Of a stretch of 64,000 nucleotides of DNA, positions 1 through 64,000 are shown in pieces. Both the position numbers and the translations under genes were made by a program. The stretch comes from an uncultured Collinsella sp. (GTDB taxonomy: Bacteria; Actinomycetota; Coriobacteriia; Coriobacteriales; Coriobacteriaceae). The notes under the pieces were generated by a model. It made no database searches. It was not told the origin of the DNA and saw only the letters and a list, made by a program, of their open reading frames with translations. The stretch is taken from positions 73,978 to 137,977 of the forward strand of contig CALHJP010000001.1 of the NCBI GenBank assembly GCA_938033205.1, given 5' to 3'. Each line of letters begins with the position of its first letter. Within the stretch, counting starts at the first letter, position 1.

Positions 1-362
1 CCTCCGAGAGCTTTGACTACCCCATCGCCGGCTACAAGGTGGGTAAGGCCGTTGCCAACGGCGACGTCGACCTGGGTATCCTGATCTGTGGCACCGGCGT
101 CGGGATTAGCCTGGCTGCCAACAAGGTCGAGGGCGTACGCGCCGTCGTATGCTCCGAGCCCTTCAGCGCCAAGCTCTCCCGCATGCACAACAACACCAAC
201 GTGCTCGCCTTTGGTGCCCGCGTCGTGGGCTCCGAGCTCGCCAAGATGATTGTCGACAAGTGGCTCGACGCCGAATTTGAGGGCGGCCGTCACGAGCGCC
301 GCGTTAACCTCCTCAACGAGATCGATCACACGCGCGGCCTTAAGATCGTCGACGAAGCCTAA
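1..362 (+). CDS. rpiB: Ribose-5-phosphate isomerase B (RpiB/LacAB family), 5'-truncated by window edge
   Basis: Translation ...GILICGTGVGISLAANKVEGVRAVVCSEPFSAKLSRMHNNTNVLAFGARV... matches the RpiB family; the frame is open from position 3 with stop at 360-362. Confidence 0.8.
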   Translation, partial: SESFDYPIAGYKVGKAVANGDVDLGILICGTGVGISLAANKVEGVRAVVCSEPFSAKLSRMHNNTNVLAFGARVVGSELAKMIVDKWLDAEFEGGRHERRVNLLNEIDHTRGLKIVDEA

Positions 363-388
363 ACTATTCAGTGCCACAAGCTAACAGC

Positions 389-438
389 AGGGGCCCGCTC
401 GGAACACATGTCCGAGCGGGCCCCTTCATTGATTTTGG
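389..438 (+). terminator. Intrinsic terminator after rpiB
   Basis: Perfect 15-bp stem AGGGGCCCGCTCGGA/TCCGAGCGGGCCCCT with a 7-nt loop, followed by TCATTGATTTTGG. Confidence 0.6.
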
Positions 439-441
439 GAT

Positions 442-476
442 AAAAAGGGCGCCGCGGATGGAGTTCCGCGGCGCCC
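442..476 (-). terminator. Intrinsic terminator after ndk (minus strand)
   Basis: 12-bp stem GGGCGCCGCGGA/TCCGCGGCGCCC; on the minus strand it is followed by CTTTTTATCCC. Confidence 0.55.
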
Positions 477-514
477 AAGCCACACGCTAACAGCTTTAAG
501 GAGTCAAAGCTGGT

Positions 515-919
515 TTAGCCAAAGAAGCGCTTGATCTCGATCTCGGCGTTCTCCAGGCAGTCGGAGCCGTGAATCACGTTGGCGTTGACATCGACGGCGA
601 AGTCACCGCGGATGGTGCCAGGAGCAGCATCAAGCGGGTTGGTGGCGCCCATAAGGGTGCGCATCTTGGAGACGGCGGAAAGACCGGAAACAACCATCTT
701 GACGACCGGACCGCTCGTCATAAAGTCGCACAGACCGCCAAAGAAGGGTTTGTCGGCCAGATGGGCGTAGTGCTCCTCGACGGTAGCGCGCTCGAGCGTG
801 GTCATCTCCATGCGCTCGATGACAAGGCCGCTGCGCTCAATGCGAGCAACGATCTCGCCGATCTTGCGATCGCGCACAGCGTCGGGCTTAATCATGATGA
901 AGGTCTTCTCGATAGCCAT
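515..919 (-). CDS. ndk: Nucleoside diphosphate kinase
   Basis: MAIEKTFIMIKPDAVRDRKIGEIVARIERSGLVI...NVIHGSDCLENAEIEIKRFF is typical Ndk; start taken at the MAIEK methionine, inside the longer ORF. Confidence 0.9.
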   Translation of the reverse strand: MAIEKTFIMIKPDAVRDRKIGEIVARIERSGLVIERMEMTTLERATVEEHYAHLADKPFFGGLCDFMTSGPVVKMVVSGLSAVSKMRTLMGATNPLDAAPGTIRGDFAVDVNANVIHGSDCLENAEIEIKRFFG

Positions 920-1296
920 AAGGTAGCCTTTCAAGTAGGTTCGCGCGTGCCCAAGTCCCATTCCGGCACCCGCCTGGACTGCATCGTAACAGAGTTCTAG
1001 CTGCAGTTAAACAAAAAGCCGTTTATTGAAGCGTTATTATTAATTGAAGCGCTCCATATGTGTCACTTCTGTTCCGAAGCCCGACTAGAGTACCATCCGA
1101 CCGCCCATCAACCGCATCGAACAGATCAGACGGTCGGTTGCCACCCGCAAACGTATCCCCTTCACAACCTGCCCAAAGGTCCTACAAAAGTTCTCGACAA
1201 GCTCCTTCCTTCCCTATAACAAAACGGGCACCCACCGTAGCGAGCACCCGTAAAGGCAAGATATGATAAACGCACCAGACAGACGCATCCTATAAG

Positions 1297-2727
1297 CTAA
1301 TTAGCTCCGTGGCCCATCTCGACGACCTTGGTCAACGAGCCAAACACACCTTCGTCGGCAACGAGTTGTGCCTCGGCACGCTGCAGCTGCACGGCAACAG
1401 CGGCAGGGGCGGTACCGCCCTCGGTCGTGCGCGCGGCGACAATCGACGGGATGTCGAGCGCCTCGGTAATATCGCGCTCAAAGAGCGGGCTTGCCTCCTG
1501 GAACACCTCAAACGGCAGGTCCTCAAGATTGCAGCCGCGCTTCTCACACATCAGGACCAGATGGCCCACCACGGCATGCGCCTCACGGAACGGCAGGCCA
1601 CGCTTGGCCAGGTAATCGGCAACATCGGTGGCGGCAAGATGACCCACACCGCACTCGCGCGCCATGGCATCCTCGTTGACGGTCCAAGTCGAAATCATAC
1701 CGGCCATAACCGACAGGCACTGCATGAGCGTGTGGGCGGTATCGAGCGCGCCCTCCTTGTCCTCCTGCAAGTCCTTGTTATAGGCCAGCGGCAGGCCCTT
1801 CATGGTCACAAGCAGCTGCACCAGGTTGCCATACACACGGCCGCTCTTGCCGCGGATAAGCTCGGCAAAGTCGGGGTTCTTCTTCTGCGGCATGATGGAC
1901 GAGCCGGTGGAGTACGAGTCGGAAAGCGTAATAAAGCCAAACTCGGAGCTCGACCACAACACGATCTCCTCGGAAAGACGCGACAGGTGCATGGCCATGA
2001 CGGAGCCGGCGTAATGCAGATCGAGCAGGAAATCACGGTCGGAAACCGCATCGAGCGAGTTGGGAATCACACCCGCAAAGCCAAGCTCGGCAGCCGTCAT
2101 CTGACGATCGAGCGGATAGCTCGTACCGGCAAGCGCGGCGGCACCCAGCGGGCAGTTGTCAGCGGCATCAAAGGCGGCCTTCAGGCGTGTAAAGTCGCGC
2201 GCGAACATCCAGGAATACGCCAGCAGATGATGCGACAGCAGCACGGGCTGAGCATGCTGCATGTGCGTGTAGCCCGGCAGAATCACCTTGTCGTACTTCT
2301 TGGCCGCATCCACCAGCACATGGCGCAGCTCAAGATTGGCCTCCATGAGTTCCTTGGCCAGCGCCTTGACGCCCAGACGCGTATCGGTCGCCACCTGGTC
2401 GTTGCGCGAACGCCCGGTATGCAAGCGCTTACCGGTCTCGCCGATGCGGCGCGTCAGCTCGCTCTCGATGGACATATGAATGTCCTCATCGTTGATATCG
2501 AAGGTGAAGTTGCCGGCATCGATATCCTGTTCGATTCCGGTCAGGCCCTTGGCAATCGCCTGCTCGTCCTCGGCGCTGATAATGCCCTGGGCCGCCAGCA
2601 TCTTGGCATGTGCCTTAGATCCTGCGATATCCTGCTTATAGAGATGTTTGTCAACCGGCAACGACGCGCCAAACTCCTGCGTGACCTCGGCCACGCCTGC
2701 CTCAAAACGACCGCCCCAAAGAGCCAT
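1297..2727 (-). CDS. argH: Argininosuccinate lyase
   Basis: MALWGGRFEAG...SRNDQVATD... are ArgH/fumarase-superfamily signatures; ATG at 2727 confirmed by reading the sequence. Confidence 0.95.
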   Translation of the reverse strand: MALWGGRFEAGVAEVTQEFGASLPVDKHLYKQDIAGSKAHAKMLAAQGIISAEDEQAIAKGLTGIEQDIDAGNFTFDINDEDIHMSIESELTRRIGETGKRLHTGRSRNDQVATDTRLGVKALAKELMEANLELRHVLVDAAKKYDKVILPGYTHMQHAQPVLLSHHLLAYSWMFARDFTRLKAAFDAADNCPLGAAALAGTSYPLDRQMTAAELGFAGVIPNSLDAVSDRDFLLDLHYAGSVMAMHLSRLSEEIVLWSSSEFGFITLSDSYSTGSSIMPQKKNPDFAELIRGKSGRVYGNLVQLLVTMKGLPLAYNKDLQEDKEGALDTAHTLMQCLSVMAGMISTWTVNEDAMARECGVGHLAATDVADYLAKRGLPFREAHAVVGHLVLMCEKRGCNLEDLPFEVFQEASPLFERDITEALDIPSIVAARTTEGGTAPAAVAVQLQRAEAQLVADEGVFGSLTKVVEMGHGAN

Positions 2728-3068
2728 GGAACCGTCCCCTTTCTCCAAATACCAAAACAAGCGCCCAAAGCAATGAGCCATGTCGCTAAAGCGATTTTTC
2801 AACCGCTAGTTTTACACATTCCCCACCGTGCACAGGGCCATGTAGCTAATATGCAAAGAAGTGACGCACGAGGCACTTGGTGCCCAACTTCTCCCTCCGG
2901 ATGTTGCCTTGCGAACCATCGATCCAGGCCTTCAGGCTCATAGGAACATCCTCGACCTTTGCAGCATCGAACTCGGGCGCGAGGGCAAGCAAGGCATGCG
3001 CGATAGCGTTGAACATAATGGATACTCCCCATATATATAGGTGCAGGGCCGTCAAATTGATAGGAGGA

Positions 3069-3094
3069 GCCCCGCCGGACAACCCCGGCGGGGC
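3069..3094 (-). terminator. Hairpin between argG and argH (putative terminator or attenuator)
   Basis: Perfect 10-bp stem GCCCCGCCGG/CCGGCGGGGC with a 6-nt loop, about 155 bp downstream of the argG stop; the U-tract is weak. Confidence 0.4.
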
Positions 3095-3249
3095 TCGGAC
3101 TCAGCCGCAGACGCGGCATCATATACGCGGGCGGAACGTAGGGGCCACCGATGTTAAGAAGTGTCAGCAAGCATAACGAAAGGTAGAGACCCCATGCGCC
3201 CGTTATGTATCACGCGGATGGGCCGCGCGGATACCAAAGGAAGGAGGCG

Positions 3250-4476
3250 CTAGGCCTGGGCGGCAGCAGAGCTGGGGCCCTGGACCTTAGCCCACGTCTT
3301 GAGCGACAGCGTATCGATCTCGATAAAGCCGGCGCTGGCCTTCTCGTCAAACGTAGTGTCGCGGTCGTAGGTAGCCAGACCGTAGTCATACAGGCTAAAC
3401 GGGCTCTTGCGGCCGACGACATGGCAGTTGCCCTTAAAGAACTTCAGACGGACGGTGCCGGTCACGAACTTCTGGGTGTCGGCCATAAAGGCATCGAGCG
3501 CGTTTTTGAGCGGGCTGTACCACTGGCCGTTGTACACGGCGGTGGCCCAATCCTGCTCGAGCTTAATCTTGGTCTTGAGCAGGTCGCCCTCGACGCAGAT
3601 ATCCTCGAGTGCCTTGTGGGCGGTGATGAGCGTCAGGGCGCCGGGAACCTCATAGCACTCGCGGCTCTTAAGGCCCACCAGACGGTCCTCGACCAGGTCG
3701 AGACGGCCAAAGCCGTTGTCGCCCGAGATCTTGTTGAGTGCGATGATGATCTCGGAGAGCTTCATCTTCTTGCCGTCGACGGCGACGGGCTTGCCGGCCT
3801 CAAACTCAATCTCGGTATACGTCGGGGTGTCGGGCGTGTCCTCGGGATTCTTGGTCATAACCCAGGCGTCGTCGAGCGGCTCGTTCCAGGGATCCTCCAG
3901 GTGGCCGCACTCAATGGCACGACCCCACAGGTTGTCGTCGATGGAATAGGGGTTGTCGTTGGCACCCTCGGGAACCGGCACGTTGTGGGCGTGAGCATAG
4001 GCGACCTCGTCGGGACGGCACTTAAGATCCCACTCGCGAACCGGGGCGATAACCTTAAGCTCGGGGTCGAGGGCCTTGACGGCAGCCTCAAAACGAACCT
4101 GGTCGTTACCCTTGCCGGTGCAGCCGTGAGCGACGTAGGTCGCGCCAAACTCGTGAGCGACCTCGACAAGCTTCTTGGCGAGCAACGGGCGGGACAGGGC
4201 GGAGAGCAGCGGATACTTGTTCTCGTACATAGAGTTTGCGGCGATAGCCTTAGTCAGGAACTCATCGGAGAACTCGTCGCGCAGATCGAGCACCTGGCAA
4301 TCCAGAACGCCCAGGTCGAGGGCCTTCTGCTTCTTGGCGTCCAGACCGGTCTCCTCCTGGCCCACGTTGCCGCAGACACAAACGACATCGAGATTCTTCT
4401 CGTCCTGGAGCCACTTGACACATACGGATGTATCAAGACCACCGGAATATGCGAGAACGACTTTTTCCTTGCTCAT
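3250..4476 (-). CDS. argG: Argininosuccinate synthase
   Basis: MSKEKVVLAYSGGLDTSVCVKWL... carries the ArgG PP-loop motif; ATG at 4476 preceded by AAAGGAAACAGCC. Confidence 0.95.
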   Translation of the reverse strand: MSKEKVVLAYSGGLDTSVCVKWLQDEKNLDVVCVCGNVGQEETGLDAKKQKALDLGVLDCQVLDLRDEFSDEFLTKAIAANSMYENKYPLLSALSRPLLAKKLVEVAHEFGATYVAHGCTGKGNDQVRFEAAVKALDPELKVIAPVREWDLKCRPDEVAYAHAHNVPVPEGANDNPYSIDDNLWGRAIECGHLEDPWNEPLDDAWVMTKNPEDTPDTPTYTEIEFEAGKPVAVDGKKMKLSEIIIALNKISGDNGFGRLDLVEDRLVGLKSRECYEVPGALTLITAHKALEDICVEGDLLKTKIKLEQDWATAVYNGQWYSPLKNALDAFMADTQKFVTGTVRLKFFKGNCHVVGRKSPFSLYDYGLATYDRDTTFDEKASAGFIEIDTLSLKTWAKVQGPSSAAAQA

Positions 4477-5029
4477 GGCTGTTTCCTTTCGCCCTTGGTA
4501 GCTAGTTAGAACATCGGTCAGTTGCAAGTCATTTCGAGGTCAAAAACCGTGCAATATCAGGTTAAATAGCAAAAAGCAGCACAGCATGCCCTAGAAACAT
4601 GCGTTTATATCGTGCTAAAACCCAACGACCTCAAAATGACTCTGTTGGGGCATTTCACCCCATACGAACAGAGACGATTGTTATCGTCGTCGGGAAATTG
4701 CGCGCTGGCGTCGGATGGCATTATCTGCAGTGGTGATGATCTTTACGAACTGCATCTGCCTCTCCTTTCACCTATCGCCGGGCGCAATTCTAATATCGTA
4801 AACGGTACCTTTTCTTCGGTAAGCGGTTGTATTTCCGTCTCCGTTTTCGATGGTCGCTATATTACGCTAAAGTGCCCGCAGCACAAGCGACAAATTCAAA
4901 TTTCTGAAAAGTTTTTTCATTACTTTGTGAAGCGTGGTGCAAATACGCTCCGTTCCTGCGACAATACGCTCAGTTACTGGTTGATGGTTATAACGTCTGA
5001 AACAATTTCGAAACGAAAGGCGCGCTTTT

Positions 5030-5857
5030 ATGCAAACTTACGAATCGGACACCAATATCGAAAGCATTAAGATTCTCGCCGTCGACATGGACAAGACGCT
5101 GCTCACCGACAAGCGCGTGTTGCCGCAGGGTCTTGATGAGCGCCTGGACAAGCTCGCCGACGCAGGCATTGTATTCTGCCCCGCCAGCGGACGCCCCGCC
5201 CCCAAACTCGAGGAAATGTTCGAGAGCATTAAGAACCGACTTGCTTTTTGTCCCGACAACGGAGCCTGCGTCATCTATCGCGGCAGCTATATCTATAAGA
5301 GCAACATCGATGTGGCGCTGTATCAGCAGGTGCTCGCCCGTGCCTCGGAGGACCCGCGTGCCGTTCCCGTCTTGTGCTGCTACGACGAGTTCTATGTGCT
5401 CGCCCGCGACCATCAGTACCACGACGAGATCAGCGTGTACTACAACACGATCAACTACGTCGATAGCTTTGAGGGCCTTGATATCGAGTCCAACAAGATT
5501 TCGATCTTCTTCCCCGCCTACGATGCCGAGCCCGCGTTTCGCGAGAACTACAGCCCCGAGTTCTCGGACAAGCTCTACGTCACCAACGCCGGGCGCGAGT
5601 GGATAGACTTTATGAACCTGGGCGTCGACAAGGGGTCGGGCGTCGCGCACCTGTGCGAGCAGCTGGGCATTGATATCGCTGATGCCGCCGCCGTGGGTGA
5701 TACGTACAACGACATCCCCATGCTGGAGCGCGTCGGGCATAGCTTTATCGTGGATAATGCCGAGGAGCACATGAACGCGCACGCCAAATGGCGCATTCCG
5801 AGCAACAACGACGGGGGCGTACTGACGCTCATCGACGCCATCCTGGCGGCTCGTTAA
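5030..5857 (+). CDS. HAD-superfamily hydrolase, Cof-like (IIB) phosphatase
   Basis: ILAVDMDKTLL (motif I DxD), ...FCPASGR..., GDTYNDIPML (motif IV). Confidence 0.8.
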   Translation: MQTYESDTNIESIKILAVDMDKTLLTDKRVLPQGLDERLDKLADAGIVFCPASGRPAPKLEEMFESIKNRLAFCPDNGACVIYRGSYIYKSNIDVALYQQVLARASEDPRAVPVLCCYDEFYVLARDHQYHDEISVYYNTINYVDSFEGLDIESNKISIFFPAYDAEPAFRENYSPEFSDKLYVTNAGREWIDFMNLGVDKGSGVAHLCEQLGIDIADAAAVGDTYNDIPMLERVGHSFIVDNAEEHMNAHAKWRIPSNNDGGVLTLIDAILAAR

Positions 5858-5931
5858 CGGGGCTCGTCGGACCCGGCCGGGCGCCAAGATGGCGTCTTGA
5901 GTGTCTAGATACTTAGCTGAAATGATTTGAG

Positions 5932-5974
5932 CAGAGGGGAGCCCCTTGTTGGAAGGGGCTCCCCTCTGTTTTGG
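5932..5974. terminator. Bidirectional intrinsic terminator between convergent Cof-hydrolase gene and polA
   Basis: Perfect 16-bp stem CAGAGGGGAGCCCCTT/AAGGGGCTCCCCTCTG with a 5-nt loop, followed by TTTTGG. Confidence 0.65.
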
Positions 5975-6068
5975 TTACTGTGGGACAAATTAATCAGTAG
6001 TGTTTGTCCCAAATCTTAAGTATGTGGGGGCTTGCGTCTTGGGCGAGCTTGCCTTACGGAGTGCTTCC

Positions 6069-8819
6069 CTATTTCGCGTCGGCCCAGGTTATGCCGGTGC
6101 TGGCTTCGGCGATTAGGGGGACGCGGAGGTCTACTACGTGTTCCATGACGTCGCGGACCATGGCGGTGAGGCGCTCGACTTCGTCGACGGGGCACTCAAA
6201 GTCCAGTTCGTCGTGTACCTGCAGAATCATGTGGGCAGCAAAGCCCTCTTCTTCCAGGCGGCGGCTTACGCGGGCCATGGCGATCTTGATGATGTCGGCG
6301 GCGGTGCCCTGCATGGGGTGGTTCATGGCCGTGCGCTCACCAAAGCCGCGGAGCTGCGGGTTTTTGGCCTTGAGCTCAGGAATATGGCGACGGCGGCCGT
6401 ACATGGTCTCGGCATAGCCCGTCTGCTTGGCACGCGCCACCACGTTGTCGAGGAACGTACGCACGCCCGGGTATGCCTCGTAGTAGCGGTCGATCATGTC
6501 GCGTGCCTCGGCCATCGAGATATGCAGCGACTGCGATAGGCCGTAAGCCTGCTGACCATACACGATGCCAAAGTTCACGGCCTTGGCGCGGCTGCGCAGG
6601 TCGGGCGTCACCTCGGACACCGGCACGCCAAACACGCGCGCGGCCGTCTCGGCATGGAAGTCCTCGCCCTCGTTAAAGGCGCGCACCAGATGCTCGTCAC
6701 CCGAGAGATGCGCCAGCAGACGCAGCTCGATCTGCGAGTAGTCCACCGCCAAAAAGACGCTTCCCTCGCCTGCCGAAAACGCCGTCTTGACAGTACGGCC
6801 CAGCTCCGAGCGCGTCGGGATGTTCTGAAGGTTCGGGTCACTCGAGGACAGACGACCCGTCGCCGTGATGGTCTGGTTGTACGTGGTGTGCACGCGACCG
6901 TCACCACGACGCAACGGGCCCAGCGTGTCCAGATAGGTGGACTTGATCTTGGACTTCTCACGCCAGTCCAAGATCAGACGCACGATTTCGTGGTCACGGG
7001 CAAGGTCGCTCAGCACCTTGGCGTTGGTCGAATAATAGCCGCGCTTGGTCTTTTTGAGGCCCTTGGTCGGAAGGCCCATCACGTCAAAGAGCACGTGCGA
7101 GAGCTGCATGGGACTGCCGATGTTAAAGGTCTCGTCGCCGGCCAGATCGCGAATGCTCCGCTCGATCTCGGCAATCTGGGTCGCCAGACCCTCGGACAGA
7201 CTATGCAGGCGGTCGGGGTCCACGAGCATGCCCGCGCGCTCCATCTTGGCAAGCACCGGCACGAGCGGCATCTCGATGCCATCGAACACGTTGGCGGCGT
7301 TCTCGCGGGCCATGCGGTCGCGCAGCGGCGCCACGAGCGCCAGCGTCAGGGCCGCAGTGCGGGCAGCAGGGGCAGGAGCGTCCTCGCCAGCACCCTCCGC
7401 GCCGCGCGCCGCAGGCAGCGTCATCTGCAGATAGGTATCGGCCAGATACGCCTCATCAAACTCGGAGCGGTCGGAATCCAACAGATAGGCGGCGACCACA
7501 GTATCGAAGATGCGCGTGGAATCGACGGCCAGCGGATCCATGAGCTCGGGCTCAGAGGAATCGATGGGCGAAAGCTCGTGCAGCAGCGCCTTCATGTCCG
7601 GGCTCGCCACGCGGCCCTCCATAAACAGGCGCGCGAGCACGCCGGCGACCACGCCGTGGGCAACGTTGAAGCCATCGACCACGGCAGACGCACCGCCGTC
7701 GCCCTCCTCGAGCGCAAGCAACCCCTTGGACGTCGCCAGCCACAGCGTGCGCGTCAGGCCAAAAAGTGCGCCTTCCTCCTTGTCATCGTCCACCACGGCG
7801 GCGACCCACTCGCCCGCCTCGATCGCACGGACAACCTCGGACGCCACGGCAGCAAGCGCCTCGGCATCGCCGGCAGCGGTGCGCTCAATCGTGGGCATCT
7901 CAAACGTGCTAGCAGCGGCCGCAGCCCCGCCCTCGCCGCCAATCAGCGCCAAAAAACGGTTCTGCATGGCCGTAATGCCGAGCGTGCCCAGCGTAGCGGA
8001 CACCTCGTCGGCAGAAAACGCCGGGAAGGACGTCGCATCAAAGTCGAGCTCGACAGGCGCATCGGTACGAATGGTTGCGACCTTGCGGCTCAGCAGCGCG
8101 TCGTCGATATGCGCGCGCAGGTTCTCGCCCATCTTGCCCTTGACCTCGTCGGCATGTGCGATGACCTCGTCCAGGCTGCCGTACTGCGCGATGAGCGCGC
8201 TCGCCTTTTTGGGGCCGATGCCCGGCACGCCGGGAATGTTGTCGGAAGTATCGCCCTTCAGGCCGTAAAAATCGGGCACGAGCGCCGGTGTAATGCCGTG
8301 ATACAGGTCGTCCACGCTCTCGGGCGTCATGATCGCCACGTCGGACAGGCCTTTGCGGGTCGAGACCACGTTGACGTGCTCGGTCACGAGCTGATACATG
8401 TCGCGGTCGCCGGTCACCAGCAGCATGTCGCAGCCGGCTTCCTCGCCCAGGCGCGCCATGGTGCCCAGGATATCGTCACCTTCCCAGCCCTCGGACTGCA
8501 AAATCGGCACGTTGAGCGCAGCGAGCAGCTCCTTAATCATGGGGAACTGCGCGTGCAGGTCGGGGTCCATGGGCGGGCGCTGCGCCTTATACTGCGGCAG
8601 CATCTCCATGCGCACGCGCGGCTTGCCCTTATCAAACGCCACGACCACACCGTCGGGGTTAAAGGCGTCGATCATCTTGAGAAACATGTTTAAAAAGCCA
8701 AAGATCGCGTTGGTGGGGCGACCGTCCGGCGCGTTCATGGTGGGCGGCACGGCGTGGAAGGCGCGGTGCATGAGCGAGTTGCCGTCGATAACGGCAAAGG
8801 TGCGGCGCTTGTCAGACAT
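6069..8819 (-). CDS. polA: DNA polymerase I
   Basis: 916 aa with an N-terminal 5'-3' exonuclease region (AVIDGNSLMHRAFHA), central region, and polymerase motifs (DYSQIELR, KAVNFGIVYG, QVHDEL). Confidence 0.95.
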   Translation of the reverse strand: MSDKRRTFAVIDGNSLMHRAFHAVPPTMNAPDGRPTNAIFGFLNMFLKMIDAFNPDGVVVAFDKGKPRVRMEMLPQYKAQRPPMDPDLHAQFPMIKELLAALNVPILQSEGWEGDDILGTMARLGEEAGCDMLLVTGDRDMYQLVTEHVNVVSTRKGLSDVAIMTPESVDDLYHGITPALVPDFYGLKGDTSDNIPGVPGIGPKKASALIAQYGSLDEVIAHADEVKGKMGENLRAHIDDALLSRKVATIRTDAPVELDFDATSFPAFSADEVSATLGTLGITAMQNRFLALIGGEGGAAAAASTFEMPTIERTAAGDAEALAAVASEVVRAIEAGEWVAAVVDDDKEEGALFGLTRTLWLATSKGLLALEEGDGGASAVVDGFNVAHGVVAGVLARLFMEGRVASPDMKALLHELSPIDSSEPELMDPLAVDSTRIFDTVVAAYLLDSDRSEFDEAYLADTYLQMTLPAARGAEGAGEDAPAPAARTAALTLALVAPLRDRMARENAANVFDGIEMPLVPVLAKMERAGMLVDPDRLHSLSEGLATQIAEIERSIRDLAGDETFNIGSPMQLSHVLFDVMGLPTKGLKKTKRGYYSTNAKVLSDLARDHEIVRLILDWREKSKIKSTYLDTLGPLRRGDGRVHTTYNQTITATGRLSSSDPNLQNIPTRSELGRTVKTAFSAGEGSVFLAVDYSQIELRLLAHLSGDEHLVRAFNEGEDFHAETAARVFGVPVSEVTPDLRSRAKAVNFGIVYGQQAYGLSQSLHISMAEARDMIDRYYEAYPGVRTFLDNVVARAKQTGYAETMYGRRRHIPELKAKNPQLRGFGERTAMNHPMQGTAADIIKIAMARVSRRLEEEGFAAHMILQVHDELDFECPVDEVERLTAMVRDVMEHVVDLRVPLIAEASTGITWADAK

Positions 8820-8986
8820 ATTGAATACCTCGCTTTGGGCTGGGCACGATTTGCTCCCACCAGTTTACACGCTCCCCGCCTCGCGGCCACCGCACATCAA
8901 GCTCCTCCGCCACCGCGCGCCCGCGCGTGATACGATGGCTCACGGTACATTAACCAGCACGATCGATCCGAAAGGAGCCTGCGTCA

Positions 8987-10383
8987 TGGAGCGTCCCTGC
9001 GCATGGAAAAAGTACACGCCACAGCAGATCGAGGAGCTCGAGGAGCTTTGCCGCGGCTATAAGCAGTTTTTGAGTGAGAACAAGACCGAGCGCCTGTGTG
9101 TCAAGGCCGGCATCAAGATGGCCGAGGAGGCGGGCTACGTCGACCTGGAGACCGTGATCGCCGAAGGCCGCGAGCTCAAGGCAGGCGACAAGGTGTACGC
9201 CGCCAACCACGGCAAGGACCTTATGCTCGTCAACCTTGGAACCGCCCCGCTCGAGCAGGGCTTTAACATCCTGGGCGCCCACGTGGACTCGCCTCGCCTG
9301 GACCTCAAGCAAAATCCCGCCTTCGAGGCCGGCGACATGGCCTACCTCGACACGCACTACTACGGCGGCGTCAAGAGCTACCACTGGGTGGCCTCCCCGC
9401 TCGCGCTTGTGGGCGTCATCTGCAAAAAGGACGGCACCACCGTCGACATCAACATCGGCGACAAGGCTGACGACCCGGTCTTTACCATCTCCGACCTGCT
9501 GATTCACCTCTCGAGCGAGCAGATGGCCAAGCCCGCCAAGGACGCCGTCGACGCCGAGATCCTCGACGTGATTGTGGGCGGCCGCCCCGTCAAGTTTGAC
9601 GAGGACGACAAGGACGCTCCCAAGGAGCCCGTCAAGCAGATGTTCCTGGATATCCTCAAGGAGCAGTACGACGTCGAGGAGGAGGACTTCCTCTCCGCCG
9701 AAATCGAGGTCGTGCCCGCCGGCCCGGCCCGCGACATGGGCCTCGACCGCTCCATGATTCTGGGCTATGGCCATGACGACCGCGTTTGCGCCTACCCCTC
9801 CATGCTCGCCCAGATCAATGTGGCCAATGTCGAGCGCACGAGCATCACACTCATCGTCGACAAGGAGGAGATTGGTTCCGTGGGTGCCACCGGCATGACG
9901 AGCCGCTTCTTCGAGAACACCGTCGCCGAGATCATGACGCTCGCCGGCGAGGATAGCCCGCTGGCCCTGCGCCGCGCACTCGCCCACAGCCGCATGCTCT
10001 CCTCTGACGTGTCCGCGGGCTTCGACCCGGGCTACGCCGGCAAGTTCGAAACCAAGAACGCAGCCTTTATGGGTCGCGGCCTGTGCTTTAACAAGTACAC
10101 GGGCAGCCGCGGCAAGGGCGGCTCTAACGACGCCGACGCCGAGTATGTGGCCCTCATCCGCGACATCATGGACGAGGCGGGCGTTGACTTCCAGACCTGC
10201 GAGCTCGGCCGCGTCAACGCAGGTGGCGGCGGCACCATCGCCTACATCATGGCCAAGTACGGCATGAACGTCATCGACTCCGGTGTTGCCGTCCTGTCCA
10301 TGCACGCCCTGTGGGAGGTCGCTAACAAGGCCGATATCTACGAGGCCTATCGCGGCTACAAGGCCTTCATCGAGCGCGCCTAA
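8987..10383 (+). CDS. M18-family aminopeptidase (aspartyl aminopeptidase-like)
   Basis: MERPCAWKKYTPQQIEELEE...GAHVDSPRLDLK...GYGHDDRVCAY... resemble peptidase M18/M42; start ATG 8987 is preceded by GAAAGGAG. Confidence 0.8.
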
Positions 10384-10397
10384 CCGACCCTTCATCA

Positions 10398-10473
10398 GTT
10401 GCGGTGAAATACGGACTAAACTGGCCCATAAACGACCAAAACAGACCGTATTCCACCGCAACTTTCTTTTTGG
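10398..10473 (+). terminator. Long-stem hairpin with T-tract after the aminopeptidase gene
   Basis: 17-bp inverted repeat GTTGCGGTGAAATACGG/CCGTATTCCACCGCAAC (1 mismatch) with a 31-nt loop, followed by TTTCTTTTTGG. Confidence 0.5.
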
Positions 10474-10486
10474 CAGAGGAGAGTCC

Positions 10487-11296
10487 ATGCTGCAGGTCAT
10501 CATTTCGCCCGCCAAACAGATGCGCGCGGCCCAAGATGCTTTTGAAGCCCTGGGCATTCCACCTTTTGTGCACGAGACGGCTCGCCTCCACCGCGCACTG
10601 CTAAATATCGAGCGGAATGAAGGCAGCGGCGGCCTGCAGGCGCTATGGAACGTGAGTGACAAACTGCTGGGGCCTTGCCTCAACACCCTGCATGAATTCG
10701 GGCCCATCCTGAAAAACGGCGATCTCGACAATCCCGCACTCGCCCGTCACCTCTCCCCTGCCGTCATGTCCTATCACGGCATTCAATACCAGAGCATGGC
10801 ACCCGAGGTGATGGATTTCGCGCAGCTCGCATGGCTGCAAGACCATCTGTGGATCCTCTCGGGCCTTTACGGATGCGTACGCCCCTTCCACGGCGTGTCG
10901 CCCTATCGGCTCGAAATGGGGGCGAAGCTTGCCGTCGACGATGCCCGAGACCTCTACGCGTTTTGGGGCGACAAACTCGCACGGGTCATCGCTCCGGCGG
11001 GCTCCAACGCTACGATCGTCAACCTTGCCAGCGTAGAGTATGCCAAAACCGTTCTGCCCCACCTCGCGGGCGACGCCACGGCCGTCACATGCCTCTTTGG
11101 CGAGGGTATCCGCAACGGGAAGCCCATCCAACGGTCGACCGCCAGCAAAAAGGCGCGCGGCTCCATGGTGCGGTGGATGGCAGAAAACAAGCTCGAGGAT
11201 GCAAGCGAACTTACCGCATTCAACATCGGCTATCGTCACATCCCCGAGCTTTCAGACAAAAACACCCTGGTTTTCATGAACGCGCAGGCACAATAG
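10487..11296 (+). CDS. yaaA: YaaA/UPF0246 family protein (peroxide-stress protein YaaA, DUF328)
   Basis: MLQVIISPAKQM... and overall similarity to YaaA; RBS GGAGAG upstream. Confidence 0.8.
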   Translation: MLQVIISPAKQMRAAQDAFEALGIPPFVHETARLHRALLNIERNEGSGGLQALWNVSDKLLGPCLNTLHEFGPILKNGDLDNPALARHLSPAVMSYHGIQYQSMAPEVMDFAQLAWLQDHLWILSGLYGCVRPFHGVSPYRLEMGAKLAVDDARDLYAFWGDKLARVIAPAGSNATIVNLASVEYAKTVLPHLAGDATAVTCLFGEGIRNGKPIQRSTASKKARGSMVRWMAENKLEDASELTAFNIGYRHIPELSDKNTLVFMNAQAQ

Positions 11297-11322
11297 GCCC
11301 GCCGTTTCCAAACACTCCGTTA

Positions 11323-11841
11323 CTCCGCCAAGCCATCGGCCTTTGCAATCCCGTTTGTCGAACCGTCCTGATAGACAATCTTGACGTGCTCAACCTCGGA
11401 CACCGCAACACCCGTCGGAGGCTCCAGACGCCATTCCGTCAGGACGATATCCATGGTCGTGGGCACATCTCCTTGATCTTTGAGCTTCACCGTGAGCGTT
11501 TTGAGCGCCGCGTCAAACGTCACGCGTTCGATTTCTTCACCTGGAATGGACCCACCACTCAGCTGCAACTGCACAAACTCATCGCGCGGGTACCAATAAT
11601 CGCCCGGAACGGCGAGCGTATTGGCATTACCGCCAGTACTCCTCACCGTCATAATCGGTAGGCTATCATCAGCCTCGAACTCCCACGCAGCGCCGCCGCG
11701 ACCGCCGAACGTCCAAATACAAAAGGCAATCACCAACACGGCAAGCACCGCAAAACCAATCGCGACAAGGCCATGGTGCGCACGGCTTTCCTCGGCCGAT
11801 ACATCCCATTGTGTCTCTCGATATAGATGCTTGTCTTCCAT
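11323..11841 (-). CDS. Hypothetical single-pass membrane protein
   Basis: 173-aa tail of the long antisense ORF; a clear transmembrane segment (LVAIGFAVLAVLVIAFCIWTF) followed by a soluble domain. Codon-by-codon reading of the DNA confirms the frame and the ATG at 11841. Confidence 0.45.
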
Positions 11842-11909
11842 GTACGCCTCCCCACAGGCACGCTCGTTAGGCCAATCGTACCCATTCGAGCTATACTTGA
11901 GCCCATTAC

Positions 11910-12010
11910 ATAAACGGGGAGCTTGCAGGACAAGACGGCAGGCTGAGACTGGGCGCGCCCGCCCTGACCCGCAAACCTGATATGGGTAATGCCAACGAAG
12001 GGAGCCGTGC
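11910..12010 (+). ncRNA. TPP riboswitch (THI element) controlling thiC
   Basis: AAACGGGGAGC...GGCTGAGAC...CCCTGACCCGCAAACCTGATATGGGTAATGCCAACGAAGGGAGCCGTG matches the conserved THI-box core (CUGAGA, ACCUGAUCUGGAUAAUGCCAGCGNAGGGA); the 3' end overlaps the thiC RBS. Confidence 0.85.
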
Positions 12011-12012
12011 CA

Positions 12013-13347
12013 ATGAGCACACAGACCGAGCCCAAGCTCGTCACGCAAATCGACTTCGCCCGCGCCGGGCAGATCACGCCGCAGATGAAGGAAGTCGCCG
12101 AGCGCGAGCATCGCGACCCCGAGTACATCCGCGAGCGCGTGGCCGACGGCCGCATCGCCATTCCCGCCAACATCGTGCACATCAAAAAAGGCATGCGCGC
12201 CTTTGGTGTCGGCGAGGGCCTGTCTACTAAGGTCAACGTCAACCTGGGCATCTCGGGCGATAAAGCCGATGCCGCCGAGGAATGGAAGAAGGTCAAGATC
12301 GCCGAGGACTTTGGCGCCGACGCCATCATGGACCTTTCCAACTCGGGCAAGACGCGCCAGTTCCGCCAGCAGCTCATCGACGAGACGCCGCTCATGGTGG
12401 GCACCGTCCCCATGTACGACGCCATCGGCTACATGGAAAAGCCGCTGGTCAAGCTTACCAAGGATGACCTGTTCGAGGTCGTGCGCGCGCACGCCGAGGA
12501 CGGCGTGGACTTTATGACCATCCACTGCGGCATCAACAAGTCGGTCACCAAGACCTTTAAGGAGACCGGCCGCTTGATGAACATCGTGAGCCGCGGCGGC
12601 TCGCTGCTGTTTGGCTGGATGGAGGTCACCGGCAACGAAAACCCCTTCTACGAGTACTTTGACGAGCTGCTCGAGATCTGCCACGAGTACGACGTGACGA
12701 TTTCGCTCGGCGACTCCTGCCGCCCGGGCTGCCTCTACGACTCCAACGACGCCACCGAGACCGCTGAGATGATCGAGCTGGGCAAGCTGTGCAAGCGCGC
12801 TTGGGCTGCCGGCGTCCAGGTCATGGTCGAGGGTCCGGGTCACATGGCGCTCGACGAGATCGCCGCCAACATGAAACTGCAGAAGCGCCTGTGCCACAAT
12901 GCCCCGTTCTATGTGCTCGGGCCGCTGGTGACCGATATCGGCGTGGGTTACGACCACATCACCGCTGCCATCGGCGGCGCCATCTCCGCCAGCTCCGGTG
13001 CCAACTTCCTGTGCTACGTGACGCCGGCCGAGCACCTGTGCCTGCCCAACGCCCAGGACGTGCTCGATGGCCTCATGGCCACCAAGATCGCCGCACACGC
13101 CGCCGACATCGCCAAGAAGGTACCCCACGCCCGCGACATGGACGACAAGATGGGCCAGGCACGCCGCAAGCTCGACTGGGGCTCCATGTGGAAGTGCGCG
13201 CTCGACCCGGTCACCGGCAAGAAGCGCTACGAGGAATCCCCCGCCGCCACCGAGGGCACCTGCACCATGTGTGGCAAGATGTGCGCCGTCCGCACCGTTA
13301 ACAAGGTGTTCGAAGGCACGACGATCGACCTCGGCATGGAGGACTAA
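12013..13347 (+). CDS. thiC: Phosphomethylpyrimidine synthase
   Basis: MSTQTEPKLVTQIDFARAGQITPQMK... with the C-terminal CxxCxxxxC motif (CTMCGKMC); RBS GAAGGGAG. Confidence 0.95.
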   Translation: MSTQTEPKLVTQIDFARAGQITPQMKEVAEREHRDPEYIRERVADGRIAIPANIVHIKKGMRAFGVGEGLSTKVNVNLGISGDKADAAEEWKKVKIAEDFGADAIMDLSNSGKTRQFRQQLIDETPLMVGTVPMYDAIGYMEKPLVKLTKDDLFEVVRAHAEDGVDFMTIHCGINKSVTKTFKETGRLMNIVSRGGSLLFGWMEVTGNENPFYEYFDELLEICHEYDVTISLGDSCRPGCLYDSNDATETAEMIELGKLCKRAWAAGVQVMVEGPGHMALDEIAANMKLQKRLCHNAPFYVLGPLVTDIGVGYDHITAAIGGAISASSGANFLCYVTPAEHLCLPNAQDVLDGLMATKIAAHAADIAKKVPHARDMDDKMGQARRKLDWGSMWKCALDPVTGKKRYEESPAATEGTCTMCGKMCAVRTVNKVFEGTTIDLGMED

Positions 13348-13525
13348 CTCGTCACCGGAGCCACAATCGGTAACATGGTGTTCGTCAATTGTTGACGTGT
13401 GAACATTTGCTTACATTTGCGTAAAGATTGCATCGCCCGCCCGGGTTCGACATAGAGTCGGCCCGGGCATCTTTATAATGCTGGCTTAAAGACCCATTTG
13501 ATTCCGACCGAACAAGGGAGCAAAC

Positions 13526-14356
13526 ATGGATCGCAGTAAGGTACCTGCCGTTCTATCCATCGCAGGATCCGATTCCAGCGGTGGCGCCGGCATTCAGGCC
13601 GACATCAAGACCATCACGGCGCACCGCCTGTATGCCGAGACGGCCATCACGGCCATCACCGCACAGAACACCCTGGGCGTCACCGCCGTGCAGGACATCT
13701 CCCCCGATATTGTCGCGGCGCAGATCGATGCCGTCTTTGACGATATCCGCCCCAACGCCGTCAAAATCGGCATGGTCTCCTCTGCCGAGATTATCGAGGT
13801 TATCGCCGACCGCCTGAGCGACTGGAACGCGACAAACGTGGTAGTCGACCCCGTTATGGTAGCCACCTCGGGCGCTCGCCTCATTGCCGAGGATGCGGCC
13901 GAGGCGCTCACGCGTCGCCTGTTCCCGTTGGCGACCGTCATCACGCCCAATATTCCCGAGGCCATGGCGCTGCTCGATTACGAAGTCGATTCCGAGCGCA
14001 CGCAGCAAAATGCCGCCATGCTTCTCACCCGCCGCTTTGGATGCGCGTCCCTCGTTAAGGGCGGGCATTTTGTCAACGAGGCCAACGATGTATTGGCCGA
14101 ACCCGCGCCACTCGATAACGAAGGCAACCATATGGGCGATCCGCTCACCACGTGGTTCCGCCACAAGCGCATCGAGACCGGCAACACGCATGGCACCGGC
14201 TGCACGCTTTCATCCGCCATCGCCTGCGCATTGGCGCAGGGCATGGATCTTGCCGACGCCGTCAACGCCGGCAAGGCCTACCTAACGGGCGCTCTCGCCG
14301 CCGGCCTGAACATGGGCAAAGGCTCCGGCCCTGTCAACCACATGTGGCAGTACTAA
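13526..14356 (+). CDS. thiD: Hydroxymethylpyrimidine/phosphomethylpyrimidine kinase
   Basis: VLSIAGSDSSGGAGIQADIKT...GTGCTLSSAIA is the ThiD/PdxK ribokinase-like signature. Confidence 0.9.
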   Translation: MDRSKVPAVLSIAGSDSSGGAGIQADIKTITAHRLYAETAITAITAQNTLGVTAVQDISPDIVAAQIDAVFDDIRPNAVKIGMVSSAEIIEVIADRLSDWNATNVVVDPVMVATSGARLIAEDAAEALTRRLFPLATVITPNIPEAMALLDYEVDSERTQQNAAMLLTRRFGCASLVKGGHFVNEANDVLAEPAPLDNEGNHMGDPLTTWFRHKRIETGNTHGTGCTLSSAIACALAQGMDLADAVNAGKAYLTGALAAGLNMGKGSGPVNHMWQY

Positions 14357-14399
14357 ATAGCCAGTAACCTGCCAAAAAGAGACAGGCTACCTTGCACCA

Positions 14400-14470
14400 A
14401 AAACCGTCGCAACATTCGATGAAAATCGTGCAAACGCGAAAAATCATTAAATGTTGCGACGGTTTGATTT
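14400..14470. terminator. Long-stem hairpin between convergent thiD and pentapeptide-repeat gene
   Basis: Perfect 16-bp inverted repeat AAACCGTCGCAACATT/AATGTTGCGACGGTTT with a 33-nt loop, followed by GATTTT. Confidence 0.5.
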
Positions 14471-14501
14471 TAGATAGCGGTCGAGCAAAGGACCAGAGCG
14501 C

Positions 14502-15113
14502 CTATTCGTCGGCGAGTTGAATTCCCAACAAACCCGAGAGTGCCAGCGCCTGCTCGGCATTGACCGTCAAGCCACGCAACTCATGGTAATCGCCCGAAAC
14601 AACGGGCGCTGCAAATGTACAGCGCGACACATCAACGCCGGAAAGCGACGTCTTGAACACATCAACACGCGTCAGGTCACAGCCATCCAGGCGTATCTGA
14701 CCCAGCTTGGCACCCTGAAACGCAGCCTCTCTCAGACGTGTATCGCATGCTGTCATAGGGCCAATGCGTCCCTCCGAAAGGTTCGCATAGCTCAAATCGC
14801 ACGATCCAAACGACACGCTCGACAGGCGCGCCTTGAGCAAGTTGAGTCCCGGTGCCGAGCAGTCAACGAAGTCGCAGCGGCTGAGCCAGCAGCCTTCCAT
14901 GTTGCAGCGGATAAAGCGGCAACCGCGAAACACCACGTCGCGAAACGTCGAGCCGCTCCAGTCAACGCTATCGAACTCGCAAGATCGGAACACAACGCCA
15001 TCGAAGGTCGCGCCGTTCGCCACGTCGTAGGCAAGATCCAAATCCTCAAAAGCGGTATTGGAGACGAGCTCATCGCCCTCGGCAAAGAGGTCGATGAGCT
15101 CGTCCATGCCCAT
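14502..15113 (-). CDS. Pentapeptide-repeat protein
   Basis: Tandem A(D/N)LxX-type pentapeptide repeats (…SCEFDSVDWSGSTFRDVVFRGCRFIRCNMEGCWLSRCDFVDCSAPGLNLLKARLSSVSFGSCDLSYANLSEG…); start taken at MGMDEL to avoid overlap with the upstream gene. Confidence 0.7.
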   Translation of the reverse strand: MGMDELIDLFAEGDELVSNTAFEDLDLAYDVANGATFDGVVFRSCEFDSVDWSGSTFRDVVFRGCRFIRCNMEGCWLSRCDFVDCSAPGLNLLKARLSSVSFGSCDLSYANLSEGRIGPMTACDTRLREAAFQGAKLGQIRLDGCDLTRVDVFKTSLSGVDVSRCTFAAPVVSGDYHELRGLTVNAEQALALSGLLGIQLADE

Positions 15114-15192
15114 ATGGCAGCCAATCCGTTCGTTTACCCGGGCAAAACCACCGCAAAGGTGCCTGTCCCCTTTGCGGTGGCTTGGGGTCGCG

Positions 15193-15852
15193 CTACTCAC
15201 CGAGCATCTCTTGGAGCTTGGCTGCCACGGCATGTCCCAAGCTCTCGTGGCTTTCGGGCATCATATGCAGATAGTCGATATCGCCCGGCTCGGCAAACTC
15301 GGCGGCATTCAAAAAGTCGCAGCCAAACTGCTCGGCCACGTGCGCATAGTACTCGCCAAAAAGCTCAGATGCCTCAACGGAATGCTCGTCAAAGTCGGTC
15401 ATATACACATCGGCGATCTGCGGCTTGATCTTGATAGGAGCCATCAGCAGGATGCGCGGGCAAGGCGCAGCGTCGGTCCACGGAAACGCGCGGACGGCGC
15501 GAATCAGCGCCATGGCGCCACGGGCGATATCGGAAGCTGTCACGTTAAAGACCGTCTTACAGTCGTTGGTGCCCAGCATGATCACAATGGCGTCCAGCGG
15601 CTTATGGGCCTCGAGCAGCATCGGAAGCGCGCGAATACCGTTGAGGTTAGTGTCCAGATGGCACATGTCGTCGCGTACCGTCGTGCGGCCGTTGAGGCCT
15701 TCTTCAATTACATGCCAGCCCTCGCCTAAGTCACGTTGGACCACGCCACACCAGCGCACATCCTGCGCATAGCGCACCGCGGTACCGTCGCGCATGCCCG
15801 CCGGATCGTAACCATAGGTGTTGCTGTCACCAAAGCATAGAACGTTTTTCAT
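15193..15852 (-). CDS. SGNH/GDSL-family hydrolase (arylesterase-like)
   Basis: MKNVLCFGDSNTYGYD (GDS block I), ...IMLGTNDC (block III), and a C-terminal DxxH-like region; RBS GGGAGC. Confidence 0.75.
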   Translation of the reverse strand: MKNVLCFGDSNTYGYDPAGMRDGTAVRYAQDVRWCGVVQRDLGEGWHVIEEGLNGRTTVRDDMCHLDTNLNGIRALPMLLEAHKPLDAIVIMLGTNDCKTVFNVTASDIARGAMALIRAVRAFPWTDAAPCPRILLMAPIKIKPQIADVYMTDFDEHSVEASELFGEYYAHVAEQFGCDFLNAAEFAEPGDIDYLHMMPESHESLGHAVAAKLQEMLGE

Positions 15853-15870
15853 CGTAAGCTCCCCACTCAA

Positions 15871-15901
15871 TAAAAAGCCGACGGGAGCAGCCCCCGTCGG
15901 C
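15871..15901 (-). terminator. Intrinsic terminator after the PARG-like gene
   Basis: 9-bp stem GCCGACGGG/CCCGTCGGC; on the minus strand it is followed by UUUUUAUUG. Confidence 0.65.
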
Positions 15902-15927
15902 TCGGTATATCGCATCACGCGCACCGT

Positions 15928-17058
15928 TTACAGGTACTTGCGCCAGTCGTCGTCATCCTCGTCATCCTCGGCAGCGGCCTGAGCCTGCTCGGCGGCACGG
16001 GCGGCTGCGGTGCGGGCGGCAACCTGAGCATAGGACTCCTCGTTGCGCTCGGGGAAGTTTGCCAGCACGTGCTCGAACTTGGCGAAGTCCTCGTCCCAGC
16101 GCGTAGAGGGCACGGCAAAGAAGACCTGCTTGACCTTGAAGTCGCCCGACGCGAGCTCCTTGCGGAAGAGCTCGGCCACGGCCTCGGCATCAAAGCCGTT
16201 GTTGTCGCAGCCCCAAGCACCCAGCACGAGCTTCTCGCGACCAAGCTCATCGCAGATGGCGAGCACAAAGCGAATGCGGTCGCGCAGGGCATCCAGCAGA
16301 GCATCGTCGCTCACGCGATACTCCTGGCGGGCGCGCCTAACGTTGGGCGCGGCGGCCACGATCACGTCGGCGTATGCATGCACGTGGTTGCGGTCGAAGC
16401 GCACCGCAGGCACCACCAGGGCGCGGTTACGATAGAGCTCGCAGTTGATGTTGCGGCGACGGTTCTCGCCGTACCACTTACGCTGCTTATCGAGAACGTT
16501 GTACAGATACGAATCGGCGCACAGCGTGGCCTCCTGGCCCAGATAACCCTGAATATATCCACCGCCCGGATTGGTAAACGAGGCAAAGGCGAGCACTGCC
16601 ATGTCGCAGAACTGCGCATAGCCACGGCCGTTGTCCAGAATGGCCTGCGTGGCGGAGGCATCAAGCACGGTGACCTCGGGCAGGGTCGGAGCGGGCTCCT
16701 CGGCAGGCGCGGACTCGGTCTCTGCGGGTTCCTCGGCAGGCGCAGACTCGTCCGTGACCTCGGTCTCGACGGACGCAACCTCAGCGGCCTCGACCTCGGC
16801 GGACTCAGACTCCTCGGCAACCGGCTCCTCGGCAGCCGCAGCCGCTTGGGCCTTGGCCTTCATCGCCGCGACAAAGCCGGCAGGCATGCCGTCAAACTCG
16901 CGAGCACCAGCAAGCGAACGCTCGATATCCTTGGCGCAGGCCTCGGACACAGTCATCACATGGCGCTCGGCGGCCTTGGCACGAGCCTCGCGCTTGGGAT
17001 TGGGCTGACCCGCTCGGTTGGACCTGCGGTTACGGTTCCTGTTGTCGACGTCTGCCAT
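15928..17058 (-). CDS. PARG-like macrodomain protein (TIGR02452/DUF2263 family) with N-terminal acidic low-complexity region
   Basis: Core ...LAFASFTNPGGGYIQGYLGQEATLCADSYLY... and ...VLGAWGCDNNGF... resemble the microbial PARG-like macro fold; the N-terminal 140 aa are Ala/Glu/Pro-rich repeats; RBS GAAAGGTGA. Confidence 0.65.
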   Translation of the reverse strand: MADVDNRNRNRRSNRAGQPNPKREARAKAAERHVMTVSEACAKDIERSLAGAREFDGMPAGFVAAMKAKAQAAAAAEEPVAEESESAEVEAAEVASVETEVTDESAPAEEPAETESAPAEEPAPTLPEVTVLDASATQAILDNGRGYAQFCDMAVLAFASFTNPGGGYIQGYLGQEATLCADSYLYNVLDKQRKWYGENRRRNINCELYRNRALVVPAVRFDRNHVHAYADVIVAAAPNVRRARQEYRVSDDALLDALRDRIRFVLAICDELGREKLVLGAWGCDNNGFDAEAVAELFRKELASGDFKVKQVFFAVPSTRWDEDFAKFEHVLANFPERNEESYAQVAARTAAARAAEQAQAAAEDDEDDDDWRKYL

Positions 17059-17122
17059 ACGTGGTCACCTTTCCTGTCGCTGCCGCTATCGGCTTTTCCC
17101 ATCCATGATACCCCGCCGCGCA

Positions 17123-17150
17123 CAAAAAAGACGGCCCCGAAGGACCGCCT
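17123..17150 (-). terminator. Intrinsic terminator after the BI-1 family gene
   Basis: Minus-strand RNA GGCGGUCCUUCGGGGCCGUC forms an 8-bp stem (with G-U pairs) around a UUCG tetraloop, then UUUUUUGUG. Confidence 0.55.
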
Positions 17151-17198
17151 TTCGCATCGTTTTACCGCGTCCGACAAGAAACGCTGCAATCCCCCGCG

Positions 17199-17894
17199 CT
17201 AGTCGCGACGACCGAGGATGTTCAGGATGCGCAGGAACACGTTGATAATGTCCACGAACAGATTGGACGCCATGAGCACCGCATTGGGCAGCGTGGGCGG
17301 CACCGTCGTGGCAACATAGGTGTCGTAGCCAATAAAGCCGGCGAACACCACGATCACGATCAGGTCGGTGATGGTCTGCGAGACGCCCATGAACATCAGC
17401 ACGATCTCAACCAGAATAGTGGCGAGCAGAATGCCAAAGCCGATGCCATATACGCGCTGGAAAAACTTGGGGAACGTCACGCCCAAGGCGCCAAAGACAA
17501 AGGTGATGGCGGCCGTGGCGATAAAGGCAGTGTTGATGGTGGGCAGGTCGTAGTTGGCAAGGCCAAACGACGCGGTCAGGCCGAAGGTACTCGCAAAGAT
17601 TACGTAGCCCACAAGGGACAGACCCACGGACTGCTTGCCCGCAGCAGCCGACATCATGACCATGCCGACGATGGTTAAAATAAACGAGCCAAAGACCAGT
17701 GGCAGGGCGGCGCCGCTCATCATCATGCGCGCAAACGACATGGTGCTCGTAAAGTAGGCGCCGGCACCCATGGCGCAAAAGCCCAAGAAGATCAGGGCAG
17801 ATATGGCGAGATTGTACGCGCGCGGCGACATCTCCTTGGCGCGACTTGCGCCGGTCTCGACGGGGCCGTTCTGATAGCCCTGAATATCGTTCAT
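17199..17894 (-). CDS. Bax inhibitor-1/YccA family membrane protein
   Basis: Seven predicted transmembrane segments, typical BI-1 length and composition; ATG at 17894 confirmed in the sequence. Confidence 0.8.
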   Translation of the reverse strand: MNDIQGYQNGPVETGASRAKEMSPRAYNLAISALIFLGFCAMGAGAYFTSTMSFARMMMSGAALPLVFGSFILTIVGMVMMSAAAGKQSVGLSLVGYVIFASTFGLTASFGLANYDLPTINTAFIATAAITFVFGALGVTFPKFFQRVYGIGFGILLATILVEIVLMFMGVSQTITDLIVIVVFAGFIGYDTYVATTVPPTLPNAVLMASNLFVDIINVFLRILNILGRRD

Positions 17895-17976
17895 GCTTCG
17901 TCCTTTCAAAAAGCGCCACGACAGCGCAGCAGGTGACAAGATTCCTGCCATTGTACCCGAACGCCGTGCGTCCTTA

Positions 17977-18312
17977 CCTACGGCGCTCGCCCTCAAGCGT
18001 ACGATCAAACGCCCAAACCCACCAACGCATCACGTGTGCCTGCGAGCCGTCCGCCCGCTCGCGCGTCTGGTCCTCCAGATACAACTCGGTCGCGTGCCCG
18101 CCAAAACGCACCTTATAGGTTGCCGTACGAATGCCGTGAACCGTCAGGCCAAACCCAGTGGTCGAGACAATCTCGTCAATCGTAAAGCAACGACCGTCGA
18201 CCCAGCAGACGGTGACCGGCACGACCTGTCCGCCCGCGAGGATGCGAGCCACGACGTCCACATACTGCTTGTGCACGCGCCGAGTTTTGCCATCTGTCTG
18301 TCGATATTCCAT
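17977..18312 (-). CDS. Hypothetical small protein
   Basis: ORF from MEYRQTDGKTRRVHKQYVDVVARILAGGQVVPVTVCWVDGRCFTIDEI...; no confident family assignment. Confidence 0.35.
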
Positions 18313-18562
18313 GCCTCCTATTATCGAACGCATGTTTGCATGTTGTAAAGCGAACAGGTTGTGGTTTTGGGGTGTTGGGGCGCGCGCACGTGTCCTCATG
18401 GTGTGTTAGCAAAAAGAACACCCACGGTCAACAGGGCTAATATTCATTTTTAGCGCCAAAAAATTCACTGCTCCCATCAGAACTCGGTAAAGAAACCCGC
18501 AGGAGGTGATACGATTTATCATGTTTCTGTAACGTGCCTGCAAACTTCGAGAAAGCCCATAT

Positions 18563-19612
18563 ATGGACGTAACGTTCTCAACCTTCCTCGGCCAACTTGT
18601 GTCGAACCCAGTCCTTGCCGTCACCGTGATCCTCGCGCTCGGCGCCATCTTCGTCAATGGATGGACCGACGCACCCAACGCCATCGCGACCTGCGTCACT
18701 ACGCGTTGCATGCCCGCCCGCGCCGCTATTCTCATGAGTGCCGCATTCAACTTCCTTGGCGTGCTCATCATGACGCACTTTAACGCGAGCGTCGCCAACA
18801 CCATCTCCCATATTGTCGACTTTGGCGGAAACAGCACCATGGCGCTCGCCTGTCTGTGCGCGGCGCTGTTCTCCATCGTCGTCTACGGCGCCACAGCGTC
18901 GCGTTTTGGCATCCCCACCTCGCAAAGCCACAGCCTTATCGCCGGCCTGACCGGTGCCGCCATCGCCCTCGGCGGTGCGAGCAGCGTCAACGTCCACGAG
19001 TGGATGAAGGTCATCTACGGCCTGGCGCTCTCCATCGGTCTGGGCTTTGTCATGGGCTGGGTCCTGTGCAAGCTCGTCTCGATTCTTTTCGCCGCCGCCA
19101 ACAGGCGACGTGCCAATGTCTTCTTTAAATACGCTCAGATCGCGAGCGCTGCGGCCATGAGCTTTATGCACGGCGCGCAGGATGGACAGAAGTTCATCGG
19201 CGTGCTCTTTTTAGGCGTGGCCTTTGCCAGCGGCCAGACGAGCGTCGGCGATGCCGGCATCCCCATCTGGATTATGCTGCTATGCTCGGCCACCATGGGC
19301 ATCGGCACCAGCGTGGGCGGCGAGCGCATCATCAAGTCCGTTGGCCAGAGCATGGTCAAGCTCGAAAAGTACCAGGGCTTCTCCGCCGACCTGGCGGGCG
19401 CCGCGAACCTGCTGCTTGCCACCCTTACCGGCATCCCCGTGTCCTCCACGCACATCAAGACCTGCGCCATCATGGGCGTCGGTGCCGTCAAACGCCTCTC
19501 GGCCATCAACTTCGGCGTCGTCAAGGACATGATGTTCACCTGGTTCTTCACCTTCCCCGCCTGCGGACTCATCAGCTTTGTCATGGCCAAGCTGTTCATG
19601 ATGTTCATCTAG
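18563..19612 (+). CDS. pitA: Inorganic phosphate transporter, PiT family
   Basis: Two PiT signature repeats (GWTDAPNAIATCV..., ...MHGAQDGQKFIGV...) and multiple transmembrane segments. Confidence 0.9.
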   Translation: MDVTFSTFLGQLVSNPVLAVTVILALGAIFVNGWTDAPNAIATCVTTRCMPARAAILMSAAFNFLGVLIMTHFNASVANTISHIVDFGGNSTMALACLCAALFSIVVYGATASRFGIPTSQSHSLIAGLTGAAIALGGASSVNVHEWMKVIYGLALSIGLGFVMGWVLCKLVSILFAAANRRRANVFFKYAQIASAAAMSFMHGAQDGQKFIGVLFLGVAFASGQTSVGDAGIPIWIMLLCSATMGIGTSVGGERIIKSVGQSMVKLEKYQGFSADLAGAANLLLATLTGIPVSSTHIKTCAIMGVGAVKRLSAINFGVVKDMMFTWFFTFPACGLISFVMAKLFMMFI

Positions 19613-19679
19613 TCAAACCGAACGTCCATCCGGACCGTAACACCTCGCCCACCCGTCTTCGCCTCGAAAGGACCCACTC

Positions 19680-20303
19680 ATGGCAAAGAAACCCGATTCG
19701 TTCTACTTTGACAACTACGTCGCCTGCGCCGACCTCGCCGTCCAGGCCGCCGAGCTGCTTACCAAGATTTTCGAGAACTTCGATCCCGCAAAGATTCACG
19801 ATATGCTCGACAAGATGCATGCGATCGAGCATGCGGCCGACAAGAAGCACCATGAGCTTGAGGACGCCCTGCTCACCGCCTTTATCACCCCGCTTGAGCG
19901 CGAGGATCTGGACCTGATGAGCTGCTCGCTCGACACCGTGCTCGACCGCATCGAGGGCGTCGTGCAGCGCGTCTACTTCACCAACATCCAGAGCATCCAT
20001 CCCGATGCCATCGTGATCGCCCACAAGGTGACCGACGCCTGCCGCGCCATGAAAGACCTGATGGTCGAGCTGCCTAACTACCGCAAGTCCAAAACGCTGC
20101 GCGAGCTCGTCATCCAGATCAACACCATCGAGTCCGAGGCCGACGAGCTCTATATCAACGCCATGCGTAACCTGCACGTTAACGGCAAGGACCCGCTCGA
20201 GGTCATCGCTTGGCGTGACGTGTACGCCTTCCTGGAGTACTGCGCCGACTGCTGCGAGAATGTGGCCGATGTCGTGGATTCGATTGTCATGAAGAACAGT
20301 TAA
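19680..20303 (+). CDS. DUF47 / PhoU-like Pit accessory protein
   Basis: MAKKPDSFYFDNYVACADLAVQAAELL... is typical of DUF47 proteins that partner with PiT transporters. Confidence 0.85.
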   Translation: MAKKPDSFYFDNYVACADLAVQAAELLTKIFENFDPAKIHDMLDKMHAIEHAADKKHHELEDALLTAFITPLEREDLDLMSCSLDTVLDRIEGVVQRVYFTNIQSIHPDAIVIAHKVTDACRAMKDLMVELPNYRKSKTLRELVIQINTIESEADELYINAMRNLHVNGKDPLEVIAWRDVYAFLEYCADCCENVADVVDSIVMKNS

Positions 20304-20308
20304 TTGGG

Positions 20309-20416
20309 GGTACGTGTCCCGGCGGCGAAGGGCCGGCCACGGTTTGCTTTCTCACTCCGGCTGCTTTGCAGAGTCGTTCGAAAGTAAACCGTGGCCGGCC
20401 CTTCGCCTTACGTACC
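20309..20416. repeat. Long near-perfect inverted repeat (22-bp perfect core, about 30-bp stem, about 40-nt loop)
   Basis: GGCGAAGGGCCGGCCACGGTTT (20324-20345) is the exact reverse complement of AAACCGTGGCCGGCCCTTCGCC (20386-20407); flanking GGTACGT/ACGTACC extend the stem. Confidence 0.7.
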
Positions 20417-20427
20417 ACCATTGGGAA

Positions 20428-20523
20428 CTTTGGCTGATAGTTGTAGCGCGATGGGGGTTTGGCTGAAGGGACCTATGGTACCCGTTCGGACACTTTGGCC
20501 CTTGATGAGCGTTTGGCTGATTG
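20428..20523 (+). repeat. Direct repeats of TTTGGCTGA upstream of the nitroreductase gene
   Basis: cTTTGGCTGAtag, gTTTGGCTGAagg, cTTTGGCcc, gTTTGGCTGAttg at spacings of about 29, 46 and 8 bp, followed by a T-rich tract before the RBS. Confidence 0.5.
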
Positions 20524-20586
20524 CTGCTTTGGGTACTCTTTGGGTTACTTTTGGTTTGTTTGATTTTTAATTTTAGGAGGGCTTGT

Positions 20587-21117
20587 ATGTCTTATTTGGA
20601 TCTGGCTCGTGGTCGGTATTCTTGTCGTTCTTTTGAGGACCGTTCTGTTGAGCAGGCTGTGGTGGATGCCATTGTTGAGGCTGGGCGTATTGCTCCTTCT
20701 GCTTGTAATAATCATCCAGCCCGTGTGATGGTGCTGGATACGCCTGAGCTGTTGGAGAAGGCTGCTGCTTGTCAGCCTCGGTTTGCTCGTGATGGGTCTA
20801 TCTTTGGAGCTCCGCTTGTCTTCCTCATTTGCAGCGTTACCGATGATGCTTGGGTGCGCCCGTATGACCAGATGAATTCCAGTGAAATCGATACGTCCAT
20901 CGTGTGTGATCAGATGATGATGGAGGCCACCGAGCAGGGCCTGGGAACGTGCTGGGTGTGCCATTTTAAGCCTGAGATGGCCCGTGAGCAGTTCGACCTG
21001 CCCGAGGGTGTCTATCCCTATCACATGCTCGTCTGTGGCTATCCTGCCGACCATATCGCCGACCCCGAGCATCGAGAGGCTCGCACCATTCCCCTCTCCG
21101 ACTTCCTCCTCAAGTAG
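20587..21117 (+). CDS. Nitroreductase-family protein
   Basis: MSYLDLARGRYSCRSFEDRSVEQAVVDAIVEAGRIAPSACNNHPARVMVL... is the classic nitroreductase N-terminus; RBS AGGAGG 7 nt upstream. Confidence 0.8.
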   Translation: MSYLDLARGRYSCRSFEDRSVEQAVVDAIVEAGRIAPSACNNHPARVMVLDTPELLEKAAACQPRFARDGSIFGAPLVFLICSVTDDAWVRPYDQMNSSEIDTSIVCDQMMMEATEQGLGTCWVCHFKPEMAREQFDLPEGVYPYHMLVCGYPADHIADPEHREARTIPLSDFLLK

Positions 21118-21225
21118 GTTTTGGGACATGCCTCAAAACCTACCCTTGACCGCTCACCCGTTCACCGAGTTCTGCGCCACTATGTGCAGGACTCGGTTTT
21201 TTATGTTGCGCACCCCGGCACAGTC

Positions 21226-21259
21226 ATAAAAAAGGACCCGCAAGCTGCGGGTCCTTTCT
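21226..21259. terminator. Bidirectional terminator between nitroreductase gene and divIVA
   Basis: AAAAAAGGACCCGCA-AGC-TGCGGGTCCTTTCT: a 9-bp stem with an A-tract upstream and a T-tract downstream. Confidence 0.65.
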
Positions 21260-21283
21260 AGGCACTAAATTGTAGGCCGAATG

Positions 21284-21958
21284 TTAGTCCAGGTCGTCGG
21301 CGGCAAAGTTGTCGATCGGGGCGAAGGGATCGGCCACGGGGACAACCGGGTCAGCGACGGGCAGCGGCTCGGCGGGAACAGTCACCGCAGGAGAAGCGGC
21401 AGAACCGACCGGCGTGGAGGCCATGAGGTCGGCCGGGAAGGAGTTCTGGGCATCGTCCATGAAGTGCTGGATGAGCTTGAGGTACTCGGCCTTGAACTCC
21501 TCGCGGGAAGCCTTGAGACGATCGATTTCCTCGAGCTCGGCCTGCTTTTCGGTCAGAGCCTGGCGGATAACCTCGCGTGCCTTAGCGTCAGCCTCGTTGC
21601 GGATACGCTCAGCGTTCTCGTTGGCATCGTTGACGATGGTCTCAGCGGTCTGCTGGGCAGCGATCAGGGCAGCGGAAATCTGGCGCTCCTGAGCGGAGAA
21701 GTCAGGGGCGGGAGCAGCCACGGGGGCGGCAGGAACGGCTTGGGCGGTGGCATCCTGAGCCTGGGCAAGCTGAGCCTGCGCATCGGCAAGCTGCTGCTCG
21801 GTAGCAGTCAGGCGACCCTTAAGGTCGACGATCTTAGCGAGCATAGCGTCAACCTCGGAGGACAGCGTCTCCAAGAAGACGTCGACCTCGGCGGGATCGT
21901 AGCCACGCTTGGCCTCAGAGAAAGTCTGAGCCTGGATGTCTGCAGGGGTAATAGCCAT
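21284..21958 (-). CDS. divIVA: DivIVA-domain cell-division protein
   Basis: MAITPADIQAQTFSEAKRGYDPAEVDVFLE... plus a coiled-coil region. Confidence 0.9.
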   Translation of the reverse strand: MAITPADIQAQTFSEAKRGYDPAEVDVFLETLSSEVDAMLAKIVDLKGRLTATEQQLADAQAQLAQAQDATAQAVPAAPVAAPAPDFSAQERQISAALIAAQQTAETIVNDANENAERIRNEADAKAREVIRQALTEKQAELEEIDRLKASREEFKAEYLKLIQHFMDDAQNSFPADLMASTPVGSAASPAVTVPAEPLPVADPVVPVADPFAPIDNFAADDLD

Positions 21959-22019
21959 AACAAGTCTCCTTTTTCATCGCCTCGGCGCTACACGCCCGAC
22001 GTAAGTTACTAAGTCAGTT

Positions 22020-22301
22020 CTATACGAGTATACCTATAAGAAGCTGCAGAACCAGCCTCTGCACCAACTGCAACGCAATAATCGCAACGACCGGCGAAAA
22101 ATCGATACCGCCCATCGGCGGGATGAAACGACGGAACAGGTTGAGCCACGGACCGCACACGCTATCGAGCACCGCAGCAATATCCTGAAGCAAACCACCC
22201 TGCTTCATGGGAATCCACGTCATAAAGCAGTAGACGACAATGAGCGTGGAATAGAAGTTGAACAGCGTGTTGACCAGCTGGACGATAGTGTAGATGTTGA
22301 T
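22020..22301 (-). CDS. yggT: YggT-family membrane protein (YlmG); 5' end uncertain, apparent non-ATG start
   Basis: ...FNFYSTLIVVYCFMTWIPMKQGGLLQDIAAVLDSVCGPWLNLFRRFIPPMGGIDFSPVVAIIALQLV... is the YggT signature. The frame is open upstream of the first ATG back to the TAA of sepF, with no ATG, GTG or TTG in that stretch. Confidence 0.6.
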   Translation of the reverse strand: MNIYTIVQLVNTLFNFYSTLIVVYCFMTWIPMKQGGLLQDIAAVLDSVCGPWLNLFRRFIPPMGGIDFSPVVAIIALQLVQRLVLQLLIGILV

Positions 22302-22322
22302 GGGAATCTCCTCGTCTTGTCT

Positions 22323-23045
22323 TTACTTAAGGTAGCCGTCGGCACGAAGCTTCTTGAGATCGGAATCTTTGACCTCGCAGCCGGCGGGCAGCACCATGAA
22401 CACGCGGTCGCCCACCTCCTTGACCGTGGCACCCAGACCGCAGGCAAAGCCGTAAGAGAAGTCCAAGACGCGCTTAGCAACTTCGGTGCGTACGCCCACA
22501 AAAATCAGTGCGACAGGCTGCTTGGTGCGAACGCGGCGCACCACGGTCTCCACGTCGTCATAGCTCTCGGGGCGCAGGACATAGGCCGGCAGCTGCGGCG
22601 TGGCGTTGATGATATTGCTCGCATAGGCCGAGGCATCACTCGGTGCAGGCGCGGGCGCAGCGGCGGCACGGGCGCGGGTGTTCTCGGCGTAGCTCGACGG
22701 CGTGTCATAGGCACCAGGACGATAACCGCTCGCAACACTGTCCTGCGAGCGCGAAGGCGGGTTATACGTCGTGGCATGGCGGGAGTCATCGCCGACCAGC
22801 TGACCGGAGCGCGTATACACGGCAACCGACTCAGCTTCACCGCGGCGCGTCTGACCAAGCAGGCCGTTGCTCGGCTCGTCTTGGGTGTAGAAGCCCTCGC
22901 CCGAAGCACCGCCGTAGCCGTTGCCCTGATAACTATCGTCATAGCCGTCATCGTAGCCGTAGTCGTCGTCCTGGCCATAACCCTGGTCGTAACCCTGCTG
23001 GCCGCCCAGGTGCATCTTATTTTTAATCTCGTCAAGGAAGCCCAT
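22323..23045 (-). CDS. sepF: Cell-division protein SepF
   Basis: MGFLDEIKNKM... at the N-terminus, a Gly/Tyr/Asp-rich linker, and a C-terminal SepF core ...PVALIFVGVRTEVAKRVLDFSYGFACGLGATVKEVGDRVFMVLPAG. Confidence 0.85.
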   Translation of the reverse strand: MGFLDEIKNKMHLGGQQGYDQGYGQDDDYGYDDGYDDSYQGNGYGGASGEGFYTQDEPSNGLLGQTRRGEAESVAVYTRSGQLVGDDSRHATTYNPPSRSQDSVASGYRPGAYDTPSSYAENTRARAAAAPAPAPSDASAYASNIINATPQLPAYVLRPESYDDVETVVRRVRTKQPVALIFVGVRTEVAKRVLDFSYGFACGLGATVKEVGDRVFMVLPAGCEVKDSDLKKLRADGYLK

Positions 23046-23105
23046 GGTTGTGTCCTCTCGCGGTTTAGTGCAGGCGCCCCGATAATCAGTGCGCACTTCA
23101 GAGCC

Positions 23106-23843
23106 TTATTTTACTGCAAACTCCGGGCTAAATACTACCCTGCCCAGGCGAACGAGCGTAGAGCCCTCCTCAAGGGCAGGCTCAAAGTCCTCGCTCATGC
23201 CGCAGGAAAGCTCAGGCAGGTTCAAATCGGGATGCGCAGCCTCCAGCTCATCCCTCAGCTCACGAAGCCCCGCAAAGGTGCGGCGTGCCACATCCTTATT
23301 CCCCCGGGGCGCCATAGTCATAAGCCCCTGTACGCAAATTCCCTCAAGTTCCGCAAGCTCACCCGCGGCGGCGCGAATCTCATCGGGCGAAAAGCCTCCC
23401 TTCGACTCCTCACCACTCACATTGACCTCGATGAGCACACGCTGGGGGCCGGCGAGCTCGCCTGCCTCAATCTTGCGGACAGCACGGCTCGAGATCGCCT
23501 GCGCCAGATGCAGCGAACCCACCGAGTGAATCAGCTCGGCTGAGCCCAGCACCGCATTGATCTTATTGGTCTGCAGGTTGCCGATCATATCGAAGCGCAC
23601 CTCGGGCAGCTCCGGATGCTCCGCCAGACCCGTGAGCTTGCGAACCAGCTCCTGCGGGCGGTTCTCGGCAAAATGGCGATACCCCGTCTGGATGGCGGCA
23701 ACGGTCTCATCGACACCAACGGTCTTGGACACGGCAATGAGGCGCGCGGCGTCGTGGGGGCGGCCCGCGCGATCGAGCGCCGCATAAAAACGTTCCAGAA
23801 TCTGCTCGCGGCGAGCGCGCATCAAGTCCAAATAGTTATCCAT
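23106..23843 (-). CDS. yggS: YggS-family pyridoxal-phosphate homeostasis protein
   Basis: MDNYLDLMRARREQILERFYAAL...AVSKTV...IGNLQTNK... is the YggS/PLPHP signature. Confidence 0.9.
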   Translation of the reverse strand: MDNYLDLMRARREQILERFYAALDRAGRPHDAARLIAVSKTVGVDETVAAIQTGYRHFAENRPQELVRKLTGLAEHPELPEVRFDMIGNLQTNKINAVLGSAELIHSVGSLHLAQAISSRAVRKIEAGELAGPQRVLIEVNVSGEESKGGFSPDEIRAAAGELAELEGICVQGLMTMAPRGNKDVARRTFAGLRELRDELEAAHPDLNLPELSCGMSEDFEPALEEGSTLVRLGRVVFSPEFAVK

Positions 23844-23962
23844 TGCCAATCGCCTCCGCTGACAGCCAAACAAGTAGTCCCATGCTAACGCAAGAGCGCG
23901 GCCCCGCATGTGCAAGGCCGCGCTCACTTAGGTATTTACAATCTTTCGACGAACGGGGTCAC

Positions 23963-24820
23963 TTACTCCTCGTCGTCCTCGCCATCGTCCTCGTCCTCAA
24001 GATGATCGAGCAGGTAGCGAAGACCCTCGCTGACCTCGTTAGCGGGCACCTTGGCAACGTAGCGAGCGTCGACGGCGGGCCTCATGATAACACCCTCGCC
24101 CGAAGGCACGCGCATGCTCTCGAGCTCATCCTCGTCCACACGGGCGATATCGCCGGCGTTCATACGCTGACCAGTCAACAGGAAGGTCAGACGGCAAGCG
24201 GCATCGATGGAAATCGAAGCGATGCGATCGAGGTAGCGCGAAACCATGATAGCGCGGCGCAGGTCGTCATAGTTGCTGTCGTCGTCCATAAAGTCGCCCG
24301 TATCCATACGGTTAAAGGTGCGGAAGAACTTCTCGTAGGCGGCGTGCACCGGCTCGTCCTCGACGGCCAAGTTGCAGATGATGGACATGTCATTGGTGAC
24401 GAGCGCAGAAAGCGAAGAGCCCAGCACCTGGTAAACAGCTTCGGCCTCGGCCTCAACCGTACCGACGAGCTCCTGGGGCAGCGAGATGTCGGCCTTGACC
24501 ATGTGACGCGTGGCGCGGCAGATCTGGCGAACCTTATCGGTCATGCGCTGCAGGTTAAAGTCGACGTAGATAATCGTCTGCAGCAAGCGGAAGTCGGAGG
24601 CGACCGGCGACTGCGTGGCGATCAGGTTGTAGCACACGGCCTCCAAGTTGGCGCAGCGCGCGTCAATCGAAAGCGTGCGCTTCTTGGTCTTGGTGGCGAG
24701 CTTGCGGTCGTCGGTCACATAGGCCTTAACGGCATCGTGGAGGGCCAGATCGACGGCCTCGTAGATGCTCAGCATCTCGTGGCGGGCCTCGATGAGCTGA
24801 CGGGAAAACAGTTTACGCAT
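23963..24820 (-). CDS. phoU: Phosphate-transport regulator PhoU with acidic C-terminal extension
   Basis: Two PhoU repeats (...LAVEDEPVHAAYEKFF...); about 60 extra C-terminal residues ending LEDEDDGEDDEE. Confidence 0.85.
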   Translation of the reverse strand: MRKLFSRQLIEARHEMLSIYEAVDLALHDAVKAYVTDDRKLATKTKKRTLSIDARCANLEAVCYNLIATQSPVASDFRLLQTIIYVDFNLQRMTDKVRQICRATRHMVKADISLPQELVGTVEAEAEAVYQVLGSSLSALVTNDMSIICNLAVEDEPVHAAYEKFFRTFNRMDTGDFMDDDSNYDDLRRAIMVSRYLDRIASISIDAACRLTFLLTGQRMNAGDIARVDEDELESMRVPSGEGVIMRPAVDARYVAKVPANEVSEGLRYLLDHLEDEDDGEDDEE

Positions 24821-24912
24821 GGTTCACTCCAATCAGTTGGGTGCGGTCATGCCGCCCGCACAGTGAATACGCACCGGACCAGGTCCGATCGGCTTGGGAC
24901 TAGTCGCACCGA

Positions 24913-25716
<804 letters not shown>

Positions 25717-25728
25717 GGGACTCCTTAA

Positions 25729-26634
25729 CTAGCGACGCTTGCGCGACAGGAAGCGCGCAAACAGGTTGAAGGCCAGAATGATCACCATCAGCAAGAGCGC
25801 GGTGCCGTAGGCTGCGTTCATGTTGATGCCATCGTTGGCAAGCAGGTACAGGTGAACCGTCATGGGGCGGCCGGAATCGAGCGGCGAAATAGGTAGATTG
25901 ATGGCTTGGCCCATGGTGTAGAGCACCACCGCGGTCTCGCCAATGGCGCGGCCGATGGCGAGGACGATGCCCGTGGCAATACGGCCAAAGGCAGAAGGAA
26001 GCACAATCTTGGAGACAACCTGCCACTTGGTGGCGCCCAGGCCGTACGCGCCCCAACGGATATAGCGCGGGACGGCGCGAATGGCCTCTTCGGTGGTGCG
26101 CATGACGATGGGAAGCATCAAGAGCGCGAGCGCCAGAGCGGCCGAGACCATCGAAAGGCCCAGGCCCATGGCCTCGACAAACAAGGCGTAGCCAAACAGG
26201 CCCATAACGATGGAGGGCACCGAGGCCAAAGCGTCAGCAGCGTAGCGAATGAGCTCGACGACCTTGCCCTGCTTGGCGTACTCGGCCAGATAGACGGCTG
26301 CCAGCACAGCAATCGGCGTGCAGATAAGCATGGCGAGCGCCGTCACATAGACGGTCGAGACGATCGTGGGCCAAATTCCGCCCTCGGCGTTGACGCCCTG
26401 GGGCCAACCGAAGATAAAGTCGAGCGAGATATGCGGCAGGCCGTTAATGACCACATAGGCAATGATAGCGACAAGCACCAGCGTGGTGATGTATGCCGCG
26501 GCACGGAACACGCCAAGCATGATCTTGTTGGACAGGTCCTTGTTGATGCGGCCCTTCTTGCCATGGGAAAGGGCACGCTTGATGCGCTCGCGCGACGAGG
26601 TCGTATCGACCGTCGTGTCAACGGAATCGGACAT
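25729..26634 (-). CDS. pstA: Phosphate ABC transporter permease PstA
   Basis: Permease with an EAA-like loop (...AIGRAIGETAVVL...); position in the operon. Confidence 0.9.
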   Translation of the reverse strand: MSDSVDTTVDTTSSRERIKRALSHGKKGRINKDLSNKIMLGVFRAAAYITTLVLVAIIAYVVINGLPHISLDFIFGWPQGVNAEGGIWPTIVSTVYVTALAMLICTPIAVLAAVYLAEYAKQGKVVELIRYAADALASVPSIVMGLFGYALFVEAMGLGLSMVSAALALALLMLPIVMRTTEEAIRAVPRYIRWGAYGLGATKWQVVSKIVLPSAFGRIATGIVLAIGRAIGETAVVLYTMGQAINLPISPLDSGRPMTVHLYLLANDGINMNAAYGTALLLMVIILAFNLFARFLSRKRR

Positions 26635-26637
26635 AGC

Positions 26638-27573
26638 CTACCCCCTCTTCTTCTTGGAAATCAGACGGACGATGCCCACCAGCGTGGCGGAGATGATAAA
26701 CAGGACCACGCCCATGCCGAACAGCGCCGAGCGGTGCAGACCCGAGGAATAGCTCATGTCGAGCGCGATCTGGCTCGTGAGCGTCGAGATGGGGCTCGCA
26801 ATGCTGTCGGGAATAACCGGGGCGTTACCCACGACCATGAGCACGGCCATGGTCTCGCCGATGGCACGGCCCATACCCAGCACGATGGCATCCACGATAC
26901 CCAGCTTGGCGGCAGGTAGCACGACCTTATAGATGGTCTGCCACTTAGTAGCACCCATGGCATACGATGCCTCGCGAATACCCATGGGAATGGAATTGAG
27001 GGCATCGATGGTGAGCGTGGTGATGGTAGGGACGATCATGATGGCAAGCACGAACCACGCCGTCAGCGCACCAAAACCAAGACCACCGGTCAGTTGCGCG
27101 ATAAACGGACGGATGATGATCATGCCAAAGAAGCCATAGATGATAGAAGGGATGCCGGCCAACAGGTCAACGGCAGGGCTGATGAGCTTGCGCACGCGCT
27201 TGCTGGCGATCTCGACCAGATACACGGCCGTGCCCACGCCTAGGGGCACACCCATGGCGAGCGCACCGACGGTCACCAGACCCGAGCCGGCAAGCAGCGA
27301 CACGATGCCGTAGTGGCCCTCAGAGGGCGCCCACGTAAAGCTAAAGAAGTCCACCAGACCGATGTCGGTAAAGACGGGCAGCGCCGAGTACGTGGTAAAG
27401 ACAAAAATCAGGATGACGGTAACAACCGCCAAGAACGCGCAGGCAAAGAAAATCCACTGCAGCGCCTTCTCCTTGATATAGGTGCTGCGCGATACGAGCG
27501 CCAGCTCGCGCTTCTTGGGCGCCTGAGCATTCTGCTCAGTCTGGGAGTTTTCCTGTGCTTCCATGCTACTCAC
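26638..27573 (-). CDS. pstC: Phosphate ABC transporter permease PstC
   Basis: Permease with ...MGRAIGETMAVLMVVGN...; operon position. Confidence 0.9.
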   Translation of the reverse strand: MSSMEAQENSQTEQNAQAPKKRELALVSRSTYIKEKALQWIFFACAFLAVVTVILIFVFTTYSALPVFTDIGLVDFFSFTWAPSEGHYGIVSLLAGSGLVTVGALAMGVPLGVGTAVYLVEIASKRVRKLISPAVDLLAGIPSIIYGFFGMIIIRPFIAQLTGGLGFGALTAWFVLAIMIVPTITTLTIDALNSIPMGIREASYAMGATKWQTIYKVVLPAAKLGIVDAIVLGMGRAIGETMAVLMVVGNAPVIPDSIASPISTLTSQIALDMSYSSGLHRSALFGMGVVLFIISATLVGIVRLISKKKRG

Positions 27574-28402
27574 TCCCCTTCTCGTCGTTGGTGACGGGAA
27601 TAAAGCCCGCCTCGCGAATCTGCTTGTCCATCTTTTCGGACGTCACGTAGTCGATGTAATCCTGCGCCTGCTGCGAAGGCGCACCCTTCACAAAGAAGTA
27701 AAGGTCGCGCGAGATGGGATAGCCGCCACTCGCGACCGTCTTCTCGGACGCCTCAACATGATTGACCGAGACGGCCTTGACCGAGGTCTTGGCGTTGAGG
27801 CCATCGACGAAGCCCAGCGAAATGTAGCCGATAGCCCCGCGCGAACGAGATACCACGTCGCGCACCTGGCCCGTGCCCGAAAGAACGGCGGAGCGGCGAT
27901 CGAACGGGGTGCCGTCCATCACGATGGTGCGGAAGGCTTCACGCGTGCCAGACGCCTCATCTCGGTTGATAACCTGAATCCTCAGGTCCTCGCCACCGAC
28001 TTCTTTCCAGTTGGTGATCTTGCCGGCATAGATATCGCGGAGCTGCTCGGTCGAGAGGTTATCGACGGGGTTGTCTTCGTTCACGATGACCGCGATACCG
28101 TCGTGGGCAATGACGATGGGAGTCAGGCCCAGATCCTGTTCGTCGGCATTGAGTCCACGGGAGGAGCTGGCGATATCGGCCGTGCCAGCGCTGACGGCTT
28201 CGATGCCAGCGGAAGAGCCCAAACCGGAAACGAGCACGTCGATGCCGGTCTCCTCCTTAAAGCCCTCTGCCGCAATTTCGGCGATAGGAAGGCAGGTCGT
28301 GGAGCCGGCCACGGTAATGGAAGAGGTAGAAGATCCCGAAGAACAGGCGCACAGCGTAAGCGTAAGCACAGCGGCGCTCAGGACCGATACGATCTTTCTC
28401 AT
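27566..28402 (-). CDS. pstS: Phosphate-binding lipoprotein PstS
   Basis: Signal peptide with lipobox LTLCAC, PBP-like ...RDEASGTREAF...; the start ATG overlaps the pgeF stop (ATGA). Confidence 0.9.
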   Translation of the reverse strand: MRKIVSVLSAAVLTLTLCACSSGSSTSSITVAGSTTCLPIAEIAAEGFKEETGIDVLVSGLGSSAGIEAVSAGTADIASSSRGLNADEQDLGLTPIVIAHDGIAVIVNEDNPVDNLSTEQLRDIYAGKITNWKEVGGEDLRIQVINRDEASGTREAFRTIVMDGTPFDRRSAVLSGTGQVRDVVSRSRGAIGYISLGFVDGLNAKTSVKAVSVNHVEASEKTVASGGYPISRDLYFFVKGAPSQQAQDYIDYVTSEKMDKQIREAGFIPVTNDEKGSE

Positions 28403-29199
28403 AGCATCACGCCGATCGCAGCATAGCGCCCACAGGTGCCGTCCTCGTTACGGTAGGAATAAAAGCGGTCGTTCTGACGCACAGTCGAAAGCTGGGTATC
28501 CACGATATTATCCGCGTCCACACCGGCATCTACCAGCGCCTCACAAATGGCAGCGGAAAGATCGAGCATGCGAGAGGCACTCGCATCGATGCAAGAGAAC
28601 TCGACGGCAAAGCGATCCATGAGTTCCTGGGATACCTCATATTCGTCAGCCAAGATATGGGGGCCGATATAGGCGGAAACGTCGCTCGCATCGCAGCCGG
28701 CAGCATCGCAAAGCGCCTGGCACGCCTTGGCAGAAATACGTGCAATCGTGCCCTTCCAACCGGAGTGCACCACGGCAAATCCGCCAGGGGCCACCAGCAC
28801 CACGGGAACGCAGTCGGCAAAGCAGAGCAGCACGGGCACGTCATGGGCCGTACAGACGATGGCATCGCAGCCCTCGGCAATCTGCTCGCGAACAGCCTCA
28901 AGATCGTCGGCACCGTTCGAAGTCACCGTAACGATATGGTCACCATGTACCTGATTGGGCACGAGCAGATTATGCTCGCACTCAGTGGCGCCCATAGCTT
29001 CGAGCGCTCGACGACGATTTTCTTGAACAGCAAAGGGGTCATCGCCTACATGCGAGCCCAGGTTGAGCGAGGAGTACGCATCTTCAGAAACGCCACCGGT
29101 GCGCTCGGTAAAGGCAAAGCGGACATCGGATGTCGCGCCCTCCACCAACGTAACTCCATCATGGTCGACACGCGAAACGTTGTCCGCACGTGCTGCCAT
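28399..29199 (-). CDS. pgeF: Peptidoglycan editing factor PgeF (YfiH/laccase-domain protein)
   Basis: ...FAFTERTGGVS...HGDHIV...CADCVPV...HSGWKG... are YfiH motifs; start at MAARADN preceded by AGGAGG. Confidence 0.85.
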   Translation of the reverse strand: MAARADNVSRVDHDGVTLVEGATSDVRFAFTERTGGVSEDAYSSLNLGSHVGDDPFAVQENRRRALEAMGATECEHNLLVPNQVHGDHIVTVTSNGADDLEAVREQIAEGCDAIVCTAHDVPVLLCFADCVPVVLVAPGGFAVVHSGWKGTIARISAKACQALCDAAGCDASDVSAYIGPHILADEYEVSQELMDRFAVEFSCIDASASRMLDLSAAICEALVDAGVDADNIVDTQLSTVRQNDRFYSYRNEDGTCGRYAAIGVML

Positions 29200-29409
29200 A
29201 CTAAAGCCTCCTAATAACACAAGTACCGCGGCGTCGCCGCGCAGTCCGCGTTTATACGGCTGTCATACTTCCTTAAAAGGATACCCGCAGCGGTAGGGAC
29301 CAAACGTAAAGGGAACGTAAGGAGATTGGAGGCTTTCGTTTACAAACGAGAAACAAAACGGGGTGCATCCAAATGGACACACCCCGTGCAGGTCGTTGAG
29401 AAAAACGAA

Positions 29410-30564
29410 CTAGAAGCTACCGCGCTTCAGGAAGTCGGGAAGCTCGAACTGGTCGTTGCCAAAGTTGGGCAGCTCGGTACCACCGACGTTGCGGGTCGGA
29501 GCGGCCTGAGCCGGGCTGGCAGCCGGGGCGGTGCGCTGCGGCTCAGCGGAGGCAGCGGCCTTGCTCTGAGACTGCTGAGCAGCAAAGAGCTCATCCTGAC
29601 GGTTGACGTTGGAGTCGGAGAAGCCCGTAGCGATGACGGTGATACGCACCTGATCGCCCAGGGACTCGTCGACAACGGTACCGAAGATGATGTTGGCCTC
29701 GGGGTCGACGGCGTTGGCGACAACGTCGGCGGCGTCGCTGATCTCCTGGATGCCCAGGTCCTTGGAACCGGCGATGGAGAGCAGCACGCGCGTGGCACCA
29801 TCGATGGAGCTCTCGAGCAGCGGGCTGGAGATGGCCTGCTGGGCAGCGTCGACGGCACGAGTATCCCCAGAAGAGGTACCGATACCCATCATGGCGGTAC
29901 CGGCCTGCTTCATGATGGTCTTAACATCGGCGAAGTCCAGGTTGATGATACCGGGGACGGTGATGAGGTCGGTGATGCCCTGGGTGCCCTGGGAAAGGAC
30001 GCCATCGGCAATCGCGAAGGCCTCGAGCATGGTGGTCTTCTTCTCGGCGATGTCGAGCAGCTTATCGTTAGGAATGACGATCATGGTGTCGACGCAATCG
30101 GAGAGGGTCTTGATGCCCTCCTCGGCGCTCTTCTTACGCTTGCGGCCCTCGAAGGTGAAGGGCTTGGTCACGACGGCGACGGTCAGTGCGCCGACCTCGT
30201 TCATCGCGATATCGGCAACGATGGGAGCAGCGCCGGTACCGGTGCCGCCGCCCTCGCCGCAGGTGATAAACACCATGTCGGCGCCAGCGAGCGCCTCGGC
30301 GATGTCGTCGCGGGACTCATCGGCAGCCTTGCGGCCAACCTCGGGATTGGCGCCGGCGCCCAGGCCGCGGGTAAGGTCGGTGCCGATGTGCACCTTGATA
30401 TCGGCATCAGAGATCGCGAGTGCCTGAGCATCGGTGTTGATGGCAACAAACTCGACGCCGCGGATGCCCTCTTCGATCATTCGATTGACCGCGTTGGTAC
30501 CGCCGCCGCCGACGCCGACCACCTTAATGACGGCAAGGTAGTTGTTGATCTCTGTCTCGTGCAT
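29410..30564 (-). CDS. ftsZ: Cell-division GTPase FtsZ
   Basis: [10 protein letters not shown], tubulin-signature GGGTGTG, T7 loop NLDFAD; start at MHETEINNY preceded by GGAGGA. Confidence 0.95.
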
Positions 30565-30763
30565 GTCGGTCCTCCGAACAAAGGTTATAGCCATAGCATG
30601 GGTCGACCCCTGCGCACATTAACCTTCAGGTTGAAAGTAAATGCAAAGGTAAACCGTATTATGTTTGCACATTATGAACGTATCAGTCAAATAATTGACC
30701 GTGAAAACCAAACAAACCAGATAAACGGCGTGGTATGGCCCCTCAACAAAGCATCAACAAGCG

Positions 30764-32020
30764 CTACGAGGTCGGAGCATTCCTAAATGTGTAGTTGCCC
30801 GGAGAGCGCACATTGATATACGTTACGCCCTCTACCTGCGAAAGCAACTTGGTGACTACGCGTTCCTTCTTGGCGATATCGTCCGAATCGCCCAGCGACA
30901 CCTCAATGCCGTTATTGAGGTTTGCCGAGATGGCTTCGACCGAAGGCGTGGAAATATCCTTGACTTGTCCCAAGAACTCGCTCGAAAAACCACGCACATA
31001 ATCCAGGCCGGCCTTAACGGCTTTGGAGTTCACCGCCTGGCCGGAAACCGGAGCGACATCCGCCGAGACATCAGTCAATAACACCGCGCCATAATGCTTG
31101 GCGAGCGCCAGCGCGGCATCGATTCCGGTCAAGGTATTTGAGCCCTGCCCTGTCGTGATGACGTTGCCCTGGTCGTCCACTTCGACCGACGTCGACAGCG
31201 GGGCGATCCAGGTGTCATCGTCTCCGATAGCCCAGGCAAGGTCGTCGGAGCTGATATACGCAATGGCGATAACTTTACGCTCCGTCGGCGTGATGATAAG
31301 CGTATGGGGAAACTGGCGCTGGACATCCACGCCCGAAACCCACGGGTTCTGCTTGAGATCCTCGGTAATCTGGTCGGGATCGACGTTAAAAAGCGACGTT
31401 CCCTCGGGCAAGTCGATCAGCTGGATAGCATCGTGCTTCGTCACATGCTCGCTGCCTTGAATCTGAATATCAGTGGCAGTAAACAGTCCAGAGTTGATCA
31501 CCACGATGGCAAGGACGACGAGCACGGCCAAGACGGCCAGAACGCCGCCCACGATTTTGCCTTTGCCTGTAACGACAGAAGCGGCATCTGATGTTTTATT
31601 TGCCATCGCTCCAAGTGAAGATAACGGGTTGAAACCTTTTTTACTCGAAGGCTTCTTGGCGGTAGCCGGCACCGATGTCAGCGAGCGCGGTTTCGATGCG
31701 CCCAGCGTGAGACCTGGACGCGCCGCTTTAGTTCCCGTCGAGGGCTTGGGAGCTGCCATGGGACGGGCAGGCTTGGCGCCCATAACAGGCTTTGACGTCA
31801 CCGAGGGACGCGAGGACTTTTTTGCGGCCGGACGATTACCGAGCTGCGAGCCGACGACCGGACGACTGGTCTGTCGAGCATGCCCGACAGACTTAGAGTG
31901 CGCGACGGTATTGCGTTGAGGTTTGGCAGGCGCGCCGGAACGCCCTCCGGCGCGGCGGAAGGTGGGTTTCGATGCTCTAGAAGCCGAGGAATTTAACTTC
32001 CGGTCTGAGCTCGATGCCAT
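30764..32020 (-). CDS. ftsQ: Cell-division protein FtsQ/DivIB with long basic disordered N-terminus
   Basis: A single transmembrane segment (IVGGVLAVLAVLVVLAIVVI) followed by a POTRA-like region; about 145 N-terminal residues are rich in K/R/S/P; the first ATG overlaps the murB end by 44 nt. Confidence 0.75.
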   Translation of the reverse strand: MASSSDRKLNSSASRASKPTFRRAGGRSGAPAKPQRNTVAHSKSVGHARQTSRPVVGSQLGNRPAAKKSSRPSVTSKPVMGAKPARPMAAPKPSTGTKAARPGLTLGASKPRSLTSVPATAKKPSSKKGFNPLSSLGAMANKTSDAASVVTGKGKIVGGVLAVLAVLVVLAIVVINSGLFTATDIQIQGSEHVTKHDAIQLIDLPEGTSLFNVDPDQITEDLKQNPWVSGVDVQRQFPHTLIITPTERKVIAIAYISSDDLAWAIGDDDTWIAPLSTSVEVDDQGNVITTGQGSNTLTGIDAALALAKHYGAVLLTDVSADVAPVSGQAVNSKAVKAGLDYVRGFSSEFLGQVKDISTPSVEAISANLNNGIEVSLGDSDDIAKKERVVTKLLSQVEGVTYINVRSPGNYTFRNAPTS

Positions 32021-32888
32021 ACGCCTCCCTCACCTTTCCGTGCACATGTCTGATAACCGCGGCAACGTCATCGGCCGAGGCAGTTCCGTTATTAACGATA
32101 AAATTAGCGTGAACGGGCGAAACTTCCGCGCCGCCAATCGAAAAACCCTTTAATCCACAATCCTCGATAAGCTTGCCCACACTCGCATCGGGCGGGTTGC
32201 GAAAGACAGACCCGCAGGATGCGCGACCCATGGGCTGCGTACGCTTGCGCCTTGTAAGGTACCGCTCCATGCGCTCGCGAATGTCGGCCTTGGGCGCCGG
32301 TTTAAGCTTGAGCACGCACTCGAGGATGATCTCATTGCGGGGAAGGCTACATTCGCGGTAGCCCCAAGAGATCTCGGACCCCGCATAATGCTTGATACCG
32401 GATGCCGGGTCAAACGTTACGACATCCTCAACCAGCGAGCCAATCCACTCGGTCCGCGTGCCGGCATTCATAGATATCGCACCGCCGACCGAACCAGGAA
32501 TGCCAACGGCAAACTCAAGGCCCGAGAGGCTACGCGACAGGGCATCGTTGACCAGGCGCGCAAACATCACGCCCGCACCGACCGTCAGCGTACAACCGTC
32601 ATCGGCAACAACCGTGCGCTGGAACTCACGTCCGAGCGAAATGACGGCACCGCGATAACCGCCATCGGCAACCAGCAGATTGGAGCCCTTGCCGATGATG
32701 ACCCACGGCACCTGCTCGCGATCGAGCACCGCCACGGCGCGGCGGAGGGCATGATAGCTATGGCACGTCACAAAGAGGTCGGCCTTGCCGCCGATACGAT
32801 AGCTCGTATGACGCGCAAGGCGCTCGTCCTCGATCACATCCGTGTCGATCATGCCCGAGAGCGCCATGACGGCGTTAAACAGACCCAT
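31977..32888 (-). CDS. murB: UDP-N-acetylenolpyruvoylglucosamine reductase
   Basis: FAD-binding ...RIGGKADLFV... and C-terminal MurB motifs ...RKRTQPMGRASCGSVFRNP... Confidence 0.9.
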   Translation of the reverse strand: MGLFNAVMALSGMIDTDVIEDERLARHTSYRIGGKADLFVTCHSYHALRRAVAVLDREQVPWVIIGKGSNLLVADGGYRGAVISLGREFQRTVVADDGCTLTVGAGVMFARLVNDALSRSLSGLEFAVGIPGSVGGAISMNAGTRTEWIGSLVEDVVTFDPASGIKHYAGSEISWGYRECSLPRNEIILECVLKLKPAPKADIRERMERYLTRRKRTQPMGRASCGSVFRNPPDASVGKLIEDCGLKGFSIGGAEVSPVHANFIVNNGTASADDVAAVIRHVHGKVREAYGIELRPEVKFLGF

Positions 32889-32893
32889 TAGAC

Positions 32894-34312
32894 TTAAGCG
32901 TCTTTCTTGGCAGTCAGATACTCAATGAACTCGGGACCGACGGTCGTAACGTCGCCGGCACCCATGGTGAGCAGCAGGTCGCCCTCGCCCACCATCTGCT
33001 CGAGCTCCTGATTGAGCTCAAGACGGCTGGAGCAGTACACGACCTCCTTGCCAGGATGCTTGGCGCGCACGGTATCGGCGAGCATCTTAGAGGTGACACC
33101 CGGAATGGGCATCTCGCCAGCCGAGAACACATCAATCAGCAGCAGTTTATCGGCATTGGCAAATGCATCGGCAAAGTCGTCGCACAGGGCCTGCAGGCGC
33201 GAATAGCGGTGCGGCTGGAACACGACGTCGACGTGCTTGTAACCCAGCGACGAAGCGGCAGCAAGCGTCGCCTTGATCTCGGTGGGGTGATGGCCGTAAT
33301 CATCGACCACGGTGATGCCATCGATATCGCCCACGTGGGTAAAGCGACGGCGGACGCCCTCAAAGCTCGAGAGCGCCTTGGCGGCGGCGTCGATGTCAAG
33401 GCCCAGGACATGGGCGACGGTGAGCACCGCCGTGGCGTTGAGCATGTTGTGGCGACCGGGATTGCTCTTGATCTCCACAGCGCGCTCAGTGCCGTCCTCA
33501 AAGCGAACGATAAAGTCACTCTGGATGCCCTTGACATCCGGGTGCATGCAGACGATGTCGTTGCTCTCGGCAAAGCCGTAGGAAAGCACGTGACGGCCCG
33601 TCGACTTGGCGAGCTCGACCAGATGCGGGTCCTCACCGCAGACGATGACGGTGCCGTCCTCGCCCACCAGGCTCATGAATTTGGCGAAAGTTGCCTCGAT
33701 CTCCTCGATACCCGAGTAGTGATCGAGGTGGTCGGCCTCGACGTTGGTCACAATGACTACGTTGGGGTTCAGGAACAGGAAGGAGCTGTCGGACTCGTCG
33801 GCCTCGGCGACAAAGTAGTCGCCCGAGCCGTTCTTGCCGTTCGTGTCATAGCCCTCGACGATGCCACCGATCAGGAAGCTCGGATCCAGACCCATGCGGT
33901 CGAGCATGGTGGCACACATCGAAGACGTGGTGGTCTTGCCATGCGTGCCGGCAACAGCGACGGTGGTGTAGCCGTGGCCCAAAGCAGAGAGCATCTTGGC
34001 ACGGGGCCACACGGGAATACCAAGCTCGCGAGCGCGCACGAGTTCAGGGTTGGACTCCGGAATAGCGGTGGAGACAACAACCACGTCGGGCTTGACCTCG
34101 TCGATCGTGGCGGCCTCATGGCCCACATGCACCTTCACACCAGCGCGGGTAAGCTGGCGGATATAACGTGACGTCTTAAGGTCGGAGCCGGTAACGGCAT
34201 AACCGCGCTCGTGCAGAACAAGGGCGATGCCGCTCATGCCGGCGCCGCCGATACCGATAAAGTGGGCGCTCTTAAACTCGGGCGCGGAGGTTGCAGTCTG
34301 GGAATCAGCCAT
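32894..34312 (-). CDS. murC: UDP-N-acetylmuramate--L-alanine ligase
   Basis: HFIGIGGAGMSGIA..., VAGTHGKTTTSSM (P-loop), Mur ligase C-terminal domain. Confidence 0.95.
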   Translation of the reverse strand: MADSQTATSAPEFKSAHFIGIGGAGMSGIALVLHERGYAVTGSDLKTSRYIRQLTRAGVKVHVGHEAATIDEVKPDVVVVSTAIPESNPELVRARELGIPVWPRAKMLSALGHGYTTVAVAGTHGKTTTSSMCATMLDRMGLDPSFLIGGIVEGYDTNGKNGSGDYFVAEADESDSSFLFLNPNVVIVTNVEADHLDHYSGIEEIEATFAKFMSLVGEDGTVIVCGEDPHLVELAKSTGRHVLSYGFAESNDIVCMHPDVKGIQSDFIVRFEDGTERAVEIKSNPGRHNMLNATAVLTVAHVLGLDIDAAAKALSSFEGVRRRFTHVGDIDGITVVDDYGHHPTEIKATLAAASSLGYKHVDVVFQPHRYSRLQALCDDFADAFANADKLLLIDVFSAGEMPIPGVTSKMLADTVRAKHPGKEVVYCSSRLELNQELEQMVGEGDLLLTMGAGDVTTVGPEFIEYLTAKKDA

Positions 34313-34409
34313 GTGCTCGTGTACTCCTTGCGTAAACACTGCCTGTAACCCGTTAACTGTACCGCACCTACCGCATCAGCGCGAGGGCGACCGAAGATAT
34401 CCCGTCTAA

Positions 34410-35525
34410 CTAACGCAAACCCTCTACCGCATCCGCCAGAAGAGCGGCGGCTCTATCCTGAGCCAGACCACGCGCCGCCTGACGCATGGCGTCGCGCGCC
34501 GCCGCGTCATCGACCAGGTGCAGCAGCTCATCGGCAAAGGCAGAACCGTCGATATCGGCATCGGCGCAGAGCACGCCGGCCCCGGCGTCGACCAGATAAC
34601 GAGCATTGGTGGTTTGGTGGTCGGCCGTCGCATGCGGATACGGCACGAGCACCGAGGGCACGGCGAGCGCAGCGATCTCGGCCACGCTCGATGCACCCGA
34701 ACGCGAGAGCACCAAATCGGCAGCAGCCAGCATATCGCCCATGTTGTCGATGTAAGGCTGGACGCGGTAACGCTTCGCCTCCTCGGGCGTCAGCGCCAAA
34801 GCGCGCTCGGTCTCCTCAAAGCCGTCGGCACCCGTCGAATGCAACACATAGAGGTTCTTGCGCGAAAGCAGCTCATTTTTGAGCGAAGTCACGCGCTCGT
34901 TGAGGTGCTGGGCGCCAAGTGAACCGCCAAAGACGAGCAGCAGCGTAGCGTCCTCGGGAACGCCAAGTGCCTTGCGGCCACGAGCGCGATCGCCCTCGAT
35001 CACCGAGCGACGTACGGGGTTGCCGGTCATGAGCACGTGGTCAGGGTCACCTTCGCGCTCAAAGACCGAACGCGCTGCCGGCACCGAGATGCACACGCGG
35101 GCGGCGTGGGAGTTCATCATCTTGTTGGCCAGGCCCGGAACAGAGTTCTGCTCATGCAGCAGATACGGAACGCCTGCGCCCTTGCACCACCCCAGCAGCG
35201 GAACCTCGACATAGGCACCAAAACCGATGGCGGCATCGGGCTTGCCGACCTTTGAGAAATGATTGGCGAGCGCACGCTTGGCCTTATTGACACGCCACAG
35301 CGAGGTCAGCGCCGTCCAAGGACGGGAGCGGTCGAAGCCCGTGACCGTAATGGGCACAAAATCAAACCCAGCCTCGGGGACCAAACGACCCTCGAGCTTG
35401 CGCGACTGGCCCACGAACACAACGTGGTGGCCACGGTCACGCAGTTCTTCGGCCAAGGCGAGCGCGGGGTTGATGTGTCCTGCCGTGCCGCCGGCTGCAA
35501 TAGCAACGGTCATTTTATCGGTCAT
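34410..35525 (-). CDS. murG: UDP-N-acetylglucosamine--N-acetylmuramyl-(pentapeptide) pyrophosphoryl-undecaprenol GlcNAc transferase
   Basis: AAGGTAGHINPALALAEEL... and GT28 C-terminal domain ...GGSLGA... Confidence 0.9.
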   Translation of the reverse strand: MTDKMTVAIAAGGTAGHINPALALAEELRDRGHHVVFVGQSRKLEGRLVPEAGFDFVPITVTGFDRSRPWTALTSLWRVNKAKRALANHFSKVGKPDAAIGFGAYVEVPLLGWCKGAGVPYLLHEQNSVPGLANKMMNSHAARVCISVPAARSVFEREGDPDHVLMTGNPVRRSVIEGDRARGRKALGVPEDATLLLVFGGSLGAQHLNERVTSLKNELLSRKNLYVLHSTGADGFEETERALALTPEEAKRYRVQPYIDNMGDMLAAADLVLSRSGASSVAEIAALAVPSVLVPYPHATADHQTTNARYLVDAGAGVLCADADIDGSAFADELLHLVDDAAARDAMRQAARGLAQDRAAALLADAVEGLR

Positions 35526-37041
35526 GGTAGTCCCTTCGTACACGCGGTCCCTGGTCGTCGGTGCGCAGACGCGCCGACGGGTCCGAGTTCAAATCGATTC
35601 GATTATATCCGCCGCCCGCGCTGCGAGGGCTGGGGCGCTGAGGACGACCTTGCGGAGCCGTCCGCGGACGTGGACGAGCTGCCGGCTCGGATGTAGAACC
35701 ATCCAGAACGGTAAAGCCGCTACGCGAAGGTCGTTCACCGCGCACATGGGCTACGCCGGCGGTACTCTCATCCATAACGGCAAAGCTCTCGCGGCGACGG
35801 TCGTACTCATCGCGACGGGCGCTCTCGTACGAAACGCGCAGGATCAGACCGGCAAGCATAAGCGACACAATAATCGATGAACCGCCGTAGCTAATAAACG
35901 GCAACGGTTTGCCCGTCATGGGAAACACGTTGAGGATGCCCAGCGCGTTAATCAAAAACTGCACCGCGAGAATGACCGCGGAGCCAGACGCCATAAGCGC
36001 GCCCCGACGATCGGTCGCCTGCTCGGCAATGCGAAACGCCGAGTAGATCAGCATCGCAAACACCAAGAAGAACAGCACGGTTCCGACAAAGCCGACTTCC
36101 TCGCCAATGATGGCCAGGATGTAGTCATTGTGCGCCTCGGGCAGATACGAGTACTTCATGGTTGAGTTGCCGATGCCACGGCCGAACAGACCGCCCGAGG
36201 CAAAGGCCATGATGGCAAGCGTGGCCTGATAGCCGTCACCATACTCGTCAGCCCAAGGGTTCAAGGCAACCTGAATACGCACCATACGGTACGGCTCTGC
36301 GACAAGTGCAATCACGATCACGAGAATGCCGAAGATTAGCACGCCGATGATAAATCTGGGGTCGAGACCCGCAAACAACGCCATGCACATGAGGGTCAAC
36401 AGGATGATCAGGACAGTACCGAAATCGGGCTGGATAAAGATCAGAAAGAGCGAAATACCCAGGTAGATGCCCATCTTGCGAAGGAATTCGTTGATGTTGC
36501 CACCGGGCGAAAAGAAGCGATCAAGCATGATGGCCGAATACGCAATGGCAAATGGCTTTAAAAACTCGGAAGGCTGGAACTGAATACCGGCGATGTTGAG
36601 CCAGCGCGTGGCGCCACGGCTGCCGCTGCCCACCAAGAACACCAGAAACAGTAGCCCTATCATGCCGATAAGGAAGATCCTAAGCACATCCTCCCCAAAC
36701 CAGCTGTCCGGCAAAACGCGCACGATGGCAATCAGCGCCAGAACACCAACCACGGCAAACGCGGCCTGTCGACCCAGGAAAAACGTCGCCGAGCCATTCT
36801 CGTGCAGCGCCTCGACCGAAGACGCCGAGTACACCATCAGCAGACCAAAGCACACCAAAGTAAACAGGCAGGCCATAAATATCAGACGGGGGCGCATGAT
36901 GCGGGCGGGAACGCCGGCAATATAGCGTTCGCTAAACGACTGCCTGCCACGACCGGAACGCGGTGTGCTGCGCCGCGAGGAAGCACGGTCCGAGTCGGGC
37001 CTCCTCATACCTTGTCGGGGGCTCTCCTCTCTCACCGGCAA
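35515..37041 (-). CDS. ftsW: SEDS-family peptidoglycan glycosyltransferase FtsW with disordered C-terminal extension
   Basis: Ten transmembrane segments, ...YLPEAHNDYILAIIGEE..., ...PFISYGGSS...; about 110 C-terminal residues rich in R/P/S. Confidence 0.9.
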   Translation of the reverse strand: MPVREESPRQGMRRPDSDRASSRRSTPRSGRGRQSFSERYIAGVPARIMRPRLIFMACLFTLVCFGLLMVYSASSVEALHENGSATFFLGRQAAFAVVGVLALIAIVRVLPDSWFGEDVLRIFLIGMIGLLFLVFLVGSGSRGATRWLNIAGIQFQPSEFLKPFAIAYSAIMLDRFFSPGGNINEFLRKMGIYLGISLFLIFIQPDFGTVLIILLTLMCMALFAGLDPRFIIGVLIFGILVIVIALVAEPYRMVRIQVALNPWADEYGDGYQATLAIMAFASGGLFGRGIGNSTMKYSYLPEAHNDYILAIIGEEVGFVGTVLFFLVFAMLIYSAFRIAEQATDRRGALMASGSAVILAVQFLINALGILNVFPMTGKPLPFISYGGSSIIVSLMLAGLILRVSYESARRDEYDRRRESFAVMDESTAGVAHVRGERPSRSGFTVLDGSTSEPAARPRPRTAPQGRPQRPSPRSAGGGYNRIDLNSDPSARLRTDDQGPRVRRDYHDR

Positions 37042-37044
37042 CCC

Positions 37045-38451
37045 CTATTCCATTTGCGATTTCGCTGCAGCGGCAAGCTGAGCCACGTAGTCCTTAAACA
37101 CGCGGCCGCGCTCCTCATAGCCCGAGAACTCATCGAACGAAGAGCAGGCAGGAGAAAGTAAGATCACGTCGCCACGGCTCGACAGCGAACGGGCAACGTC
37201 CACGGCATCGCGTAGGTCATCCGCCTGGGCGATATCCACATCGCCATCGACATCGGCCTCGTCCATAGCGGCGGTGAAGCGCTCGCGCGCATCGCCAAAG
37301 CAGACGACCGAGCGCACGTTATCCATAACAACGCGCGCGAAGTCCGTGAGCGGCGTGCCCTTATCGTGGCCGCCGAGCAGCAAGATCACGTCGTCATCGG
37401 GAAATGCCGTCAGCGCCTTCTCGACCGCGTCGGTGTTGGTCGCCTTGGAATCGTTGACGTAGCGCACACCGTCAATCTCGCCGCACGGCTCCACGCGATG
37501 CTCGAGCGGCTGGAACGAGGCCAGACCGCGGCGGACACCATCGACATCGGCACCGACGGCCAGAGCAGCCGTGGCGGCACATAAGGCATTGATGACATTG
37601 TGATGGCCCGAGATCTTGAGCTCGGACGTGGCGACAAGCTGGGTCTCGACGCCCTTCAGGCGCACGACCATTTTGCCGTCGCGCACAAAGGCGGCGTCTG
37701 CACCCTCGGGCTCGTCAAAAGCGACCTTGCAGATGCGGCGACCCGGCGTATAGATGTACTCATCGAACTCGTGAATGCCAGCGTCTTCGACGTCGACAAC
37801 CACCAGATCGTCATCGCCCATATTGTCAAACAGCTTGATCTTGGCAAGCGCATAGTTCTTATGGCTCTTATGCCAGCCCAAGTGGTCGGGAGTGATGTTG
37901 AGCAGCACTGCCACGCGAGGGTGGAGCTCGGTGGTCGTAGCAATCTGATAGCTCGAGAGCTCAGCCACAAACCACTCGTTGTGGGCTCGGCCGTCAATCT
38001 CGTTGACCGGCGGCTCGCCGATGTTGCCGACAGCTACGCTGGCCTCGCCGGCAGCCTTGAGCAGATAATCAGTCAGCGACGTGGTGGTCGTCTTACCGTT
38101 GGTGCCCGTGATGGCAATCCAGTTATCGGGCGACAGGCGATAGGCAAACTCTGGCTCACCCATAATCTGAGCGGCATGTTCGCGCCCGGCCTTAAAGAAG
38201 CCCGAGAACTCCGAGATGCCCGGGCACGTCACGCATACGTCATAGGCGCCCTCGACCTGTTCGGTCCCATAGACAAACGACGCACCAGCAGCCTCGAGCG
38301 CACGCGTGGCGTCATTGGGCTCAGAGGTGCCGCCGCCATACACGGTAACGGCGCTTACGCGCTCGGGATGTGCCAGCGCCCAGCGGGCGACATCGAGACC
38401 GGATTTGCCCTGACCCAAAACGAGCAGGCTAAAGACATCAGCAAGAGGCAT
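37045..38451 (-). CDS. murD: UDP-N-acetylmuramoylalanine--D-glutamate ligase
   Basis: ITGTNGKTTTTSL P-loop, Mur ligase middle and C-terminal domains. Confidence 0.9.
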   Translation of the reverse strand: MPLADVFSLLVLGQGKSGLDVARWALAHPERVSAVTVYGGGTSEPNDATRALEAAGASFVYGTEQVEGAYDVCVTCPGISEFSGFFKAGREHAAQIMGEPEFAYRLSPDNWIAITGTNGKTTTTSLTDYLLKAAGEASVAVGNIGEPPVNEIDGRAHNEWFVAELSSYQIATTTELHPRVAVLLNITPDHLGWHKSHKNYALAKIKLFDNMGDDDLVVVDVEDAGIHEFDEYIYTPGRRICKVAFDEPEGADAAFVRDGKMVVRLKGVETQLVATSELKISGHHNVINALCAATAALAVGADVDGVRRGLASFQPLEHRVEPCGEIDGVRYVNDSKATNTDAVEKALTAFPDDDVILLLGGHDKGTPLTDFARVVMDNVRSVVCFGDARERFTAAMDEADVDGDVDIAQADDLRDAVDVARSLSSRGDVILLSPACSSFDEFSGYEERGRVFKDYVAQLAAAAKSQME

Positions 38452-38460
38452 GAAAGACCA

Positions 38461-39480
38461 CTATCCCAACTGGAAGAACAGAGCAAGGCCAACGGCACCA
38501 AAGGCCGCAGCGATAATCCAAAAACGGATGACGACCTTGGTCTCGGCCCAGCCCTTCTTTTCGAAATGATGATGGATGGGCGCCATAAGGAAGACGCGCT
38601 TGTGCGTAAAATGGAAGTAGACAACCTGAATCATGACCGACAGGGTCTCAACGATAAACAGGCCGCCGATGATGAGGGAGACGACCTCGGTGTTGGTCAT
38701 GATGGACGTGCAGGCAAACGCGGCGCCCAGAGCAAGCGAGCCGGTATCGCCCATAAAGATGCTCGCCGGATAGCAGTTGAACCACAGAAAGCCCAAGCAG
38801 GCACCGGCACACGCGGTACAGAAGATGGACAGGTTCACGTCTCCGTGCAAAAACGCCATGGCAGCCATGGCGAGCATGGCGATCATGGAGGTGCCGCCAG
38901 CAAGACCGTCAAGGCCATCGGTCAGGTTCACGGCATTAGAAAGACCGGCAATCATCAGCCAGCAAAAGACAATATAGAGCCACGGGAACGAATAGCCGCA
39001 GATGGTGGTCGAAAGCACGCCAAGGTCGATCGTCAACCCACCGGGAAAACGAATCTCGGGGGCGACGCCGCACCAGTTGACGGCAAGTACCGTAAAGGTG
39101 ACACAGATAATGGTTAGGCCGATCATCTTGGCATGAGGCGTCAGACCGAGCGAGCGCCCATGCGTAACGGAGGTCAGGTCGTCGATCAGACCCAGCACGC
39201 CGGTCGCCAGCGTGGCGAGCAGCACGAGCACGAGCTCGGTGGTGAGCTTGCCCATCAGCAGGCAGGTCAGCGAGATCGCGATGAGGATGACAACGCCACC
39301 CATGGTGGGCGTTCCCTGCTTAACCAAATGACGCTTGGGGCCGTCGGCACGAACCTGCTGGCCGATACCCTCGACCTTGAGCAGCTTGATCCACCACGGC
39401 ATGAGCAGCAGCGCAATGGCGGCGGCGATGCCAAGCCCCAAAAAAGCCTGATACGTTGGATACGAGGGATTGCCGAACAT
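38461..39480 (-). CDS. mraY: Phospho-N-acetylmuramoyl-pentapeptide transferase
   Basis: ...KQGTPTMGG..., ...NAVNLTDGLDGLA..., ...MGDTGSLALG... are MraY signatures. Confidence 0.95.
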   Translation of the reverse strand: MFGNPSYPTYQAFLGLGIAAAIALLLMPWWIKLLKVEGIGQQVRADGPKRHLVKQGTPTMGGVVILIAISLTCLLMGKLTTELVLVLLATLATGVLGLIDDLTSVTHGRSLGLTPHAKMIGLTIICVTFTVLAVNWCGVAPEIRFPGGLTIDLGVLSTTICGYSFPWLYIVFCWLMIAGLSNAVNLTDGLDGLAGGTSMIAMLAMAAMAFLHGDVNLSIFCTACAGACLGFLWFNCYPASIFMGDTGSLALGAAFACTSIMTNTEVVSLIIGGLFIVETLSVMIQVVYFHFTHKRVFLMAPIHHHFEKKGWAETKVVIRFWIIAAAFGAVGLALFFQLG

Positions 39481-39483
39481 GGG

Positions 39484-40908
39484 CTAGCACACACCTTCCA
39501 CAAAGCGGTCGAGCTCAACAAAGCGGGAACCCTTGACCAGTACAACATCATGTTTTTCAAGCGCGCCGCCCATGCGGTCGAGCACCTGCTGATAATCGGA
39601 GAACACCTGGATGCGGTCCTCGTCCATGCCCATCATGCGCGCGGCATCGGCCATAAGCTGGGCCAGCTCACCACCCACGCACGCCAGCATGTCGAGCTTC
39701 TTGGCGGCGGCATAGGCGCCCACGAGCTCATGCATGCGAGGAGCCTCATCGCCCATCTCGCCCATCTCGCCCAGGATCGCCATGCGAGACCCCGTGCACG
39801 AAAGCGAGCACAGCAGATCGAGACCGGCTGCCATCGATTCGGCGCTGGCGTTATAGGAGTCATCGATGATGCGTGCACCGCTCTTGGCGCGCTTGATCTC
39901 CTGGCGGTGACCGGTGATTGTGAGGCCCCTAAAGGCAGCATCGATCTGCTCGGGCGTCACGCCCAGGCGATAGGCAACCGCGGCGGCCTTAACGGCATTT
40001 GGAACGGACTGCACGCCGGGGATAGCAAGCATGGTATCGATTGTCTCGCCCTGACCAAAATCGAGCGTAAAGACCGGACGGCCCTCGTCATCAACACGAA
40101 CTTCGCGGGCGCGGACCTCATCATCGTCCGAGACGCCGGCCAGCATCACATCGATACCAGCAGGCTGGGCGAACGTATCGCGAATGAACGGCGTAAAGTC
40201 GTCCTCACCGCCCAAAACCAGCAGCGGCAAGAAGTCGCCGGCGGCGCACATACCCTGGACAATCTCGGCCTTAGCGCGGGCGATGTTCTCGCGGCTGCCC
40301 AAAATGCCGATGTGAGAGGTGCCGATCTTGCTCACGATGGCAAGGTTGGGATTGGCGGACTGGGACAGGCGCTCGATCTCGTGGAAATGGTTCATGCCCA
40401 TCTCGAGCACCAGGACCTCGGTACCGGCCGGGGCGGAAAGCACCGTGAGCGGCATGCCGATCAGGTTATTGAAATTGCCCTTGGTGGCCCAGACACGATA
40501 GCGCTTGGCGAGTACAGCGGCGAGCACGTCCTTGGTCGTCGTCTTGCCGATGGAACCGGTAATGCCAACGACCAGGCAGCCAAGCTCCAGGCGATACGCG
40601 TGCGCCAAACGCAGCAGAAACTCCTCGGGATCATCGGTCAGCAGGATGGCGCATCCCTTGTCCTGCGCCAGCGAGACCAACTCGGCATCGGGCTCACGCG
40701 TCATCACGACGGCGCCGGCACCCGACTGGACGGCACGGGAAGCAAAATCATTGCCGTCGACGTTTTCACCGGGAAAGGCGACGAAAATCGTCCCTTCCTC
40801 GACCTGGCGCGAGTCGATAACGCACCCGCGGCATACCCGATCGACTTCTCCCGTCACGGTTCGGGCCCCTGTTGCGGCCGCGAGGTTGTTGACGGCGATC
40901 TCTATCAT
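39484..40908 (-). CDS. murF: UDP-N-acetylmuramoyl-tripeptide--D-alanyl-D-alanine ligase
   Basis: GITGSIGKTTTKD P-loop, MurF domain organisation. Confidence 0.9.
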   Translation of the reverse strand: MIEIAVNNLAAATGARTVTGEVDRVCRGCVIDSRQVEEGTIFVAFPGENVDGNDFASRAVQSGAGAVVMTREPDAELVSLAQDKGCAILLTDDPEEFLLRLAHAYRLELGCLVVGITGSIGKTTTKDVLAAVLAKRYRVWATKGNFNNLIGMPLTVLSAPAGTEVLVLEMGMNHFHEIERLSQSANPNLAIVSKIGTSHIGILGSRENIARAKAEIVQGMCAAGDFLPLLVLGGEDDFTPFIRDTFAQPAGIDVMLAGVSDDDEVRAREVRVDDEGRPVFTLDFGQGETIDTMLAIPGVQSVPNAVKAAAVAYRLGVTPEQIDAAFRGLTITGHRQEIKRAKSGARIIDDSYNASAESMAAGLDLLCSLSCTGSRMAILGEMGEMGDEAPRMHELVGAYAAAKKLDMLACVGGELAQLMADAARMMGMDEDRIQVFSDYQQVLDRMGGALEKHDVVLVKGSRFVELDRFVEGVC

Positions 40909-41035
40909 TGCAGCTCCCCTGTAAACCTAATAATGCTATCGGCGTATTGTATCCCAGCGCCGCGCATGCGTGGTGCAGGGCATGTGAACACCCCTCATAT
41001 GGGACAACAAACCATGCCCCAAAGATTGTAACCCC

Positions 41036-42901
41036 CTACTTCGTGCGCGGGATGCCCAGCACGTCGAGCGCGTTGGCCATAATGGACTGGAACGGCACCG
41101 CAGCGGCATCTGAGCCGCTCGGCGTTCCGTCGAGCGTGATATAGCACAGCACCTTGGGTGATTGTGCCGGCGCAAAGCCCATAAAGGACGACATGTAGTT
41201 CTCCTTGAGGTAGCCGCCGTTCTCGTCGGCACGTTCGGCCGTGCCGGTCTTGCCCGCCACGTCATAGCCGTCAACTGCGCCGCCAACGCCCATGCCTTCA
41301 GACACGACCGTCTGCATGCACGATGTCACCTGGGATGCTGCATCCTCAGAAATCGCACGCTCGCCTTCGCCCCAGTCCTTCTCGTCGCCTTTGCTGGACT
41401 TATAGAAGTGCGGGGTCATCATCACGCCGCCGTTAGCGATGCCGCCCACGGCACGTGCGATCTCAATCGGCGAGACAGACAGCGCCTGTCCAAAGCTCAT
41501 TGAGCCCAGCGTGGCGCCGTCATACTGGTCACGCTCCTTGACGATGCCCAGGCTCTCGCCCGGAAAATCTACACCAGAGCTGTGACCGATGCCCCACTTG
41601 TCCACATAGGCGGCAAAGTCGTCGGCACCGATCTTGCGCCCCACCAGGACAAAGCCCACGTTGGACGAACGGCGCATCATCTCGCGCACATCCATGGTCA
41701 TGGCATAGTCGCGCTTGTCGGCATCGGTGACGGTATCGTCGCCCACCTTGATGCTCGCCGGCACCTCAAACGACGTACTCGATCGCACGACGCCCAAGTC
41801 GAAGCCGGCGCCCGCCACGAGTGTCTTAAAGACCGAGCCGGGCTCGTAGGCGTCGGTAACCAGGCGCAGGTTCATATCCTCGGTCTTGGCGTTTTCCAAA
41901 TCGGTCTGGTCGTAGGTCGGATACGAGCAGGCTGCCAAGATCTCTCCTGTCGTAGGATCGGTGACCAGCGCCGAGCCGTTCTTGGCCTTAGTCTTCTCAA
42001 CTGCCTCTGCCAGGGCATCCTCGGCCGCACGCTGGATATTGACGTCGAGCGTCGTCACGATATCAACGCCGTCGACCGCAGCCACCTTTTTATAGGCACC
42101 GCCCGCGATATAGCTGCCGTCCCTCGCGCGCTCGCGTACGAGAGAACCGTTCGTGCCGGTCAGAAGCTTGTTGTATTGCTTTTCGAGACCAGTCAAGCCG
42201 TCGTTGTCTACATTCACTACACCCAGCACCTGCGATGCCAGATTGCCGTATGGATATACGCGCTTCATGGCCTGCTCAAAAAGCACGCCGGGCAGGTTCT
42301 TCTTCTCCAGCGCCACAGCATCGTCTTCGTCCACCTGGCGCTTGATATACACCCAGGTTCCATCGGACTCGACGAGCTTGCGGCAGGTCTTTTTATCGAT
42401 TCCAGTTGCCTTGACCAGCGCCGACACCGTCTTGTCAACGTCCTCGACAAGCTGCGGGTTCACGGCGATGTTGCGACATTCGACCGACGACGCCAGCACG
42501 TTACCGTTGCGGTCGTAGATGGTGCCACGTTTGGCATAGAGGGTCTGCGCAAGCAGGCGACGCGCATCGGCACGCTCGCGCAGTTTATCGGCTTCGACAA
42601 TTTGATAGTCGGCAAGGCGAAAGACGCCCAAGCCCAAGCCAAGCCCGATGAATCCCATGACGGCTTTGCGGCGAGGCAGCGGCGTGCCCGTGAGCCATTC
42701 GGTCGACGAACTCTTGCGCGACCTGGTGTTATGCACTTGAGGGCCACCCGAGCCGCGAAGTCGCGACGCCGGGTCGTTGCCACGGGACCGCCCGGCGTTG
42801 TAAGATTGCCGACCCGTTCCTTGATAACCAGAACGTCCCCGCGACGAGGGACGTCCAGAACCGCGGCCCCCATCGGAACCGCGGCGATAGTCATTTGTCA
42901 T
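41036..42901 (-). CDS. ftsI: Class B penicillin-binding protein (FtsI-like transpeptidase)
   Basis: N-terminal TM anchor, dimerisation domain, transpeptidase motifs (SxxK ...STFK-like SVFK, SSN as SSNVG, KTG as KTGTAE). Confidence 0.9.
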   Translation of the reverse strand: MTNDYRRGSDGGRGSGRPSSRGRSGYQGTGRQSYNAGRSRGNDPASRLRGSGGPQVHNTRSRKSSSTEWLTGTPLPRRKAVMGFIGLGLGLGVFRLADYQIVEADKLRERADARRLLAQTLYAKRGTIYDRNGNVLASSVECRNIAVNPQLVEDVDKTVSALVKATGIDKKTCRKLVESDGTWVYIKRQVDEDDAVALEKKNLPGVLFEQAMKRVYPYGNLASQVLGVVNVDNDGLTGLEKQYNKLLTGTNGSLVRERARDGSYIAGGAYKKVAAVDGVDIVTTLDVNIQRAAEDALAEAVEKTKAKNGSALVTDPTTGEILAACSYPTYDQTDLENAKTEDMNLRLVTDAYEPGSVFKTLVAGAGFDLGVVRSSTSFEVPASIKVGDDTVTDADKRDYAMTMDVREMMRRSSNVGFVLVGRKIGADDFAAYVDKWGIGHSSGVDFPGESLGIVKERDQYDGATLGSMSFGQALSVSPIEIARAVGGIANGGVMMTPHFYKSSKGDEKDWGEGERAISEDAASQVTSCMQTVVSEGMGVGGAVDGYDVAGKTGTAERADENGGYLKENYMSSFMGFAPAQSPKVLCYITLDGTPSGSDAAAVPFQSIMANALDVLGIPRTK

Positions 42902-42918
42902 ACTCAGCTACCGTCTTG

Positions 42919-43389
42919 CTACTGAGCGGTCGCGGTCGCGTTGGCGCCCGCGGCTGCATCCTGCGAAAAGTCAAGTGTAACGCTCTCGCTGAGCTCCACC
43001 ATGCCATAAGCGCCCGCAAGGTCGCGAATGCGCGTGTCGGCGCCATAGACCGAATGCATGACCTCCAGGTCGGAGCTCTCATCGGTCGCCTTTTCGAGCG
43101 TGTTGGTAAGCTCGGCGTTGCTGTTGAGCACCTGGGCCGTAACGCCGGCGAGCGCCACGCGGGCGACGCCGATCGTCATGAAGATAGCCGCAATGATGCA
43201 AAACGTTTTAAGAACGCTCATGAAAACCGGGCTTACCGCCTGGTTTGCCTGACGGCCCGCGCCCGTGTAGACATCAAAGCGCGGCGTGCGCTGCTCACGG
43301 GGAGCAACGGGGGCCTGCGGCGTCTCACGATAGGCGGGCATGGCGTTCATATCATAGGCGAGTGCTGCGTTTGAAGTGTTGTAGCCCAT
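42919..43389 (-). CDS. ftsL: FtsL-like cell-division protein
   Basis: Small bitopic protein: one TM segment (FCIIAAIFMTIGVARVALAGV) followed by a coiled-coil-like region; position between rsmH and ftsI. Confidence 0.6.
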   Translation of the reverse strand: MGYNTSNAALAYDMNAMPAYRETPQAPVAPREQRTPRFDVYTGAGRQANQAVSPVFMSVLKTFCIIAAIFMTIGVARVALAGVTAQVLNSNAELTNTLEKATDESSDLEVMHSVYGADTRIRDLAGAYGMVELSESVTLDFSQDAAAGANATATAQ

Positions 43390-43479
43390 GATATGCCGCC
43401 TCCCATCCCGAGTACGTTGGTAGTGTGTTTAAGCTTCGTTTATGGTGCGAGCGGGAGGTCCAATATCGCGCGGTCGCGC

Positions 43480-44445
43480 CTACAGACGCTGCGCCACGCG
43501 GATTTTGGCTGATCTCGCCCGAGGGTTGCGCTCAACCTCATCAGGCTGGGCAACCAGGGGTTTGCGGGTGATGACCTTGAGTATCGGCACGTTGCCGCAC
43601 ACGCACACCGGAATCTCCGGCGGACACGTGCACCCCTGGCTCATCTCCTTAAAGTGGTTCTTTACGATACGGTCCTCGAGCGAGTGATACGAAATGACGC
43701 AGATACGCCCGCCCGGGTTGAGCCACCTGGTGGCGGCATCAAGCCCTCGTTCGAGCACATCGAGCTCGTGATTGACCTCGATGCGAATGGCCTGGAAACT
43801 TTTCTTGGCCGGGTGTCCACCATGCCGACGAGCGGCAGCCGGGATACCCGCCTTGATGATCTCGACAAATTGGCCGGTGGTTTCGATCGGTTCTTGCTCG
43901 CGGCGGCGCACGATCTCGCGCGCGATCTGCGAGGCGAACTTCTCTTCGCCGTAGACGCGTAGAATCCGGGCGAGGTCGTGTTCGTTATAGGTGTTGATGA
44001 CCTCAGCTGCGTTTAAGGTGTTATTGCCCGGATCCATCCGCATGTCCAATGGGGCGTCCTCGTTATACGAAAAGCCCCTGCCAGGGATATCGAGTTGCGG
44101 TGACGAAACGCCCAAATCGAACAGGAAGCCATCGACCCCGGGCACCTCGGCCGAGCAAAGCAGCTCGTCCAAGTCGCCGAAGTTGCCCTTCAGCAGCTGG
44201 TGCGGAACGCCGGGAACCTCGCGGTCCAGACGGGCGCCAGCGGCCTCGAGGGCCATGTCGTCCTGATCGACGCCGAGCAAAAGGCCCGTCTCCCCCACCT
44301 GTGCGGCCATCTTTACCGAATGGCCGGCACCGCCAAGGGTGCAATCGCAGACAACGGAGCCGCTCTTTAGCTGCAGCGACTCAAGCACTTCGCCGAGCAT
44401 GACAGGTTCATGCCGATATTCTTGTGTCAAGATCCCACGCTCCAT
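43480..44445 (-). CDS. rsmH: 16S rRNA (cytosine1402-N4)-methyltransferase
   Basis: ...HEPVMLGEVL...DCTLGGAGHS...FDLGVSSPQLD...YHSLEDRIVK... are RsmH/MraW motifs. Confidence 0.95.
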   Translation of the reverse strand: MERGILTQEYRHEPVMLGEVLESLQLKSGSVVCDCTLGGAGHSVKMAAQVGETGLLLGVDQDDMALEAAGARLDREVPGVPHQLLKGNFGDLDELLCSAEVPGVDGFLFDLGVSSPQLDIPGRGFSYNEDAPLDMRMDPGNNTLNAAEVINTYNEHDLARILRVYGEEKFASQIAREIVRRREQEPIETTGQFVEIIKAGIPAAARRHGGHPAKKSFQAIRIEVNHELDVLERGLDAATRWLNPGGRICVISYHSLEDRIVKNHFKEMSQGCTCPPEIPVCVCGNVPILKVITRKPLVAQPDEVERNPRARSAKIRVAQRL

Positions 44446-44465
44446 CCGTTACCCGTGCCTTGCCC

Positions 44466-44900
44466 TTACGAGAAGAAGAGGTCCAGCAGGGCCTCATCGT
44501 CATCGTCCTCATCGGCCGCGGCGCGATCCCAAACCTCAAGGTGGTCGTAGTTGCCCACAACCGTGACCTCGCGGTCGAGGTTCGCCTGCTTGCGGAGAGA
44601 CTCGGAAAGACCGATACGACCGGCGCTGTCCACATCCATCGACGTGGTGCGCTTGTTGATCGCCCTCATGAGCTTCTGGTCGTTAATGTCACGCGGGTTA
44701 AAACCCTCGTGGCCCTCACGACCCGCGAAGAGTCCTTCGACCCACTTATCGAAGGCCTCGGCAGAGAACACGTACAGAGCATCGACATCCAGGGCTTTGA
44801 ACACGCGAACGTGCTCTCCAAGCTCCTCGCGAAGGGGTGCAGGCAGGGACAGACGACCTTTTGCATCGAGATTGCGCTCGTATGCACCAGTCATTCCCAT
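44466..44900 (-). CDS. mraZ: Transcriptional regulator MraZ
   Basis: Two MraZ/SpoVT-AbrB repeats (LDAKGRLSLP..., MDVDSAGRIGL...); acidic C-terminus. Confidence 0.9.
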   Translation of the reverse strand: MGMTGAYERNLDAKGRLSLPAPLREELGEHVRVFKALDVDALYVFSAEAFDKWVEGLFAGREGHEGFNPRDINDQKLMRAINKRTTSMDVDSAGRIGLSESLRKQANLDREVTVVGNYDHLEVWDRAAADEDDDDEALLDLFFS

Positions 44901-45004
44901 GTGCGCCCTCCCCTCGGTTACTCAGATGGCACGTACGCGGGGAACCACCCCGCCTGTCGACGTCATCAATAATATGGGGAACCGCCCCATTTTTCAACAC
45001 CTTT

Positions 45005-45045
45005 CCCCACCCCTTCCCCCACCCCTCCCCACCATTCCACCCCCA
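45005..45045 (-). promoter_or_regulatory. Candidate MraZ operator: GTGG(G) direct repeats with about 10-bp periodicity upstream of mraZ
   Basis: Minus-strand reads GGGGGTGGAATGGTGGGGAGGGGTGGGGGAAGGGGTGGGG, with GTGG at offsets 5, 13, 23, 35; located about 105-145 bp upstream of the mraZ ATG. Confidence 0.5.
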
Positions 45046-45362
45046 ATATGTTGTAAAACACCCCCGAGCATATGTTCGAAAACACAATATGTTGTGTTTG
45101 CAGCAAAGGCGGGATGCCACCTGTAGAACCACACCCGCGAACCTCAACCTTCAAGTTGACCTTGAGGCGATTTTTACGTCCCTTTACACGCCGTTCACAT
45201 CGCCCCCAAACTCCCCCACCCACGGTACACACGGCCCACCGCCGCATCGGTGTCTAACGAAAAATGGGACGGGCCCCAGATTGCCCATGCGCGCAAAAGT
45301 GCGTCTCGGCAATCTGGGGCCCGTCCCCTTTAGTATTTATAAATATGCAGGTCAGCGATGTG

Positions 45363-46304
45363 TTAACGATGCGCCAGCGGGTGCGCCGCCAGATAGACCT
45401 CGGTCAGTTGCGTACGATCGACATGCGTGTAGACCTGCGTGGTCGATATATCGGCATGTCCCAAGATCTCCTGCAGCACACGGAGGTCTGCGCCGCCCGC
45501 AAGCATATGGGTGGCAAAGGAGTGACGCAGCGTATGGGGATGGAGTCCCACCAGCCCCACCTGGCGCCCGTAGCGCTCACAGATGGCATGGATGCCCTGG
45601 CGCGACAGACGGCGGCCGTTCTTATTTAAAAAGACCGCCGAGGTCTCGGTTCCGCGGGCATGGGCCGCCAAGCGAGAACGCCCCTTAGTTATATAGCGCG
45701 TCAGAGCTCGCGCCGCGCTTCCCACCAACGGGGACAGGCGTTCCTTTGAGCCCTTACCGCGAACGAGTACAAAACCATCGTCGATATGGATATCGCCCAC
45801 ATCGAGCCCCACCAACTCGCTCACACGCAAGCCGCATCCGTAGAGCACTTCCAAGATGGCATGGTCGCGCAAGCCCATCTCGCCCTCGGGGAAGTCTTGA
45901 TCGAGCAGCGCCGAGACATCCTCCACCGATAGATACTCCGGCAAACGCTCAGCCTTTTTAGGCAGGCGCAACGCCGCCGTTGGATTTTGGGCCACAATCC
46001 CATCGCGCACCAAAAAGGCATGCAGGCCCTTCACGGCCGCAAGCGCACGCTCCACCGAGGCATCGGAATAGCCCCCATCGCGACGGTCGGCGACAAAGCC
46101 CTCCACGACCCGACAAGTCACCTCATCAAAAGACATGATGCCCGCCCGCTCCAGATAGGCGCAGTACGTCGTCAGGTCACGACGATAGGCCGCAATCGTG
46201 TTGCGCGCCAAACCCCGCTCGACCGCGAGGTAATCGAGATACTCCCCCGCCGCCACGGCGAGCGACGAGGGAGTAGCTTCGGTATGTTCTTTGTTCGCCG
46301 GCAC
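45363..46304 (-). CDS. xerD: Tyrosine recombinase XerD (chromosomal dimer resolution); probable GTG start
   Basis: ...EYLDYLAVERGLARNTIAAYRRDLTTY..., catalytic R...HxxR...Y (LRHSFATHML...VYTHV); GTG immediately after the pyrG stop gives a VPANKEH... N-terminus; the only upstream ATG would overlap pyrG by 150 nt. Confidence 0.8.
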   Translation of the reverse strand: MPANKEHTEATPSSLAVAAGEYLDYLAVERGLARNTIAAYRRDLTTYCAYLERAGIMSFDEVTCRVVEGFVADRRDGGYSDASVERALAAVKGLHAFLVRDGIVAQNPTAALRLPKKAERLPEYLSVEDVSALLDQDFPEGEMGLRDHAILEVLYGCGLRVSELVGLDVGDIHIDDGFVLVRGKGSKERLSPLVGSAARALTRYITKGRSRLAAHARGTETSAVFLNKNGRRLSRQGIHAICERYGRQVGLVGLHPHTLRHSFATHMLAGGADLRVLQEILGHADISTTQVYTHVDRTQLTEVYLAAHPLAHR

Positions 46305-46306
46305 CC

Positions 46307-47974
<1,668 letters not shown>

Positions 47975-48087
47975 TTACCTGCGCTTCCCGTAGAAGTTGT
48001 TTATCCACATCTTACGGGTCTTCATTGTAATACTCGCGCCGCGGACCGTCCGCAATTTTTCTCGCGTGCGATTGCATTTCTCGATCT

Positions 48088-48122
48088 TGAAACAAAACGC
48101 CGCCCGGTTTCCCAGGCGGCGT
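48088..48122 (-). terminator. Intrinsic terminator after the winged-helix gene
   Basis: 8-bp stem ACGCCGCC/GGCGGCGT; on the minus strand it is followed by UUUUGUUUC. Confidence 0.55.
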
Positions 48123-48146
48123 CGCTATGGCAAGGGTTACATGCTG

Positions 48147-48485
48147 CTATCGATCAGCAACCTCGTCCTCAAGCATTTCTTGAACGAGCATGCCGGTACG
48201 GACGCCCTCAAGATACCACTCACCACGTTCGGTGAGGCAAATGCCATTTGCAAGCTGACCGCCGTCGTCGCTATAACGCGAGACGACATCAATCATACCT
48301 TCGGAATCCAAGCGATCGATTGCGGCGCGGGCACGATACGGCGAAACCCCCACGCGCTCGGCAAGCGTTTTGCGCGAGAAACCATACGGCCCGCCATTGT
48401 CTTCGGTTTGCTGGTCGATCTCCATCAACACCAGCACCTCGACACGCTTCATATCGTTGACACTCGCACGACCCTTGCCCGCCAT
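48147..48485 (-). CDS. Small winged-helix DNA-binding protein (MarR/ArsR-like)
   Basis: ...FSRKTLAERVGVSPYRARAAIDRLDSEGMIDVVSR... has an HTH-wing pattern; start at MAGKGRAS preceded by GGAGG. Confidence 0.5.
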   Translation of the reverse strand: MAGKGRASVNDMKRVEVLVLMEIDQQTEDNGGPYGFSRKTLAERVGVSPYRARAAIDRLDSEGMIDVVSRYSDDGGQLANGICLTERGEWYLEGVRTGMLVQEMLEDEVADR

Positions 48486-48673
48486 AGCAGCCTCCTCAAA
48501 CCGAGCACGAGCATCTAACGCGCCGTGCGCGACCGACACACCTCACGATGGCAGGTAATATCCATCATGCGGCATCCCGCTAAGGATGAAACAGTTACGG
48601 TTATTGTATACCGCTCAAATTGTTTCTGGGCAGGTAAACAGCTATTTTTCGCCGAAATAGACGCTTTATTGAT

Positions 48674-48706
48674 CAAAAAGCCGTACCGGGCGCTAACCCG
48701 ATACGG
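48674..48706 (-). terminator. Intrinsic terminator after the DUF1846 gene
   Basis: Imperfect hairpin CCGTACCGGG-CGCTAA-CCCGATACGG; on the minus strand it is followed by CUUUUUGAUC. Confidence 0.5.
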
Positions 48707-48741
48707 CCAAAATGCAATGCAATTACCGCGGTGCTTCAAAC

Positions 48742-50223
48742 TTAGCGATGGAAGAAACCGCGGCGCTCAAACTTGGGCTCGCAGCACACGTTGATGCCCA
48801 ACTTGCGCAGTACCGTCTCGTCCGTCGGCGAGATAATCACGCTAAAGAAGGCATCGCAACCGCGCAGCTGCTCCAGGCCCGAAAGGACGCGAGCGGCCGT
48901 CTCACTCGTGGCCGAGGTGATCGACAGCGCCATAAGCGTCTCGTCGGTGTGGAGGCGCGGGTTTTTGCTGCCCAGGAAATGCGTCTTGAGCTTGCTGATG
49001 GGCTCGATCGCCTCATCGCTAATGACCTCGAGCTCAAGGTCGACGCCCGAGACATGCTTGAGGGCGTTCATAATGAGCGAACTTGCGGCGCCCAGGCGCG
49101 TGGAGGTCTTACCGGTCACCACGGAGCCATCGGGCATGACCATGGCACCCACGGGACCACCCGTCAGCTGCTCCCTGGTGAGGGCCGCCGAGCGCGCCGG
49201 TGAGTAGTTCTTATCGATGCCGGCTTTCTTCATAATAATCTTGAGACGGTCGACTTGCTCATCGCCCACGCCGGTACGGCGCACATTTTCGACCGCGGTA
49301 AAGTAGCGGCGGACGATCTCCATCTTGGAAGCGTCGCGGCAGGCATCGTCATCGGTGATGGCAAAACCGACCATATTGACGCCCATGTCCGTAGGGCTCT
49401 GGTAGGGGCTCTTGCCCAGGATCTTTTCCATCAGGGCACGGACTACCGGGAAGGCCTCGACGTCGCGGTTGTAGTTGACCGTGGTCTTGTTGTAGGCCTC
49501 CAGGTGGAAGGAGTCGATGATGTTGGCGTCATCGAGGTCTGCCGTGGCGGCCTCGTAGGCAATATTGACCGGATGCGTAAGGGGCAGATTCCAAACCGGG
49601 AAGGTCTCGAATTTGGCATAGCCGGCGGCCGTGCCATGCTTGTGCTCGTGATAGAGCTGAGACAGGCAAGTGGCGAGCTTGCCCGAGCCAGGGCCGGGCG
49701 CCGTCACGACAACGAGCGGTCGGGTGGTCTCGACAAACTCGTTCTTGCCATAGCCGTCGTCGGACACAATCAGATCGACATCGTGCGGATACCCCTCGAT
49801 GGGATAGTGCAGCTTGGCGGGAATACCGAGCGCGTTCAGGCGGTTGCGGAACACATCGGCAGCGGGCTGTCCAGCGTACTGGGTGATGACCACGGCCGCG
49901 ACAGCAAAGCCGTTGCCGCGGAACAGGTCAACCAGGCGCAGCACATCCTCGTCATAGGTAATGCCCAGGTCGCCACGGGCCTTATTCTTCTCGATGTGGT
50001 TCGCGTTGATCGCGATGATGACCTCGACGTCGTCGGCTATGCTCTTGAGCATGCGAAACTTGCTGTCCGGCTCAAAACCCGGCAGCACGCGGCTCGCGTG
50101 ATAGTCGTCAAACAGCTTGCCGCCAAACTCCAAATACAGCTTGCCGCCAAACTGCGAGATGCGCTCCTTAATATGAGCGGCCTGCAGCTCGATATACTTC
50201 GCGTTGTCGAAACCCTGGCGCAT
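48742..50223 (-). CDS. DUF1846 (UPF0371) family protein
   Basis: MRQGFDNAKYIELQAAHIKERI... and overall length (about 493 aa) typical of UPF0371; GGGAG RBS upstream of the second ATG. Confidence 0.8.
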   Translation of the reverse strand: MRQGFDNAKYIELQAAHIKERISQFGGKLYLEFGGKLFDDYHASRVLPGFEPDSKFRMLKSIADDVEVIIAINANHIEKNKARGDLGITYDEDVLRLVDLFRGNGFAVAAVVITQYAGQPAADVFRNRLNALGIPAKLHYPIEGYPHDVDLIVSDDGYGKNEFVETTRPLVVVTAPGPGSGKLATCLSQLYHEHKHGTAAGYAKFETFPVWNLPLTHPVNIAYEAATADLDDANIIDSFHLEAYNKTTVNYNRDVEAFPVVRALMEKILGKSPYQSPTDMGVNMVGFAITDDDACRDASKMEIVRRYFTAVENVRRTGVGDEQVDRLKIIMKKAGIDKNYSPARSAALTREQLTGGPVGAMVMPDGSVVTGKTSTRLGAASSLIMNALKHVSGVDLELEVISDEAIEPISKLKTHFLGSKNPRLHTDETLMALSITSATSETAARVLSGLEQLRGCDAFFSVIISPTDETVLRKLGINVCCEPKFERRGFFHR

Positions 50224-50381
50224 ATATGGCTCCCGTCCCGTTTCCATTTAATGTCTTAGGCGATTATAACGGAGCCTGCCCTCCCCGATGCCCAGGCCAT
50301 CAACAGGCACCAACCAAACACGCCCACCGCAACCGCCGGGGACCCGGGGTGGCTCATTTGGAACGGGAAACAAGGCACTCA

Positions 50382-50560
50382 GCACCAACAATGAAAACGT
50401 CGCAGGTTGAGCATAAGCCAGCGAAAGCCCGCCAGAACGAGCAAGCAGCCCCCTGCACCAACAATGGCAACGCCGCAGGTTGAGCATAAGTCAGCGAAAG
50501 CCCGCCAGAGTAGGCAAGGTGCCCCCGCACCAACAATGGAAAGCGCCGCAGGCAGAGGAC
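50382..50560 (+). repeat. Tandem direct repeat, 72-73 bp unit, 2.5 copies
   Basis: Copies begin at 50382, 50455 and 50527 (GCACCAACAATGRMAACGYCGCAGGTTGAGCATAAGYCAGCGAAAGCCCGCCAGA...); copies 1 and 2 are about 85 percent identical and the third is truncated. Confidence 0.8.
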
Positions 50561-50682
50561 GGACAGCGAGCGCCGTCCAGGACGTACAAGTTGGCATGAA
50601 AAAGGCAAGGCATAGACCTTTTGGTCATGCTTTACCTTTTGAATGACAAATTGTCGTCCTGGGCGGCGCGCAGCGTCAACTG

Positions 50683-50748
50683 GTTGCGCGGTTCGTAGAA
50701 CCGCGCAACATAAGAGCGCCCCCTCCCGCGCACGGAACGGGAGGGGGC
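50683..50748 (-). terminator. Two tandem perfect hairpins 3' of arcD
   Basis: GTTGCGCGGTTC-GTA-GAACCGCGCAAC (12-bp stem) and GCCCCCTCCCG-CGCACGGAA-CGGGAGGGGGC (11-bp stem); on the minus strand the second is followed by GCUCUUAUGUU. Confidence 0.55.
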
Positions 50749-50850
50749 TAAAGGTAGGAGTCTACCGGTGGGTTGACCCCACCGGACAGACGATGACCAG
50801 ATGATCCTCTACAGGATCGTCAAGGTTTCCGTGGGGTACCCGTTGGGTAC

Positions 50851-52329
50851 TTAGAGCATCACGCAAGCGACGGTCAGGATGATGGCGCAGACGACGGAGA
50901 GAGCGACGATAAGCTTAAGGGCAAACTTGAGCCAGGTCGTCCACTCGATCTTGGCCAGGGCAAGACCGCCCATGATGGCGCCAGAGGTCGGGGTGAACAG
51001 GTTCACGACGCCGATGGCGGCGGAGAAGATCATAACCATGACCTCGGGCGAGAAGCCGAGCTTAACAGCCAGCGGTCCCATGATGGGCATGGAGACAGTA
51101 GCCATACCGGAGGTCGAGGGGATCAGGAAGGACAGGCCGAAGTAGACCAGGAAGCTCATGGGAGCGAAGATCACGCCGGACAGGCCAGCCAGAGCATTGG
51201 CGGCAGCGTCGAGGACGTAGACGTCGAGGCCGGTGCTAGCCATGAGGACGGAAATACCACGGGCGAGGGCGATAACGAGGACAACGGACATCATGTCGGC
51301 AGCGCCGGTGATGAAGGTGTTGACGATCTGCTTCTCGGAGAGGCCACCGATGATACCGATCAGGATAGCCATGAGGAAGAACCAGGTGGAAGCCTCGTCG
51401 AAGTACCACTGGCCAATGGGCAGGCCGGTGATCAGGGCAGACCAGCCCTGGACGACGGCGTTACCGTCGGCGTCATAGACAGCGCCAGCATCGAAGAAGT
51501 TGGCGACGCCCTCGTTGAGGTCGGCCAGCGGGATGAAGCCGACGATCATGACGACGAAGGTGAAGGCAAAGGCGATCAGAACACCCTTCTGACGACCGGT
51601 GAGCTTGACCTCCTTGTGAACCTCGGAAGCAGCCTTGCCGTGAGCCTCTTCGGCGTCCTTGAGCTCCTGCATCGAAAGGATGGTGGAACCCTTGTCAGCC
51701 TTGACCTTCTTGGCATAGCTCATGACGAAGAAGATGGACATGGCAGTGGTAACAATCCACAGGACGGCACCGAGGCCGATGATGATGGACTGGTTGACCT
51801 CAATGCCAACGCCGGTCAGAGCGTCGACGGCAGCGCCGACGGCGAACGGGTTAACCGTGGAGCCCAGGCAGCCGCAGCCAGCGCCGAGCAGGACGGTGGC
51901 AGCACCGACCATAGGGTCGAAGCCAGCGGCCATCATGGTAGCGGCAAGCAGGGCGTAGAAGGGAACGGTTTCCTCGCACATACCATAGGTGGTACCACCG
52001 AGGGAGAAGATGAGCATCAGCACGGGAATGAGCATGATCTCATTGCCCTTAAGCTTCTGCACCAGAACGGCAATGCCGTTGTCCAGAGCGCCGGTCTCGG
52101 TCATCATGCCGAGGAAGCCGCCGAGGATCATAACGAAGAGGCAGACGGGCAGAGCGTCAGCGAAGCCCTTGACCGGGGCGGTGCAGAAATCGCTCAGGCG
52201 GGCAGCGGTAACCGCGCCACCGGACGTACCGGAGACGATAACGGTAACAACCGCGACAATTGCCAGCAGAGCAAGAAGAATGGTGAACGATGAAGGCATA
52301 CCGCGCTTTTTCTTAGCGGTCTCAGTCAT
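50851..52329 (-). CDS. arcD: Putative arginine/ornithine antiporter, YfcC/DcuC-type (ArcD-like)
   Basis: A membrane protein of about 490 aa with about 12 TM segments, in the C4-dicarboxylate anaerobic carrier/YfcC superfamily; co-operonic with arcA and arcB. Confidence 0.7.
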   Translation of the reverse strand: MTETAKKKRGMPSSFTILLALLAIVAVVTVIVSGTSGGAVTAARLSDFCTAPVKGFADALPVCLFVMILGGFLGMMTETGALDNGIAVLVQKLKGNEIMLIPVLMLIFSLGGTTYGMCEETVPFYALLAATMMAAGFDPMVGAATVLLGAGCGCLGSTVNPFAVGAAVDALTGVGIEVNQSIIIGLGAVLWIVTTAMSIFFVMSYAKKVKADKGSTILSMQELKDAEEAHGKAASEVHKEVKLTGRQKGVLIAFAFTFVVMIVGFIPLADLNEGVANFFDAGAVYDADGNAVVQGWSALITGLPIGQWYFDEASTWFFLMAILIGIIGGLSEKQIVNTFITGAADMMSVVLVIALARGISVLMASTGLDVYVLDAAANALAGLSGVIFAPMSFLVYFGLSFLIPSTSGMATVSMPIMGPLAVKLGFSPEVMVMIFSAAIGVVNLFTPTSGAIMGGLALAKIEWTTWLKFALKLIVALSVVCAIILTVACVML

Positions 52330-52476
52330 AGTTCTCATCCCCCCTTCATAAATCATTTACTGATCTCGCCCGAAGCGGCTCTTCCGTGCCGTGCATGTCG
52401 CTCAGTGCGAGATTTTTACCAGACAAAAGCGCTCGGGGTGCGCAGCAATGCACCCCGAGCGAGATGCTAGAAGCTC

Positions 52477-53472
52477 TTACTTGAGCGTAGCGTACATGAC
52501 AGCCTTGATGGTGTGCATGCGGTTCTCGGCCTCGTCGAAGACCTTGGAAGCGGGGCTCTCGAAGACCTCGTCGGTGACCTCCTGCTCGGTGATGCCGAAC
52601 TGCTCGCACTTCTCTGCGCCAATCGTGGTGTTGGTGTCGTGGAAGCTGGGCAGGCAGTGCAGGAAGATGGCGCCCGGGTTGGCCATAGCCATGACCTCGG
52701 AGGTAACACGATACGGGGTGAGCTGAGCGATGCGCTCGGCCCAGACCTCGTCGGGCTCGCCCATGGAGACCCACACGTCGGTGTAGATGACGTCGGCACC
52801 GGTGACGCCGTCCTTGACGTCGGTGGTCAGCTTGATGGTGCAGCCGTTGGCCTCGGCGATGGGCTTGCAGGCCTCGATGACGTCGTCAGCGGGCATGCAC
52901 TCCTCGGGGCCGCAGGCCACGAAGTTCATGCCGAGCTTGGAGCAGACAACCATGAGGGAGCGAGCGACGTTGTTCTTGCAGTCGCCCATGAAGACGAGGG
53001 TCTTGCCCTTGATGTCGTAGTTGAAGTTCTCCTGGACGGTCAGGATGTCGGCGAGCATCTGGGTGGGGTGCCACTCGGTGGTCAGGCCGTTCCAGACAGG
53101 AACGCCAGCCTTAGCGGAGAGCTCCTCAACGTCGTCCTGAGCGAAACCACGGAACTCGATGCCGTCATACATGCGGCCGAGAACGCGAGCGGTGTCCTCG
53201 ATGGACTCCTTCTTGCCCATCTGCGAAGAGCCCGGATCGAGGTAGGTGACGCCCATGCCCAGATCCATGCCGCCGACCTCGAAGGCGCAGCGGGTACGAG
53301 TGGAGGTCTTCTGGAAGAGCAGGACGATGTTCTTGCCCTCGAGATAACGGTGCGGAACGCCAGCGCGCTTCATGTCCTTGAAGTTCTTGGAGAGCTTGAG
53401 CAGGTACTCGATCTCCTCGGTGGTGAGGTCGAGGAGCTTGAGGAAGCTACGGCCGGAGAGGTTAACACCCAT
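52477..53472 (-). CDS. arcB: Ornithine carbamoyltransferase (catabolic context)
   Basis: STRTR carbamoyl-phosphate motif (FQKTSTRTRCAFE), HPTQ, HCLP motifs. Confidence 0.9.
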   Translation of the reverse strand: MGVNLSGRSFLKLLDLTTEEIEYLLKLSKNFKDMKRAGVPHRYLEGKNIVLLFQKTSTRTRCAFEVGGMDLGMGVTYLDPGSSQMGKKESIEDTARVLGRMYDGIEFRGFAQDDVEELSAKAGVPVWNGLTTEWHPTQMLADILTVQENFNYDIKGKTLVFMGDCKNNVARSLMVVCSKLGMNFVACGPEECMPADDVIEACKPIAEANGCTIKLTTDVKDGVTGADVIYTDVWVSMGEPDEVWAERIAQLTPYRVTSEVMAMANPGAIFLHCLPSFHDTNTTIGAEKCEQFGITEQEVTDEVFESPASKVFDEAENRMHTIKAVMYATLK

Positions 53473-53576
53473 GGTTCGTTTCCTTTCGAAGAAATGAATT
53501 ACGTAAGTATTAGTGTTGCCCGTTTAACGGGCGAAGCCGGTGCGGTTGTAGGGGGACCGCACCGGAAACGGAAAGA

Positions 53577-54843
53577 CTTAGAGGTCCTCGCGCCAGAAGG
53601 GCATGCTCATGCAGCGCGGGCCGCCGCGGCCGCGGGAGAGCTCGGCGGAGGGCACGACGAGAAGGTCCAGGCCCTCCTTGTACAGCACGTCGTTGGTGAC
53701 GGTGTTGCGGGCGTAGACGCAGATCTTGCCGGGCTCGACGCACAGGGTGTTGGAGCCGTCGTTCCACTGCTCGCGGGAGGCCGCGATCGGGTCGCCGCCG
53801 CCGCAGGGGATCAGCTTGACCTGGTCGACGCCGGTGGCGTCCTCCAGGACGTGCTCGAGGGTGTCCTCGATCAGGCGGATGTTCACGTCGCCCGGGTTCT
53901 TGCCGGCGGTCAGCTCGTAGACGCGCAGGGTGCCCATGATGGCGGGGTGGATCGTGAACTTATCGACGTCGATCTGGGTGAAGACCGTGTCGAGGTGCAT
54001 GAAGGCGCGCGAGACCGGGATGTCGAAGGCCAGGATGCGCTCGACCTTGGAGTCGGAGTTCCAGAAGATGTTCTGGGCCATGATGTCGATCGCGGCGGCC
54101 TGGGTGCGCTGGGAGATGCCGACGGCGAGGGTCTTCTCGTTGATGTTCAGCACGTCGCCGCCCTCGGTGTGGAACTGGCAGTCGCGGCGGAAGTACAGGG
54201 AGACGTCCTTGTAGTCGGGGTGGTACTTGAAGACGTACTTGCCGTACAGGGTCTCGCGGTTGCGGGTGACCGAGTACATGCGGTTGAGGTTGACGCCCTC
54301 GCCGACGACCGCGAACGGGTCGCGGGTGAAGTAGAGGTTGGGCATCGGGTCGATGATCAGGTCGGACTCGGACTCGGAGTTGACCAGGGAGTCGAGGGTC
54401 GTGGACGCCGTGAGAGGCATGTCGATCTCGGCCTTGGTCATGCCGGCCATGGTCTTCTTGACGAACTCGAGGTTGTCCTCGATGGAGTCCAGCTTCTCGC
54501 GGACGATCTGCGGCATGTGCTGGCCGCGGATGCCCGCCTCGGCGATGTACTGGTCGGTGAACTCGGCGCGGGCGCCGGGGACCTGGTCGAACACCTCGGC
54601 GACGAGGTTCTCGAGGTAGAGCACCTCGACGCCCTGGTCCCTCAGGATCTGGGCGAAGGTGTCGTGCTCCTGCTGCGCGACCTCAAGGAACGGGACGTCG
54701 TCGAACAGGAGTCGCTCGAGCTCGTCGGGCGGCAGGTTGAGGAGCTCGTCGCCGGGACGGTGCAGGCAGACCTTCCTGAGCTTGCCGATCTCGGAAGGCA
54801 CGTGCAGACCTTTCGTCATGGCCTCCTACCTTTCTTTCGGGCC
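53577..54843 (-). repeat. 1267-bp block identical to 56653..57919 (arcA CDS plus stop plus about 24 nt of 5' leader)
   Basis: All six-frame ORFs that fall inside the two blocks translate identically in two overlapping frames; the flanks diverge exactly at 53576/56652 and 54844/57920. Confidence 0.8.
53578..54819 (-). CDS. arcA: Arginine deiminase (copy 1)
   Basis: MTKGLHVPSEIGKLRKVCLHRPGDEL...; catalytic Cys region ...KLIPCGGGD... Confidence 0.95.
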   Translation of the reverse strand: MTKGLHVPSEIGKLRKVCLHRPGDELLNLPPDELERLLFDDVPFLEVAQQEHDTFAQILRDQGVEVLYLENLVAEVFDQVPGARAEFTDQYIAEAGIRGQHMPQIVREKLDSIEDNLEFVKKTMAGMTKAEIDMPLTASTTLDSLVNSESESDLIIDPMPNLYFTRDPFAVVGEGVNLNRMYSVTRNRETLYGKYVFKYHPDYKDVSLYFRRDCQFHTEGGDVLNINEKTLAVGISQRTQAAAIDIMAQNIFWNSDSKVERILAFDIPVSRAFMHLDTVFTQIDVDKFTIHPAIMGTLRVYELTAGKNPGDVNIRLIEDTLEHVLEDATGVDQVKLIPCGGGDPIAASREQWNDGSNTLCVEPGKICVYARNTVTNDVLYKEGLDLLVVPSAELSRGRGGPRCMSMPFWREDL

Positions 54844-55393
54844 CCTGTCAGGGCCGATTCGTTAGCGCCCCTCCGTGTGAGGCGTTATTGCTGACGACAT
54901 ATTTATATCCAAAATCAGTCCATACTTCCACCTCGCCCCCGAACGGTTTTATATGAGGGGTGAACGGCATACACATATACTTCACGCATGGCACACTTTG
55001 ATATAATAAAGTGTATTTACGTGCTAAAACGCGTTTTCAGTCCAAATAGCAAATGGAACTTAACTTTATTAAACCACCCTCAAATTGCATATTTCTAATA
55101 AAGCTATGAATAGAACCAGCGATTCATGCCGCGTCTCAACCATTTTCATTTTTATTCAGAAAAAAGTTTGTCCTATTCATTTCTGGTAAACAAATTACCG
55201 TTTACCAGACGCTTGATACCGTTCACCGGAAGCTCAGTATAAGGCCCAGCGGATACCGGCTCGCTTTACGGCCCCATTTGTAACAACTTGACTTCTCGGT
55301 ATAGAAAAACGAACCCGCTTCCCCTAGGGAAACGGGTCCGTTTTCGATTATCTTCGGCCAATTTAGATAAGGCCCTCGAAAATCGTCGGAATC

Positions 55394-56518
55394 CTAGCGA
55401 TCGAACTCCGCCAGTGCCTCGCCCAAAAGCCTCAGGCCCTCGCGAAGAACGTCTTCGCTCGCGCAGTAGCCCAGGCGTGCGCCGCAGGGAAGCTCAAAGC
55501 GGCTACCGGGAACCAGCAGCACTCCCCTCTCGGCCAACAGGCGCTTGCAGAACTCCTCGTCGTCCTCGGGAATATCCAGCTGGATAAACGAGGTGGACAC
55601 GCCCTGCGGGGCCGTCCAGGAAACGCGATGCTGCGTATCGATCCAAGCCTGCGCGATATCGCGGTTGCCAAACACGATCTTGCGATTGCGCTCGAGAATC
55701 TTGTCCTTGTGCTCGAGCACGTAGGTCGCCAGGGCGTCGTTGAACACGCCGCCGCAGATCATGGTGTAATCGCGATAGGTACGGATGCGGTTGGAGACCT
55801 CTTCGTCGGCCACGACCCAGCCCACGCGAGCCGCAGGCGTCGAATAGGTCTTGGACACCGAGTTGGTGACGATGGCCCTCTCGTACACGTCGACCATCGA
55901 CATAAAGGACTCAGTGTTTTCGAGCGGCAGATACACCTCGTCGCACAGCACGTAGGCGCCCACCGAACGGGCGATCTCGGCAATCTGGCCGAGCGTATCG
56001 GCATCGAGCACCGTTCCGATGGGGTTCGATGCGTTGTTAATGCAGATGAGCTTGGTGGTGGACCGAACCAGGCGCTTGAGCTGCTCGATATCGGGTTTCC
56101 ATCCGAGCTCCTCGCGAAGCTCCCAATACTCAACCTCGGCGCCGAGCGCACGCGGGATCTCATAGAGCGGCGCATAGGTAGGCCACTCGGCAATCACATG
56201 ATCGCCGGGCTCGACAACGGCCATGATGGCGTTGAGGTTGGCACCCGTGCAGCCATTGGTCTGCAAAATGTGATCGGGATTGACCTCGCGACGATACAGC
56301 TTGGCGACTTCGGCCTTAAACTCCGGCGAACCCTCGATCCAGCCGTAATTCATCTTCTCGCGATCCAGGCGCTCGTAGAACGTAGCACCGTCCTGCTCGT
56401 CAAGTGCGCGAAGCTCACCCATGGTCAGCGACGAGATCGTCGACTGAGCGATATCCCAGGTAGCACTCTTCTCCCAAACGTTGAGCCAATCCTCAACGCC
56501 AATTGTCTTGATATCCAT
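55394..56518 (-). CDS. PLP-dependent aminotransferase, class I/II fold
   Basis: ...NNASNPIGTV..., ...TNSVSKTYSTPAARVGW... (Lys in SxSK motif); start at MDIKTIGVED confirmed at 56518. Confidence 0.8.
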   Translation of the reverse strand: MDIKTIGVEDWLNVWEKSATWDIAQSTISSLTMGELRALDEQDGATFYERLDREKMNYGWIEGSPEFKAEVAKLYRREVNPDHILQTNGCTGANLNAIMAVVEPGDHVIAEWPTYAPLYEIPRALGAEVEYWELREELGWKPDIEQLKRLVRSTTKLICINNASNPIGTVLDADTLGQIAEIARSVGAYVLCDEVYLPLENTESFMSMVDVYERAIVTNSVSKTYSTPAARVGWVVADEEVSNRIRTYRDYTMICGGVFNDALATYVLEHKDKILERNRKIVFGNRDIAQAWIDTQHRVSWTAPQGVSTSFIQLDIPEDDEEFCKRLLAERGVLLVPGSRFELPCGARLGYCASEDVLREGLRLLGEALAEFDR

Positions 56519-56653
56519 GGCCACCTTATCTGATCTTAATTTAGCGTCAATAAACATGAATGGGACGGTGCGAAAGAACCGCACCGTCCCATTGGGAGAC
56601 ATCTAATGTCAGCTAGATGTTTGTAGTAAGACCTGTACGGGTCTTTGAAAACC

Positions 56654-57895
56654 TTAGAGGTCCTCGCGCCAGAAGGGCATGCTCATGCAGCGCGGGCCGC
56701 CGCGGCCGCGGGAGAGCTCGGCGGAGGGCACGACGAGAAGGTCCAGGCCCTCCTTGTACAGCACGTCGTTGGTGACGGTGTTGCGGGCGTAGACGCAGAT
56801 CTTGCCGGGCTCGACGCACAGGGTGTTGGAGCCGTCGTTCCACTGCTCGCGGGAGGCCGCGATCGGGTCGCCGCCGCCGCAGGGGATCAGCTTGACCTGG
56901 TCGACGCCGGTGGCGTCCTCCAGGACGTGCTCGAGGGTGTCCTCGATCAGGCGGATGTTCACGTCGCCCGGGTTCTTGCCGGCGGTCAGCTCGTAGACGC
57001 GCAGGGTGCCCATGATGGCGGGGTGGATCGTGAACTTATCGACGTCGATCTGGGTGAAGACCGTGTCGAGGTGCATGAAGGCGCGCGAGACCGGGATGTC
57101 GAAGGCCAGGATGCGCTCGACCTTGGAGTCGGAGTTCCAGAAGATGTTCTGGGCCATGATGTCGATCGCGGCGGCCTGGGTGCGCTGGGAGATGCCGACG
57201 GCGAGGGTCTTCTCGTTGATGTTCAGCACGTCGCCGCCCTCGGTGTGGAACTGGCAGTCGCGGCGGAAGTACAGGGAGACGTCCTTGTAGTCGGGGTGGT
57301 ACTTGAAGACGTACTTGCCGTACAGGGTCTCGCGGTTGCGGGTGACCGAGTACATGCGGTTGAGGTTGACGCCCTCGCCGACGACCGCGAACGGGTCGCG
57401 GGTGAAGTAGAGGTTGGGCATCGGGTCGATGATCAGGTCGGACTCGGACTCGGAGTTGACCAGGGAGTCGAGGGTCGTGGACGCCGTGAGAGGCATGTCG
57501 ATCTCGGCCTTGGTCATGCCGGCCATGGTCTTCTTGACGAACTCGAGGTTGTCCTCGATGGAGTCCAGCTTCTCGCGGACGATCTGCGGCATGTGCTGGC
57601 CGCGGATGCCCGCCTCGGCGATGTACTGGTCGGTGAACTCGGCGCGGGCGCCGGGGACCTGGTCGAACACCTCGGCGACGAGGTTCTCGAGGTAGAGCAC
57701 CTCGACGCCCTGGTCCCTCAGGATCTGGGCGAAGGTGTCGTGCTCCTGCTGCGCGACCTCAAGGAACGGGACGTCGTCGAACAGGAGTCGCTCGAGCTCG
57801 TCGGGCGGCAGGTTGAGGAGCTCGTCGCCGGGACGGTGCAGGCAGACCTTCCTGAGCTTGCCGATCTCGGAAGGCACGTGCAGACCTTTCGTCAT
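56654..57895 (-). CDS. arcA: Arginine deiminase (copy 2, identical protein)
   Basis: 413-aa product identical to the 53578..54819 product. Confidence 0.95.
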   Translation of the reverse strand: MTKGLHVPSEIGKLRKVCLHRPGDELLNLPPDELERLLFDDVPFLEVAQQEHDTFAQILRDQGVEVLYLENLVAEVFDQVPGARAEFTDQYIAEAGIRGQHMPQIVREKLDSIEDNLEFVKKTMAGMTKAEIDMPLTASTTLDSLVNSESESDLIIDPMPNLYFTRDPFAVVGEGVNLNRMYSVTRNRETLYGKYVFKYHPDYKDVSLYFRRDCQFHTEGGDVLNINEKTLAVGISQRTQAAAIDIMAQNIFWNSDSKVERILAFDIPVSRAFMHLDTVFTQIDVDKFTIHPAIMGTLRVYELTAGKNPGDVNIRLIEDTLEHVLEDATGVDQVKLIPCGGGDPIAASREQWNDGSNTLCVEPGKICVYARNTVTNDVLYKEGLDLLVVPSAELSRGRGGPRCMSMPFWREDL

Positions 57896-58444
57896 GGCCT
57901 CCTACCTTTCTTTCGGGCCTTTCGGCCGAATCTATCAGCACCCTTCCGTAACGGGCGCTGCTTGCTGACAGCTCTAGTTATATCCAAATTCCACCCGCAA
58001 TTCCACCTCACCCCCGAACGGTCAACAAAGTGCGATGAACGGTATATCGCATGTGATTCCCCCATGATGCACTTCGGCGCTCTAAAGTACCTTTTCAAAG
58101 GTAAACGCTCTTTTTCCTATAAATTATCCCCATCGCATCTATAAATCCATGATTCAGAATTGCATAGGTAAAACGGTTTTATGTATATAAATGAAGCTAG
58201 CCCACGTTTTGGACCGAATTCAATGATATTCAGCTTGCCATCATTCTTATTCACGCATCTTTATCAGTTGAGTGAGAATATTGAACGCTAGCAATAGCGT
58301 CGCGAGCGTTCGTTCTATGGCCGGGCATCGTAAGAAATAGGTAAAGATACCGTTCACGCGATACGTCCGTGCCAGCGGTCAACTAAATTGAGACAATAGA
58401 GAATAGAGTTAGGCTATCGTCCCCTGCGGGGACTGAACGGACAG

Positions 58445-60853
58445 ATGCATATGCCGAGCAAAATCGAAAAGAAGCAAAAGGCCGCCAAGCTGCGTAAGCC
58501 GCCGCGTGATTTTTCGTATACGCAAAACCGAGAGCTTAGCTGGCTGCGCTTTGACGACCGCGTGCTTGACGAAGCCTTCGACGAGACCGTTCCGCTGTTC
58601 GAGCGTCTAAAGTTCGTGTCGATTTTCGAGTCCAACCTCGACGAATTCCTTATGGTGCGCGTGGGCGGCCTGTCCGATCTGGCAGAGCTCAAAAAACAGC
58701 CTGTCGACAACAAGAGCAATATGACCGCCTCCGAACAGGTCGACGCTGTCATGGCAGAGCTGCCCGGGCTCCTTACCCGTTGGGAGTCCATCTTTAAGAG
58801 CATCGAGGGCAAACTCGACACCCTGGGCGTTCACCGCGCCCGCATCGATTCGCTTACGCCCGAGGAGCGCACCTTTGTAACCCGCTACTTCCAGGCCTAC
58901 GTGTCGCCGGTTATCTCACCGTTGGTCATTGACCCGCGCCACCCCTTCCCCAACCTGCGCAACGGCGCGCTCTATCTGGCTTGTGGCCTGGACGGCGTCA
59001 CCGACGAGGAGAGCCTGCTGGGCCTTATCGAGATTCCCGCCTCGATGAACCGCGTGGTCGAGATTCCCTCGCCCGCCGGCACCTACTCCTACATCTTGCT
59101 CGAGGACGTCATTCTTGCCTGCTTGGACAGCTGCTTTGGTTCCTATAAGCCGCTCGACCGCGCTCTGATCCGCGTCACCCGCAATGCCGATATCGACCCG
59201 GACGGCGAGGGCGTCGAGGAGGAAGAGGATTACCGCCAGCACATGAAGCGCATCCTCAAGAAACGCTTGCGCCTGCAGCCGGTGGTGCTCGCGGTCTCGG
59301 GGTCGCTCGAGAAGGCGACGCTCAAGACCATCCGCAAGGCGCTCGAGCTTTCGCGCCGCTCTGTCTTTACCTGCGATATCCCGCTCGACCTAGGCTACGT
59401 CTTTGGCATTGAGGGCAAGATTCCCGAGCACCTGCGCAACGAGCTGCTCTTTACGCCGTTTAAGCCGCAGCCCAACCCCACCATCGATATGGCCCGCTCC
59501 ATCCGCGAGCAGGTACTTCAGCACGACAAGCTGCTCTTTTATCCCTATGAGGCCATGAACCCCTTCCTGGATCTGGTGCACGAGGCCGCCTACGACCCCG
59601 AGTGCATCTCACTGCGCATCACGCTCTACCGCGTGGCCAAGCAGAGCCGCCTGTGCGAGTCACTGATCGATGCCGCCGAGAACGGCAAAGAGGTCACGGT
59701 GCTCATGGAGCTCCGCGCGCGCTTTGACGAGCAGAACAACATCGAGTGGGCCGAGCGCCTGGAAGAGGCCGGCTGCACCGTCATCTACGGCTCTGAGGGC
59801 TTTAAGTGCCACTCCAAGATCTGCCAGCTCACCTATCGCGAGGGCATGGCGCTAACGCGCCTGACGCTGCTGGGCACCGGCAACTTTAACGAGAAGACGG
59901 CCAAACTCTACAGCGACTTTATGCTCATGACCGCTCACCCCGGCATCGGCGAGGACGCCAACCTGTTCTTCCGCAACCTGTCGCTGGGCAACCTGCGCGG
60001 CGATTACCGCTTCCTGGGTGTGGCGCCCGTCGGACTGAAACCGCTCATCATGCGCGGGCTTGACCGCGAGATCCAGCGCGCCCTCGCCGGCGAGCCCGCC
60101 CGCGTGTTCTTTAAACTCAACTCGCTCACCGACCGCGAGGTCATCGACAAGATCGCCGAGGCATCGTGCGCAGGAGTCCGCGTGGACATGATCATCCGCG
60201 GCATCTCGTGCCTCAAGCCGGGCGTTCCTGGCAAGACCGAGAACGTGCATGTCCGTTCTATCGTCGGACGCTTTTTGGAGCATGCGCGCGTTTACGCCTT
60301 TGGCGTGGACTCGGACATGATCTATCTGAGCTCGGCCGACATGATGACGCGCAACACCGAGCACCGCGTGGAGATCGCCTTCCCCGTGCTCGACCCCACC
60401 TGCCGCGCCCTGGTGCACGAGTACATGAGCATGCAGCTGCGCGACAACGTGAAGGCCCGCAGCCTCACGAGCGACGGCACCTGGGTCCCCGTGGAGCGCG
60501 CAGAGGGTGAGAAACCCTTCAACTCGCAGGAAACCCTGCTGGAGCGTGCCTACCGCAACGCCGAGGCCGCGCCCGAGCCCGTCATTGAGGCAAAGCCCGC
60601 CCCTGCTCCTAAGCCGCAGCCGGCCACACCCGAGGTTCAGAAGGTCCAGGCGACCGTCATTGAGCCCGAGCCCGCACCTGCACCTCAGCCCGAGCCGCAG
60701 GCAGCTAAGCCCGCACCCGAGACGAGCGCCCGTCGCGATAAGCCCGCCGGCAAGACCAAGGCCATCGAGCGCCATCGCCCCGGTCGTGTGCGCATGGGCC
60801 TGGGCCTGATCGGCCTGGGTCTTAAGACGCTCATTACCGGCAAGACGAAATAG
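58445..60853 (+). CDS. ppk: Polyphosphate kinase 1 with Pro/Ala-rich C-terminal extension
   Basis: ...FESNLDEFLMVRV..., the two PLD-like HKxxxxD-type motifs (...FKCHSKICQL..., ...GRFLEHARVYAF...); about 110 extra C-terminal residues (APEPVIEAKPAPAPKPQP...RMGLGLIGLGLKTLITGKTK). Confidence 0.9.
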   Translation: MHMPSKIEKKQKAAKLRKPPRDFSYTQNRELSWLRFDDRVLDEAFDETVPLFERLKFVSIFESNLDEFLMVRVGGLSDLAELKKQPVDNKSNMTASEQVDAVMAELPGLLTRWESIFKSIEGKLDTLGVHRARIDSLTPEERTFVTRYFQAYVSPVISPLVIDPRHPFPNLRNGALYLACGLDGVTDEESLLGLIEIPASMNRVVEIPSPAGTYSYILLEDVILACLDSCFGSYKPLDRALIRVTRNADIDPDGEGVEEEEDYRQHMKRILKKRLRLQPVVLAVSGSLEKATLKTIRKALELSRRSVFTCDIPLDLGYVFGIEGKIPEHLRNELLFTPFKPQPNPTIDMARSIREQVLQHDKLLFYPYEAMNPFLDLVHEAAYDPECISLRITLYRVAKQSRLCESLIDAAENGKEVTVLMELRARFDEQNNIEWAERLEEAGCTVIYGSEGFKCHSKICQLTYREGMALTRLTLLGTGNFNEKTAKLYSDFMLMTAHPGIGEDANLFFRNLSLGNLRGDYRFLGVAPVGLKPLIMRGLDREIQRALAGEPARVFFKLNSLTDREVIDKIAEASCAGVRVDMIIRGISCLKPGVPGKTENVHVRSIVGRFLEHARVYAFGVDSDMIYLSSADMMTRNTEHRVEIAFPVLDPTCRALVHEYMSMQLRDNVKARSLTSDGTWVPVERAEGEKPFNSQETLLERAYRNAEAAPEPVIEAKPAPAPKPQPATPEVQKVQATVIEPEPAPAPQPEPQAAKPAPETSARRDKPAGKTKAIERHRPGRVRMGLGLIGLGLKTLITGKTK

Positions 60854-60966
60854 TCGTTTGTAGAAGCAGTTTGTAGAAGCGCCCCGCATTTGAGGAAAGC
60901 CTCGGATGCGGGGCGCTTTTCCCTGCTACCATGGTGCGAGCAACAACACGAATGACAGGCAGGGAT

Positions 60967-62280
60967 ATGAAGCTCACTATAGAATCGATGACCTACGGCG
61001 CCGACGGGCTGGCGCACGCCGACAACGGCAAGGCCGTCTTTGTGCAGGGCGCCGTGGCAGGCGACACCGTCGAGGCCGAGGTCGTACAGGACGGCAAGTC
61101 GTTCATGCGCGCCCGCACGACCGAGATTCTGGAGCCGAGCCCCGATCGCATTCAGCCCCCCTGCCCCTTCGTTGGCATCTGCGGCGGTTGTTCGTGGGGC
61201 AATCTCTCACGCACGGCACAGCTCGCCGCCAAGGAGCAAAACCTGCGCTCCACGCTCGAGCGCATCGGCAAGTTCGCTCCTGAGCAGGTCGATGAGTTGG
61301 TACAGCCCATCTGCCACACCAAGGACGACTGGGGCTACCGCAATAAAATCGAGCTCGAACCGACCGTCGTCAACGGTCGCGTGCGCCTTGGCATGCACGG
61401 TGTCGACCCCAGCAAAATCGTGACCGTCGATGCGTGCCCGCTGTTCGATAAGCGCTTCCCGAAGGCGCTCAAATCGGTCGTCGGCGCACTCAACTATCTA
61501 AGCGGCAGCCATGACTTGGGACTCGAACGCGTGGGCATTCGTGCATCGCGCCGTACCAAGGCACTCGAGGTCGCACTCTGGACGCCTACAGGCTCTTTTC
61601 CGCGCTCGCAGGTCTCCCGCGTGCTGGCGGACGCCGCTCATCCCACGAGCATCGTGCGCGTGATGAGCAAGGGCGAAAAGAAGGCCCGCCGTGTCTCCAA
61701 GGTCGAAATGCTCGCCGGAGAGGGCTCATGGACCGAGAATATCGCCGAGGGTCAGATGCGCTTGTCTGCCCCGTCTTTTTTCCAGGTCAACACCAAGGGT
61801 GCCGAGATTTTGATCGAGCTTGTCATGGAAGCGCTCGACCCGCAAGAAGACGAGCTTGCCGTGGACCTGTACTGCGGCGCCGGAACCTTTACCCTGCCGC
61901 TCGCCCGCCGCTGCGACTTCGTCGCCGCCGTCGAGGCCTACGGCCCGGCCGTGCGCGACCTGCGCCGTAACCTGGAGATCAACAAGCTTGATAACGTCGA
62001 CGTCATTGGCGGAGACGCGGTGCGCGAGTTCCCCGACCAGGATGCCGACGTCTTGGTGGTCGACCCGCCGCGCGCAGGCCTCGCCCCCGAGGCGATCGAC
62101 CTTATCGCCAGCACGAGTGCTCGCGATGTCGCCTACGTGAGCTGCGACCCGGCCACCCTGGCGCGCGATCTCAAACGCTTTGTCGAAGAAGGCACCTTCT
62201 CCCCCGTCAAGATCACGCCAGTCGACCTGTTCCCGCAAACCTTCCACTGCGAGACCGTCGTCCACCTTAGGCGCAACTAG
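60967..62280 (+). CDS. 23S rRNA (uracil-5)-methyltransferase, RlmD/RumA family
   Basis: N-terminal TRAM domain, Cys cluster (CPFVGICGGCSW...C), SAM-MTase motifs (DLYCGAGTF, VDPPRAG) and a C-terminal catalytic Cys. Confidence 0.8.
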   Translation: MKLTIESMTYGADGLAHADNGKAVFVQGAVAGDTVEAEVVQDGKSFMRARTTEILEPSPDRIQPPCPFVGICGGCSWGNLSRTAQLAAKEQNLRSTLERIGKFAPEQVDELVQPICHTKDDWGYRNKIELEPTVVNGRVRLGMHGVDPSKIVTVDACPLFDKRFPKALKSVVGALNYLSGSHDLGLERVGIRASRRTKALEVALWTPTGSFPRSQVSRVLADAAHPTSIVRVMSKGEKKARRVSKVEMLAGEGSWTENIAEGQMRLSAPSFFQVNTKGAEILIELVMEALDPQEDELAVDLYCGAGTFTLPLARRCDFVAAVEAYGPAVRDLRRNLEINKLDNVDVIGGDAVREFPDQDADVLVVDPPRAGLAPEAIDLIASTSARDVAYVSCDPATLARDLKRFVEEGTFSPVKITPVDLFPQTFHCETVVHLRRN

Positions 62281-62386
62281 TCACTCAATCATTGCTCAGA
62301 TAAATCATTGAGAAATCGAGCGTGGCAAGCGGAGGTCTTCGGGGTATAAGACGGCTAATTGTATGCCGCCTATGAAAGGAACCCTC

Positions 62387-62929
62387 ATGCCCAGCGTTGC
62401 CGTTCTCGCCGCCGATGGCTTTGAAACTATTGAATGCTTGACCATGGTCGATGTCATGCGTCGCGGCGGTGTGCGTGCCACGCTCGTCTCGATTATGCCC
62501 ACACGTGAGGTCGTAAGCTCGCTGCAGATCCCCGTGACCTGCGATGCGCTCTTTGATGAGATCAACTTTGACGAGTACGACTGCGTCGTGCTGCCCGGCG
62601 GCTTGCCCGGTGCCACCAACCTGCGTGCCGATCAGCGCGTCTGCGACGTGGTCTGCGAGTTCGCCGCGACCAAGCACGTTGCCGCCATCTGCGCCGCCCC
62701 GTTTATCCTGGGCGAGCTCGACCTACTCGAGGGGCGCCACGCCACGTGCTTCCCTGGCTTTGAGAAAAGCTTCCCCGAAGGCGCCTATACCGGCGAGAAG
62801 GTTACGCAAGACGGCAACATCATCACCGCCAGCGGCATGGCCCAGTCGCTCCCCTTTGCGCTTGAGCTGCTGCGCACGCTCGCCGGCGACAAGGCCGTCG
62901 AGAAGGTCGCCGAGGGCATTCAGCTATGA
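62387..62929 (+). CDS. DJ-1/PfpI-family protein (YajL/ThiJ-like)
   Basis: ...VLPGGLPGA..., ...AAICAAP... carries the nucleophile-elbow Cys; start at MPSVAVL preceded by AAAGGAA. Confidence 0.8.
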   Translation: MPSVAVLAADGFETIECLTMVDVMRRGGVRATLVSIMPTREVVSSLQIPVTCDALFDEINFDEYDCVVLPGGLPGATNLRADQRVCDVVCEFAATKHVAAICAAPFILGELDLLEGRHATCFPGFEKSFPEGAYTGEKVTQDGNIITASGMAQSLPFALELLRTLAGDKAVEKVAEGIQL

Positions 62930-63507
62930 TTTTGGCTTCGCAATCACCGCGCCGCATCGAGTTGATGCGCGAGGCGGGCTATGACATTCGCGTGATTCCC
63001 GCAGATATCGACGAAACGCCTTTTGATGGCGAAGCTCCGCTTACACTCGTCGAGCGCTTGGCGCGTGCCAAAGCCGCCGCCGTTGCCGCCGAGCATGCCG
63101 AGCCCAACGAACTGACCGTCGCGGCCGATACTATTGTCACCTTTGACGGCCAAATTTTGGGCAAGCCGGCAGACGGGGACGAGGCGCGCACCATGCTCCG
63201 CGAGCTTTCGGGCCGCACGCACCAGGTCGCAACCGGCGTCTGCATCGTTAAAGCCGGCGACGCTACAGCTCCGCATGCCGCCGAGAGCCTGTCGTTTGTC
63301 GATGTGACCGACGTGACGTTCTATGAGCTTACCGAAGAGCAGATCGAGCGCTATGTTGCCTCCGGCGAACCCATGGACAAGGCCGGGGCCTACGGCATCC
63401 AAGGCACAGGCGGCCGCATGCTTGTGCACGATATTTCGGGTGACTTCTACAACGTGGTGGGCTTGCCCATCGCTCGCGTCGCACGCGCGATTCAAAAACT
63501 CTCGTAA
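62926..63507 (+). CDS. maf: Maf-like nucleoside triphosphate pyrophosphatase
   Basis: MILASQSPRRIELMREAG... and ...DKAGAYGIQG... are Maf signatures; 4-nt overlap with the upstream gene. Confidence 0.9.
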   Translation: MILASQSPRRIELMREAGYDIRVIPADIDETPFDGEAPLTLVERLARAKAAAVAAEHAEPNELTVAADTIVTFDGQILGKPADGDEARTMLRELSGRTHQVATGVCIVKAGDATAPHAAESLSFVDVTDVTFYELTEEQIERYVASGEPMDKAGAYGIQGTGGRMLVHDISGDFYNVVGLPIARVARAIQKLS

Positions 63508-63607
63508 TTGCATCTGGCGCTGGGTATCCCCCAGCGCCTACAATTTTGCCGTACCGTACGGATCCCGACCGGGCATAAGGCCCGGCGGAAAACCGATAGG
63601 AGAACAC

Positions 63608-64000
63608 ATGGACACACTGCTCGAAGCCATCGATGTTTGCAATGTCGATGGCTTTTGCTTTGGCAACTATACGGACGAGGAGGCTGGCACCGGCTGCACC
63701 GTAATCGTGGCGCCCGAGGGTGCCACCGGTGGCGTTGACGTACGTGGTGGCGCCCCCGCTTCGCGTGAGACCGACCTGCTGCGTCCCGAAAACACCGTCG
63801 ATAAGGTCCACGCCGTCTGCCTTTCGGGCGGATCGGCCTTTGGCCTCGAGGCTGCAAGCGGCGTGGCCCGCGAACTCGAGAGCCGCGGCATTGGTCTGCC
63901 CGTCGGCCCCACGCAGGTGCCCATCGTGTGCTCCAGCTGTATCTTCGACCTTGCCTTTGGCGACCCCACCGTTCGCCCCGACATTGAGGCCGGCATCGCC
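63608..64000 (+). CDS. P1/DmpA-like (S58) peptidase family protein, 3'-truncated by window edge
   Basis: Manual translation of the frame starting at ATG 63608 (RBS GGAGAA) gives MDTLLEAIDVCNVDGFCFGNYTDEEAGTGCTVIVAPEG...VHAVCLSGGSAFGLEAASGV..., open to the window end. Confidence 0.6.
   Translation, partial: MDTLLEAIDVCNVDGFCFGNYTDEEAGTGCTVIVAPEGATGGVDVRGGAPASRETDLLRPENTVDKVHAVCLSGGSAFGLEAASGVARELESRGIGLPVGPTQVPIVCSSCIFDLAFGDPTVRPDIEAGIA

Follow-up and report, generated by a model that had tools for sequence, protein, structure and literature searches.

Identical arginine deiminase genes behind diverged upstream regions in the Collinsella aerofaciens complex: an old duplication whose copies probably evolve in concert by gene conversion

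Introduction

Concerted evolution of tufA and tufB, the genes for EF-Tu, was reportedly traced by Abdulkarim and Hughes in 1996 to RecA-dependent gene conversion. The same behavior of this gene pair in Salmonella, E. coli and many other bacteria is mentioned in those passages of PMC6053082 that cite Lathe & Bork 2001 and Kondrashov et al. 2007. The list of 26 concertedly evolving prokaryotic genes in that paper does not contain arcA, the gene for arginine deiminase (ADI) (PMC6053082). The arcA pair that we describe here resembles tufA/tufB in three respects: a highly conserved protein-coding gene was duplicated long ago, paralogues of the same genome are closer than orthologues of different genomes, and homogenisation appears to be essentially confined to the coding sequence (CDS) with flanking genes and promoters that differ. 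It is unlike tufA/tufB in that the arcA copies are located 3.1 kb apart in direct orientation whereas the tuf copies are far apart in the chromosome, in that the product is a catabolic enzyme and not a translation factor, and in that the duplication is young at the clade level, comprising one species complex.

A duplication within the arginine deiminase pathway is also present in Laribacter hongkongensis, where adjacent duplicated arc cassettes have been read as selection for ADI capacity and both arcA copies are functional contributors (PMC3936950). Identity and gene conversion are not discussed in the Laribacter paper (PMC3936950), whereas the Collinsella copies are identical and one of them is paired with an aminotransferase gene. 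Both are adjacent duplications within the same pathway; however, the whole arcABCD cassette is duplicated in Laribacter, while in Collinsella the duplication involves only the promoter region and arcA.

Eukaryotic paralogues that evolve in concert, such as the histone and Hsp70 families, are enriched in G or C at third codon positions (GC3). GC-biased gene conversion (gBGC) has also been reported in bacteria (Lassalle et al. 2015, PMC4450053), where the evidence to date concerns allelic recombination in core genes, whereas arcA represents an intragenomic paralogue pair. As in known cases of gBGC, arcA exhibits a raised GC3, an excess of A/T to G/C (W→S) substitutions and a depletion of A/T alleles, with no depletion of G↔C changes.

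C. aerofaciens is among the most abundant Actinobacteria of the human gut and converts arginine to citrulline and ornithine (10.64898/2026.08.03.742426). In this study we analyze the arc locus in a stretch of 64,000 nucleotides of Collinsella DNA, referred to as a whole as the window, and compare it with related loci. The source organism belongs to the C. aerofaciens complex.

Results

The window contains two arcA genes on the minus strand, each of which is part of a longer repeat as follows.

56653..57919, minus strand: arcA-1 (repeat copy 1), CDS 56654-57895, 413 aa; exact match to 53577-54843; TIGR01078 and PF02274
53577..54843, minus strand: arcA-2 (repeat copy 2), CDS 53578-54819, 413 aa; exact match to 56653-57919

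A position-by-position comparison at an offset of 3076 established that these intervals form one unbroken identical run of 1,267 nt with 0 mismatches, and that mismatches start directly outside both ends. The repeat is composed of 24 nt of ribosome-binding-site leader before the arcA ATG, the arcA CDS and 1 nt beyond the TAA. A perfect match of 1,267 nt cannot be due to chance. A preliminary description of this DNA had reported exact arcA identity over 1267 bp at a constant 3076-bp offset, abrupt identity borders, identical 413-aa proteins and an intervening aminotransferase gene, and our alignment, translation and a PRK07324 family match of the intervening gene bear this out.

The 413-aa protein is identified as arginine deiminase by TIGR01078 (494.2 bits versus a cut-off of 489.1), with additional matches to NF002381 (479 versus a cut-off of 414) and PF02274 (E=3e-114, residues 36-410). 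Its C-terminal end, ...RGRGGPRCMSMPFWREDL, fits the GGxxCM motif, the Cys of which we take to be the catalytic residue as in ADI structures. The remaining features of the locus are given below.

57920..58444, minus strand: U1, AT-rich upstream (presumed promoter/operator) region of arcA-1, between the divergent ppk and arcA-1; paralogue of U2; GC 0.40-0.46
56559..56593, minus strand: hairpin in the spacer between arcA-1 and the aminotransferase gene; 15-bp stem, weak U tail; spacer fold z = -4.65, 0/200 shuffles as stable
55394..56518, minus strand: PLP-dependent aminotransferase (PRK07324 family) between the arcA copies, in the same orientation as arcA-1; NF005593, 532 bits versus a cut-off of 476
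55306..55344, minus strand: intrinsic-terminator-like hairpin after the aminotransferase gene, ending transcription unit 1; 18-bp stem followed by UUUUUC; fold z = -4.69
54844..55393, minus strand: U2, AT-rich region upstream of arcA-2, from which it extends to the aminotransferase terminator; GC down to 0.32
52477..53472, minus strand: ornithine carbamoyltransferase (OTC, arcB-like), downstream of arcA-2; PF02729 and PF00185
50851..52356, minus strand: DcuC/YfcC-family membrane carrier, putative arginine/ornithine exchanger of the operon; PF03606, E=3e-82

The first transcription unit is composed of arcA-1 and the aminotransferase gene. The second is headed by arcA-2 followed by OTC and the transporter, which is the ancestral operon layout because outgroups have arcA-OTC-DcuC in the same order. 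OTC adjoins arcA, as expected of an ADI pathway operon, and was utilized as the single-copy control gene in our comparisons. The best NCBIfam match of the carrier is YfcC, annotated as a "putative basic amino acid antiporter", at 204 bits, which is below its cut-off of 500. There is no amino-acid-kinase family gene among the genes called within ±10 kb in the window and in related loci, and carbamate kinase may be encoded elsewhere in the genome. The true start of the aminotransferase gene is probably 56518 (374 aa) and not 56602; the NF005593 alignment begins at residue 29 and the protein is called as 374 aa in other assemblies. This aminotransferase is 69% identical to one that ends the arc operon of C. 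phocaeensis.

U1, U2 and the single upstream region of the outgroups can be aligned over ~450 nt and have motifs in common; therefore the duplication took in the promoter region. U1 and U2 are ~63% identical as compared to 50% for shuffled controls, so the earlier statement that the upstream regions share only short blocks does not hold. Over the 300 nt upstream, identity is 63% between U1 and U2 within a genome, versus 83% for U1-U1 and 92% for U2-U2 between genomes. U2 is better conserved than U1 and is also nearer to the outgroup regions in appearance. A sigma-70 consensus scan of 53400-58500 returned no promoter-like site, so the promoter assignment relies only on an invariant TTGGATATAA(A/C)T block in the alignment. 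RAACGGT sites and TGAAT repeats that resemble ARG boxes are candidate binding sites for a regulator, of which ArgR is one possibility. We also considered a structured 5' leader that spans the identity border, as two GC hairpins can be drawn there by eye, and rejected it given that the folds are no better than those of shuffles (z = -1.1, -1.3); RNAalifold recovered only one 7-pair helix with weak covariation in this leader. Homology downstream of the two stop codons was likewise rejected, as the alignment is too poor to extend the duplication past the stop.

In the C. aerofaciens complex, the layout of arcA, aminotransferase, second promoter region, arcA, OTC and transporter recurs on 53 independent contigs, 45 of which are from GTDB species representatives. 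Gene order is identical on all 53 two-copy contigs, the identity border is located 24 nt before the ATG in 50/53 and 1 nt past the stop in 52/53, and the flanking genes differ by 3-12%. A single-copy arcA-OTC-DcuC arrangement is present in four outgroup taxa, including on a 2.1-Mb polished long-read contig, and there is one arcA in other Collinsella species and in Enorma. The comparison with relatives that the preliminary description had proposed thus places two copies throughout these 53 contigs and one copy outside the complex, and the duplication predates diversification of the whole C. aerofaciens complex. Among the contigs compared, no lineage was found between the ingroup and the single-copy species of <=90% identity. 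Two candidates for a nearer outgroup were discarded; P0022 (91% identity) proved to belong to the ingroup and to be a hybrid contig with many errors, and P0002 is a single-copy contig full of frameshifts in which 108 nt are duplicated internally. Eight ingroup contigs have a U1-arcA-OTC junction with one copy only. These may be assembler short-cuts or real deletions, and consequently copy number may not be fixed at two.

Within the 53 two-copy loci, the copies differ by 0 nt in 42 and by 1 nt in 11, although zero differences may be partly assembler-made, since the comparison contigs mostly come from short-read assembly of (meta)genomes, which may collapse near-identical repeats and flatten SNP bubbles. 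These loci are 2-18 nt distant from the window copy, and arcA differs by up to ~23 nt between genomes. CDS identity is 99.98% within genomes versus 99.28% between them, and there are 57 distinct CDS haplotypes in 52 genomes. Fifty-nine arcA sites segregate across the 53 loci, with 45 of these at third codon positions. Of 318 genome-by-site cells, 307 have the minor allele in arcA-1 and arcA-2 alike and 11 are discordant between the copies. The arcA CDS therefore groups by genome, whereas the upstream regions group by position. The ends of the identical tract are movable, as the identity border lies 10 nt farther upstream in L039, and in L061 ~100 nt of U1-type leader is now present before copy 2 with the distal part still of U2 type. 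At the last base of the CDS, TAG versus TAA is observed in six genomes. Several A/T alleles are common among the arcA variants. A site-frequency-spectrum test of W versus S alleles was dropped given that the genomes are species representatives and not a population sample.

GC3 of ingroup arcA is 0.966-0.983 versus 0.867-0.903 for OTC (65 contigs), a comparison that is limited to one locus and, in effect, to one lineage. The OTC gene adjacent to arcA has a GC3 of 0.89, and genes of the window have a mean of 0.77 (sd 0.07). Single-copy arcA of the outgroups has a GC3 of 0.872-0.925, and its difference from its own OTC ranges from −0.035 to +0.005, exceeding OTC in one contig only (+0.005). At synonymous third positions we counted 7 W→S versus 1 S→W substitutions in the two-copy arcA lineage, as compared to a ratio of 1:36 in three single-copy arcA lineages (Fisher 1.4e-6) and of 2:11 for OTC in the two-copy lineage (p=0.002). 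Codon positions 1+2 of arcA exhibit no W→S excess (10:10). Third-position polymorphism that involves A/T is 5-fold lower in arcA than in OTC, whereas G↔C-only polymorphism is not reduced (14/46 sites versus 4/139 in OTC, Fisher 9e-7). Six of the G/C changes on the stem are all CTC→CTG in arcA, which suggests directed codon choice.

Discussion

We interpret the arcA pair as the product of concerted evolution by recurrent gene conversion after an old duplication, and place the probability of this reading at roughly 0.85. Ongoing gene conversion had been named as one option in the preliminary description, and it is supported by the 53 two-copy contigs in which copies differ by 0-1 nt within a genome versus up to ~23 nt between genomes, with variants present in both copies. 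According to this model, the ancestor would have had one arc operon consisting of a promoter region, arcA, OTC and a DcuC-family carrier, a state kept in other Collinsella and in Enorma. A segment with the promoter region and arcA would have been duplicated on the stem of the C. aerofaciens complex to give two units, one comprised of U1, arcA-1, the PRK07324 aminotransferase and a terminator, and the other of U2, arcA-2, OTC and the carrier. The non-coding upstream regions would then have diverged to ~63% identity, and the arcA CDS would have been held similar by purifying selection and repeatedly homogenised by intrachromosomal gene conversion. The latter would occur by non-reciprocal homologous recombination, presumably of RecA type, between direct repeats spaced 3.1 kb. 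A new arcA mutation would be either erased or copied to the partner, so that each genome keeps two identical copies and the pair as a whole drifts from one genome to the next. The limits of identity would be set by usable homology, which runs out 1 nt past the stop on the 3' side, at the transition to aminotransferase sequence after one copy and to OTC sequence after the other, and ~24 nt upstream of the ATG on the 5' side, at the start of the diverged leader. As a functional outcome, one enzyme would be expressed from a pair of promoter regions that evolve independently, and its dosage would be twice that of OTC. The repeat, its age, the within-genome identity set against between-genome divergence and the movable tract ends are observed; promoter activity of U1 and U2, a benefit of dosage and a dependence on RecA are presumed.

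An artefact of assembly or polishing, in which one arcA is written twice or two slightly different copies are homogenised, is very unlikely. Short-read assemblers do collapse repeats, U1-arcA is joined directly to OTC in eight ingroup contigs, and graph-loop-like paths are present in L079 and L025. However, the two sets of junctions, U1 to arcA to aminotransferase and U2 to arcA to OTC, are seen again in dozens of assemblies that were made independently and by different pipelines, and the two-copy layout is present in the OPERA-MS hybrid long-read contigs L001 and L097, so the artefact suspected earlier is unsupported for the architecture. Strict identity of the copies in this particular assembly is probable. 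Some assemblies also retain single between-copy differences, and consequently the copies are not identical by construction. Furthermore, five assemblies (L011, L031, L048, L080 and L081), four of which are from named cultured isolates, contain stand-alone contigs of exactly 1,267 bp, which fits an exact repeat. Short-read assembly of isolates gave these stand-alone contigs and also a loop contig of 3,076 bp, which is the outcome expected for an exact repeat that is present twice.

There is also little chance that the direct repeats act as an amplifiable and deletable cassette, with unequal recombination giving variants of one, two, and three or more copies and with identity derived from frequent loss and re-duplication. 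Contigs that would fit this explanation are the eight with a single-copy U1-arcA-OTC junction, L025, which reads aminotransferase'-U2-arcA-aminotransferase-U2-arcA, and L079, which is a contig of the 3,076-bp unit, but de Bruijn graph loops give all of the same patterns. Re-duplication would moreover remake U1 as equal to U2, yet the two regions parted long ago and each is orthologous by position across nearly all genomes. Copy-number dynamics could coexist with conversion.

An old duplication without conversion, in which purifying or codon-usage selection acts on each copy independently, would be in keeping with a nearly invariant ArcA protein in the complex and with extreme codon bias, but we regard it as highly improbable. 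With most segregating sites at third positions (45/59), 57 haplotypes in 52 genomes and the same minor allele in both copies in 307/318 cells, independent evolution would need hundreds of parallel substitutions, and the mosaic leaders of L039 and L061 represent physical transfer of sequence between the loci. Finally, a duplication restricted to the CDS and so recent in this strain that the copies have had no time to diverge would account for the sharp borders and the 0 differences over 1,267 nt but is scarcely credible, as the same duplication with similar borders (50/53 and 52/53) occurs on 53 contigs from dozens of GTDB species clusters with flanking genes 3-12% different, lineage-specific synonymous variants are present in both copies, and the duplication, unlike the very recent CDS-only event proposed earlier, originally took in a homologous promoter region of ~500 nt that is now only ~63% identical.

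If gene conversion is indeed responsible for within-genome identity, the locus also bears on whether this process is biased. The raised GC3, the G/C-biased substitutions and the A/T depletion are consistent with gBGC, and codon selection is also possible. Indeed, arcA is probably highly expressed, which makes codon selection a live confounder of the GC3 signal. We thus propose only tentatively, as a possibility with the odds against it, that the duplicated arcA is a natural experiment for gBGC between paralogues in a bacterium. Under such a bias, recurrent conversion would have driven silent sites near saturation at a GC3 of ~0.98 and would have replaced T-ending codons that are conserved in three single-copy lineages, and A/T polymorphism would now be held down ~5-fold with G↔C polymorphism untouched. 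If true and general, concertedly evolving bacterial paralogue pairs would allow the disputed hypothesis of gBGC in bacteria to be tested cleanly and with expression matched, and the lineage-specific GC3 jump to ~0.98 is a concrete way to ask if bacterial gene conversion is GC-biased.

Because a 1,267-bp repeat breaks short-read assemblies, a pair of identical arcA genes, each with its own diverged control region, has consequences for read mapping, MAG completeness and estimates of copy number. Metabolic models are affected as well, since the gene dosage of ADI is twice that of OTC; such an excess of ADI might account for the excretion of citrulline. With dozens of haplotypes, conserved borders and visible tract-end shifts, the locus is well suited for the study of concerted evolution. 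The process itself is known from the tuf genes, to which arcA would be an addition among concertedly evolving prokaryotic genes.

A permissive Rfam scan that covered 52300-58600 matched no known RNA family in U1, U2 or the spacers. The hairpin at 56559..56593 may function as a partial terminator or as an mRNA 3' stabiliser. A GC-rich hairpin is present after every arcA gene.

The duplicated arcA locus

Comparison of the window with itself established that 53577-54843 and 56653-57919 constitute a single unbroken run of 1,267 nt with 0 mismatches, at an offset of 3,076 nt and with mismatches directly beyond both ends. The exact arcA duplication with abrupt ends that was noted in the preliminary description is therefore borne out, and an identity of this length cannot have arisen by chance. 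The repeat extends from 24 nt 5' of the ATG, including an AGGAGG ribosome-binding site, to 1 nt past the TAA. Its ORF passes curated thresholds for arginine deiminase (TIGR01078, 494 versus a threshold of 489; PF02274, E=3e-114). Beyond the divergent ppk gene, the minus-strand order is as follows.

57920-58444, minus: U1, AT-rich region of 525 nt between ppk and arcA-1
56654-57895, minus: arcA-1 ORF, 413 aa, inside repeat block 56653-57919
135 nt, minus: spacer between arcA-1 and the aminotransferase gene, with a 15-bp hairpin
55394-56602 as called, likely true start 56518, minus: PLP aminotransferase, PRK07324 family
54844-55393, minus: U2, AT-rich region of 550 nt between the aminotransferase gene and arcA-2
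53578-54819, minus: arcA-2 ORF, 413 aa, inside repeat block 53577-54843
3' of arcA-2, minus: ornithine carbamoyltransferase (OTC)
3' of OTC, minus: DcuC/YfcC-family carrier, with a DUF1846 protein gene next

A strong terminator-like hairpin (55306-55344) with an 18-bp stem followed by UUUUUC is located 3' of the aminotransferase gene. We infer one transcription unit composed of U1, arcA-1, the aminotransferase gene and this terminator, and a second composed of U2, arcA-2, OTC and the carrier. The ratio of arginine deiminase to OTC genes at the locus is 2:1, and no carbamate kinase gene was found within ±10 kb of the arcA locus in the window or in related loci.

Distribution and origin of the duplication

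The ArcA protein is of the Collinsella type, with about 89% identity to other named Collinsella species and about 84% to Enorma. An exact-protein look-up combined with a scan of GTDB species representatives yielded about 90 loci, every one belonging to C. aerofaciens or to unnamed Collinsella. The two-copy layout is present on 53 independent contigs (45 from GTDB species representatives), and L001 and L097, which are OPERA-MS hybrid long-read contigs, both have it. Regarding ancestral copy number, a point raised in the preliminary description, a single arcA is followed directly by OTC and the carrier in four outgroup taxa: a Collinsella species (including a 2.1-Mb polished long-read contig), its close relative, C. 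phocaeensis and Enorma. This places the origin of the duplication on the stem of the C. aerofaciens complex. The C. phocaeensis operon ends with an aminotransferase orthologue (69% identity), so association of the aminotransferase with the arc genes is old. After PRK07324 the next-best NCBIfam matches of the aminotransferase, both under cut-off, are GntC γ-hydroxyarginine cyclodehydratase and VioD capreomycidine synthase; together with the arc linkage in C. phocaeensis these matches hint at an arginine- or citrulline-related substrate.

Probable concerted evolution of the arcA pair

The arcA copies are identical in 42 of the 53 two-copy loci and separated by a single nucleotide in the other 11, although exact within-genome identity in short-read assemblies is not fully independent evidence given possible flattening of single-nucleotide bubbles. 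Six of the 11 differences are TAG versus TAA at the last base of the CDS. Relative to the window, the same genes show differences of 2-18 nt, and 52 genomes yielded 57 distinct CDS haplotypes. The 53 loci segregate at 59 sites, 45 of them third codon positions; in 307 genome-by-site cells the minor allele is found in both copies, and in only 11 do the two disagree. Identity begins 24 nt before the ATG in 50 of the 53 contigs and ends 1 nt past the stop in 52.

A pure assembly artefact as the source of the two-copy layout is not supported. Repeats of this kind are indeed collapsed by short-read assemblers, and single-nucleotide bubbles may be smoothed away, but the unique junction sets of both copies recur across many pipelines and single between-copy differences survive in some assemblies. 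Moreover, stand-alone contigs of exactly 1,267 bp occur in five genome assemblies (L011, L031, L048, L080 and L081; four are named cultured isolates) and a loop contig of 3,076 bp occurs in one MAG; a de Bruijn graph is expected to produce both when an exact repeat has this length and separation.

A very recent duplication limited to the CDS, also proposed initially, would account for identical copies but is excluded by the flanking sequence. Within a genome, the 300 nt preceding the identical block match at 63% between U1 and U2 (shuffled controls, 50%), while identity between genomes is 83% for U1-U1 and 92% for U2-U2. Non-coding flanks thus cluster by position while the CDS clusters by genome, which is the classical signature of concerted evolution. 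Furthermore, U1, U2 and the single outgroup upstream region are alignable over about 450 nt with invariant blocks in common, so the promoter region was part of the duplication. Independent purifying selection on each copy is likewise excluded, as it would need hundreds of parallel silent substitutions.

The ongoing gene conversion that had been offered as another possibility is what these patterns support, and we assign a probability of roughly 0.85 to concerted evolution by this process. Direct evidence of sequence transfer between the loci comes from two genomes in which the borders have shifted. The U2 leader of L039 has acquired the U1-type GGCCGAAAGGCC hairpin, so that identity reaches 34 nt, not 24, before the ATG; in L061 copy 2 is preceded by U1-type leader for about 100 nt, with the distal part remaining U2-type. 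Conversion would involve recurrent non-reciprocal homologous recombination, presumably RecA dependent, between direct repeats 3.1 kb apart, and would be confined to the stretch still homologous enough. The 3' border would be the point where aminotransferase-side and OTC-side sequences diverge, and the 5' border the start of the diverged leader. The 15 nt surrounding the ribosome-binding site show no variation even outside the genus, so identity in the 24 nt before the ATG partly reflects conservation, not conversion. U1 and U2 would act as promoters, and the second arcA may provide a dosage benefit.

In mechanism and pattern the arcA pair corresponds to concerted evolution of the tufA/tufB type. 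A catalogue of 26 concertedly evolving prokaryotic genes does not include arcA (PMC6053082). Duplicated arc genes are described in Laribacter hongkongensis, with sequence identity and conversion not discussed (PMC3936950); there the whole arc cassette is duplicated, whereas in the C. aerofaciens complex it is the promoter region and arcA. Titles and abstracts of the Collinsella literature retrieved hold no mention of two arcA copies.

Base composition of the duplicated genes

The sole element that might reach beyond tuf-type concerted evolution is G/C content at third codon positions (GC3). At 0.978, arcA is the extreme of 50 window ORFs (mean 0.77, sd 0.07), the next highest, OTC among them, being 0.89. 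GC3 is 0.966-0.983 for arcA and 0.867-0.903 for OTC in 65 contigs of the complex, versus 0.872-0.925 for single-copy arcA in nine outgroup contigs (arcA minus OTC, −0.035 to +0.005). Lineage-specific synonymous third-position changes, polarised by three other lineages, number 7 from A/T to G/C and 1 in the reverse direction in two-copy arcA, against 1 and 36 in single-copy arcA lineages (Fisher p=1.4e-6) and 2 and 11 in OTC of the same lineage (p=0.002). All seven are T→C at T-ending codons conserved in three outgroups. Third-position diversity within the complex is 3.3-fold lower in arcA than in OTC (0.017 versus 0.056). Polymorphic sites involving A/T are 5-fold rarer (32 in 413 codons versus 135 in 331), but G↔C-only sites are not (14 versus 4; the proportions differ at Fisher p=9e-7).

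GC-biased gene conversion predicts such a pattern, in which G/C is favoured over A/T while G and C are treated alike; we nevertheless consider it a doubtful cause of the shift. Three points call for restraint: six stem changes in arcA are all CTC→CTG, which resembles codon optimisation, first and second codon positions are free of bias toward G/C (10:10), and the data represent effectively one evolutionary lineage in a gene that is probably highly expressed, which makes codon selection a live confounder.

Across GTDB species of the complex (L001-L089) arcA DNA is 98.6-99.8% identical; neighbours compared with the window are at 97.0% (OTC), 96.6% (carrier), 93.7% (ppk), 92.2% (aminotransferase) and 83% (U1). 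Relative to outgroups arcA evolves no slower than OTC, and its low crown diversity may come from the same G/C-favouring force or from recombination sweeps.

Additional features of the locus

Both U1 and U2 are unusually long (about 550 nt), with GC content as low as 0.32 against 60% for the genome, and their conserved motif layout is common to outgroups. RAACGGT/ACCGTTY sites are enriched: the 64-kb window has 19, of which 7 lie inside the 1,075 nt of U1 plus U2 (p=1.6e-8), forward copies being distal and reverse copies proximal. The arcA upstream regions also contain ARG-box-like TGAAT repeats spaced 21 nt apart and a CACTTTA-N-AAAGTG palindrome. A TTGGATATAA(A/C)T block in them is invariant and probably constitutes the -10 region. 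Directly 3' of both arcA copies (53473-53577 and 56519-56653) are GC-rich hairpins that lack U tracts and are stable (z about -4.2 to -4.7), and a similar hairpin trails the single outgroup arcA. They may raise the arcA transcript relative to downstream genes, as mRNA 3'-end stabilisers or as processing sites.

Several contigs depart from the common layout. Eight from the complex (L019, L038, L045, L046, L058, L064, L077 and L084; arcA at 7977-9243 in each) have U1-arcA joined straight to OTC, without the aminotransferase gene and second copy; L046 and L077 are isolate assemblies. Either the assembler took a short-cut across the repeat, or inter-repeat recombination truly deleted the intervening segment. 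L025:1-4554 opens within an aminotransferase allele that is divergent (63 mismatches over about 576 nt) and continues as U2-arcA-aminotransferase-U2-arcA-OTC, either a three-unit amplification or a chimeric two-strain path in a low-coverage metagenome. The frameshift-rich single-copy contig L100 (4579-5953) encodes an arcA of 449 aa with an in-frame internal 108-nt duplication, probably an assembly or sequencing artefact. In L061 (1.47 Mb), the contig with the extended U1-type leader at copy 2, an APC-family amino-acid permease gene (517 aa; 6273-7826) lies between arcA-1 and the aminotransferase gene and brings the repeat spacing to 4,570 nt. Lastly, the spacer between the carrier and DUF1846 genes contains two tandem 73-nt units that are 82% identical (50375-50520), and its length differs between related contigs.
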